Made by a program: the position numbers and the translations under genes
Source: Octopus sinensis
Taxonomy: Eukaryota
Reading direction: 5' to 3'
DNA length: 64,000 nucleotides
NCBI RefSeq assembly: GCF_006345805.1
Contig: NC_043012.1
Span: 28,892,001 to 28,956,000, forward strand
Shown here: in pieces, positions 1 through 64,000 of the stretch
How the letters are laid out: the number at the start of each line of letters is the position of its first letter
How positions within the stretch are numbered: position 1 is the first letter of the stretch
The notes under the pieces: generated by a model
Database searches by the model: none
Seen by the model: only the letters and a program-made list of their open reading frames with translations
What the model was told of the DNA's origin: nothing

Positions 1-892
1 ATATATATTATATATATATATATATATATATTAATATTTAATTAAATATTAAAATAATTTTTTAAGCTATTTTTTATATTCATAAATATCTCTAATAGTT
101 GACTTTGTTCTATTATTGTTTATATATAGCTATTTTCAATTGATAATTTGTAGTAGTATTTTTCGTTGATAAATATATTCGTAGTTTTTATTGGATACTA
201 TATAACTACGGATTGATAATTTCATCGTATAAGTATTTAGGTGTTGAAGATATCTATTTCATTATTTCATTATTAGTTCTTAACTATACGGTTTTTGTAA
301 GTTATTAATTAGCCAACGAGATATATGGATCGTTAAATAGTTATAGGGTTCTTTTAAGATAGTTTATTTGTTTACAATTTGCATTTTCATCTTTAATCTT
401 TTAATATTTAATATATTTCATAAGTAATAATGAATAATTAATTTATTTAGTATTTTATTATACGTATATATATTTATTGATAGAGATAATTTTAGATCTT
501 AATTTTTATATTTATATATATTTATTGATAATTTTGTTATTACTCAAATATTTTATAATTATTTGATTTGAACTTAAATTTAATAATATGAATAGTGATT
601 TTTTTTTGTTAAATAATTAGGTAATTAGATGTTGACTATAACTGAGATTAGGTTATTCGTGAGTTTATTATGTTTTTTAAAGCCATATTATATCTGAATA
701 GATAAATACATTTTCTATCAATTCTTACTTTAAAAAATTAATTTTGAACATTATAATCGATTGTATGACATAATCATAATCGTTAAAGTTTATAGTTTGA
801 TAATAGAGTTTTTTATAAGAAAAATTATTATTTTATTTATTTCTTTAAAATATTGTTTAAATATATTTGCTTATTTATTTAACTATTATCTT

Positions 893-989
893 TAACCTGA
901 AGATTGATTATAACCATAATTCGAATTATTAATTGAATTTAAATTATTGTAATTCGAATTAGGGTATGAGCATGAAACGTACGTAGTGG
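893..989 (+). ncRNA. Type I hammerhead ribozyme motif with long stem II (partly degenerate)
   Basis: CTGAAGA (897-903). Stem II ACCATAATTCGAATTA/TAATTCGAATTAGGGT. GAAA (974-977). Palindromic stem III ACGTACGT, GTA triplet. Stem I weak. Confidence 0.6.
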
Positions 990-1419
990 TTTTACTTTTA
1001 TCTTATATTAAGCATTTTAATACTTTTGATAGTTATATATATTAAAAAGAAATTATTAAAAAATTATAAATATAAATTAATAATTTTAATTTTAAATTTA
1101 AATAATTTAAATTTTTAAATTTTATATTTTATATATTTTGTATATTATATTAATTATTTTTATTTTTATGTTTTGGTTTATATTTTTCATTGTTTGATTT
1201 GCCTAATAGTGGTTTTATCTCCAATTTAATTCATATATATATATATATAATATATATATATGTTCACTAAAAGTGAAGGTTAAATGGATAATATAGTTTG
1301 CGATGATGTAAAGTTTAGGTAAAAATTGGGCATAGGTGAGTTACATGGAGTATAAGTAAGGTAGGGGTTAACAATGGGTGTGATATGTGTTAATGTAATT
1401 ATGGGATTCAATATAAAGA

Positions 1420-1468
<49 letters not shown>

Positions 1469-1475
1469 CTATCTA

Positions 1476-1574
<99 letters not shown>

Positions 1575-1582
1575 TATATATA

Positions 1583-1940
1583 TCACCTTGATCACCTTGA
1601 TCACCTTGACCGACCAGTCCGTCGGGCGCCCATTTGACACCGCTGGTCACAGCACGATGTCCACTCCTCTCTGGATCGCGCCTATCTCATCCACGTGATC
1701 CCAATCGTCCTCCTGAAATCGTAACTCCGCCGTCGTGGAGGCCTTCCGGGTGGTCATTTCCGCTCGCGCTGGTACCACTCGACAATTGCGCCGGTCCACC
1801 GATTATCGGTGAGCCGGGTGACGTGTCCAGCCCTTCTAAACTTGCTGCGTGTATACTCTGCGATGACATCCCTCACTTCATTCTGATGATCTCTCTACTG
1901 ATGTGCTCTCTCAACGAGATACCAAGCATTGACCTACATA
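1583..1940 (-). mobile_element. RTE-clade LINE 3' fragment with (CAAGGTGAT)n tail
   Basis: Minus-strand translation RSMLGISLREHI..RAGHVTRLTDNRWTGAIVEWY..RK*PPGRPPRR resembles the RTE ORF C-terminus. Short tandem-repeat tail at 1583-1610. Confidence 0.8.
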
Positions 1941-1982
1941 TATGTATATGTATATATCTATATCTATATCTATCTATCTATG

Positions 1983-2042
<60 letters not shown>

Positions 2043-2044
<2 letters not shown>

Positions 2045-2800
2045 AATATATTTCGTCTTCTAATTGTTTTGCGTTCTTGTCCCAGTTTGTGTTTTTTTAC
2101 ATTTACCTATTATATGGCGGCGCCCGTAACCCCTTTTGATATTGTATGTAAAATACATTTTCTCTCTAATACATGGTACGACTCAATAACACTGTCTCTC
2201 TCTCTCCCCCTCTCCTACATTTCTCTGCCTTTCACACTGTGCACTCCACGTTGACCCGTCTCTTTCTCTCTTCCTCTGTCCCGCTTTTCTCCCCCCTCTT
2301 CTCACACGTGACTAACTTTGGACTGCTGTCCTGCCTTTTCGTGATCAACGGCCGTATAGGCTAGACACATTTTTTCTCTCTTCGCCTTCAGGCATTTTTT
2401 CAATGCGCCAGCTGAAGTTCACCCGTCCTGTCGAAAAGACGCCTGTCTGTAACGTCCTGTTTTTGTTATTATTATTATCATTATTGTTTTTACGTATTTT
2501 CGTATTCTTATTCGTGTTATCATTATTCATTTTACGTATTTTTGTATTCTTATTCGTTCCCGTCCTTGTTTTGTATACATTCGAGGCTTTCTTCCAAGGA
2601 ATCTAATGCGCTTGGCATAGATTTTCCTTTGGGGCTGGCCAGATCGGAGCAATCTCAAGATTAATCAGCCGAAATTGCGAAGATGATCCGGTTCTTGACT
2701 GAAGATCGAAGGCTTCGAATGTCCCGTCCGTTTTTTTGTATCGTCTTCTAAATGTTTTGCGTTCTTGTACCAGTTTGTGTTTCTTTACATTTACCTTATA
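2043..2800. mobile_element. Non-coding ~690-bp element with ~60-bp terminal direct repeat, microsatellite-flanked
   Basis: TCGTCTTCTAA..TTTTGCGTTCTTGT..TTTACATTTACCT occurs at ~2053-2108 and ~2741-2797. Confidence 0.55.
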
Positions 2801-2820
2801 TATATATATATATATATAAT

Positions 2821-2861
<41 letters not shown>

Positions 2862-2863
<2 letters not shown>

Positions 2864-3605
2864 ATAAATTAAGAAAAGGAGTTAAATGCGGGTGTTATTC
2901 AAATCAATTAGACTTCCAACTTTCGAAAACATCATTGAGATTATTCCGGAGGGAATAACAATGATGTAAACCAATGTAATCATCTCGCCAGAGAAACAGG
3001 AACAAAACACATCAATAAGCCATTTTAACTGAATGTGATTACCGCGTACATAAGAATATGATGTTACTTTTTTAAGCGTTATTTAAAAAAAACCTTTCAT
3101 AGATTTAACGTCAAAGGTAAATTAGAGAAAGAGAAGGAGGAGAAAGAAAGAAATGAACTGAAAATTAAGAGTGGAAAAATATAGTGTGATAGATGAATGG
3201 AAATAAAGTTTAAAAGCGTGGAAATAGATATATGTAGTGGAATGAAATGTAAGAAGATAGTTGAAGGTCAAATTTTATAGATTGGTGGAACTTACTTATA
3301 GGAACTACAAATATGTTTTTGACAATGTTTACAACAATAAACGCGTTCTTTAAACGTGTTTTCAAGAGTATTCTTCGAGAAAAGGCTGACAAGTAGCTCT
3401 TCGTTACAGAGCGGACAAAAAGATTTACCTTTGTCATATGGGAAAGATCAAGATAGAATTTTCCATTCCAAACCGTATTGTTTATTATGTTCCTTTTGAG
3501 ACCAAATTAATTAACTAAGCCCAGTATTGTTGTGTTTCTTAATATGTCTAACATGTAGAATAATGGTCAGATATTCTTTTCGACAACTGAGGGGAATATA
3601 TATGT
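2862..3605 (-). mobile_element. Penelope-like element 3' remnant (GIY-YIG C-terminal region plus 3' UTR)
   Basis: Minus translation NTGLS*LIWSQKEHNKQYGLEWKILS*SFPYDKGKSFCPLCNEE..CCKH matches the T-LS-IW / WKI / CxLC / CxH pattern of PLE endonucleases. Confidence 0.7.
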
Positions 3606-3611
3606 ATTTTC

Positions 3612-3794
<183 letters not shown>

Positions 3795-3875
3795 TGAATG
3801 GATAAACGAAAGAAGGGCAGTCAATACATGTATTAGGATTTACAAATATATATCAAAACAGTTTGATTCAAATTC

Positions 3876-3922
3876 ATTTTATACTCCGTGAGTTTCAAGC
3901 GTGATGTTAATCTTCAGCCATT
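3876..3922 (-). ncRNA. Degenerate hammerhead motif
   Basis: CTGAAGA-14 nt-GAAA-CTC ACG GAG-TA. Stem III pairs, but stems I and II are poor. Confidence 0.35.
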
Positions 3923-5005
3923 TTGAATTTGAATGAAAGAAGATGATTGTTATCACCGTAAGTTGGGCTGCGATTAGTCGAGGAAGGTCACGTTGTGTCG
4001 TGGTTTAATGTTGTTATAACCGTATATCAGTGCCGACAGTTAGTTGAGAAACACAGCATAGTGAACAGGAATTAGACCATGTGGTGGGGAGGAAATCGAC
4101 TGCGTGGTGGACAGGAAATCTTTCAGGTTATTGGAGTGGAGGTAGGAAGGGGCGGTATGCGCAAGTATATAGTTGTATATGTGGGTATGTGGACGCACTC
4201 ATGGTTTTGCATACATTTCTGTATTGATGCAAGCGCGTGCATTTACGCATGGGCGCGCACGCGTCTCCATGCATAGAGAAATATAAATGGACAAGCGAGC
4301 GCATATGCACACACACGCGCACGCACACACACATACATACACGTGCACTCATACAAATAGACGTCCACGCGCGGACACTCACACACACGCACACACAAAC
4401 ACACACACATACTGACACTTGCGTATGTACGATGCATGCATGCATGCACTCTTCTACGAGAACCCATCCACCACTACACCTTTGGATAAATTCGGCTTCA
4501 AATACCGAAAGCACCCCCACCCACGTATGAAAGACCTTGAGAACTTCGAGACTGACCTATGGAATATTGTAAAGAAGCTAGTGTTTCCTGAAATCCCTAA
4601 ATGACAATATGACTAGCATTAAACAATCGCCTAACATACACAGCCTCGCAGACTTAACGAAGAACATTTACGAAATAAACACTTCCATACACTCAAGACA
4701 TCTTAAAATCGCCATCACCAAAACATACAGGAAAACTCGTAATTGCACATACATTGACATAAACATAGAAGCAAAGGAGCTAGCCACCCGCCTTAATATA
4801 GAGCAGCGTTTCTCAACCGGGTACCCCGGAACCCTTGTGTTCCACAAAAGGTTCCTAGGGTTCCACGAGAAAGAGTGAGATAAGCTAATGCTAATTTCAT
4901 GACCGTAATATTACTATACATGCACAATGTATTATTGGTTATTGTAATATGGTAATATAGACATCATCCTATCTAACTTATTATGTTATCAAAAAAGTAT
5001 AACAA

Positions 5006-5065
<60 letters not shown>

Positions 5066-5074
5066 TTTTATATA

Positions 5075-5780
5075 TAGAGGGCATTATTATACATACATGC
5101 CACACGCTAAGAGGGACAAAATTAGTCATTTCTACCAAAAATTTTACTAATGTATAATAATGTATACTAATGTATAATAATGCCCTCTATATATAAATTA
5201 ATATGTTCAATAAGAAAGAATTATTTTCGAAATTTTTTCTTTTATGAGGTTTTTCACGCTATCTACCGATAATTTCTTGTTAAGTTTTCCTTATTAAGAA
5301 GTTGTCCTTAATTGCTAAATTTTTTTTCCGAAAAAACTTTTCCTTTCCCGAAATGCAATTCGTAAAAGTCTGCCATTTACCGGATGTAATATATGTAAAC
5401 CCACCCATGTGCTTCGTTGAAGTTGATCAGATAGTTGCTCGGCTTAGACGAGTTGGGTTCGTTTATTTATGATGCGTCCAGACTTGCTGATGAATACAGA
5501 GGTATGAAATCATAGGTGATACAAGTCCATATTTTTAAATGTCTTACTTTGAAAAATTGCATTCGGTGGGATTAGTAAAATTTTTGGTAGAAATGACTAA
5601 TTTTGTCCCTCTTAGCGTGTGGCATGTATGTATAATAATGCCCTCTATATATAAATTAATATGTTCAATAAGAAAGAATTATTTTCGAAATTTTTTCTTT
5701 TATGAGGTTTTTCACGCTATCTACCCGATAATTTCTTGTTAAGTTTTCCTTATTAAGAAGTTGTCCTTAATTGCTAAATA
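5075..5780 (+). mobile_element. Retrozyme-like / non-autonomous PLE: ~460-bp unit with partial tandem copy, 5' inverted segment and central hammerhead
   Basis: ~150-bp direct repeat at 5170-5320 and 5630-5780. 5076-5150 is the reverse complement of ~5570-5650. Flanked by (TA)n. Confidence 0.8.
5481..5527 (+). ncRNA. Intact type I hammerhead ribozyme
   Basis: GACTTG-CTGATGA-ATAC(AGAG)GTAT-GAA-ATCA(TAGG)TGAT-A-CAAGTC. All three stems are Watson-Crick paired and the core is intact. Confidence 0.88.
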
Positions 5781-8267
5781 TATATATATACATATATGAT
5801 GTTTACTACGTGAACTACGATGAAAAAATATGAGAAAGATATGATATATAATTTTTTTGTGCAGGGGTTCTTTGAGACATAATTTATCTTAAGAGTTACG
5901 CAAGAGTAAAAAGGTTCAGAAGCATTGACATAGAAGATCGCATGTACTACCTCGTCCTCCCCCTAACACACACACACATTACACTTAAGGGCCATAAGCC
6001 AAACTTCCTTTTCAATCACAAATGTAGGCTGATCGACCCCTCTGAAAGTGACAGAGGTATCAGCAAACGAATTCTCGATACTATTAACTACAATATCAGA
6101 AGAGCTACAGGGTTGACTCAACGGAACTACAGCGCAGCCGTGATCGACTGGTTTTGCGGTACCGAGAATAAATCAGCCTGCAGATTCACCCCGTTCTATT
6201 GTTTCATATCTAAACCCTCCTCCTGAAGGTCCTAACTTTTGCTGAGCAATACACAAGCATTAGTGATATTGATATCAGAATTATCATGAATGCCAGAAAG
6301 TCAATTCTGGTCCGAGACAATTCCTTCTGGGTGAAGAAAGAAGGTGATCCATTGTTTGATGTCTCTATGAGGATCTTTAACGGGGCTGAAATCCCCGACC
6401 TCGTCGGGTTATACATCTTAGATACCCTCAAGAGACATAACCACCCACATAGGTCGGCCCTCCATAGGGACGACAGTTGGCTATCTCAAGGCATATGAAC
6501 GGTCACGTCATGGACAGATACAGGAAGGACTCGATAAAAATATTTAAGGAGTTCGGCCTGTCCATAACGGCTACCATCAACCTGACTACAGGCGACTACT
6601 TGGACGTAACCTTAAACCTGTATACGGGGAATTATTACCCTTACAGGAAGCTTAACGCGGAAACAGTATACATCCACAAGAGTTCAAACCATCCCCACCC
6701 CGTTGTAATTAGAAACCTAGTTGCAGGGATTAGCAAACGTCTATCTAATCTCTCGGCTAATAGAGAGATCTTTAACAGGGCTACCCCCACTACAACGCTG
6801 CTTTGACTAGGAGCAGGTTTACTAAGGAGCTCATTTATGTGGACAACCACCATACAGCCTCTCCTTACCTCAAAAAGATTAGGAAAAGGAATGTTATATG
6901 GCATAACCCCCTTTTCAACCTAGAAGTTTCCCTCAACGTAGCTAGGGGCTTCAACCCCCATAATGTGAAGGTGAGCGACTCCTGCTTAGACAATATCGCA
7001 TCCAAAATTGCACTCACCAACAGACGTAAAATTGCACTTGCACCAGTCCCAACCCCAACCTGCGACTTCCGAAACTCTATCATGTGCTCTCTAGAAGGAT
7101 TCTGCTTCTGAAGGTCTGTAGTGTACAGATCTGGGAAGTCCAGATCGACCCCAGAACTTATTTTATGTAAGCCTAGTACTCATTCTATCGATCGCTGTTG
7201 CCGAACCTCTGGTTATTTTACATATTTCTGTTGAAAGCGATCATTTGTAGAAGTTAATAACTGGACTATGTAGAAACTATGCTAGTAGATGTCTGAAGTG
7301 AAGATATAAACGGACGGAAGCATTTATATTCGGCACATTATTCTTTATGAACGGAAATATCTGAATGACTTAGGTAACTATGGTCAGTGGTAATCCAACC
7401 TAATCAGCCCTTCTTTATTCACATATCGTGTGCCCTCGACTATGTTCTCCAATGTGTCTTATTTTTAAAGTGAAACGTGTAATTTGGAATACTTGGCTGC
7501 TATCTATATCCGGTCGAATGAATGCATAGAATTCCTCTTATTACTTCAGTTGAAGAGACGTTTAAGCATCAAGTGTGTGCAATTTAGCTGTGAGATTCAA
7601 AAAGATCTCAGATACCTTTTAAAAACGGTTTCATTGCCAACTTATTAAGAGGTTTAGGGTCTAACTTAATTCTCATATTTTTCAGCTAAAGAGTTATTTA
7701 GGTATCAACTAAATAGTACTTGCAAAACAAGAAATTAGTTTACTTAGCATTTTTGTAAAATATTTGACATATTTTCGCTGGAGAATAAGTATTCATAGAA
7801 ACGGTGACTTTAAATATATTACAGTTTAGATAAAGGAATTACAGTTCTCTAATTCATTAGAATGGCACAAAGAGTGATAAAAAATGGTTTTAGATTATTC
7901 CGATTTTCATCATAATTCAAAGTTTAAATGAATACTTGCAATTTTATTTATGTAAACTTACCAATATTCCAAAAATGTTCAAGAATCACAAGGTTAGTGG
8001 CTAAAGTGCCAAAACAACCGAGGAAAATTTCTGCATTTATTTTTTCGCACAACTTTTGAAGCAAGAGTCTCGTTCTTTACTGATTTCCAACGGATCAATC
8101 ATTAGTTTATAACATTTGTGAAGCTAAGACCGACAAAGTAGGATCGGTAACTCAGTGTAAAACAACTATTGCGTAATTGGATTACCAGTTATCGCGACAG
8201 TGTTTGCATACATACGCGCGCGCATATATATATATATATGTTTGTAAGTGAAAGTATGTGTGCGTGA

Positions 8268-8420
8268 GAGGCTTCTGCAAAATTTCCGTCTATAAATTTC
8301 CATTTATAAAGTATTGGTCAAGCCGAGATATGGAAGAAAATATCGCCCAAAGTTCTGCACAGTGTGATTCGGTCTTGAACGTCGTGGATGCGATGCGAAC
8401 ATCTTTAATCACACGATTCG
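8268..8420 (-). mobile_element. SINE family A, diverged 5' half
   Basis: Similar to the reverse complement of 37161-37320 (TTTCCGTCTA..AAATT..TTGGTC). Confidence 0.55.
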
Positions 8421-9721
8421 CTAGAATAGTTTCAGCCACTAGCTTATAATCGATTGTTCAATCTAATTTGTTAGTCATATGAATACTAATAAGTTAACTG
8501 AGTTTGAGCAAATAGTTAAGTTTTCCACATCTAACACAACACAAGTTTTTGTTATCGTGAACTAACGTCTCTTCAAGACATATTATTTGTTCCAGTAAGA
8601 GAGAACGAATGATATCTAAATCATTTTTGATCAATCGTCTATATTTTTACTGAATGAGTATCCTGTATGAGCAGTCATATGTTGAAGATATTCCATCCAT
8701 GACCATCTTGTCTTAGAAATAGATTATTGTATGTGTTTTTTTCTTGTTGAGAACTAGTCGATAAAACTGCCAAATATATATTTAGAATGAAAAACGTTCT
8801 CCTGGCGTATTTTTTCTGAGATGTAATTTGAGGACGATTTGGCTACTGCTTCTTGATGTATATTCCTTTAGGTATAACTCGAGGGAGATTTAGGTGTCAT
8901 TTCTTTCATGTCGAGAGAACACGTTGGGTCATATGTGAGTATATCGGTGCTTACGATGTGGATACTTTGTTCAACTGTAAACTCGCTTATTTCCTACAAA
9001 CATAAGTATATATGTAGATAAAAATTTAAAACGTTTATCTTAATTTGTCTTACATTTTGTTTATTTCAACCTCATCAAATAGTTGTTGGTCAAACTGACT
9101 CTGAAGTTTTCTTACGATTTTCATATGTACGAAAACCTTAAGTAGTAACAATAAACACCTCACAACAACGAATGGGAACTTCAACCTAAATTTCTAAATT
9201 CTAAAATTAATCTACTGTTATAACATTTTTCTTGGAGCCAAAAACATTTTCTGGGTGTCAAAACTTGCACCCGAGCACACCTAAACTGGTTTGATCTGTT
9301 TTTGCTTGTTTGTTGTGTTTCTCGCGATGTTGGCCGATTTCATATGATTGCTTGAGTTGCTCGCCGGACTGTCGACTGTTAGGCATCACTGAGTTTTCAC
9401 GTTTTATTAATAACAGTGGGCGTACAAGTTATGTGTAAATTGATATCTAACATATATAGTTTCATGTTCTATTTGATTTTGTTTATTTTTATTTTGGTGT
9501 TTCCAGTTACCAACAGCGGCTGGTTTGAAGAAATGATATGGTAAGATGAAAAACTATACAAAACGAAATTTTTCATCGATGTTTTCTTATTTTTGTGACT
9601 GTTAAAAGTTATCAACAAGTCGTTACTACCACTTCTTTTATACTGTTGCTGTCGGATTTATTGGAAAGAAACAATAGCGCCCCTGTTTTACAGTAACGCA
9701 CACCAGCAAACATAACTGTAT

Positions 9722-9764
<43 letters not shown>

Positions 9765-10135
9765 GTGTGTGTGTGAGTACGGTGAGCGCGGGTGCTCGTT
9801 TGCATGTGTTAGTGTTCGCGTATTTATGTGTATATGCATGTATGTATTCCCATACATAGATTCTTTCATACATACATATAATCACAAAAATACAGGTTCG
9901 CCTACTTGCATTTTCATATCAATATTAAACTTTCAGGATCTTTTCCTTTTGATGGACGGAATTTTCTAGTTAACTAAAAAAATTGAAACTTCATATACTG
10001 GTAGAATATGTCAAAAGAAAACATTATTGTAAACAAAACTGAAAACAAAATTGTAATTTGTAAGTTTAACGTAGTTTAATTATTAAGCAAAAGGAAAAGA
10101 TCCGAGGTTTTTGTGTATGTATATATATATATAAT

Positions 10136-10344
10136 AAATGCGCCCTTTTAAAGTCTAGTCAGGCTCATGGGCCCGGTTTCCCGGTTTCTATGGCTTATGT
10201 GTTCGCCAGCTGCACGGGACGCCAGTCCATCGCAGCGTTACTCATTTTTGCATGCTGAGAGGACTGGAGCAACGGGAAATGAAGTGTCTTTCTCAAGAAC
10301 ACAACGCGTCGCCCGATCCAGGAATCGAAACCACGATCCCCGCC

Positions 10345-10345
<1 letters not shown>
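10136..10345 (-). mobile_element. tRNA-derived SINE (family C), partial
   Basis: B-box-like GGTTTCGATTCC on the minus strand, followed by GTGTTCTTGAGAAAGACACTT core-like sequence. Confidence 0.65.
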
Positions 10346-10383
<38 letters not shown>

Positions 10384-10394
10384 CGTGTATGTTT

Positions 10395-10606
10395 GTGCGT
10401 GCATGTTTGTGTGTCTGTGTTTGTCCCTCGCATTGCTTGACAACCGATGCTGGTGTGTTTACGTCCCCGTCACTTAGCGGTTCGGCAAAAGAGACCGATA
10501 GAATAAGTACTGGGCTTACAAAGAATAAGTCCCGGGGTCGAGTTGATGGACTAAAGGCGGTGCTCCAGTATGGCCGCAGTCAAATGACTGAAACAAGTAA
10601 AAGAGT
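10395..10606 (+). mobile_element. SINE family A, 3' half
   Basis: Near-identical to 37350-37554. Confidence 0.8.
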
Positions 10607-10608
10607 AT

Positions 10609-10643
<35 letters not shown>

Positions 10644-10851
10644 GAGAGGTTTTGAGTTATCTAGAAGTTCCAAAAAAACAGGTAAGGCTTTGTAAGTGCT
10701 ATGGAAGGACCACACTTTTAGACTCCCGATTCGATAGAATGAGTGAGGAGTCTAACGCGGGTCGTGTGTGAGCGTGTATGTGTTAAATAAAATGACACAA
10801 CAAAGTTAAGGCAGTGTGAAATTTCTAGGACATTTTATGAAGAGAAAGGTA

Positions 10852-10899
10852 GTTTTACAGCTGTTTCAGAGATATTAAAGATATCCCATCATCAGAGAC
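10852..10899 (-). ncRNA. Type I hammerhead (ACAGCTGT family)
   Basis: GTCT-CTGATGA-TGGGATAT..ATATCTCT-GAAA-CAGCTG-TA-AAAC. One stem I mismatch. Confidence 0.72.
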
Positions 10900-11226
10900 G
10901 ATAGAGATTTAAATAGAAGGAAATAGTAAGAGTTCAATATAAGAATTTATTTTGGAATGGGAGAGATATAGGAAGTATATTGGGAAATATAAGAATAAAA
11001 ATAAAACTATATGCTGGATGTTAAATTTGCTGTTCCATTATCCATGGAATGTGTTGTGTAGAATGGCTTCTTGTCAGGAGTTCATAATTTGTTACTACAA
11101 ATGGATTGCGAGCAGTTATTAATTCTATGTGGTGTTCATTCAAAGGGATCTTATAGTGTCAATGAAAATTTGAGAATAGAATAGATAAGGAAGTTAGGAG
11201 GAAGAAAAAAGGATTAGGAGAGGAAA

Positions 11227-11267
<41 letters not shown>

Positions 11268-11757
11268 GGAAAATAAAAAAGGAATGCTAGATGGTGGTCA
11301 AGATATTGTGAAAGGGTGGGGAGAGGAGAGCTATCAGTAGATAAAAGGAAGAAGAGGAGGAATAGAAAGCAGAGATAAGAATGTAAAGAAGGAATATGTG
11401 TGAGAAGTAGGAAGTGGGGTGATACGTTTGAAAGAGTCTAAGGTGGAGGAATAAAGAATGTGGTACGGAGTGGAGTAATAAAAGTGAGTAGTAAACCTCA
11501 AAAAGGCAAGGAAGAATAAGAAACTATAATGGTCAAGTTTCTAAAAATAGATGTAGATATTTATATGAGGTCAGAGATTGTACTAGTTAAAGTGATAGTA
11601 GGAATTAATAAATCAGTGAGAGATAGAAAAATATGTATAGAGATATACTCGCACACGCATACATATAGATGTGTATATGCACTATTCTATAGGACCGCAT
11701 ACACACACATATACGTATACATATGTATCCATACACATACGCATATATGTATGTATG

Positions 11758-11790
<33 letters not shown>

Positions 11791-11794
11791 AACA

Positions 11795-11861
<67 letters not shown>

Positions 11862-11984
11862 GATATTAAACAATTAAAAAATTGAAAATTAAAAATTAAA
11901 AAATTGGGACGTCAAATGAGGTTGTTGGAAGTTACCCTCCAATGTGTATTCGGTATATGTTCTGTGTGGTAATTTAGGTTGCAT

Positions 11985-12445
11985 TTAGATTTGTGGTAAA
12001 ATTTGAAGGTATGAAAAAAGCGGTGGTTGCATGTACCTAGGGCCTCATTATACTTATTTAGCAGTATTGAAGAGTTATGTTTTAATATGCGGAATGTCTC
12101 TTTTAGGAATAGCTTACAGGCTGAGTGTTGATCCTGGTATGGAAGCCCTGAATCTATTATGGACCATGATAAATGCTATGGAATATTTATATTTTTAAGA
12201 TGATGAATGTGACTAGCGAGGGTTGTGGATTTACTGTGTTTCTCGTATCTAAAAGAATTGAGATGTGCAGGGTATCTCTGTTTAACATTTATAGTTGATC
12301 CTATATATATGGTTGTAGAATTGTGTAGCGTGTTGAGGACTGTGCATTTGTTTATTACGTTAGACCTTCTGCAACGGGTTTGTAGAGGGCAAATGGTCCC
12401 AGAGCGTCAGTTACATGATAGTGCATTGTGGGGATTATTCTCAGG
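11985..12445 (-). pseudogene. GIY-YIG endonuclease domain of a PLE
   Basis: CN*RSGTICPLQTRCRRSNVINKCTV..IYIGST..KQRY..HLNSF..STTLASHI..WSII..CKLFLKE..LLNKYNE..CNH, with two in-frame stops. Confidence 0.85.
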
Positions 12446-12534
12446 AATGGAGGAAGTAATACTGTCTAGGGAGGGGATAGAGATGGGGGTACATTGGTCT
12501 GTGTTATTATTATTATTACTATTATTATTATTAC

Positions 12535-12614
<80 letters not shown>

Positions 12615-12618
<4 letters not shown>

Positions 12619-15125
12619 TAGCTTTATTTTTATAGCGTGCTTTCGTTTCACTATCGAGCGTAGCTCTGTGTGCCTTGGGTATGTGCTGTGATTTGTTGTG
12701 ATGCTCTGATGGTTATTGTATGGAAAGTGTTCTGCGTAGGATGTGTGCAGTGCCCAGTAGTGCAATTTTCTGTATGTTATATGTGTTTGTAAGTCCTGGT
12801 GTTTTTGTTATGCATTTGTCTGAATATTTTTTTATCATGCCTAATGCACCTACTATGATAGGAATTGTTTCTGTTTTTAGATTCCACATTCTGGTTACCT
12901 CTATTTCCAGGTCTTTGTATTTTGAAAGTTTCTCCATTTCTTTTAGAGACACGTTGTCATCCGGTGGTATTGATACATCAATTAGAAAACATGTTTTCCT
13001 TCATGATCTCTGACAACTATATCTGGTCTGTTGGCCTTAATTTCTCTATCTGTGTGTATCGGCATATCCCAGAGTATGGTTGCTTTCTCGTTTTCTGTGA
13101 CCTTTTCTGGTGTGTGCCTCTACCATCTTTTTTCTGTTGTTATTCCATAATGTTGGCATAGCTTCTAGTGTATGTAGGTTCCAACTCTGTTATGTCTGTG
13201 AATATATTCCTTCTTAGCCAGGACTGGGCAGCCAGAGATAATATGATTTATTGTTTCTTGTCCATCTCCACATATTCTGCAGTTACTTGTTATATTTCTT
13301 TTTATTACATGTTTTCGGTAATTTCTGGTGGGGAGGCTTTGGTCTTGTGCTGCAATTAAAAATCCCTCTGTCTCTGTTTTGAGTCCTGAGCTTCTCAACC
13401 ATTGCTGGGATTTTTCTTTGTCTATTTCTTTTGCATTTAGTTTAGTCCAGTATTTACCATGAAGGGGCTTTTCTTGCCATCGTTTTATCATGGTTCTTTG
13501 CTGTTCTATTTTTAGTTTGGATTTCATTTGTTTTATAGCTTTTGTTGTTTCTTCTTCTTCTTCTTCTTCTTCTTCTTCTTCTTCTTCTTCTTCTTCTTCT
13601 TCTTCTTCTTCTTCTTCTTCTTCTTCTTCTTCTTCTTCATATTTATTAGGTGGTATGATTTCTTGTTTGTATTTATCAGCTTCCTTAAATGCTGAGAACA
13701 GTTTTTTGTTTTGCTCGTGTTTTGCCGCTATTTGTATCAGTTTTCCTTCATTCTGAAGTAGATATTTTTGCAGTCCTATGGTGGTTAGTTTATAGTAGCT
13801 TTCCAGCTGTATAAGGCCTCTACCACCTTCTATACGTTGTATATATAGCCTTTTTATGTCAGATTTTGGGTGATGTATCCTAGATCCTGTCATTATTTTT
13901 CTTGTTTTCCTATCTATTTTGGTCAGTTCATTTAGTGTCCAGTTAAGGATATTGTAGCTGTAACTTATAACTGGGACAGCTAAAGTGTTAATACCTATTA
14001 TCTTGTTTTTAGCATTGAGCTCTGTTTTCAGTATTGATCTAACTCGTCTATAATATTTTTTTTTATTTTTTATTTCATTTGTGTGTGTTGTGTGTTATCT
14101 AGTTCATGGATTCCTAAGTATTTGTAAGTTTGGCTTTGGTCTAATTCTTTTATTTCATTGGTTTTATCTAGTGTGATGTTGCTACTCTTAACTAGTTTTC
14201 CTCTTTTCAGGGTTACCTTGGCGCATTTTTCTAATCCAAATTTCATATCTATTTCTTTGGTAAATCCATGAACTGTCTTTAATAGTGTTTCCAGCTGTTT
14301 GTCATTTGCAGCGTATAGTTTTAGGTCATCCATATATAAAAGGTGGCTGATCGTTTTGCCGTAACATTTATATCCGCATCCAGTTCTATTTAGCATATCA
14401 GATAGAGGTGACAGTGCCAAGCAGAAAAGGGGTGGAGAGCGTGTCTCCATGGAATATTCCTCTTCTAATGGGGATGGCTTTGGTTTTCATGAGTCCCTTT
14501 TTTGTTTGGAGCTGTAGCACTGTTTGCCATTTATTCATAGAGTGTCCTATGAATTTCATAGTTGTTGGTGCTACTTTGTTAATGGCTAATGTTTCGAGGA
14601 TCCATGTGTGGGGGGATGCTATCAAATGCCTTTTTGTAGTCAATCGAGGCCATACTGAGGCATTTCTCCTTTCTGTTGCTGTCTTCAGTTATGGCTTTAT
14701 TAATCCTTAGTTGATCTTTACAGCCATATGAGCCTTTGCGGCATCCTTTCTTCTCTTCTGGAAACAGGTTGTTTTCGTCCAGGTGCTTGTTCAACCTTTG
14801 CGATATCACTACAGTAAATGCATTGTACATTGTAGGGAGACAGGTTATTGGTCTGTAGTTTTCTGGTTTTGCTGTCTCATTTGATTTGGGAATTAAGATG
14901 GTTTTCCCCTTCGTGAGCCATTCAGGCATTGTCTCTGGCTCTGCTAGTATGTTGTTAAAGATTTCAGCCAGCTTTTTGTGCATTCCTGTTAGATATTTCA
15001 ACAAGAAGTTGGGGATCTTGTCATGCCCAGGTGCCTTCCAGTTGCTTAGTCTTTGCAGTGCCTGGGTGAACTCTTCAGTTGTTATGGGGGTCCAAAATTT
15101 GCTCAGATGCTGAGTTTGTTGTTTT
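12615..15125 (-). mobile_element. R4/Dong-clade LINE (RT, CCHC and REL endonuclease), 5'-truncated, inserted in (TAA)n
   Basis: NYRPITCLPT, IDYKKAFDS, RRGIFHGD, HLLYMDDLKLY, YKYLG, GGRGL, CRICG..ETINHIISGC, EKLSKYKDL..PIIVGALG. (TAA)n arrays on both sides (12505-12615, 15135-15203). Confidence 0.9.
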
Positions 15126-15132
15126 AATACTC

Positions 15133-15204
<72 letters not shown>

Positions 15205-16404
15205 CGTTGTTATTTATCCTGTCTAGGGCACTAGTATTCTGGATAGTGTCAATAGGATTGGCTGGGTTTTCGTTATGGTCTAAAGCATTGGGTTCTATAT
15301 TTGAGCTATGTATGTATTGGGGGCTCGTGTATTCAGAGTTGTTTCGGTGAATATTTTGATAATAGAGTAAGTTTTTATCTTTTAGAAGCTGTTACGATAC
15401 ACTCAAAGTTGTGTGGGGAAGAGTAGGATAGCTTTAAAGTAGATCTATTAAAGATAGAGTAATATTTATGTTGATGGGGGAAGTTGGAGTCTAATATATT
15501 AAAAAAAGGATTTTGCTAAGTTGTTAACATTCAATGAGAAGGGAGGTGTATACCATAGAATAGAGAGTCCATCGCTTTTTTTGGGAGGGAGTTTCTTGGG
15601 GGTAGTATGATATATACTTTTAGAAATTAGAGGGGGTTTAATTGCCTATTATCGTTGGCTGTTTTAGCTTTTGCCCTACTGTTATATGTGTACGTGTGGG
15701 ATCTAAGCTGTCTTAATCTGTGTTTTCCCGGGGTTCTAGAATAGTGCGCGTATGGTCTGTTATGATTCTGATGGTCAACATGTCGTGGTGATATGACTTG
15801 CGATATATGTTGCTTGAGCCTAGTATTAGAGATGTATTATATTTGTTGGGAGAAGCCGCTGAAAGCGAGCGCTTGGTTGCAGTATGGAGCGTGATTGAAT
15901 ATTTCTTGAGTGACTGAGAGATCACATATATAAATCGAAATACCCTTAACTATATTATCGAAGGTGGATTTATGGTGATTGGAATTAATGTTTAACTACT
16001 TAAGGTACTGGTTGCGATTTTCATTTTCTCTTCTTCTTTCTTTCTTTCTTTCTTTCCCTAATCCTTTAGACTCATACCATTTTTCTTCCTCCTAACATCC
16101 TTATCTATTCTATTCTCAAATTTTCATTTACACTACAAGATCCCTTTGAATGAACACCACATAGAATTAATAACTGCACACTATCCATTTGTAGTAACAA
16201 ATTATGAACTCCTGACAGAACTTACATACCATGGACAAGAAGCCTTTTTACCCATTCTATACAACACATTCCAGCATGTTTAACATCCAAAATATATTTT
16301 TATTTTTGTTCTTATATTTCCCAATATACTTCCTATATCTCTCTCATTCCAAAATAAATTCTTATATTGAACTCTACTAATTCCTTCTCTACCTCTCACA
16401 TATC

Positions 16405-16452
16405 GTCTCTGATGATGGGATATCTTTAATATTCCTGAAACAGCTGTAAGAC
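16405..16452 (+). ncRNA. Type I hammerhead (ACAGCTGT family), intact core
   Basis: GTCT-CTGATGA-T GGGATAT(CTTTA)ATATTCC T-GAAA-CAGCTG-TA-AGAC. Stem I perfect, stem III palindromic. Confidence 0.82.
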
Positions 16453-16522
16453 CAGCTTTCTCTTAATAAAATGTCCTAGAAATTTCACACCGCCTTGACT
16501 TTGTTGTCTCATCTTATTAAAG

Positions 16523-16554
<32 letters not shown>

Positions 16555-16614
16555 GTGCATGTATGTACGTACGAACGTACGTATGTACTTATGTATGTGT
16601 GTACACACATATAT

Positions 16615-16745
16615 ATCCTTTATTTGTTTCAATCATTCGACTGCCGCCCAGCTGCAGCACCACCTTGAAGAGTTTCCTCGAACAAATCGATATCATTGCT
16701 TAATTATTTGAAATCTAGAACTTATTCTATCAGCTTTGGTGAACC
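16615..16745 (-). mobile_element. SINE family A, diverged 3' fragment
   Basis: TTGTTTCAATCATTCGACTGC..CAGCACCACCTT..CTTATTCTATC resembles 38515-38620. Confidence 0.55.
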
Positions 16746-16749
16746 ATTA

Positions 16750-18520
16750 TGAAAATAAAGTAGGAAAGAAGACGCATGTGAACTACTGATGAGGAAGCTA
16801 CGTATCCAATACGCAAAACACTCAACGCGGGCATTATAGCGACAGGATACGTACCAACTGGTTAACCTGTGGCGGACAAAATATCGTTGTTACAGAGTAT
16901 GGGCAAAATATGGTTGTACGAAGTAGCCTCGTGTAGAGTAGAAAGGATGGAAGAAAGATGCAGTGTGTTTATCAGAAAATGGCCCGGTCTTCTACAACCA
17001 CTGAATACAACTGAACTATATGGAAAATCCGTGCTGCAACTACTGGTAACATCAATCGCCGAAGAATATAAGGTAGGAAGGGCAAGGACAGTAATGATGC
17101 TAAGGTATTCGAAAGATCAGAGTATCCGGGAAAACCCTCCAAAGGTACGAACAGAGAGGAAATGGAAAGTGGAAGAAGCAGTAAACAGGGCGATCGGAAA
17201 GCTAAGGCACGCCGATGTAATCGGAGCGACGTAAGAAGCAAGAGCCGGTCTAGGATTGCACAATTTCAAGCCATTTTGCATGAGCAGTGTAAAAGAGATG
17301 AAAGAGGCGGTGGTACACGAAGTGAGAAAGGAGGATGAAGAAAGGCGAAATGTACATTTGGTGCAATGTAGTCAACAGGGACAGTGCCTGAGATGGGAGG
17401 AATATGTGGTCAGTCGCAGAATCTCATGGAAGGAACTTTGGGCTTGAGAACAATCAAGAACATCCTTCCTGATCAAGTCTACCTTCGACTTTTACTTTCA
17501 CCGGCGAATTTAGTTCGGTGGAACATACCAACAACTGATGAATGTAGATGCTGATAGAAAGCGACGGTGTGACACGCTCTATCAAATTGCAGGCTAGCAC
17601 TAGACAGATATACATGGCGTCACAATCAAGTTCTTGCTGTCATATGTGCAGCATTCAAGGAGAAGATCGAGGGATATAATAGGGGAGAGTACCCAAAAGT
17701 GGAAAAGCGCGGAAAAATATACTTCCAGGAGGAGGGAAAATGACATAAAACCAGGCCTTCAAATAAAATATCCGAGATGGACGAAAGATGAAAGCGATTC
17801 TCGGAGCTGGCCGCAGATTTGGAAAGACTGTTAATATTTCGAATCTTAAAAACAACAATAAGACTTGACTTAATCCTATGGAATACAGAACGGAAAATTG
17901 GGATTTTGTTAGAGTTGCTAGTGCCATGGGAACAGAACATCGCTTATGCAGAACAACGGAAGGAGAGATTAATCGCAGAGTGCGAAGAACAGGGATGGAC
18001 TGTCGAGTATTACCACCTGGCAGTGGGGGCTAGAGGCTTCATTTAAAGTAAAATGACGACGGTGCATTTTCGAGCTCAAAGCTGAGAAAATTAATAAAGA
18101 GGATTGAGGAGGCAGTCGAAAAAGCCAGTTTCTATAAATGGCTGAAGTTAGAAGACCCAAAATGACTTGAAAGCCACAATATGCCGACTGGGAAATAGCG
18201 TTGCTAGGTGAGCAGCATCGCTGATTGACAGGTGGGCCAAGGTAGCGATCTCGTTCATAGCGTGCCCTCCTCCTGGTTCGAAGGCTTGTATCACCAAACA
18301 GCTGGTCAGCTCTGGCTGCTGGAGCCTACTGTCGAGCATTTAAAGGGAAATTTGACAGGATTGACATTCGTTGACACTGCATCGAAGAAAAAAGGAGAAA
18401 GAAGAAACGCACTTAACACAAAAGCTGAAGACACCTCCGAAAGGATGGGGGCCCCTCCATGTCGAAAACGTAGAGGAATAGGGGCCGAAACTGGACGTGG
18501 TTCCTCCTGATGATGTCTTT
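16750..18520 (+). mobile_element. HERO-like (REL endonuclease) LINE, 3' portion, degenerate
   Basis: LYGKSVLQL..SIAEEYKVGRARTVMMLR..VRTERKWKVEEAV..LRHAD, YTWRHNQVL and RLDLILW..LLELLVPWEQNI..ECEEQGW..VGARGF. Confidence 0.8.
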
Positions 18521-20413
18521 AGCCATTGGATCCTATAAAGGAGCTTTTGAGGTAGCGAACCACGAAGCGTGTTTGGAATTCCTCGTTATGGAGAATAAAA
18601 CCTAGTCCCACAATCCACACCCTACATATCAGCAAATTCAAAACTATATTGTTCCATTTAGGGACAATACAATATTACATGGCGATGTTATTTCATATAC
18701 TTAAGAATAAGGAACACATAACAGAAATAAGTCTTCTAAATGTGATAACTCCACTAACAACACAGTCATTAAGAAGTATACAGCAGAAATTGTTATACCC
18801 ACAGCGTTAGAAAGCAATAGTAGTATATTTTAAAATCATAACTGAAAAAAAAAATGTACTGATTCAGAATCGCCAAATTTACTGCCGAGAATAAATTAAC
18901 TTCAATTTTGGGACCCAATGTTATAGGTGACTTCCATCCTTAAGAGACCCATTAGAAAGCACAATCAACAGTTTCACGCTTAAAAAATATACTAAAAACC
19001 CTAGCTAAGAAGGGAATCATATTTATACATACTACAGTAGACTCTTATTCACATCCTGCAACAAAGACATATCGAGTGTAGCAAGAAAACTTAAGCCTTA
19101 TATGTGCATACGTTCGTATTTGTGTGTGTGTCTGTGGATACAATGACACATACATCCGAATATATATCAGGACAAATACAGGAGTTTAAAACACGTACAT
19201 TCAAGAAATAATAATAATTCATGATTGGAAGTTCTGTAAATAGACGACTGCATGATATCGTAGTAAAAAATAGAAGAAAACTCCAACAGATAATGATTGA
19301 TAGAAGCATATAGAAATCATACTAGATTGACAAAGTTTAAATAATATAATGAACATGTCAGCTCCAATCTCAATAACATCACGATACCATTAAACCATTA
19401 ATCTAAACTGACAAAATATTTGAGTCGAATGATACTATTTGAACTTTTCCTATTTTTCGAGTCATCTTTTACATGTCATACGAACAGAAACAGCTTCGAG
19501 TGAGTGTTCTCAAAATTTGGTTTTGCGTAAATTCATAAATAAGTAAATATATATACATTCTTGTTTTTAACAGTGACAGGCTGTCTTTCTCTCGACGCTT
19601 ACACACAGGCAGAGGAAATACACGAAAATACACGAATGTTATAAACGTTCAAATCTTATGGTGTATGCCTTCTCAAAGGATATTAGAAAGGTGTAAGTAA
19701 ATTATCTTCAACATGAGCTGAAATGGAATACAAATGACATAGGATAATCCGCGGCGTCCACCTGGCACTCATAATACTGAGGTTGGAGTGACGGGTTAGA
19801 GAGATAGAAGCAACTCTAGTATCTAATATTATGAATATTATCGATGTTTGTGGGATCTAGCAAGAGAGGGCTTATGATCCATTTGTAAAAAGGTATAAAA
19901 TGTGTGTATAATAATACTTAAATTTAGAATATTTTCGGTAAAATTATCCGTAAAGAAATCATGAGGGTCGGGTTAAAAGTCAAGAAACAAAAAAATTCCC
20001 CAACACCCCTTCCTCAGGAACATTCCTTTGGAATTCTGCTCTTGCTTCTCTTTCTTTTTCTTACTGCTAATCGACGAACACTTGCAGCCTGTTTCAACAA
20101 TTTACAAAGTCCTCTTTATCAGATAGACCAGTGGAACATAAGATTATGCATGGTTATTGCACAATGATTGTTGAATCTCCCCCTCTCTCAGATCATAACC
20201 TAGCGTCTTGAAAAATGGAAGAGTTCATTGGATAATATTATATTAAATATAATATTAAAAAAGACGAATATGTGATCACAAGTATGCCCTTGATAAGAGG
20301 TATGCTTGATAAACACGGATCTGGGCTTTAAAAAATATAACAATTAACTTAGGACAAATAACAGTGAAGATGAGAATAACTACTAACAACTCGGAATATA
20401 CACAGATATACTA

Positions 20414-20536
<123 letters not shown>

Positions 20537-21950
20537 AAGAAGAAGAAGAAGAAGAAAAAGAAGGGGGAGGAGGAGGAGGAGGAGAGGAGGTTATAACTCT
20601 ACGTAATATGTAAAAACAAGTTTACAAATTATAGTTTTTAGTTTTATGACGATGCCGAGATCAGTCTTTGTTCTATATCTTGGTCTAGCCTTCTCACTCT
20701 GTCTTCTTTTACAACTATGGTATAAAATTTCTTTTCAAAGATGATGATATTGCGAGATTTGCGAAAAACTAGGTTACCGTTTCCAGCCGTTCGAACATCC
20801 ACGCAGAGATTTTTTGTTGTTGTTGTTCTACATTGCCTTTCAGTGAAGAATGTCAACTTTTAATTGTCACTTGATAAAATATTTATATTTCATATCTTAT
20901 CAAGTGCCCACTTTTGGCATCGAAAAGTGTAAGATAGGAATGTAATGAAGAGTATAGTATGGAAAATGAAGAGTTTAAAGAGAGAAGATAGAGTAAGGCT
21001 ATGATGAAACTATAAATAAATAAGCGCAATTTGTGAGTAAATGACGTTGAATAAAATCAGCTGATGAATGTTCCATGTCCTCATTTCTATCCAAATTTCT
21101 ATTTCGTTTAAATATTCTTTGCAATGTGTATTTCAGTTTGTGTGGTTATATGTCATTTTCCCGTTTTATTCATGTTTATTCATACATTCACTCGTTCCGT
21201 TAATTTTTTTTGTGTTTAATGTCTCGTTTTATGCCACCTTGAGCTTTGGTGGAGTTAAGTGTCGTCTTCTGGTGGTGGTGGTGGTGGTGGAGATAGACTT
21301 TGCGTGTTCATGTGCATGTGCGTGCGTATATGAGTATACATGGATGTGTATGTTTTTGAATGTAGGTGTCTTTTGAGTAATATGCAGTTGCTACTCCTTA
21401 ACTAGCATGTAGTCAAAGTTACATACTTTCTTTGTCCAAGTTATATATCGTATAATGTGTTATAATTACTCGCAGTACTCGTGGAAATTCCACGGTCCAT
21501 GGTGTGGTACAGCATCAATCATAAACATCTCCCCACTTAGTAATAATATCCTGTCATTTCTTTCATAATCTTTTGATTAATTTCTACAAAATATTGTCTC
21601 TTCTCTTTGGTCATGGTTTCTCTTCTCGCTTCTGGCTTGCACAAAATATTCTTGATTATCATTTTCTAGTAATTCTCATTCTTTCCCTACTGGCTTCGAC
21701 TTCGTCGTTCGTCAGACATCTTCATGACTCATTTTCTTGTATTCGTTTCATTCCTTTTCGCGTGTCTAAGTTTCTTGGATACAGATCATACGGTAAGATA
21801 ATTTTGTACTGATGACGCTTGTTGGGGCAGAAACAAGTGTGCATTGCCGTTTTCGAATGTACTAGTCTCAATTGCCATCTGATAATTATGACACATCCTC
21901 TACAGGTGGACGATAGTTTTAATAAATGAAGCATTTATTGCTTCTAATTC

Positions 21951-21990
<40 letters not shown>

Positions 21991-22029
21991 TCACATATTA
22001 ATTTGAAGCAGCTCGAGGAATATAAACGA

Positions 22030-22510
22030 TATGGAACACACATATACAAGGTATGTGTATTGCTAGTTCCTGAGTAGGCTGCGCTCATAGGTGCAAGAGA
22101 ATATATTCTCGTCAATTCACCTGGAGCTATCTCGCTTATATATGGCTTCCAAGTGTTTTAACACCAGGTAAATTGATGAAAGTAAATTTTTTTACGCCTA
22201 CCCACGAACTAGCATAACACATGCTTTGTGTATGTGTGTTAAATCTTAATTTCATATTTGAATTTTTTCCGAAGTGTGAAACACTGGAACATGCCAGCAG
22301 ATGGACCTTAGCTTGCATCGGGCCTCATTTTGGGTACGCGGTATTGACAAGTCACAAAAATGACGAAACATCGATGTCTACCGTTCCTGAATGGGAGCTT
22401 GTCTATGATTTCCAGGTGTTTTAACGCCAGTCGGGTGGATGAGAATATATTCTCTTACGCTTTAAGCGCAGCTTACCCACGAACTAACAAAACACATACC
22501 TTGTGTATGT
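22030..22510. repeat. ~90-110-bp unit present once inverted and twice direct
   Basis: The motif CCAGGT..GAGAATATATTCTCTT..GCGCAGC..TACCCACGAACTA..AACACATACCTTGT is at ~22030-22125 (minus), ~22140-22235 and ~22400-22510 (plus). Confidence 0.6.
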
Positions 22511-23842
22511 GTATGTATGTGTGTGTATATATGTGTGTATGTGTGTGTATGTGTATGTATGTGTGCGTGTGCGTGTATGTGTGTATGCTTTAGAAACGTA
22601 GAAAAGAAAACAAAAACAATGAAATGAAATATTCTCACACCCCGTGTAAATATTTAAAAAATGTATATTTGCCGGTGAAATGACTGAGACTACACGGAAG
22701 TTGGACACAGATTGGTTATGTGCTGATGAAAATCTGTGAAGTAGATCCTCCCAACGGAAGGCATCAACCGACCTACGTGTGTACTGCAGTTATTTTTGAG
22801 GGAGAAATGGGATGCGTCAACAAAATTTATAAAGAATAAAATCGTTTGATGGCCCTGACGCTTTACTGTGGGGCCTATAATTTATACATCTGGCCATCAA
22901 CTACAACAAATAAATTAGTAAGTAAAATTCAATATTTGATATTCTTCAAATCACTCTTTTTTCCAGGTAATTTGGAACATTTACCAGCAAATCACAATGC
23001 AGTCCCTTAGCAGTAAATACGACTGTTACGAATTTCCCCAGCAAAGGTCTTGTACCGGTTTCATTGACATAAGGCGTCACCATAGTATGGATTTCACCAA
23101 CTGAAGGCGGGCCCATGCTTTCTCCAGGCACATACAAGAGCAGCTGTGTCTCCCACGAGTTCTCACGCACAAGCAGATACACAAACTACATACATAGAAT
23201 AGCACATTTTATATAAAACATACGTGTGTTTATGTTCACCGTGAAGAGAGAAAACTAGTCGTCATTACAGCGTTGGGAACAGTAAATGTTTATCTCTACA
23301 TTTATGACTGCTTGTAGTTAAAGTGACTTTCCATGTTGGAGTGTTAATGTGGGACCCCCCGTTTAGAAACACATGTTGTAAACGCATCTGTTGTACGTGT
23401 TGAACTTTGCGTACAACTCGCTTCTTGCTTTCTGTTCCTATATGAATTGCTCACTCCTTCTCTCTTCCTCACTCTCTTTCTCTCTATCTTTCCCTTTTTC
23501 TCTCTTCTCTACCTCTCTCACTCTTTCTCAACTGTCGTTACATTTTTTTACAGAATCAAGAATGTAGTTTTATATATATTTGCCACCTTATACCGACACG
23601 TAGAATGATTGAGAACAACATCCATAAGCATACACACATAGACACACACACACAAATGCCCCTGCACGATGAGTGAGGTACGGACTGGCAAAGATGCATG
23701 GGAAAGCGAGCAAACATGCACAGGAAAACGCATATGAGACATTAAAAAGAATATACACAAACATGTAAATTCAGCTATATTACATTCAGATAAACACATA
23801 CACACACATATGTGTGTGTGTGTGTATATATATATATGTGTA

Positions 23843-23922
<80 letters not shown>

Positions 23923-24024
23923 GTAGTAAACACATAAATGTGAAACAAGGTGGAAAAAAGAGTACTCAAATACCAGTGGTAGAGTAATATGCTTTATTTT
24001 AAGCAGCAGAAAATTCAACAAAAT

Positions 24025-24062
24025 CTGTTACTCTGAGTTTCTCGTTGCCGTTCATCAGACAG
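24025..24062 (-). ncRNA. Minimal type I hammerhead
   Basis: CTGT-CTGATGA-A CG(GCAA)CG A-GAA-ACTC(A)GAGT-A-ACAG. Confidence 0.72.
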
Positions 24063-24074
24063 TTTTTGCAAAAA

Positions 24075-24112
24075 CTGTCTGATGAACTGCAACGAGAAAC
24101 TCAGAGTAACAG
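24075..24112 (+). ncRNA. Minimal type I hammerhead, mirror copy with a stem II mismatch
   Basis: CTGT-CTGATGA-ACTGCAACGA-GAA-ACTCAGAGT-A-ACAG. Confidence 0.6.
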
Positions 24113-24169
24113 ATTTTGTTGAATTTTCTGCTGCTTAAAATAAAGTGTATATATATATATATATATATA

Positions 24170-24293
24170 CAACGCGCTTTCTTAAATTTCCGTCTACCAA
24201 ATCTACTCACAAGGTTTTGATCGGCCCGAGGCTATGGACCTGGAAGCATATCGTTGGGAAGCAAGCTTCATACTACATAGCCACGCCTGCGCC
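24170..24293 (-). mobile_element. SINE family A, 5' half with internal deletion
   Basis: TTTCCGTCTACCAAATCTACTCACAAGG..GCCACGCCTGCGCC matches 38790-38937. Confidence 0.7.
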
Positions 24294-24452
24294 TATATAT
24301 ATAATATATACATAAGCACATAGGCATGTACATGTATACGCATACATTATCTGAATATATATAGATATACTGCGTGAAGGTACGCATGTGTGTATATGTA
24401 TGTATGTATGTATGTATGCATATGAGAATATATGTATATATATGTATGTGTG

Positions 24453-24527
<75 letters not shown>

Positions 24528-24990
24528 TATATATATGTATGTATGTATGTATGTGTGTATGTATGTATGTTATGTATGTATGTATGTATGTATGTATGTA
24601 TATGAGAATAATGCTTTTACTAAAAATATTATCGTTAATTTCCGCCTGCTTCGCTAAAAATAGAAGTCAAAATACTTCTAAGCTACAGAAGAATCACAAA
24701 ATTGAATACAGGCATGATAGGAAAAAACTTTTAGTAAAGAAGAATGTCTGTTTATTGTCTATCAACACCGTTTGTCACTTCTCCCCATATCATTTTATCA
24801 ATACACCAACACATACACGCGCAGACTGTTCTCCCATCCCCCTGTTGATTATTCTGACCAAATTTTCTAATCTTGAAATGCCTTAATGAACATTATAAAC
24901 GCTCTTAATTTATACTTTTCAATGCATTCCTTATTTTCTCTTGTGCTTTCTCTCTTTATCTATATGCGTGTGTGTATGTATGTGTGCGTG

Positions 24991-25022
<32 letters not shown>

Positions 25023-25207
25023 GTGCGTGTGTGTGTGTGTGCGAGCGTGTCGTGCATGCGTGTGTATGTTTGTGTGTTTGTGTGTATTTATGTATGGATA
25101 TGCGTGCTATGTATGGACACGTATATACATGTGTGTTTTTACGTGTGTGTCTGTTTTTGTCTATATGTACAAGTATGTTTTCCTCTCTTTCCCTATATGT
25201 ATATATG

Positions 25208-25370
25208 TAGGCGTGGCTGCGTTGTAAGAAGCTTGCTTACCTATCACAGGGTTCCGGCTGATTCCTACTTTCTGCATCGTACCTTGGGCAACTATCTTCC
25301 ACTATAGCTGTGGGGCTACCAAACCCTTGTGAGTGGGTTTGGTAGACAGAAACTGAAAGAAGCCCGTCGA
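25208..25370 (+). mobile_element. SINE family A, 5' half
   Basis: GGCGTGGCTGCGTTGTAAGAAGCTTGCTT..TTTGGTAGACAGAAACTGAAAGAAGCCCGTCG. Confidence 0.7.
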
Positions 25371-25455
<85 letters not shown>

Positions 25456-25697
25456 ATCTATCTATCTATACCATCTACTACCAGTCAACTGATCTCGCCC
25501 AGTTTCTTCTTCCTCTCCTTCCCTTATACTTTTTGTTCTTTCTTCCCCTCTTCTAATACTTAATTCTCCTTACATTTATATACACACTATCATACTGTGC
25601 CCTCCACACATTCTGATTGAATCTTCTTTGCGTCAACATATACCTCCTTGCGACAATGTAACCTTTAAAATCTAATCAAGCCTTTAAAATCTAAAAT

Positions 25698-25780
25698 AGC
25701 CTGAAGAGTAGCCGACAGTAAGCACCTCACTTGGATTTTACCGCTTCTGAGGTTCCAATCGCTGTGAAATATATATAGCC
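25698..25780 (+). ncRNA. Type I hammerhead motif with extended stem II
   Basis: GC-CTGAAGA-GTAGC..ACCTCA..TGAGGT..GCTGT-GAA-ATATATAT-A-GC. Stem III palindromic, stem I short. Confidence 0.55.
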
Positions 25781-26093
25781 CGGATTTTGTCTACTCCATT
25801 CCATAACTCTTGTACACACACACACATATACAAAGGATAAAATTATTATTATAAAATAATAATAATATCAGGGGCTAGCATTCTTTAAAACCGTACAGAT
25901 AATATGTCTATAATCATATATACAACTATAATGCAGGGAAATGGGAAAAGTACGAACATGCTATAAAGAGAAGTCAAAACGACTGTAAACCACTTTAATT
26001 ACTCATATGCATAGGTGAAAGCGAGGAAATGAGCGAAAACTAGAAGAATAGCGTACCTTTTGTGAATAAAATTCACAAGTAATAAAAAGATGA

Positions 26094-26149
26094 TTCCATA
26101 TCGATCGCATTCAGGCTCTGCATTTAATGCTCAGCCATCGTCAATGAAA
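26094..26149 (-). ncRNA. Degenerate hammerhead
   Basis: TTTCA-TTGACGA-TGGCT..GCATT/AATGC..AGCCT-GAAT-GCGATCGA-TA-TGGAA. Stems I and II pair, but the core carries substitutions. Confidence 0.5.
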
Positions 26150-26155
26150 TATACC

Positions 26156-26192
<37 letters not shown>

Positions 26193-26207
26193 ATATATAT
26201 ATATATA

Positions 26208-26580
26208 CAAGATAAGAAAATGGAGAAATACATCTAAATCAAATATCAATTACCAGATAATACTCAATCACATACTTTATTAAACCACCACATAAGAGAC
26301 TGTAGGTTAAATATAAGAAGCAGAACAAAACAGTGTACATAAAGGAATGTACATAAAAAAGTGTACATAAAAGAGTAATGTTGTATAATAAGTAGAATAT
26401 ATATAAAAGAGAATATAAATATAAGTAAATATAAATATAAGTATAAATTACATCTTACAGCTGTTTCGGCCATGTCGATAAGTATGTCTCATTTTACCAA
26501 TATTAGCCCTTTATGGTTGGTCAATATATAGATGTAAATGAGACATTTACAAAAATATCACAAGGCCATTTCGGAGATTA
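26208..26580 (-). mobile_element. PLE-type terminal segment with degenerate hammerhead (26450-26579)
   Basis: ATCT-CCGAAA-TGGCC..ATGTCTCATTT/AAATGAGACAT..GGCC-GAAA-CAGCTG-TA-AGAT. Segment 26213-26400 recurs at ~36969-37140. Confidence 0.6.
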
Positions 26581-26715
26581 TGTAATATAACTCATTCTAC
26601 ATATATACCCACATGGGTGTGGGTGCGTACCCACAATACAACATATACATATACATATGAGTGCATATACTCACACTCTTGCACTCATATGTATATACTT
26701 GTGTGTGTGTGCATG

Positions 26716-26740
<25 letters not shown>

Positions 26741-26748
<8 letters not shown>

Positions 26749-27049
26749 ATCACGTGACCGACCAGGCTATCAGATGTTGCTACACATCGCTGGTCACAAT
26801 GCGCTTCGCATTGCTTTAGCCTTCAAATGACGCCGCCCCGCTGGCTAAGCGAGCAGGCCAACAGAAGAAAGAGTGAGAGAAAGTTGCGGCGAAAGAGTAC
26901 AGCAGGCATCTCCACCATTCCCTGCCAGAGACTCGTGGAGTTATAGGCGTTTTCGCTCAATAAACACTCACAAGGCCCGGTCTGGGAATCGAAACCGCGA
27001 TCCTACGTCCGTGAGTCCGCTGCCCTAACCACTGGGCCATTGCGCCTCC
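26741..27049 (-). mobile_element. tRNA-derived SINE (family B) with RTE-like 3' tail
   Basis: A box TGGCCCAGTGG and B box GGTTTCGATTCC. 3' end GTGACCAGCG..CTGGTCGGTCACGTGATCACGTGAT. Confidence 0.85.
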
Positions 27050-27096
27050 ACACACACACACACACACACATACACACACACACATATATATATATA

Positions 27097-28193
27097 CAGG
27101 GTTTGGACAAAAGAATGGAAGCACCTAGCATCATAGCATCATAATTTTGAAATATCTATAAAACCGTCAAAAGCTTGTTTATTTTTATGTTTTTGATTTA
27201 TTATTAGTGTCCCTAATGCTTTGCTAAAATTGCTGTTTCTTTTCAGATATCATCAGAAAAAGGTAAAATGTCATTAAAATGACAGATCTCGTATAGCAGT
27301 CGCTAGTATAACGAAAACAGCCGAAATATTTGGTGAAGTAGTGTCTCGACAGCCTTTGAGAAAGCGGGAAAAACTTCCTCCCAAAATTACTGCAGAGCTT
27401 AACGATCACCTCGAGAATCCAGTTTCCACAAAAACTGTTCGCCTGGAGCTGCACAAAGCCTGGAGTGTTGCAATCAGAAAACCACTACTTTCAAAAAACA
27501 AACGCTGCAAAGCGTTTAGAGTAAGTAAAATCTTGCAGAATTGGTCCCTAGAACAGTGGAAGAATGTTATTTTCTCCGACAAGTCATCCTTTACCTTATT
27601 CTGACCACCGGCCGAGTATACGTGTGGAGATAGCCAAAAGAGGTATTTAACCCAGACTGCCAACTGTTAAACATGGAGGAGGATCTGTGATGATCAGAGG
27701 TGGGGGTTATATCTTGGAAATCCGCTGGCTCAGTGGTTTCCCTTTATGGCAGAATTAAGACTGTTTAAGCATTTTATCTGGTGAAATTCATCCTATGGTT
27801 GCAGAACTGTTCCGTAAGGAAACGCAATCTTTCAGGATGATAATGCACCAATTCACACAGCTAAAGTTGTTACTGAATGGCACGAGGAACACTCTAGTGA
27901 AGTTGAACATCTTATCTGGCCACCACAGTCCCTTAATCTCAATATTATTGAACAGTTCTGGTGCATTTTAGAAAAAGAAGTAAGGAGTCGATATCCTCCA
28001 CCATCATCACTACAAGAACTGGAGACTGTTTTAGCTGAAGAATGGACAAAAATTCCTTTGGAGACATTCAAACTTGTACGAGTCCATACCTCGTAGAATT
28101 CAAGCTGTAATTACTGAGAAAGGCGATCCTACTCCATATTAAAATTAATTTATTTGAAATTTTATGTTATTTCCATTATTTTTTCAACCCCTG
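27097..28193 (+). mobile_element. Tc1-type DNA transposon, degenerate
   Basis: TA TSDs. TIR CAGGGTTTGGACAAAAGAATGGAA / TTCCATTATTTTTTCAACCCCTG. Motifs VIFSDKS, FQDDNAPIHTAK, WPPQSLNLNIIEQFW. Confidence 0.9.
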
Positions 28194-28225
28194 TATACAT
28201 ACATACATACACACAGGCGCGCGCG

Positions 28226-28316
<91 letters not shown>

Positions 28317-28663
28317 GAAACATTCCTGTCACAACCTGGGACCTTGAAAACTGCTAAAATGCAAGAAATTATACTAGTCCCTTAATATTTGATATTCAAT
28401 TTTTCATCTATTCAATAAGACAATCAATAATTCATTTCATTTTACTATATAAATACTTCATTTTATTTCATTTTACTATGTATATACTATCTATACTATA
28501 TACTCTATATTCTACAATAACTTTATAAAGAATACAAATGAAACATAAAAAACAGAGTTGGAATTCCTTTGAATAATATATATCCCTCTATACACAATCA
28601 TACAAATCCATTTATATATATATATATGTAAATATAATATGTGACAATTATTCGGTAGCCATT

Positions 28664-28722
28664 ATAAAACTCCGAGTTTCGGGTGTCGGGACGGAAACCC
28701 ACGCCCTCATCTCTTCAGTTAT
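28664..28722 (-). ncRNA. Type I hammerhead motif
   Basis: ATAA-CTGAAGA-GATGAGGGCGTGGG..CCCGACACCC-GAA-ACTC(G)GAGT-T-TTAT. Stem II has an irregular base. Confidence 0.6.
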
Positions 28723-28999
28723 CCGGCCATCGAAAAAATGCTATGAAAATGACAGTTAAACAAAGGGAAATTACTGTGTGATTGACCGTTATTAAGACGA
28801 GAGAGCTGTTAGAATGACCGCTAAGTGAGGGGTGGGAGTAAAGGTAAGGGAGTAAAAAAGTTCATAGTATTCTCGTAAGCGTGCATGTCCATACCTACAC
28901 ATGCACGCTCGCTGCGGGTATGCATATATTTTTTGGCGAATGTGTGGGTGAGCATGTGTGTGTTTCAAGTGAGGGTGGATGAGTATATAACAACAACAG

Positions 29000-29140
29000 C
29001 ATCGAAAAATACCTTAGGAATGAGAACCCAGGTTCGAAATTTCCTCAAGACACCTGATGAAGGCTGGTGGGTATATCAGCCGAAACGTTGTGTTAACAAC
29101 AAACAACATGAAGACAAATATCCGTCAAATGTAAATAATT
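29000..29140 (+). mobile_element. Short PLE-type terminal fragment carrying a minimal hammerhead
   Basis: Short non-coding segment centred on the HHR motif. Boundaries approximate. Confidence 0.55.
29049..29094 (+). ncRNA. Minimal PLE-type hammerhead (GAAACGTT)
   Basis: GACAC-CTGATGA-A-GGCTG..CAGCC-GAAACGTT-GTGTT. Stems I and II pair. Stem III is reduced to the palindrome AACGTT. Confidence 0.8.
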
Positions 29141-29289
29141 TTTGATGTTAATTTAAGTGGTGCTGTTGGAACTTACATTTTTTTTTCAAGTATCAGCCCC
29201 TTGTTAGACACATTTTCTAGGGACACTGGCTACTCAGTCACGCCACCCCTTATAACTTTTTCCTCTGCAAGTGTCACAATATATTTCTG

Positions 29290-29630
29290 AATTTGATGTA
29301 GACTTTCTGCTTGAGGAAATCTTGTAGGATTACGCACGAATACAACCTGGCCATATACTTTTCCAAATACTATTCAAAAGTTGAAGGTTTCATTTTATCC
29401 CATCACTCAGCTATGTTAGCCATTGCATTCATTATGTTGAATTTCTTCCAGAAAACTCTAACTGTATGTTTAGCCTCCCTGACAATTGCTTTCATAACTT
29501 ATTTGAAAGTTCTTATAATATTTCGTTGCGGAGCAAAGAAGTTGTATTTGGGGGGGGGGGGTATATTTTACTTTCACATTATCAGAAAAGTTTTCTAAGT
29601 TAGCTGGGTGATTCGGTGCATTGTCTAAAA
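29290..29630 (-). mobile_element. pogo/Tigger-like transposase fragment
   Basis: Minus translation LDNAPNHPANLENFSDNVKVKY..PPNTTSLL. Confidence 0.7.
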
Positions 29631-30102
29631 GGAGGTTCACCAGATCTTATAGACAATTCGCTCCCTTCACTTCTGATTAAAGGCATAAATACACCCCCAC
29701 ACATAAACACATACGCAGACACCAATAAAAACACACAATCACGCACTCATACAAACGCAGATGCACTCATGCATACAAATGTTGGTGTACATGTTGATAT
29801 CTGTTGTAGCCAGTTGGGTTCAAAAGTTGGTGGGTCAAGAGAGGGGATGGTGTGGGTTACATTGGTTTAGGTGTTAGTAATGGTAGGTATTGTTGGTGTT
29901 GAGGTGGTCATGTTGTTCTTGGTAATTGTATTGTTCTGGCTGTTTAGTCAATCCTCATAGACCTAAGATCAAAGACATTTCATTCAACTTTTTAAATAAA
30001 CTGGGACACCACATTACATACTTTTATCTAAATGGAGTTGCTTGTCTACTTCATACAGTCTATTACCGTTGCTGTTGGTGGTTGCGCTGGTGTTGATAGA
30101 AC

Positions 30103-30565
30103 TACACACACACATACACACACACACACACATACGTACATACATACATACATACACACATACATACATACATACATACATACATACATACACACATACA
30201 TACATATATACATACACACACAAACATACATACATACAAACATACATGCATACATACATGCATGCATGCATACATACATACGTACATACATACATACATA
30301 CATATATACATGCATACATAATACATACATACGTACATACATACATAAATACATGCATACATACATACATACATACATACATGCATGCATGCATACATAC
30401 ATACGTACATACATACATACATACATACATACATACATACATACATACATACATACATGCATGCATGCATACATACATACATACATACATGCATACATAC
30501 ATACATACATGCATACATGCATGCATACATACGTACATATGTACATACATACATACATACATGCA
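30103..30565. repeat. (CATA)n/(CATG)n compound microsatellite
   Basis: Directly visible. Confidence 0.95.
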
Positions 30566-32006
30566 TATATTTTTGTGTGCGTGTGTTTGTCTAATCGCGC
30601 GCGCGTTTTTGTTGGTTCATCATTGCTGATCTTCATAATGCTACGGTGTTAGTAGCAATAATTTACACGGTTTTTATTTTTTGACAAATTCCACGCAAAC
30701 TCTGACTATTGTTTGTTAACAAGTATGGAACCACAGAGAGAAACTCTATGTGGACGCTTGTATCTGTAGAAATAGCAATCAAACCTCATTCAAATTATAT
30801 TATAATGCATCTTTTGTGCAAGGTTGCTCTACATATTGCAGTAGTTAACTTGAAAAGCAGATTTAACAGAACGTCAAACAAACCGAGATTAACTTAGTCT
30901 TTCATCTTTTCAGGATTCATAAAGTAGCAAGCCATTGCGGCTGAGAAAATCGCCATTTCCCCTCTATAGAAATGTCTGGCCTTGAGCCTGATTTAGATAT
31001 TGCAATATCATTCTGCTTGCCATAGCGTTTTTAAGTGCTACACTGTTATCAGGCGAAAGATATAATCGAAATGTTTAACATAATGAAGCAATATAATGGT
31101 GATTTATGCATCAAAGCAGAAATCAGTACATTGGTAAGGTGAGATATTTCTATGGGCTTAAATCAGACACAAATGGTAGAACGTAGGAATAAATGGTAAA
31201 ATATTTCATTTCTTCGATCTTCAGTCTGAAATCTGAGTTCACCAGGTTTAACATATTCCTTCATTCTCCCTGTTCAGTAAAACATACACCTATACAATAG
31301 AAGTTCTGCCATGTTGACTTCATTCACTGCCCTACAAGTTTGTAGTCTTGTGGCAAAATTAGAAACTATTGATTTCTTTCATTTATTTATTTGCATGTAA
31401 CTTAACCAACGAGTTAAAATTGAACACTGAAAGCTAACGAACACTCTTCCATCTTATCTGGCTACTATATCTGAGGTGTTTCTTTTCGAGCCAACGTGCG
31501 ACGCTCTGCACAATCAATCCTAAAAAACGGACTGATTGGATAACTCGTATATATAAAAAAAAAGCCTTATATTAGATTTTAAAAAACCCCTCTTGAATCT
31601 CTTTGATCGACAATATCCATTTAATGTCACAATATGTAATGATACTGCCTCCTATTGTCAACGGGACAGAAATAATTTTAGATTTTAAAGTAGTGTATGA
31701 ATAGAGTAGTACTAAACTAAATGCGTAAAAATATCGAGTTTCGTTTATTCGGATTCAAATATTATTCAGGCCAACATTGCCTCTCATCTGTCCAAGAATA
31801 ATGTAGTGAAATGTTATTCTACGTAGTCATCCGATCTACTACAATTGGCAGTTAAGATTCTCTCGACGTGGTATACTGAAGGTTGAAACATTTTTGACCG
31901 GATGGTTCTCTCAGCTCAACAAGGAGTAAACAGAGACGAAACAGCAATAACGGTAAATTATTATAGACTAATAGCCAATCATGAAAAACCATTATCTTCT
32001 ACATTT

Positions 32007-32025
32007 TAGTAGCAGTAGTAGTAGT

Positions 32026-32066
<41 letters not shown>

Positions 32067-32165
32067 TAGTAGTAGAGTAGTAGTAGTAGTAGTAGTAGTT
32101 GTTGTTGTTGTTGTTGTTGTTGCTGTCGTCGTTATTGCTGTTGCTGTGTTAGTCGTCGTTGTTGT
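32007..32165. repeat. (AGT/AGC/GTA/GTT)n compound trinucleotide repeat
   Basis: Directly visible. Confidence 0.9.
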
Positions 32166-32422
32166 GTTAGTCTTGAAAGTTCGCAAGTTTACGTAGATCT
32201 CGAGTTTGAGCTGAAAGTGAAGTCTCCGTCTAAGAAGATAAATCCTTATGGATTTAAACGAACTCTGGGTTGTACAATATAACATACTCACATACATATG
32301 TGCACACATACATTCGTGCACATAAAGCAAAATACGCATATGCGCGCACTTACACACAAACAACACACACATATACGCACATATACATACATACATATAT
32401 ATATATATATATTATATATATA

Positions 32423-32460
<38 letters not shown>

Positions 32461-33167
32461 GCATATACATACGCTATACATACACGTCTACGTATGAGTG
32501 CTCATGCATAGTGGTGTCATTGTGTGTATGAATGCATGAGAGAGGGAGAGAAAGAAGGAAAGGAAAGGGAAATAGCGGGGGTGAGCGAGAGTGAGAGAGA
32601 GAGATTAAGGTATCAGTTTCTTACAAACTTGCAGCACAAAGCATCAAAAAGTCAGAAAACCCGAGTTTGAAAAATCCCATTTGTTTTTAGTTTTTCCGTC
32701 TTAATTCCTCACTCTCTCCCCCCTCCTTCGCCCCTCCCTCTCTCTCTCTCTCTCTCGCCCTCTTTGCTCCCTGCTCTCCGCATTTTGTTGTTATTCCTGC
32801 TTTTTTGTTTTTACTTCTTTTACTCCCACGAGCCACGTCATGTATCACATAGGACATAAAGAGAAAGAAAACTGCGATTCATCACGTGGCTGTCAAATAA
32901 CGTAGGGGCAAAGGTTGATATCAAGCAAGACAGTAAAAGTGTTCAATTAAGCGCCACCTTCAGCTGGCTTCTATCACACATCAGTTAGCCATAACCAGCC
33001 AACGTCACAGAAGTGAGGTTAGATATTTAAAGCTCGAAGGTTTTAGTTTGTGGCAATGTGTGCATCTGAGTGTGTGTATCTGTGTGTGTGCGTGTGCGTG
33101 TGTGTGCGTGTGCGTGTGTGTATCTGTGTGTGTGTGTGCGTGCGTGCGTGTGTGTGTGTGTGTGTGT

Positions 33168-33203
<36 letters not shown>

Positions 33204-34195
33204 TGTGAGTGTGCGTGTGAGTGTGCGTGCTTGCATACGTTTGTCCATGTGTATCTGCGAATGTAACATACTTTAAAGTTTTCTTGTCTGTAAAGTATGT
33301 GTTATTAAACTTACAATGGAAGACAGTATGATTTTGAGAAGATCGATACTGCGAGCAAGTTTTACACATAATAAACTGTAGAAGTTGAAGACCCATGCCC
33401 TGAGCAATCGAAGGTTTTCAAAACATCTACATACATCGAATTAAGGCAGATCTACATGCATCCTAAATTACTTGTGCGTTCAAACATTTCATTTTATTAT
33501 TATGATGTACTAAAAAAGTTCATCAAAACAACCAATGTGTTCTATAGTACTTTATTGCTATATGCACATTGTTTCCCCGTTAGGACTATAACAGTTATTT
33601 GGCAATAACCAAAATTATTGGGATAGTCATTCTTATATATTAAAAAAAGTTTCTACTGTTTTACGTTCTCGTCGTATCAGTATGCAATCTACTGATGCCC
33701 AATATTTGCACACATGCACACACATACAAGCATGTACACATACAAGCGCACACATATTTACATACATGCATGTGTACTTTGGTGTGTGCGTGTGTGTGTG
33801 CGTTATAAGAGTGTCCCTTACCTGTTATTAAACTCACTGAAGGAGAGAAACAAGTCACCCCACTAAATCTGTGGCTTCTACCATTTCCACCACATCTACG
33901 GCGTCGACACGTGGGAGTAACACAACTTCTACCACTATAACTATCATTGCTGCTAGTACAACTGCCACCGCAAAATACGAAGGAACAAAAGAGAACCACT
34001 ATTGCCGAAACTGATGCTATTTCTATTACCAGCACTACCACCTTGTACATATTGTAAAAAAAAAAAGTACGAGCTTTCAAAACTGCTAACATGAAACATT
34101 AATTTAAAGTATTGCAATTTATTTTCCCTTCTTTTATAACACAACTAAATCGGCTTAAGCATTTGAAACTGGTGGCACATTTTGATAGAAATATA

Positions 34196-35485
34196 CGAGG
34201 GGCGTTCAATAAGTAATGCCTCTGGCCCACTTGCAGTTTTTTGATCTTGCTGAAATTTTGCATGTGAAATTATTGATATCTCTATATATTAAGTGGCAAA
34301 TTACAGCTCTGAACTAATTGTGGTTTCTGATTTACAGGTGTTTGAACTGAGTCAAGTGTGAAATGGAGCCTGTTGAGTGTCGAACAGTGATCCGGTTTTT
34401 GCATTTGAAAGGACACACACCACGGGAGACTTTTGCTGAAATGAAAGTAACTTATGGTGATGATGCCCCATCATATGACCTTGTAAAACGCTGGCATCGT
34501 GAATTCAAACATGGTCGGAACTCTGTGGAAACAGCTCCCAGATCTGGTCGCCCCACTTCTGCCATTGATGAGGTATCTGTCCGTCAAGTTGAGGCTGCCA
34601 TTTTGGAAGATCGACGCATAACTATTCGCCAAATAGTCCATGAGGTCAAGATTAGTACCGGGTCTGTGGAAACTATCATTCATGACTATTTGCATATGCA
34701 AAAGGTGTCTGCCAGATGGATTCCCAGGTTGTTCACACCTTTCCAGAAGCAAGAACGCGTCGAGTGCTCGAGGATGAATTTTGAGATGTGCCAAGAAGAT
34801 GAGTCAAACTTTTTCAAAAGACTGATTACACATGATGAAACCTGGGTCCATCACTATGATCCAGAGACCAAAGCCCAGTCAATGCAGTGGAGGCACCGTG
34901 ACTCACCTTCTCCAAAGAAGGCAAGTGTGCAGCCCTCCACTGGCAAGATCATGCTCACAATCTTCTGGGACCAGGAGGGAATAATGATGACAGATTTCCT
35001 GGCAAAGGATACCACAATTACAGGAGCCTTTATGCTTCACTTTTGAGGAAATTAAGAGAAGCTATCAAAATCAAGAGGCGGGGCAATATCAGCAAAGGCA
35101 TCCTCCTCCTGCAGGACAACGCTCCGGTCCACAACTCGCGTGTCGCCAGATCAGAAGCACAGGCGTGCGGCTATGAACTCCTCCCCATCCCCCTACTCTC
35201 TTGACCTTGCACCCTCTAATTTTCATCTCTTCCCAGCCATAAAGTTGTTTTTGAAAGGAAAGCGTTTCCCAGATGATGCAGCCTTGATTTCTGAAGTTAC
35301 GTCGTGGTTGGAGGACCAAGCTAGGGTCTTCTACAAAAACGGTCTCCAGAGCTGCATCAAACGATGGGAGAAAGGCGTAACTCTGGGTGCTTCCTATGTA
35401 GAAAAAGACTAATAACTGCGCCAAGTTTCGTTGCTCTACTACTATGGGAAGTGGGTCAGGGGCATTACTTATTGAACGCCCCTCG
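34196..35485 (+). mobile_element. Full-length mariner transposon (~1.29 kb)
   Basis: TA TSDs. TIR CGAGGGGCGTTCAATAAGTAATGCC is perfectly inverted at 35461-35485. Confidence 0.95.
34363..35412 (+). pseudogene. Mariner transposase with frameshifts
   Basis: RSGRP, SARWIPR, THDETWVHHYDPETK, LLQDNAP, YSLDLAPSNF (third Asp appears as Asn). Reading frame broken near 35030 and 35180. Confidence 0.9.
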
Positions 35486-35584
35486 TATATACGTTCTTCT
35501 TTTTATCCATAATAGATTTCCCATGGCATTTTCATCCTTTTTTACACACACGGACGAATGCACGCACACTGATCGTACCTCCTA

Positions 35585-35635
<51 letters not shown>

Positions 35636-36257
35636 ATACATATATGTAAGTAATCAATATATATCTATTTCAAAGCGTTGTTTTCACACACACACACACA
35701 CACACCCTACTTATATAAAATATTTACGCATACAAACTTACAATTATTATATATACCCATGCGACAACATAAGTCAACAATGGTCGCACAGACATACACA
35801 TGCATAAACATGCATTGATTTGTGTGGGCTGTGTGAAAGAAGCATACATGAACTGCCTTCACATCTCTACACTGACAAATGGAAAACACGGGAAGGAGTA
35901 CATATAATGTCACAGCTTCTCTGGTCAAAGAGAAAAAAAGGTCAGTAACTGTCTGACCTAGAGAATTATAAACATTGCGGCGAGACAAAGCACTTGGAGA
36001 AGGTCACCTATCGGTTAGTTTGTTAACTCGGATTGGTTTTGCTAATCTCCTTAGCCTATAGTGGCCTAGCAGGGCTTACGGAAAGCAAAAGTGTAAGAAT
36101 AAGAGGCGACAGCCAGATGAAGCGATGAAAGAATTTTAATCCCTTATCGATGGTGTTGACCACGTCCAATGTTGGTTGAATGCTCGGCAAACATACTGTC
36201 TCATGGCGTCTGTTTACTCGATGCTGCTTTCAGCTATGTTACCGCTAAATCTCTTAC

Positions 36258-36295
<38 letters not shown>

Positions 36296-36610
36296 CACAC
36301 ACAAATACACACACACACACACGCCCATAGATACACGTGCTTACATACATTCGCACATGCGTGTGTATGTATCTATGTTTGTATATATATGTGTGTATGT
36401 GTGTGCATTTGTGTGTGTGTATATTTGTGCGTGTGTATGTAGTTGTGTATGTGTGTGTGCATGTCTCGTCGTAGTTTTTGATAAGTTTTGTATATTTCGA
36501 ATCATTATGATCAACTGTAACACTTTATCAGGATTCTCAAGTATGACCAAGTGACGGAAGTCAGTGAAAGAATTAAAGATTATACATACATACGAACAAT
36601 GACACACACA

Positions 36611-36648
<38 letters not shown>

Positions 36649-36675
36649 TCGACATTTACGTATATATACGTATAT

Positions 36676-36729
<54 letters not shown>

Positions 36730-36741
36730 ATATTATTGTAT

Positions 36742-36872
36742 TTAGGAATGGTCATTTTGCCAGTTTAGCCAATAAAAACACGCACTATATATACAACACT
36801 GAAGCAAAGTGACACCAATTATATAGTGCGTGTGTTTTTTATTGGCTAAACTGGCAAAAATGACCATTTCTA
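36742..36872. repeat. Inverted repeat with ~50-bp arms in (TA)n context
   Basis: ATGGTCATTTTGCCAGTTTAGCCAATAAAAACACGCACTATAT and its near-exact reverse complement. Confidence 0.85.
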
Positions 36873-36922
36873 ATACAATAATATCTGTTTCAACACACGA
36901 TTTCACATCAAAAATCTTGAAA

Positions 36923-36970
<48 letters not shown>

Positions 36971-37160
36971 AGAAAATGGAGAAATACATCTAAATGAAAT
37001 ATCAATTACACGATAATACTCAATCACATACTTTATTAAACCACCACATAAGAGACTGTAGGGTTACATATAAAAAGCAGAACAAATCAGTGTACATACA
37101 GTAGTGTACATAAAAGAGTAATGATGTATAATAAGTAGAATATATATATATATATATATA

Positions 37161-37554
37161 GAAGTGGCTGTGTGGTAAGTAGCTTGCTAACCAGCCACAT
37201 GGTTCCGGGTTCAGTCCCACTGCGTGGCATCTTGGGCAAGTGTCTTCTGCTATAGCCCCGGGCCGACCAATGCCTTGTGAGTGGATTTGGTAGACGGAAA
37301 CTGAAAGAAACCTGTCGTATATATGTATATATATATGTATGTATGTGTGTGTGTGCTTGTGTCTCTGTGTTTGTTCCCCTAGCATTGCTTGTCAACCGAT
37401 GCTGGTGTGTTTACGTCCCCGTCACTTAGCAGTTCGGCAAAAAGAGACCGATAGAATAAGTACTGGGCTTACAAAGAATAAGTCCCGATTTGCTCGACTA
37501 AAGGCGGTGCTCCAGCATGGCCGCAGTTAAATGACTGAAACAAGTAAAAGAGTA
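37161..37554 (+). mobile_element. tRNA-derived SINE family A, full length with internal microsatellite
   Basis: GTGGCTGTGTGGT (A-box-like) and GGTTCAGTCCC (B-box-like). Several copies occur in the window. Confidence 0.85.
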
Positions 37555-37621
37555 TATATACGTAAATGTAGAACGACGAGAATGAGTGCTCAACATCGCA
37601 ATCTATAAACAAATATATATG

Positions 37622-37770
37622 CAGGCGTGGGTGTGTGATAAGAAACTTGCTTCTCAATCATATGGTTCCGGGTTCAGTCCCATTGCGTGGCACCTTGGGC
37701 AAGTGTCTTCTTGAGCCGACCATAGTCTAGGGAGTGGATTTGGTAGAAGGAAACTGAAAGAAGAACGTCA
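37622..37770 (+). mobile_element. SINE family A, 5' half
   Basis: Similar to 37161-37320. Confidence 0.75.
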
Positions 37771-37778
37771 TATATGTA

Positions 37779-37882
<104 letters not shown>

Positions 37883-37885
37883 AGT

Positions 37886-38320
37886 TTTTTTCAGAATGGG
37901 ATAAAAAACCAAGGCTGTGAAGATTTTAGAACATTTATAAATAGAAGGGCTTACAGCTGTTTCCAGGATATTTATTATATCCCTTCACCGGAGACGGTGT
38001 GAGAAAAATGGTTAAGCAATAGTTAATTTAGATAAGATGCGAAATAGAGAGTGAAGTGGATGAAGGAAAAAATGTGAAATATGCAGGGATATTGCATTTG
38101 TAGATCCATTATTTAGGCAAAATGGTATACATATAAGATTTCAATACCTTGTGAGTAAAAACATATCTTAGCTAAATTAACTATTGCTTAACCATTTTCT
38201 CACACCGAATCCGATGAAAGGATATAATAAATATCCTAGAAACAGCTGTAAGACCTTCTATTTATAAACGTTCTAAAATCTTCACAGCCTTGGTTTTTTT
38301 TTTTATCTCCTTCTGAAAAG
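37886..38320. mobile_element. Fold-back element with ~150-bp arms, each carrying a variant hammerhead (37948-37995 minus, 38207-38254 plus)
   Basis: Arms ~37886-38038 and ~38167-38320. Cores CCGGTGA / CCGATGA, GGATAT..ATATCC stem II, GAAA-CAGCTG-TA. Confidence 0.8.
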
Positions 38321-38418
38321 AAATTTTTTTTATATATACACACGCTGATATATGACCTACGGTGGACTCATTACTCGCATAATTACCGAACCTGAAGCTT
38401 AATATATATATATGTATG

Positions 38419-38480
<62 letters not shown>

Positions 38481-38483
<3 letters not shown>

Positions 38484-38705
38484 TCTTTTACTCTCTTACT
38501 CTTTTGCTCTTTTACTTGTTTCAGCCATTTGACTGCGGCCATGCTGCAGCACCGCCTTTAGTCGAGCAACTCGACCCCGGGATTTATTGGGCTTACAAAT
38601 AAGCCCAGTACTTATTCTATCGGTCTCTTTTTGCCGAACCGCTAAGTGACGGGGACGTAAACACACCAGCATCGGTTGTCAAGCAATGCTAGGGGAACAA
38701 ACACA

Positions 38706-38773
<68 letters not shown>

Positions 38774-38936
38774 CGACAGGCTTCTTTCAGTTTCCGTCTA
38801 CCAAATCCACTCACAAGGCATTGGTCGGCCCGGGGTTATAGCAGAAGACACTTGGCCAAGATGCCACGCAGTGGGACTGAGCCCGGAACCATGTGGCTGG
38901 TTAGCAAGCTACTTACCACACAGCCACTCCTGCGCC

Positions 38937-38937
<1 letters not shown>
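38481..38937 (-). mobile_element. SINE family A, full length
   Basis: Reverse complement of 37161-37554, with a short tandem tail. Confidence 0.85.
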
Positions 38938-39029
<92 letters not shown>

Positions 39030-39059
39030 ATGTATGTATGTATGTATGTATATGTATCT

Positions 39060-39258
39060 ATGTGTGCGTGTCTTTGTGTCCCCCACCAATGCTTGTGTGT
39101 GTTTATGTCCCCATAACTTAGCGTTTCGACAAGACAGACTGATGAAATAAGTACTAGGCTTGAGAAAAAAGTCATGGGGTCGATTTGTTTGACTAAAACC
39201 TTTCATGGAGGTGTCCCAGCACGACCACAGTCAAATGACTGACACAAATAAAAGAAAA
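39060..39258 (+). mobile_element. SINE family A, diverged 3' half
   Basis: AATAAGTACTAGGCTT..GGGGTCGATTTGTTTGACTAA..CAGTCAAATGACTGA. Confidence 0.7.
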
Positions 39259-39520
39259 CTAGATATAAATGAGAGTTTATGTGCTTATGTTTGTGTGTAC
39301 AGTCCCAAAAGCCTTTTAAACTGTGAGTCCTTGAGAAAAATTAATCTGTTTCCTGAAATCTGCGTCCCAAAGAGAAAGCTGTCGTAAATAATAATAAAAA
39401 GAAAATATGATTTGCTACGAGAAATAACTCAATTTTTAGATCAACAAATTTCCTACTCTGTATCTATCACCATCTTTTACGCATTCCCCTCTCTATATAC
39501 TTTTATCACACTCTTTATTA

Positions 39521-39559
<39 letters not shown>

Positions 39560-39904
39560 TATCTCCCTGTATATGTATTATCTTTCACATATGCTGCTCT
39601 CCCTCTCTCTCCTCATACGCTTTCAGTTTGTTCAAAACCTCGTATTCTAATTTTACTTTCATTTTATGAATTACAACTATTACAAACATAACCTGATTTC
39701 TGATTGGATACAAAGCTCTGTGACATTTTTCCAAAAAGTTTTCCGGAATAAATGAATCACAAAATCGGATTCAGCATGAAGAGTACATCAATATATCAAA
39801 TTTGGAAACTTGATTTTAAAATTTCAAAATCTGTAACAACAGAAAATATCTCTCGCTCTATTTGTCTATCGCTTTTATTTTCGTTTTTCACATCATAAAC
39901 TTCT

Positions 39905-39941
<37 letters not shown>

Positions 39942-41830
39942 GTCTTTCTGTCTCGCTCTCTCTCATTCTGCATTTGTATATCGCTCATACTGAGTGTGTG
40001 TGTGTAAGGAATTTCATTAGGGCGACATAGTAATATTAAGATGTTATGCAGGAGATCATTTATTTTAATAGCATGCTTTTCTCTCAGTAAATACGTTTTA
40101 TCTTGAACACACGCGCACCGAGATTCGTTTGGTGGGTGTTAAAAATTTAATTTACAAATTTTTTTCTTATTGCTTAAATCCCAGTGATGGACCAGCCTCG
40201 AGCCAAAGAAAACCGTCACTTTGCATCATCATTCCATAAAATGTATTTATGGAGAGAAAAACGTTGAAAAACGTCAATACATGTTAGAGTGACACAGGAA
40301 CGAGAAAGATACCAGAAATACCTTAAACCACACACCTTTTCGTATGAAAACTATTTTGAAATTATAAACAGAATCAAATAGCAGATTCTGTCTGGCCGTA
40401 TTTAAAAAAAAATTGATAAAAAGCCGAAATTTTAGGATTTATGAGAGGTAGGGGTGGAGTTAATGAAAAAAAATATTTAAAATTTCACTATTGTTTTTAA
40501 ATTTTGATTCAATTTTTTTTTTGCAAACAAAGAAAGTGGAGATTGTAATAGTAATCGCTGATTTTCAAATTTATTTTGTAACCGACAATGCTTCTCCCAT
40601 CGTTTTTAAGTGCAAAAAAAACAAAGAAAAAGAAAATTGGCACAAATTGGTATCGATCAGGGAAGAGAATTCGAAAAAAATCACTAATTTTCAAAACCGA
40701 TTTTTTTTTATCGAAAAGGTCTCTCACATCGATTTTAAGTGCGTTGTGCAAAAAACAAAAAAACAAAAAGAAAAAGGACATTTTTTTTTTTTCATGAAAA
40801 CTTCCTACCATCATTTGTAAGGTTGTGATGATAAAACAATGTTTGGAAAATCCCAGTCAAAACGGAGACTATCAAATTTATGTGGGCGTGCTATTCCGAA
40901 AGTCCGCAGGGCATGCGATTGTGAGAATTGCCCGGCAACGATGGGATACTCAGCTAGTGTGTGTGTGTGTTTATAAATACACACACATATCATACGTATA
41001 TATGTGTGTTATGTATATTTAACAACCACATGTATGTCTATGCGTTCATACAGAAATACGTAAACACCATACCCTTCTATATGTACACACGTTTACCTAC
41101 AATTTATGTACATTTGTAAACACGAACAAACACATAAATTTATACATATATATATCTAGTTGTGTTTATATTTAAAGGTGAGTATGTGTGTGTGTATTTA
41201 CAAACACTGTGTAATACACACACACACATACACACACACAGACAAACACACACACACACACACTTACATTCTCAGCTGTACACAAATATCTCATCGATAA
41301 TCACATATTACTGACTGTCAGGTGCTTGAAATAAAGGCCCTCGCAAACAATAGATTTGATATCATGTTAAATAGAGTCAGTTGGTTGAATAAATCGGCAG
41401 GTGGTTGGGGATGTATGTAGTAAGGAGGGGAATGAAAGGCGTAAGTGGTCAGTTTTATGCTTGTATTGTATTAAATAAAATACAAGTCTCAATGCAAATT
41501 TACTGTGTAGTCAACTGCTGTTCAAACTTGATATCCCAGAAGTTTGTACAATTATCTCTAAGTATTCACAGCAACCCTGGTCACAGTGGTCAAAACAACA
41601 ATAGCAGTTCATTCGACCAACGCACTAATCTTGTTTTGCTTTCGTTTTCATTTTAATCTCCGCCTCCTGGACTTTTGTATCATCGAATCCTAACATTGTT
41701 CTCTCTTGCTTTATTTTTATCCCTTCGAAATTGATTAATATAAAGTAGCGGTGATGTATTCCTGGATGATTCGACCACTAAACTCTTCCGGTAGCTGGGG
41801 CTTCTACCAGAAATCATCGCCCGCGTCTCC

Positions 41831-41831
41831 G

Positions 41832-41919
<88 letters not shown>

Positions 41920-41920
41920 T
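41831..41920. repeat. (ACT)n microsatellite
   Basis: Directly visible. Confidence 0.95.
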
Positions 41921-41964
41921 AATTCTTGTTGCTGTTGTCTCCAATATAATATGCTGATTTTTAC

Positions 41965-42570
41965 ATAAATGCAACAAATCATTGTCTACTGTAACCCAAA
42001 AGTATTCTATTCATATACCAATAAACATAAGACAGCAGTCTCATCCGTTGTTCCACTGATTGATGGTAACATCATTCTGTCCAATGATGCTAAAAAAAAT
42101 GGCAGAAGTACTGTTTTGTCTTTAGTAATCCCACCGAAATTGACTCAAGAGATCTGAACGAACTCAATCCTCAACATAATTTTTTACCATTTCAGACATC
42201 ATGGCAGTAATCAATGAAATCAAGTATTATTCTGCAGAATGCCCTGTTAGACTCCCCACGTGTATTTTGAAGGAATGCAGACACCATCTTGCATCCCCTC
42301 TAACTAGCCTCTAGAGAAATTCTTTGGTCTAAGGCTATGTAACGAAACAGTTCTTATCCCAATCTGTCATCCCAGTTTTCAAAAAGGGAACCATATCTTT
42401 TGCAGTTAACAATCGCCTAATTTCACTCACCTCCCATCCAGTCAAAGTTTTTGTAAGGGTGGTGGGATTAAGGATAACTGGCTTCCCGGAAAGTCACCAT
42501 CTTCTAAATTCCAGCAATATGGCTTTCGCTGCGGCAGGGACTGCCTAGCACAGCATTTACATCACAAGTA
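41965..42570 (+). mobile_element. CR1/L2-group LINE fragment (pre-RT and RT N-terminus)
   Basis: NPKVFYSY, ILKECRHHLASPL, VIPVFKKG..NNRLISLTS..KVF, QYGFR. Confidence 0.75.
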
Positions 42571-42584
42571 CAACCTATCGGTCT

Positions 42585-43475
42585 CACTCTTAGGGTGGAA
42601 GGCTCTGTGTACTGTCTGCAGAAATACTCCATCCTCAGTTGCTCTTTCATTTCCTTCTCCATTATCTCGTTGAACACCAAGCTATTTGTATTCTTCCGTT
42701 TCAATTTGTTTAATCAGATCTCTGTTCGGAAATTCTATCCCTGCTAGGGACTATACCTTGCCCATTTCTGCGTAGATTATTCCACACTCTTGAGTCCAAA
42801 TTCCATTCTAATACTAGTACTAAAACAGTGAACCGTGTTCACCAAGTAACTCACTTGTGTCTCATCTTTGCCATACAGTTTCAAATCACCCATGAAGAGG
42901 AGGTGGTTGATTGTTTGCGATTTTCCCTTTAGTTGGTACTCTAGGTTCATTTTTCTTAAGTACCAAAGTCAGGGTATCACGCAGGGAATCAAAAGCAACG
43001 GAGATAGTCTGTCACTCTGGAAAATCCATCTTCTGATACCCACGGTGCCCAAGCTTTTTCCTTAAGATGTCAGTTCAGTTTTCCATCTCACCATATCTTT
43101 CTTCAGGATGCAGAAGTATACATATATTCAGGGATGTATCAACATTTGAGGTATTTTTTTCTCAAGATATACACACTTCTCAGCAGGGCAATCTTTTGCA
43201 ATTCGTGTGGGCTGGATACTTTGAAAGACTTTCTTTCAATAATGTTTTATGCTACTAAGAGTCGCAGTTATTATCACATCTCTTCTTGGTTTGTAAACAG
43301 CTCTGCAATTTTGAAAGCCTTGTCTCCACATTCTTGAGTTTAGTAACTTTGCTTGATTGCTTGATCGTGGTGTTTCTGTTTACTAAGCATAACATGAGAA
43401 TCATGTGGTGAATCATCTTTTCGTATCTAGAGACTACGGCGTGCTGGTTTGCAGTTCGTCTTAACCCAACATATC
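42585..43475 (-). mobile_element. Second R4/Dong-like LINE RT fragment, degenerate
   Basis: Minus translation GIRRWIFQSDRLSPLL, NHLLFMGDLKLYG, MEFGL. Confidence 0.7.
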
Positions 43476-44665
43476 TCCCAGTAGTTATTCAACTTTTTTG
43501 TGGATTTTAGTCACTTATCAATATTGTGTAGATATAATGCCACATGTTTATTTGGAAGTTAGCATACAGTCGGTTAAAAGAATAAAGGAAATATGTAAAC
43601 GCAAATCAAGTTTTTATAAAGGATTATGAACTGTAAACAAGTGAAAGTATTAAAAACGAATTAAAGTAAAATATATTTAAAATATTACTCAAACTTCAAA
43701 ACTAAAGAAAAAAGTTCCTTATTCAAAGTGGTCTCTAATGTAAAATGAAAGCTTACATACAAATTAATTGGTCAGTGAAGTTCGTGGTAAATAGATTGTA
43801 GTGTATGAATACAAAATCAGTCTCTTGTCCTGGTTGGAAAGGCGAAACATGCTGAATAGTTTGGATAAGCTTTAGACCATTCAAATGTAAATAAAATACT
43901 TATTTCTTTTAAAACAAAAGGCACATTTTATGCAGCGGGGATAATCTAAAAGAAAACCAACGAAGAATGTAATATAGAAACTGTTTATTTATAACACTCG
44001 ACGAATTTGATTTTACCGGTCGCAGTGTTGGTGGTGGCTAGTAAGACGGATCGGTTCTGGTCAAATGATTAATCAAACGATAAGTATATTTTCGAAGTGT
44101 GTACTTATTTATAACACACAAAACTACAGTTTACAAACTCTAAGCTGTAAGGATAATCATTCTACTAATGAGCTGCTGCCAAAATTGTGTAATTTAACTT
44201 CTTAGAGATTGCAAAATGCAAACATGATTGCAAATAGAACAATTCAGATATGGTGTTAATATGGTGTTAATCACTTGGATTTCTGTATCAATATTTATCT
44301 AACGTTTCTTCATTAGAACTTATACAATTTAATTAATTTACACACAATATTAATTAAGTATAGTAGTAGAAAGACCGCTAGTTCCTTGATAATATTTTCA
44401 CATTTGACTCCTATTTCTAATAATTTTTATATTTTACGTCTAATTATTTCTTTGCATAATAGTGCTCGCTTGCTTAGTAAATATTGCTTCGTTATTTTAT
44501 CACAGTCATAATCTCTCTTTTTTTAAACATCACGGCAGTCCAGCAACAGAGGAAGAAGCAGTTTGTCAAGTTTTACCTTCCCCTCAAAGCAACATAAAGA
44601 TTTCAGTTTAGCATCTCATCTATTTGCAGTGTATGTGTGTGTATGTGTGTTGTGTGTGTGTTGTG

Positions 44666-44704
<39 letters not shown>

Positions 44705-45466
44705 TGAGAGAGAGAGAGAGAGAAAGCATTGCAAGAAATAAAAAAAAATGTATAAATAAAAGGACATGACTACAAATCTATCCGCCTCCGACTTTGTTGC
44801 CTCATAACATCCAGAAAAATGGATACTTTTTAACAACATTTTCTACAAATACCGCTTAGTTGTTGTGGCTTCAGAGTATTTAGCGTTTTATGGGAAATAA
44901 TTTTTGCGAGGGGATGGAGAGAGGAGTTTCAGAAAATACACACGATCTGACTTTTTCCCTCATAACTTTCAGGAAGATGGGTATCTTTTAATGACAATTT
45001 ATACAAATCCCTTTCAAATGGTATAGATTACGATAATGAATTTGTGGGGGAAAGGTTTTTCAATATTTCCCCCCATAAATACATTGATATGCTATAAAAA
45101 TGAAAATTTGAGAGATTATGAATTCTTTGCAACCCCACTCCCTGCTCCCAGTTGATTCTCTTCAGAAATGAAAATATTGGAGAGCCTGAGAAGGTCATTG
45201 CTGGCATTTATTCAGAGTTATTTTAAAAGATTACGGAGATGTACTTGCATAGCAAGTGACTTGATCTGAGATCGTGTGCTGAAACGAAAACAACTGCAGC
45301 GTTGGTTTCACTTCAACATTACAACTTCATTTGGATCAAAATATTTTTGTCGCTTTGAAACCATGACCTGTTCACTGACAAAACTTCACAAAAGTGATGC
45401 AGCGTGAAGTTTTATCAGTGAATAGCACACACACACACACACATACATGAAATCACGCACGCACGG

Positions 45467-45500
<34 letters not shown>

Positions 45501-45977
45501 TCATTGCCTTTCGTTTGTGCGTATGTATATCTATGTGTGCGCGCGAGTGTGTTTTAGTGTGTGTGTGTGTTTGGAAACTGTGAATAAAATGCAAGTTTCG
45601 AGACTTGTCGGTCACTTTTTGTTTTTTTCTCCACGTCTTCTAATAGCAATTACCCAACTTTCTATCCCGCGTTAAAAATTTATACGGTTATTTTAAAAAA
45701 AATAATTCAATAAAAATGTTTTTACATTACGTATATATTAATAGCGAATTAAGTGAGACTTTGCAAATGAAAATGAAATACCCTGCTGTGAATCAACGTA
45801 TATTTAAATTTGTGATGAATTGGACGCAGTGAATATTTAAATTTACGAGAAATTGGAGTTAAAAGAACTCAGTAAACTTGAGAAATCGAAATAATAGGAA
45901 ATCCAATAGTACTTTTAATAATTGTTTCGTACCCAATTAATAAGCAGCTTTCTCCACTCTACATATGTACACACAAA

Positions 45978-46256
45978 GGCGCATGACTTAGTGGTTAGGG
46001 CATTCGGTTCACGATCGTAAGTTCAATTCCCAGCGACACGCTGTGTCCTTGAGCAAGATACTTTATATGAGCAGTACTTATATTTCAAAGGGCTAGCCTT
46101 ATCACATTCTGTGTCACGCTGAATCTCCCTGAGAACTACGATATGGGTACAAGTGTCTGTTGAGTGCTTAGGCACTTGCACGTTAATTTCACGAGCAAAC
46201 TGTTCCATTGATCGTATCAGCTGGAACCCACGTCGTCGTAACCGAGACGGAGTGCT
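45978..46256 (+). mobile_element. tRNA-derived SINE (family D)
   Basis: TGACTTAGTGG (A-box-like), GTTCAATTCC (B-box-like) and TGTGTCCTTGAGCAAGATACTT core. Confidence 0.7.
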
Positions 46257-47938
46257 CTATATGTATATGTATATAATTTAAGAACACATACACACATATA
46301 TTAGTTTCAGCAGCGGCCACGCTTTCTAAGGCTTTAGTCAATCAATAGCATAGTATATATTTTATCGATTATATTGTCGAATCACTTGGTTAAGGAAATT
46401 AAAGAGACAAAACAGTGGAAAATCACTTATATTTGAATCGTTGTAAACGCACCACGGACACAACACACATATATATACATACACACACACAACCCACATA
46501 TATACACACAACACACATATATATGTTGCGTGTGTACAGACACACGACACACATACACAGTAAAAAAGACATTATTATATATCTTTTCCTTATTGAAGAT
46601 GGTAGCTGTGATTTAACGGAGATATGTCTGCTACTACAAGCAGATCGAGAACCAGACGGAGACTCTCTCATTCACATTTGTGTGTGTTTGTGAGTGTGCG
46701 CACGCGTGTGTATGCACGCGCGCGTTTGTTTGTGTGTGTGGCGGGGAATATATAAAACATTTAATTTAGATAGAAAGTCCAATGAGAAAAGAATTCACAG
46801 CCTGTGAGATTCACGTATCGTGAATATAAGTAGGGGAATCAATACGAATAAAAGGCGACACAAGTGCGAGTAAAGAAACATTGCCTTAGTTTGTTTTGGT
46901 TAGAGTTTGAGAGAAACAATATATAGAAGGAACAAAAGAAAAATATATTGATGTTAGATATTTTTTTTTAAATAAAGAAAAAAAACAGTGAAGTTTAAAC
47001 ATAAAATATAGAATTACTTCAGCATTTAGACTGGCGTTTCTTGAATGTAACGGGATTGTAACATTAGCTGAGTAAAAGAAGGAAAAAGATCAAGTGTCAT
47101 TTTGCTGTCGTCTCTGCTGCAAGGTATCGTTGACTTATAAGTAGAGAAGAACGACGAAGAAACTTAGTAGGCTACAAAATGCTTTTTTCACGTAGACCAC
47201 ACATTAAAACTTTTCTTAAGGCGGCTACGCTTTGCACGCATTCAATGAAGAGAAGAGAGCTACCACCAACAGCTTCAGTTGGCCGTTATGTTTATTCCGT
47301 CGGGTGAGAATTCTGTTGTAATGTTCCGCAAAGTTTCAATAAGACTGATTGACACTTGCGTTTATTTAATTCTGTAGATCTTTTTTATAAAACCACACTC
47401 CTTCATTTATAAACAACTACCTTCAAGTATATAGTTGTGAGCATGTGTATGTGTTTGAGTGCGTGCGTGTGTGTGTGTGAGTGTGTACATGTGTGTGAGT
47501 GTGTACATTTCTCCCGGTTGGTTTGGATGATGTGGCTGTAAAACCTGTTCTGTGTAAGTATTCGACTTGTTTGGGCACACTTACGTTAAAAAACAATTTT
47601 AGAATGGCTTTTTCTGTCAAAACACTAACCAAAAAAAAAAAAAAAAAATTCCAACCAAGATTCAACCAAATCAAAAAATAAATCCAAATCCTAAGCGACC
47701 ACAGATGAACCATCCTACATCCATTGCGCGCGAACATGCACACATACACAAACACACACATTCACATACCCCCTTTTACATACACACACATATATTCACA
47801 CAGAGTTGAAACGCTGTTTGATATATTTTTCAGCGTACAGTTTTTATCATCCCACTACCAAGTATGACATCACCCCTTCCTTCCCTATTCATCTATAACC
47901 CCTTCCTTTCTCATTCATAAACACAAGAGTATTATTAT

Positions 47939-48790
47939 AGTAGATTATCTCGGTAATCATGTGAGCAATGAAAAATGCAAAGCCCAGCATCACCACCGAA
48001 TTATTCTACACATCTGTGTAATTTTTAGCTCAATTCCACCCAGCCATTTGACCGTGAATGCCAAGACAAGAAAGATCGCCCATGTCAAATTCATATGTAT
48101 AGATTTTACGCTTAAACTATGATCATCTTCGATTGATGTTGTTGTAGACAAACCATTTTTCATCACCAGTGATGATTCGTTTAAAAAAAAAGGTCGATTT
48201 CATTGCGTTTGAGATGCATATCGCAAATATTGATTCGTTGTGTTAAATGGATTTCTTTCAATTTATGTGGAACCCAAAGATCGAGCATCTTAACGGGTTG
48301 AAGAAATTTAAAGTGATTTTCAGTTGTTGAGTGTGATACATTTAACCTCTCTGCGATCTTTCACACAGTTACATGACAACCAGGTTCAATTATGGCCATG
48401 ATTCGGTCATCATCAACTTCAGTATGTCGATCAGAACGTTGATCAACTTTGACTGAAAAATTTCCAGAACTAATTTTTAACCACTTTCTGACATGTGGGT
48501 TCTGTTAAGCAATTAACACCATAAACTTTACATATCTCTTTGTGAGCCTCGGCAGCTTTCTTGCCTTTACAAAAATATAAAAATCAAAATATGGTGAAAA
48601 TGTTCGTTTTTGCACTCCATGTTAAAATTGACACTGAACTAACAGCTGTAAACAAAATTTCGCGCAATTTGCTTCTAAAGTAAGCTAAAAGTAGATTATC
48701 TCGGTAACCATGTGAGCAATGAAAAAATGCAAAGCCCAGCATCACCACCGAATTATTCTACACATCTGTGTAATTTTTAGCTCAATTCCA
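47939..48790 (-). mobile_element. Mariner 5' fragment bracketed by a ~100-bp near-identical direct repeat
   Basis: Minus translation LWVPHKLKE..RINICD..RIITGDEKW. The repeat is at 47939-48038 and 48690-48790. Confidence 0.75.
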
Positions 48791-49037
48791 AATGCCGAAA
48801 GGAAAATATAACAATAATAAAAGTCATTTAAAAAAATCGTAATTCTATCTATTTGCGAAAAACGAAATTACCTTCTTGCCAACCCAATATTTAGAGAGAT
48901 AAATATATATCCGTGTATATGTATGTATGTATGTATGTATGTATGCATGTATACATTCATGTGTGTATGTACATATGTATGTAGCTATGTATTTGTGTAT
49001 GTGTGTGTATTTATATGTATATATATATTATATATAT

Positions 49038-49097
<60 letters not shown>

Positions 49098-49135
49098 GTA
49101 ATGAGAGATAGCCAGACTGACAGATACATAAATAG

Positions 49136-49180
<45 letters not shown>

Positions 49181-49193
49181 AGAAAAGTATATA

Positions 49194-49298
49194 AAGAGGA
49201 GGAACCACGTCCGGTTTCGGCCCCTACTCCTCTACCGTTTTGATGTGGCGCCCCCACCCCCCACTCGTTTCGGAGGTGTCTTCAGCTCTGGTGTTGAG
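49194..49298 (-). mobile_element. Isolated copy of the HERO-like LINE 3' end
   Basis: Reverse-complement match to ~18415-18510 (GCTGAAGACACCTCCGAAA..TAGGGGCCGAAAC..GACGTGGTTCCTCCT). Confidence 0.8.
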
Positions 49299-49385
49299 AT
49301 ATGATATCAGGTTTGGGTGCAGGACGTGTCTTCAAATAGCAGTCGATCGAATTGACTCAAGAAAATATAAAATCAAATAATAATT

Positions 49386-49497
49386 ATATCAACACGTGAT
49401 ACTTCTGAATCCCACATATACACACACACAAGTGCGTATAAGTAAACACAATAACACAAATGCGTGTGTGTGATTTAGAAGTATCACGTGTTGATAT
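49386..49497. repeat. Inverted repeat with ~30-bp arms
   Basis: ATATCAACACGTGATACTTCT / AGAAGTATCACGTGTTGATAT. Confidence 0.8.
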
Positions 49498-49821
49498 ATT
49501 TTATAGCTTTCTAATTTTTATCTATTGTTATATTTGGAGATGGTCATATTCTGTGTGTGTAGACATGATGTATATATTTGAGTTTTGTCGTCTTAATCTA
49601 ATAACTTAATTTCGAAAATTGATTATTAGTGGACCAATTCTGAATTACTTCATTTTTGTGCATATTCTTGTAGTTACTGTTAAATGTATCATTATATTAG
49701 TATTTAATATTAATTACATATCACAAATAAGATGTCTTCATTATACTAAATGGATGAATGTATAAATACACTTATTTAATTTATTAATTAATTGATGATA
49801 ATTATAACAATAATTATATAT

Positions 49822-49959
49822 ATTTCTTTACTACCCACAAGGGGCTAAACATGGAGGGGACAAACAAGGACAGACACACGGATTAAGCTGATTACATCAA
49901 CCCAGTGCGAAACTGGTACTTTATTTATCGACACCGAGAGGATGAAAGGCAAAGTCGAC
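49822..49959 (-). mobile_element. SINE family E, 3' part
   Basis: Matches 58935-59072. Confidence 0.75.
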
Positions 49960-51011
49960 AATAATTATAATGATAAATAGTCTCATTTGACTTGCTAAAT
50001 AAATTTAATAATCAAAATATTAATTATTATGGTATTGTGTAGTTTATAAATTGTATTCTTATTACAACAATGTTGTTTGTTACTTCTGAAAGTATTGATA
50101 GAGTTCATCAAGAACAATCCTTAATACTTGTTTGGTTTATATTAATGATTTCTATCCATTCCTTAAATTCTCCCTTCAATAATATACGAATAACAATCAT
50201 TATTTAAGTAACTTCAAATCTGGTTACCCCTAAAAAATTAGTAAATTTGATTTCCATTACTATAGCCAAAATATATATCTATGAGGTACTTTGGTTATCG
50301 CCTTAAGTTTATATCAATGTTTATTACGGAATTCTCCCTACGATAAATTAAGTCAAAAAAAAAAACAGATTTTATTAGGTTTCTAGTCATATCTACGACG
50401 GAATTATCCCTCCGAGAAAACAATAATTATATAAGAATATTGTTAATTAATTTAAACAATAATTTTTCATATCAATTAATTTAAATAAATAGAAGAGTGT
50501 TTGTATTGAAGATGTAATTGTTTATATATTATTTTTGTTGCAGTTATACATAGAGGAAGACTTAGATACTTAATTATATGCATATATGTACACACCTATC
50601 TTATTGTTGTATGTTGTGGTAACGTGGGACTTTCTTGGACATGAACGGGTTTTGATTGATATGTATTTGAGATGTTATGAAGTGAATTTCGATGGTCGTT
50701 GATTGCACTTACTTGACTGTATCGTCCGTTAGAGTGTTTTTGTTATTTTTTAATTGTAATTGATGTAAGATTGAATTGTTAACGCTCACGCTCATCACAC
50801 AGATATTTGAATTAATTTTTACAATCCAGCCGTCCTTTCACATGGAATTTCGTCTATCTTAAACCATGACCCCGAAGTGACATATATATAACGGAACTGT
50901 TATTGTGTATGTATATCAGAAAATGTATATAAGTCGAAACAATTTGTTGAACTTTTATAGTTTTTTAATAAATGTTTATGTTATATAATATTATGTTATA
51001 TTATGTTCTCA

Positions 51012-51420
51012 GTTGTTGTTGTTGGCATCCTTTTTGTCTCGGGAGACAATGGAGTTGCACATAAAATAATCTAGTCCGGCTTTTACATTTCATGTCCTAA
51101 TACATCTTCTGCTGTGGCTGTGTAGTCCTATCCTGGACAAACACTCCCTCTGGCAGCTGCTGCAAATATAGCGAAGACTGGCTGGTTGTAATGTCATAGT
51201 TTCTTCTTGAAGTCTTTTCTTGTTCCATTTCTCCTCTCTCTCTGTCACTCCTTTGTGTTCCCTCTTTTACGGTACGTCATCAATCTCCACGGTTGCTGGC
51301 AACTGCTTCGCAGTTGCTAATATTGATGTCGCAGGCCTTCATAAGAAGGGTCTTCGTAAGAACGGTCTTCCCACAGACCTAGTGCCCCTAGCAAGCTCTC
51401 CGTAGAATATGTTCACAGCA
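51012..51420 (-). mobile_element. RTE-clade (BovB-like) LINE 3' fragment with (CAA)n tail
   Basis: Minus translation IFYGELARGTRSVGRP..MKACDINI. (GTT)n at 51013-51024. Confidence 0.7.
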
Positions 51421-51685
51421 TATCATGTAATATAATATAAATATAAATAAATTATTGGATTGTCAATAGTATCTTTCTATTTAATTTATATTTGTAATTG
51501 CATTACACACATATTTATATGGTAGTCAACTGACGTACCAGTGAATTGGATGTTTAGCACACCCCTCCGAAGGATCTTTTCCTCAGTTTGTTACTTTATA
51601 TATATATATATATATTATAATATATATATATATATATATACATACATATACACATACATACATACATACTACATACATACATACA

Positions 51686-51828
<143 letters not shown>

Positions 51829-51869
51829 TGTATGTATGTGTATATGTATGTATATATATATATTATATA

Positions 51870-51916
<47 letters not shown>

Positions 51917-51923
51917 ATATATA

Positions 51924-52070
51924 CTTTATTTAAAGCAGCAGAAAATTCAACAAAACCTGTTACAGGTTTTGTTGAATTTTCTGCTGCTTTAAATAAAGCA
52001 TATTACTCTACCACTGGTATTTGAGTACTCTTTTTTCCACCTTGTTTCACATTTATGTGTTTACTCCGGT
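51924..52070 (+). mobile_element. Second copy of the 24-kb fold-back element, with 37-bp arms and no hammerhead core
   Basis: Arms 51924-51960 and 51962-51998. The tail is the reverse complement of 23921-23991. Confidence 0.85.
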
Positions 52071-52283
52071 ATTATATATATATATATAAATAATATAAAT
52101 TAGAGAAAAAACACTATTATGCAATTCAAACAATGATAGACATAAACCAAATCATAAATAAAAAATAAAATATATTTTTATAAAACATGTAACTAGATCA
52201 CAAAAAGTATAAAAATGAATAATAAATATATAATAAGTAATATATAATAAGTAATATTGCATAATAGTGGTTTTTCTCTAATT

Positions 52284-52364
<81 letters not shown>

Positions 52365-52365
<1 letters not shown>

Positions 52366-52859
52366 TAGCAGTATCGCCCGGCGTTGCTCGGGTTTGTAAG
52401 GGAAATAACTATATAAGCATTTTTAGAGAGTTACTTCCCTTATAGATGCCAATTCGGGCTTTCTTAGCCATTTCTGTTTTGGTGTCTTCAAGCCATGAAG
52501 TCGTTGTTCTAAAAGAACGCTGGTCTCCTTGACAACGCTTTACGACGTTGATTTCCTTACACTCCCTTCCCCACAGCTTCACGAGGGAGGGAAGAAGGGG
52601 GAAAAGCAAACAGGTGCATGGACGCCAACTCCGCCGCCATCGACACACGAAAAATTATGCATTAAAATGGAATAAAAAATTATGTTAAATTATTTTTAAA
52701 ATCGTAGACTCATCGTTGACGCGCGCTAATACTCAGACGGGCTCGATATGAATCACAACTATAAGATACCCGAATTTGTTTTAAACTGCACCGCAAAATG
52801 TGGGAGTAGTTAGGAATCTAAATCGAAGGGGACAGACACTCACACAACTACAGTTTTAT

Positions 52860-52865
<6 letters not shown>
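52365..52865 (-). mobile_element. Non-autonomous Helitron
   Basis: 3' CTAG preceded by the hairpin CCCGAGCAACGCCGGG. 5' end TATATAAAA..TGTCTGTC. Confidence 0.8.
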
Positions 52866-52944
<79 letters not shown>

Positions 52945-53542
52945 ATGTTTGTATATATGTGTGTGTGTGTGTTTGGGTTTGTTATAGTGTGTTTGTATCT
53001 GTGGATGTTTTGGGATGTGTGTGCCCTTCTCGATGACTGTGAATTCCCATAACCTAATAACAATTTCTGCAAATTTTCTTTTATGTTTTTCTTCCATCTT
53101 ACTTCCCATAATTTCCCACCTCTCCTATTCTTTCCTTTCTTTTCATGCATTTTTATATTTACAATTTGCCCGTTCCTGTCTCCTCTCTCTTTTTTTACTT
53201 TGATTTATCCTTCCTCTCTTTCCCCTTCCCAATCTTTCTATACATCTCCTCCTTGTCTCACAATATTCTTGTTCGTTTCGATAACGTCATTTTAAATTCC
53301 TAGCGTCCCCTGTTCATATGTCAGTATTTTGTGAATGAATGAATAATAACGTATATGCGCTTAAGTAGGTGTGTGCATGTGTATACAATTATCTGTTTCG
53401 GTCTATCGATGTTTTGGGATGTGTATGCTCTTGTGTAGGTATATGATTGTTTGTTTATATGTATAAGTATGTGATCGTAAACGTATACTTTCGCATAAGA
53501 ATGTTTCTATGTTGCTGCCGCGAAAATATGTGCGAGTATATG

Positions 53543-53603
<61 letters not shown>

Positions 53604-53736
53604 CACATATGTCTGTGAGTATATTTCTGTCTATGTATTGAATATATATCTATGTGTGTTTGTGTGTATGTATATGTATATATTTATGTGTATGTTTATA
53701 TATAGGAAAATCTTTCTATCTATCTATCTATCTATC

Positions 53737-53791
<55 letters not shown>

Positions 53792-53814
53792 ATCTATCTA
53801 TCTATCTATCTATG

Positions 53815-53848
<34 letters not shown>

Positions 53849-54151
53849 CATGCATATATATATACATGTATATATATATATGTGTGTGTGTATATTTGTA
53901 TATATGTACATGTATATATATATGTGTGTGTGTATATATATTTGTATATATGTATATATTTTTTGTGTATGTGTATGTATATTAATGCGTGTTTATGTAT
54001 ATGTGTTTGTATACGCTTGTATTTTTTATATTTACACGTCACATATTTGAATGTGTGTACGCATGCGCGCATATGAATATAAATACGTTAAATTTTATAG
54101 GATTTTCTATTGCTGTTAACCTGTCTGTTTTATGAGTTAGTTATTTGTACC

Positions 54152-54235
54152 CTTCATGATGAGACTGATGCACTGCTGACCATAATTTGTCCTGTCGGAC
54201 ATTTTAAAGTGCATCCGTCGAAACATATGTAGAAG
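54152..54235 (+). ncRNA. Type I hammerhead with C3A core change
   Basis: CTTC-ATGATGA-GACTGATGCACT..AGTGCATCCGTC-GAA-ACATATGT-A-GAAG. Confidence 0.7.
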
Positions 54236-54384
54236 AATTCAAGATATAAATGGTTTAACAACATCTCGAGAATTCGTCTCCTGTCTAATCTTGCCATTTT
54301 CTACTAAATACGACTTACTATCTCGGATTTCAACATTTAGTTATCTTGTAAATATTCCACTATAGTTTTCCTTCAAATTGTAAA

Positions 54385-54420
<36 letters not shown>

Positions 54421-54464
54421 TTCTCTCTCTCTCTTTCTCTCTCTCTCTGTATATGTATATATAC

Positions 54465-54522
<58 letters not shown>

Positions 54523-55374
54523 GTGTGTGTATATATATATGTATACACAAATATATACATATACATATATATATATACACACATATGTATATACATATAT
54601 ATACTATCATATATATATTATACATGCACTGACGCTAACACGCATACATATGTGTATGTGCGTTTGCATGTGTGCATGATTGTTGTCGCTACATTGTTTA
54701 GACCCAGCACACATGATTGTACTCACTGAATTTTTTAGAAAAACTTGATGCCTAAAATTTACTTAATTCCTAACTTAAGATTACTATTATCTTCAACGAG
54801 GCCTATTATATTTTGCCTACTCTACTCATTCAGTATTAAATACATATATACATACATACTTATGCATATATACACATACATATATACATACATACGCATA
54901 CACTTATACATACATATATACATACATACACATGTAAATGAGTGCGTGTGAGTGTGTGTGTGTGTGCGCGCGCATTAATACGTGTCTGCGTATATACAGC
55001 CTTGTGGTGGAAATTAAGGTGATTGAAACGAATGTGTGGGAGACCACTGAGTGGGCTGTTACATGATTTCGAGGCGCCAGTCTTATCAAATTGTATCCCA
55101 CTAATTCTTTATGAAGATTACATTAAGGATACAAGTGTATGGAATACTCAACCACTTACATAATAATGAATTATTAGTGGGTTGATAGTTCCAGTGATCA
55201 GTCATCTAGAATACACATGCGTCTATACGGGATTTCAACATTATGTGTGTGTCTGTGTGTTTGTGTAAGTGGTTTTCTTTCTCTCTGTAATTTTAGAGTA
55301 AATTTTGAACGGCCACCGACTTGGTAGCAAAGTTGTGAAGTAAAGTATCTTGATTTAACCATCATCCTTTAAAT

Positions 55375-55705
55375 CTTAAGAACTTCTTAGAGTCCCAGAT
55401 ATCGTGATCATTTGTAACTTATGAATTAGGGATTTGCACTCTTGCCCCCAAGATTGCGAGATCAGCCCATACTTTGCTCCAGACGGGTCGGTATGTATCC
55501 TGTTGCTCCAATACTGATAAGTATGAAGCTGAAAGTGTACCTTGGGTACTGGATTTGCAAACACCTTATCAATGATCGATAGATCTCCACTTCTCCTGTA
55601 TTTTTCTGGTCAAATTCATGTCCAGACAGCAGCTGATTTCCACAATAGAACATATCTTTAGGTTGCGGTCCCACGCAACGATATATTCTTTAGACCTATC
55701 TGTCT
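55375..55705 (-). mobile_element. REL-endonuclease LINE 3' fragment
   Basis: IVAWDRNLKICSIVEISC..DMN..LIRCLQIQYPRY..ISIGATG. Confidence 0.65.
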
Positions 55706-55709
55706 CAGT

Positions 55710-55920
55710 TATGTATGTATGTATGTATGTATGTATGTATGTATGTATGTATGTATGTATGTATGTATGTATGTATGTATGTATGTATGTGTATGTATGT
55801 ATTATGTATGTATGTATGTATGTATGTGTATGTATGTATGTATGTATGTATGTATGTATGTATGTATGTATGTATGTATGTATGTATGTATGTATGTATG
55901 TATGTATGCATGTATGTATG
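55710..55920. repeat. (TATG)n microsatellite
   Basis: Directly visible. Confidence 0.95.
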
Positions 55921-56399
55921 AATAAAGACAAACCTGAAATCTATACGACAACCTCATAACTCATACTGACAGGCAGCCATGTAAGCCAGTACATGTAGGG
56001 TGGGCTCATCATTGACAAAATCGGTATCATCAAAACGTTTCGCGAATCTTGTGGTTTCTGAACACTCATATAAGATGAAAATACTCGCCCAAAGATTAAT
56101 CAACTTAAGGGAATCAACTATTCATTATCGTGAATATATAAATACGCATGTGCGTATATATCTGCATTTACACGTGTATGCACATCCGCCCAGGAGAAGG
56201 GCACTCTTACTTGGGACTTGCAGTTTTAATGTCCCTGGTGGTCTTGGTTGTTTTTGTTTGTTACAAGTTTAGACACTTCAAGCATTTGGAAAGCAGCATT
56301 CATTTTGCACGAATGTGTAGCCCTTTAAATCTATACCTATATGTGTATATATGTGTAGGCATGAATGTATGAGTATACATACATAGATACATGCATACG

Positions 56400-57011
56400 T
56401 TACAGTATTATCTACCGATGAGACATTGTGTTATAGCCTGGACACTGTATAACGAGATCCGACGAAAGGATAACCCCGAGGACAAAGAAATAAGAACCCA
56501 AAGTATGGTACAAGCCATAGCTACTCATCATGGAAAGGAGTACTGGCGGATTGTCCCAGTGAAAACTTCAATAGATCACAATAGACCTGATGTAATGATT
56601 TGGGATAGAGAAGAGATACTGTATACAGTTGTGGAGATCAGCTGCCCAGCGGATGTTAACATACAACTGAAGATCAGTGAAAAAGAGAATACCTACGCAG
56701 AACTTTTGAGAAATCTATCCAGTGACTCTATCCAGATTACAAATTCAGATTTATACCTGTAGTTATTGGGGTACTAGGATATGTAATACACTAAATACCA
56801 ATCTTGAGAAATTAGGCTTCTCAAAACCAGAAAGGAGAAAGCCACTAAGAAGACTACAGATTCAAGCCGTCACTGGAACTGTAAAATCTATAAACCTTTC
56901 CAGACATTTATCATTTAAGTATACATGAGCATGTCTAGATATGCAAGTATATGCATGAGAAAACATACATTAAACAAGACATGCAAATTTGCACGTAAAT
57001 AGATAGATGGT

Positions 57012-57088
<77 letters not shown>

Positions 57089-57225
57089 CATGCATACATA
57101 CATACATACATACAGACAGACAGACATACATGCATACATACTCTGTTGTTGATGTCGAAATTCCAATGGATCTAGGTTAGAAACTGGCTCTTTCCTTATT
57201 GGTAAGAAATCTTGAAATAAAACTG
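56400..57225 (+). mobile_element. R4-like LINE 3' fragment (REL endonuclease plus 3' UTR) in (CATA)/(TATG) context
   Basis: YYLPMRH..HNRPDVMIWD..VVEISCPADVN..KISEKENTYAELLRNL. Confidence 0.8.
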
Positions 57226-57569
57226 TATGTATGTATGTATGTATTATGTATGTATGTATGTATGTATGTATGTATGCATGCATGCATGCATGCATGCATG
57301 TATGTATGTATGTATGTATGTATGTATGTATACAGGGAAGTGGGAGAATACTGTCAAAATTAACGAAAATAAGAAACCAAAGTTAAAACAAAGTAATTAT
57401 TAGTACCTTTGACCTTGCGAACTTAGGCTTTTCTTTAGAAAAATCGATAGATTGAGGGGAGATATAAATAATAAGGAAAGGAAAAAGGGTGACAGCAAAA
57501 TAAAGATGTATTGTTCTGTCACAAATCATGGTGAATTCGACAAGGAATGAAAAAGGATGGAATTTTAGG

Positions 57570-57750
57570 CAAATTATATCGTTAGCACGCCTGGCAAAAT
57601 TCGGAATTGAAATTCTGTGGAGGTCGAATTATTTTTTATCCTTTCGGAGTTGATAAAGTAAGTATCCGTTGGACACCGAGGATCGATGTAATCGACTTTC
57701 GCCCTCCCTTGAAATTACTGGCCTTGTGCCAAAATTTGAAACCAATTACA
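57570..57750 (+). mobile_element. SINE family E-like, diverged
   Basis: ATCGTTAGCACGCC..ATCCTTTCGGAGTTGATAAA..GATCGATGTAATCGACT. Confidence 0.6.
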
Positions 57751-58165
57751 TATATCCACATGTGTGTCAGTGGCTGTTTTTTATGTATTGTGAATTCGGA
57801 ATATATGGTATAGTATGAATGGGTCAGATAATGTGTGTGCATGTGTGTGTGTGTGTGTGTGTGTGTGTAAACAAACTAGCATGTGCGCTTTCTGCGATGA
57901 ATTAATAAGCGGTGCCGAATTTTACAATTCTGTAAATATTAATAATAGAGTGTGAATATGTATTTTTATGTGACGTGTATTTAGTTGGTTAGTGTGCGTG
58001 ATGGTGTTATGGTGAGAAGGTAGTTGTATGTCTGCGCCGTTACTATGACTATGTGTTTGATTCATTGTTACTACGAGTGTACATACCTCTGTGCGTGCGT
58101 GTGTGTGTGTGTGGTGTGTGTGTGTGCGTGTGTGTGTGTGTGTGTGTGCGTGTGTATGTGTGTGT

Positions 58166-58208
<43 letters not shown>

Positions 58209-58934
58209 GCGTACATATTTTTGTTTCGTTGTTCCTTAGCCTACTTTGTAAACTAAAAAAATTAAAAAAGTTCAACGTATATACATAGAAATATACACAT
58301 ACTGGATCACAACCCTGTTCATCATTTCCACAAGAATGGAAATTTAAACAACGAGCTGCAAATATTAATATGAAATCTTACAGAATATCTATTACAAAGT
58401 GCGCCGACAAGTACAGCCGTAACGCATTCATGGAGATATAAATTTATGCATGCATACGTACCTATATATTATAAGCAGAATCAGGTGCTCCATAAACAAG
58501 CGTATACCGATATAAATTTATATGTAGACTAACTAAATTAATAACTTCTCGAGATATAGGCATTAAAATAGATATATACTGGGGCACAAAGGTATTTCTG
58601 GAAACTGGGTGCATGCAAGAAATACAAGTAGAATCTTGTTGAGCCAAGGACAAGATAACAGAAATAAGAATTTAATTACATTATATAGACAGACTTCACG
58701 GACAAAAGAAGAGAAATTATCGTTACGTTATATTTCATCTTAATATTCAAACGTCGTCGCTTACGATCTTACTGAATGACCACCACATCTTGTAGGTATT
58801 TACCATCATATAACTGTTCATACTTCAAAGAATCATTTCCCACTTGTTCTACATACGATGAAGATCGACAGAATCTACACAGACCTCTGTGTGGAATGAA
58901 GGATTTAATTATAATATCTGTACGCGCATATATA

Positions 58935-59156
58935 TTTCTTTATTGCCCACAAGGCGCTAAACACAGAGGGGACAAACAAGGACAGACAAATGGATTAAGT
59001 CGATTACACCGACCCCAGAGCGAAACTGGTACTTAATTTATCGACCCCGAAAGCATGAAAGGCAAAGTCGACCTAGGCGGAATTTGAACTCACAACGTGA
59101 CGGCAGACGAAATACGGCTACGCATTTCGCCCGGCCTGCTAACGATTCTGCCAGCT
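58935..59156 (-). mobile_element. SINE family E
   Basis: Minus strand GCTGGCAGAATCGTTAGCA..GAGTTCAAATTCC (B-box-like)..CTTTGCCTTTCAT..GGGGTCGATAAATTAAGTACCAG. Confidence 0.8.
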
Positions 59157-59366
59157 GTACGCGCATATAACCGCTTAAATGCCCGTACTCACGGTATGTA
59201 TTGCACAGTTTCATTGTCAATATATGAAAATTAATACAAGCATAAACGATATGTATAAGTGTGTGTTAGTTTTAATTTATCGCCCAGTTAACTCCACCAT
59301 CTTGGCATCTTTGTTGCCTCTAGCGGAGTATTGCAAATTTTTGGGCGCAGAGAGATGAAATAGTTA

Positions 59367-59417
<51 letters not shown>

Positions 59418-59466
59418 CAAACACACACACATACACAAACACATACAACACACTCATATACATATA

Positions 59467-60660
59467 TACGAGGCTAAAAAGTTTATAGGCTGACCAAGGC
59501 ACTCTCATGGAACGAAAAGTTTATTTTTCAACGTAATTCTTCCACTTGCAGTCCATATAATTCTGTTGGTGTTGCAGTGCTAGGATCTCATTGGTTAAGA
59601 AATTTTCATCTTGTTGGCCAATAAAGTCACCAGTAGAAGTTATGACGTCATCAACATTACGCTACTGGATCCTATTCAAGTGTTTTCTCTTGTTGATAGT
59701 CGGATGAATAGTGTAGGTGATCAACCAGTTCCAAGCCACAGTCACGCAATACAGTCATTGATACCAAGAACTTCTGTGTTGGAACATTGATCTGATGAAA
59801 TAAAATCCATTTTGTCAGTTTCCCTGAGCGTTTGGTCCTGATAGCCTTTCGTAACTGCCTAAGCAAGTTGGCAGGATACTCTCCATTAATGGCGTGACCC
59901 TTTTGAAGATAGTCAATAAGCACAATGCCTTTCGCGTCCCATAAAACTGAGGCTGTCACCTTCTCTGCAGATGAAACGACTCTGTTCTTCTTTGGAGCAG
60001 GTGAGAATGGGTGTTTCCACGGCATGGACTGTCTTTTTGTCTCTGGCTCAAAGTAATGAAGCCAAGACTCAGCTTTGGTTAGAAAACGTCAATGAAACCA
60101 ACTGGATCTGCATCGAACAATGTCAGATTTTTCCGTGATGGGACCAGCTGGTGTGCTTTGGATGAGGTGTCACAAGAAGTGGTACTCACCGAGCAGAATG
60201 CTTCGTCATGCTAAGTTCACTGTGCAAATTCTCAACTCTCTCACGGGATATGTTAACAGCATTGGCTATTTGATTCATAGTCAATTGTCTTCCAGCCATC
60301 ATCATATGGTAAACACGACCAATGTCTTCCTCGGTGGTGGCAATTTCAAAGACCTTGGGTCATCTTCAAGGTTCTCTGTTCCTCTTTTGAATTCAGCTGC
60401 CAACTTTTGCACTGTTGGTAAAGCTGGAGCGTCATCCCCTAATGTAGAAACCATGTCAGCATGAATGCTATTGAGGACTAAACCTTTTTTCTGCAAGTAC
60501 ATCACGATACCAAATTTTGTCCATTTTCAATAGAAGTCACTACTAGTTACTTTTGAAGTCCTCTTTGAACAGTCAGATGTCACTTTACATGGACAGAAAC
60601 AATGCAGTTATTAATAAGAAGATTTGAAATTAATGCATGCAAGATTTCACAGCTCTACCA
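59467..60660 (-). mobile_element. Degenerate mariner transposon
   Basis: IHADMVSTLGDDAP..AEFKRG..LEDDPRS and KVTASVLWDAKGIVLIDYLQKG..LRKAIRTKR. Boundaries approximate. Confidence 0.85.
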
Positions 60661-61073
60661 ACACTCCTTAATAGTTAGCCTAATCGGACATGATACGCCC
60701 TTTCAATGTAGGAATAGTCCTAGGATTAACATGATATATTTCATTCAACGCTGCTTCAAGCGACATTATTTATTTGATTCTAGCATCAACAAGGATAAGC
60801 ACATCAGCAAACATACCATTTTCTGTTTTCATAAGTATAGTTCTATGCTAACCGGAAAGTGAATGAGTTATTTTCCAGAGCAGCCATAGCGAAATGGCGC
60901 AGAAACGCATGCATCCTATGATCCAATAACGTCACTCACAACCCAAAATGAAATGTTTAGACAAGCCTTGGTGGAGGATGTTCTCCCGAGACTATTCCAA
61001 CAGCAAACGGTCTTATCACGTCCGATTACACTCGAACGTGTTAAATATTAATCTACACAAACATACACACGTG

Positions 61074-61104
<31 letters not shown>

Positions 61105-61892
61105 TGTGTGTGGAGAGAGAGAGAGAGAGAGAGAGAGAATGGGGGAGAGAAAGAAATATGAACGAAGTCGGGCATTAATAACTTTCATGTTTTTCGGCGT
61201 TCATGCATACTTTCTTCCAGTTATACACAGTAATAGTTCACAACATTCTTTGGAGAATGGAACCTGAGATATAAAGACCTAAACAATCAATTCTTTGAAT
61301 CAAGTTTCGTGATGTGCCATTTAATCTGAAATATACTCCTTTCTCACCCTCTACTGTTAGTATATTTCTTTTCTTCCGAAATGTGATTATCTTCCTGAAA
61401 GAAGTAACAGGCGGTTGAAATAAACATATAACTTTCTACTACTTTCTAGATATGTCGCTACTTGTAAACGATACACTAGAAAATTATACGTCTTCATAAA
61501 AAGCATACTTAATGAGACGAAAATTTTCACAGATTTACTTTTACAGTTCATTTTATACGCGATTTGCGTTCTAGAAATTAACAATATCGTATGTGCGTGC
61601 ATATGTGTGTGTGGGTGTGTGTGAATAAGACAGGAAGAGAAAGAAAGACTGTGAAAGAGAAATGAACACAATGAGACAGGGGTCTTTGAGTGTGTATATT
61701 TGTGTGAATGTATGCATTTGTATTTCCAAGCTCAACGAGCGGATGATGAATCATTCATATCCGTTTAGTCCACATCGAAAGTCATATCAAAACATTACAA
61801 AGATCATGTTAAGGACTTTCTGTTCCTCTATATTTCTCTCCCTCTCTCTCTCCTCTCTCTTTCCCTCTCTTTCTATCGCTCTTTCTCTCTCA

Positions 61893-61941
<49 letters not shown>

Positions 61942-61951
61942 ATATATGTAT

Positions 61952-63287
61952 ATAGCAGAGACACCCGGCGTTGCTCGGGATTAAAATGGCATAGTTTGTA
62001 TATATATTATAATTATGTTGAAACATGTGATATGGGAAAGTGCAGCATTGACAACAAAACATTTGTGGAGTAAATGATGGGCTAATTCCACTAAGCAACA
62101 TGCTATGTGTCTGTCTGGAGTATTTTGGGCTCTAACCTGTGTGTGTGTGGGGGGGGGTATGTGATTTTTGAACGCACCGAAAAGCTGTTAGTGGATATAC
62201 TCTCTTTTGCAGCAGTCGGTGCTGTGTCTAACACGACCCATCACCTGAAATATTGACACCTCCTTCGGGGTTGTTGTCCTACATCACCCATAAAGTAAAT
62301 TTGGAGGAACTGTGGTTGTTCCTTTGTGGGTAACATGGAACTAATGAGGTGATAGACTTGCCCTTGAACTTTAACGTCGTCGTAAATTCATGTTTATCTA
62401 TCTTCAAACGATGTCATTTGCAGAGTTGTATTGTTTGATATTGTTGAGAACATCCTTTGACTGGATGGAAATGCCTTCTAGAAGATCCATAAGAGCTTGA
62501 AAAGGAGCTGGTAGTGCTGGCAATGTTATCTGGCAGCCTGAGCAGAACATACCATTTGTTTCATTTGGAAATTTGAAAGCTCTACAGAAAAGACAATTTG
62601 TACTTAGCGCACCAATCTGGACAGAGTTATCATTTTTATAAAAATGGGATGGATCGTATCTGAAAACAGATTCAGGAGTTGTGAAGAAGGAATTTGTACG
62701 TAGTCTGTTTCTGAGAGCTATTCTATTGGACCTCTGTCTAATCATTAAAACATTGATTTAATGATCCAGCATCAAGTGCTGCAACATGCATTTACTGATG
62801 TCGAGAAAATCTCATACAGCTTCTCTCTTCATACCCTCGCGTTCGGTTTTCTACAATCCTCTTTGCTTTATCCTTGTTTCTGGAGAGATTAAGTCCTTTC
62901 TTTCGTGGCATATTTTCCCCATTATTGTAAACAAAAAAATATGAACTTAGAAAGAAATTATACATTAATCCCTACTTTTGTATGCAGTTGTATCCGTAAA
63001 ATATTTATTTGAAGAAAGCAGAAATTAAAAGAAGAGAAAGCGAAAAGAATAAAGAAAGAAAGTGAAAGATGTATGTACGTGTATATGAAATGGATGTGTG
63101 TGTAAGTGCGTGCGGGCTTGTGCGTGTGTATGTGAGAGAGAAAGAGGGTGAGAAAGATAGATAGAGTGAGTGAATGAAGATGTCTGTCGTGATGAGTGAT
63201 GAACAATACTCGAACGCGTTCGGATGAACAATACTCGAGTTATAAGCCCACAAAACAGACAGACGGAACGAATTTTATATATTAAGA
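61952..63287 (-). mobile_element. Internally deleted Helitron retaining the RepHel N-terminal Zn-finger region
   Basis: 5' A|TC end at 63287. 3' hairpin CCCGAGCAACGCCGGG. Translation IGALSTNCLFCRAFKFPNETNGMFCSG..LP..LL..NIKQYNS followed by TLKFKG-like sequence. Confidence 0.85.
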
Positions 63288-63524
63288 TGAGACGAAAAAA
63301 ACAGCTTGACTTAGTAAAAAGAGTAATCAAATCGTCCTCAAACTACACTCTTTCGTCTGAAAGCGACACAGTGGATAATGTAGTGATAAACAAAAATCGG
63401 TTATGGTCATTCCTGGAATACAGTTGATGAGGGTTAAACAATAACATCAACAAAGTGATTTATAAGCAATGTAATATTGAATAATGCAGTCAGTATCAAA
63501 TCCTTTCATACGAGAATGAATGAA

Positions 63525-64000
63525 TGAATGAAGAAGGGAAGGAAGGAAGGAAGGTAGGAAGGAGGGAAGGAAGGAAGGAAGGAAGGAAGAAAGGAAGGAA
63601 GGAAGGTAGGAAGGTAGGAAGGAAGGGAAGAAGGAAGGAAGGAAGGAAGGAAGGGAGAGAGGAAGGAAGGAAGAAGGAAGGAAGGAAGGGAGGGAGAGAG
63701 GAAGGAAGGCAGGTAGGAAGGAAGGAAAGTAGGAAGGAAGGAAGGAAGGAAGGAAGAAAGAAAGGAAGGAAGGTAGGAAGGTAGGAAGGAAGGGAAGAAG
63801 GAAGGAAGGAAGGAGGAAGGAAGGAAGGAAGGGAGAGAGGAAGGAAGGGAGGGAGGAAGGAAGATAGGAAGGGAGAGAGGAAGGAAGGAAGAAGGAAGGA
63901 AGGAAGGAAGGAAGGAAAGAAGGAAGGGAGAGAGGAAGGAAGGGAGGGAGGAAGGAAGGAAGGTAGGAAGGAAGGAAGGAAGGATGGAAGGAAGGAAGGA
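63525..64000. repeat. (GGAA)n polypurine microsatellite
   Basis: Directly visible; runs off the window end. Confidence 0.95.

What the first reader, a model, noticed from the sequence alone, without database searches (positions are those of the whole stretch)
5075..5780. Best retrozyme candidate: ~460-nt non-coding monomer with an intact canonical hammerhead
Seen: an HHR at 5481-5527 with 6-bp stem I, 4-bp stem II and 4-bp stem III closed by a tetraloop, and an AUA triplet. The element is about 1.3 tandem units plus a 5' inverted piece, with a short junction reiteration (TAATGTATAATAATG) at ~5148-5182. Known: partial-tandem plus inverted ends are typical of PLE-type insertions and of cDNA from circular or multimeric templates. 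Inference: this HHR could cleave as a monomer and produce a ~460-nt circular RNA.
Basis: partly seen in the sequence, partly recalled or inferred. Interest (0 to 1): 0.8.

Follow-up and report, generated by a model that had tools for sequence, protein, structure and literature searches.

The report
Hammerhead-bearing Penelope-type parasitic repeat
A 458-base non-coding repeat with one complete self-cutting hammerhead RNA motif sits here as a likely recent insertion of an abundant animal repeat family, likely copied by Penelope-like retrotransposons as the known 'retrozymes' are thought to be, but this copy has only one ribozyme and neither cutting nor an RNA circle has been shown.

Summary
There is a type I hammerhead at 5481-5527 (0 of 100 shuffled windows give one), a 458/459-nt unit present 1.33 times, a perfect 85-bp inverted 5' piece and a 20-bp junction duplication. 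New here: a 14-16-bp target duplication in (TA)n, and nesting in a MITE-like insert inside an older, unrelated Hydra-clade-like Penelope remnant. Public runs show an abundant family with head-to-tail joints in all 4 runs laid, and hammerhead variants that change loops but keep stems and core. The unit is predicted to fold strongly (z -5.8). One ribozyme cannot cut out a monomer, so this locus is a product, not a source, of any circle. Its core is predicted to misfold, and no contig spans two ribozymes. Best reading: a solo copy of a non-autonomous, Penelope-mobilised hammerhead repeat (non-LTR retrozyme kind), a new member of a known kind. A lead: contigs from two probable RNA runs carry A>G clusters, one through the catalytic core, which looks like ADAR editing. 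Interest 0.38.

The parts
5067..5779 (+). whole insertion: inverted piece, junction, 1.33 units
5170..5627 (+). one full 458-nt non-coding unit, 32.5% GC, longest stop-free stretch 63 codons when read as a circle
5628..5779 (+). second, partial copy of the unit (repeat of 5170-5320, one extra base); forward end of the insertion
5481..5527 (+). type I hammerhead motif; predicted cut after 5521
5067..5151 (-). inverted 5' piece, exact reverse complement of 5571-5655
5145..5182 (+). 20-bp tandem duplication spanning the join of inverted and forward parts (2-nt AT microhomology at the join)
   Evidence: read from the sequence
5050..5065 (+). left copy of a 14-16-bp target-site duplication, at the end of a (TA)n tract that starts at 5008
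5778..5793 (+). right copy of the target-site duplication (first 2 bases shared with the element end)
4804..5927 (.). host of the insertion: decayed MITE-like insert, 15-bp terminal inverted repeats 11/15 alike, 8-bp flanking duplication 6/8 alike (hAT-like by recall)
   Evidence: read by eye
4446..4809 (+). left part of a broken Hydra-clade-like Penelope ORF interrupted by the MITE-like insert
5924..7135 (+). right part of the same broken Penelope ORF (RT region to the linker)

Best explanation
This is a single, likely recent insertion of an abundant non-coding 458-nt hammerhead repeat that is likely copied in trans by the reverse transcriptase-endonuclease of a Penelope-like element (PLE), and this copy is likely a dead-end product that would not release a circle by itself. 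Shown: the motif, the 1.33-unit layout, the inversion, the target duplication, the (TA)n site, the nesting, and head-to-tail joints in the family. Inferred mechanism: (1) a source locus with more than one unit is transcribed on the hammerhead strand; (2) a PLE protein nicks both strands of an AT-rich target 14-16 bp apart; (3) one nicked end primes inside the RNA at the point matching 5779 and copies 610 nt, crossing the ribozyme cut site, so the template was uncut there or re-ligated; (4) the other nicked end primes at the point matching 5655 and copies 85 nt, giving the inverted piece; (5) the two cDNA ends are joined through 2 nt of microhomology with a 20-bp repair duplication. In source loci with two or more ribozymes the RNA would be cut to monomers and could be circularised, as shown for coral, mussel and axolotl retrozymes. 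That step is untested for this family.
For: Partial tandem, adjacent inverted 5' copy and (TA)n targeting are the PLE insertion pattern (PMC8557442). A purified PLE protein nicks and extends both strands at AT-rich DNA, starts inside the RNA and uses uncut RNA (PMC11167929). The target duplication of 14-16 bp is measured. The stretch between the two repeats is 307 nt with no ORF, and 174 proteins, mostly PLE-like, give one marginal 19-aa hit (E 0.015). Family: 2591 and 1014 contigs laid in the two DNA-like runs, with end-to-start joints in all 4 runs (table 5c); 20 of 24 listed runs under 5 organism labels hold part of the unit (4 of them laid). Loose ends show hammerhead variants with changed loops but kept stems, GAAA and AUA (table 7, read by eye). 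The unit folds at -114.7 kcal/mol against -83.0 +/- 5.4 for shuffles (0 of 60 as low); 22 control strands reach z -3.5 at best. Other PLE remnants with hammerheads and inverted ends lie in the same window.
Against: No autonomous partner sharing sequence with the unit was found: only the window could be searched. No contig spans a whole unit, so arrays with two ribozymes are not shown. The two primed ends differ by 124 nt in unit position, whereas the anole PLE starts at the same sites on both strands. The active fold is disfavoured in this copy. Common family substitutions do not significantly spare the predicted pairs (7 of 20 break a pair, 9.2 expected, P 0.18). Contig depth over 5442-5521 is far below the flanks, so most copies differ there and their ribozymes were seen only in short pieces.
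Confidence: 0.72

Rival explanations
1. The unit is mainly the terminal repeat of an autonomous PLE, and this locus is an internally deleted or truncated copy, not a self-standing retrozyme family.
For: Retrozymes resemble PLE terminal repeats, and most PLE insertions are 5'-truncated (10.64898/2026.07.22.740005). Only 24 of 145 loose ends were shown, and the low-depth hammerhead region could hide an exit into an ORF. In the anole PLE the ORF starts inside the hammerhead.
Against: The unit runs into itself after 458 nt with no ORF. End-to-start joints occur in all 4 runs, and the best-supported loose ends in the DNA-like runs are short variants of the unit. Two contigs of run X17 bridge the hammerhead region and return to the unit.
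Confidence: 0.13
2. The repeat is mobilised by a LINE-type element (for example a microsatellite-targeting R4/Dong or RTE element) with a twin-priming 5' inversion.
For: Inversion with a target duplication is also the L1 twin-priming pattern (recalled). LINE RT remnants are in the window, and Dong-R4 and RTE families are listed as recently active in Octopus vulgaris (PMC13282606). That Dong targets simple repeats is recalled.
Against: No poly(A) or LINE-like 3' tail. The ends lie inside the unit and differ among copies (5320/5779 and 5655 here; about 5611 followed by (TA)n in run X3). Partial tandems with a type I hammerhead are PLE features.
Confidence: 0.1
3. It is a satellite-like repeat spread at the DNA level, with a vestigial ribozyme.
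For: Predicted misfolding. 8 of 9 predicted Xenopus elements did not cleave.
Against: The target duplication, inversion and repair duplication indicate a discrete insertion. Variants keep stems and core while loops change. Folding is stronger on the ribozyme strand (z -5.8 against -3.1).
Confidence: 0.05

Closest known systems
Metazoan non-LTR retrozymes (Cervera and de la Pena 2020, PMC7229834; Li, Clavereau and Pollet 2026, 10.64898/2026.07.22.740005)
   Same: Type I hammerhead in a small non-coding head-to-tail unit, GC under 50%, target duplication longer than 4 bp, strong predicted self-pairing, PLEs in the same genome. Solo copies are a described class.
   Different: The unit (458 nt; about 480 in the common variant, inferred from the 23-27-nt extra piece) is just above the 150-450 bp of the 2020 paper, within the 51-972 bp of the 2026 preprint. 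There is one ribozyme at this locus, and it is not free in the predicted circle fold. Cleavage and circles are untested. The sections read do not describe 5' inversions in retrozyme insertions.
Penelope-like elements, Hydra clade (Craig et al. 2021, PMC8557442) and the anole Poseidon element (Frangieh et al. 2024, PMC11167929)
   Same: Partial tandem, inverted 5' copy, (TA)n or AT-rich target, hammerhead, ends inside the RNA.
   Different: No ORF. Stem III is closed by a loop (monomer-type), whereas PLE hammerheads are usually minimal (PMC6155905), as the other motifs in this window are. The two primed ends are 124 nt apart.
Schistosoma Sm-alpha and newt satellite 2 hammerhead repeats (as described in PMC6155905 and PMC7229834)
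   Same: Type I hammerhead in an abundant animal repeat.
   Different: No sequence comparison was made. Rfam hammerhead models do not hit this motif.

Membership tests
non-LTR retrozyme | type I hammerhead with conserved core and three stems | tested here: met
non-LTR retrozyme | small non-coding unit, GC under 50% | tested here: met
   458 nt, 32.5% GC, at most 63 stop-free codons; no credible protein hit
non-LTR retrozyme | head-to-tail organisation | tested here: met
   1.33 units here; end-to-start joints in 4 of 4 runs
non-LTR retrozyme, active locus (Li et al. criterion) | two or more consecutive units each with a complete hammerhead, at this locus | tested here: not met
   one hammerhead in the insertion; hence filed as a solo copy, not an active retrozyme locus
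non-LTR retrozyme, family level | loci with two or more hammerheads elsewhere in the genome | tested here: inconclusive
   no contig spans a whole unit; no genome held
non-LTR retrozyme | target duplication longer than 4 bp | tested here: met
   14-16 bp, mostly TA repeat, so the length is soft
non-LTR retrozyme | highly self-paired predicted circle | tested here: met
   z -5.8, 66% paired; controls
non-LTR retrozyme | hammerhead free to fold in the predicted circle (most, not all, animal cases) | tested here: not met
   4 of 14 hammerhead pairs in the circular MFE; the model ignores tertiary contacts
non-LTR retrozyme | self-cleavage in vitro | not testable with these tools
   bench test needed
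non-LTR retrozyme | monomer-length linear and circular RNA in vivo | not testable with these tools
   only contigs of runs guessed to be RNA were available
non-LTR retrozyme | no primer-binding site or polypurine tract | not tested
   no host tRNA set was compared
autonomous Penelope-like element | ORF with RT and GIY-YIG endonuclease | tested here: not met
PLE-type insertion | partial tandem, inverted 5' copy, (TA)n target | tested here: met
PLE-type insertion | fixed start sites giving a 30-40-bp tail | tested here: inconclusive
   three different ends seen (5320/5779, 5655, about 5611); too few to judge

The most novel reading that the evidence does not exclude
One of this animal's very abundant repeats is a retrozyme whose ~460-480-nt RNA circles are copied by a (TA)n-targeting PLE, and ADAR editing of the ribozyme's GAAA core and cut-site A is the switch that stops the RNA cutting itself. 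That would answer the open question in PMC7229834 of what blocks the hammerhead in animal retrozyme circles. Basis: three A>G sites seen only in the two probable RNA runs, and one contig end with six A>G changes through the core.
Probability: 0.1. Interest if true: 0.72.

Novelty: new member of a known kind. Interest (0 to 1): 0.38.

Why it matters
Hammerhead repeats of this kind are known from many animals, so the element itself is not surprising. Two things give it modest value. First, PLE mobilisation of animal retrozymes rests so far on co-occurrence and sequence kinship; a clean young insertion with PLE-type inversion, partial tandem and target duplication is anatomical support, and the family looks large enough to map priming sites and test circle against multimer. 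Second, if the host is an octopus (recalled resemblance, untested), my searches found no report of hammerhead repeats there, and heavy A-to-I editing makes it a good system to test whether editing controls a natural ribozyme.

Tried and rejected
No whole genome is held, so copy number, permutation and partner could not be surveyed. Rfam gave no hammerhead hit at gathering or loose thresholds. Pattern scans of metagenome contigs and viral contigs found 0 matches. Earlier findings by place, sequence and one word set gave nothing. No RNA holder listed on record; the two probable RNA runs have no cover at 5474-5505, which is not used as evidence. Covariation test of family substitutions against the predicted fold was not significant (20 of the 36 listed substitutions, those common in the DNA-like runs). 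My first guess that the flanking remnant is a Naiad was rejected: its homologues have RW[KR], DKT, a CxCx5C-type linker and a C-terminal endonuclease motif, the Hydra-clade features. That the hammerhead unit is the terminal repeat of the flanking remnant was rejected: it is nested inside it, far younger, and shares no DNA similarity with the rest of the window. Pfam did not name the remnant or its homologues, and one homologue search scored nothing. The bacterial promoter/terminator scan is irrelevant to this host. Three short motifs of the unit were not found in a matching context in the Craig et al. supplement. Searches on AUA triplets and twin priming gave nothing I used. The supplement of PMC7229834 could not be read; it lists further invertebrate retrozymes and may bear on novelty. 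The supplements of the bioRxiv preprint are closed, and that of PMC13282606 was listed but not read.

Full report
Observation. A type I hammerhead lies at 5481-5527 with stems of 6, 4 and 4 Watson-Crick pairs, an intact CUGAUGA/GAA core and an AUA triplet, the cut predicted after 5521. A strict scan finds it once in the window and in 0 of 100 shuffled windows. Rfam misses it. The unit is 458/459 nt: 5170-5320 recurs at 5628-5779 with one extra base, and 5067-5151 is the exact reverse complement of 5571-5655. A 20-bp duplication covers the join at 5145-5182.

Setting. The insertion (5067-5779) is flanked by a 14-16-bp duplication at the end of a (TA)n tract. That tract lies in a decayed MITE-like insert (4804-5927; terminal repeats 11/15 and flanking 8-mers 6/8 alike, read; the hAT label is recalled). 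The insert splits a broken ORF: one 713-aa homologue aligns in order to 4446-4809 and 5924-7132. The long homologues carry DKT (12 of 12) and, in many, RW[KR], a CxCx5C-type linker and a C-terminal YIG-like motif, the features given for the Hydra clade of PLEs, which have hammerheads and insert in (TA)n (PMC8557442, section 11). The host layers are decayed while the internal repeats of the insertion are 99-100% identical, so the insertion is likely young and only a passenger here. The host looks like an octopus from a recalled SINE resemblance; no call tested this.

Family. Of 24 listed runs, 20 hold part of the unit, under 5 organism labels. I laid 4 of them, all kept as contigs. The two DNA-like runs gave 2591 and 1014 contigs (about 76% of X1 was read); depth is no copy number, but the family is plainly abundant. 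End-to-start joints appear in all 4 runs, often with 23-31 extra letters. Depth over 5442-5521 is 5,000-28,000 against 200,000-990,000 in most flanking bins, so most copies differ from this one around the ribozyme. The loose ends shown (24 of 145) include variants with loop II GTAA and a near-palindromic stem III, keeping GAAA and AUA. This is by-eye reading of short pieces from 1-4 contigs each. Another end near 5611 runs into (TA)n, and one inversion joint links 5322 and 5436. With the ends here (5779 and 5655) this hints at variable ends. No contig spans a whole unit.

Folding. As a circle the unit folds at -114.7 kcal/mol against -83.0 +/- 5.4 (0 of 60 shuffles as low). The antisense strand gives z -3.1, and 22 control strands from 11 window stretches give z -3.5 at best. 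Against the reading: the best fold pairs the core with stem III, the active fold has probability 0.005, 0.0001 and 0.0002 in three contexts, and only 4 of 14 hammerhead pairs form in the circle. The model omits magnesium and tertiary contacts, and the anole PLE hammerhead cleaves only with its protein, so this lowers but does not exclude activity. Family substitutions give no significant support for the fold (7 of 20 break pairs, 9.2 expected, P 0.18).

Mechanism. Partial tandems with an adjacent inverted 5' copy are the PLE pattern (PMC8557442). A purified PLE protein nicks and extends both strands of AT-rich DNA, starts inside its RNA, and does not need ribozyme cleavage (PMC11167929). I infer two priming events at nicks 14-16 bp apart: one at +258 from the cut site copying 610 nt, one at +134 copying 85 nt, then end joining with a templated duplication (distances). 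The long cDNA crosses the cut site and exceeds one unit, so its template was a circle or an uncut multimer; the DNA cannot tell which. With one ribozyme this locus could be cut once but could not release a monomer. It matches the solo class of Li et al., not their active class. The differing start points on the two strands depart from the anole element.

Editing lead. Of 36 listed substitutions, 3 have no depth in either DNA-like run and all 3 are A>G (5574, 5578, 5580), seen in 1-2 contigs of each of the two probable RNA runs. One contig end in X17 differs from both the window and the DNA variant by six A>G changes and nothing else, including two As of GAAA and the cut-site A (compared by eye). 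This points to transcription of the hammerhead strand and ADAR hyper-editing. The cautions are strong: the runs are only guessed to be RNA, there is no matched DNA, and contigs are few. Hyper-editing of inverted repeats is common, most of all in octopus (PMC5625713, passages), and this insertion would itself form an 85-bp duplex covering 5571-5655. Ordinary repeat editing is the likelier cause. A search for hammerhead with ADAR and A-to-I editing listed 15 papers, none on natural retrozymes by title or abstract start.

Comparison and novelty. It works like a metazoan non-LTR retrozyme and meets the sequence features, but the two-ribozyme criterion is not met at this locus and cleavage and circles are untested. 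The kind is known from cnidarians, mussels, amphibians and many vertebrates, with PLEs as proposed helpers. Searches for hammerhead ribozyme with Octopus (4 listed of 5), hammerhead with cephalopod (15 listed of 129, mostly sharks) and octopus with Penelope (15 of 20) showed no report of this family. The Octopus vulgaris repeat paper has no ribozyme term in its main text and lists 31 recently active Penelope-like families. Unread supplements may name it.

What I saw of each paper. 10.64898/2026.07.22.740005: parts 1-3 of 5. PMC7229834: parts 2-4 of 6, supplement unreadable. PMC8557442: passages, section 11 and a supplement search. PMC11167929: parts 1-2 of 4. PMC13282606: part 1 of 3 and a word search. 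PMC5625713 and PMC6155905: passages. All others: search listings only.

Verdict. Observation confirmed, interpretation partly supported. A solo, PLE-type insertion of a probable new retrozyme-kind family: new member of a known kind, interest 0.38. The editing-switch reading has probability about 0.1 and would deserve about 0.72.

Noticed in passing
window 10764-11274 and 16017-16540: Inverted repeats (83% alike over 528 nt) flank minus-strand PLE-like ORF remnants (12023-12493, 15378-15995). The right arm has a hammerhead with a palindromic stem III at 16405-16452, and the left arm a slightly decayed copy. A LINE RT remnant (13165-15391) lies inside.
   Followed up: partly
window 23992-24145 and 51919-52070: Head-to-head pair of minimal hammerheads (24075-24112 on +, 24062-24025 on -) in a near-perfect palindrome between (TA)n tracts; a related palindrome without the ribozyme part at about 51.9-52.1 kb.
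   Followed up: partly
window 29049-29094: Minimal PLE-type hammerhead with a 4-nt palindromic stem III and a clean 5-bp stem II.
   Followed up: no
window 18412-18508 and 49197-49298: Two 80%-identical copies of a repeat with a hammerhead-like core start; they did not pass the stem scans.
   Followed up: no
window 3283-3591: Minus-strand PLE endonuclease-like remnant just upstream of the plus-strand remnant, possibly its inverted 5' copy.
   Followed up: no
runs X6 and X17, unit positions 5223-5232 and 5348-5380: Both probable RNA runs hold contigs that share only short stretches with the unit and continue into the same other sequence: a related family, possibly the end of a helper element (table 7).
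   Followed up: no
window 34351-35412: Broken mariner-type transposase (Pfam Transposase_1 and HTH_48 in 34351-35043).
   Followed up: no
window 37140-37471 and 38600-38951: Two 92%-identical inverted copies of a SINE-like repeat that I recall as octopus-type; not tested.
   Followed up: no
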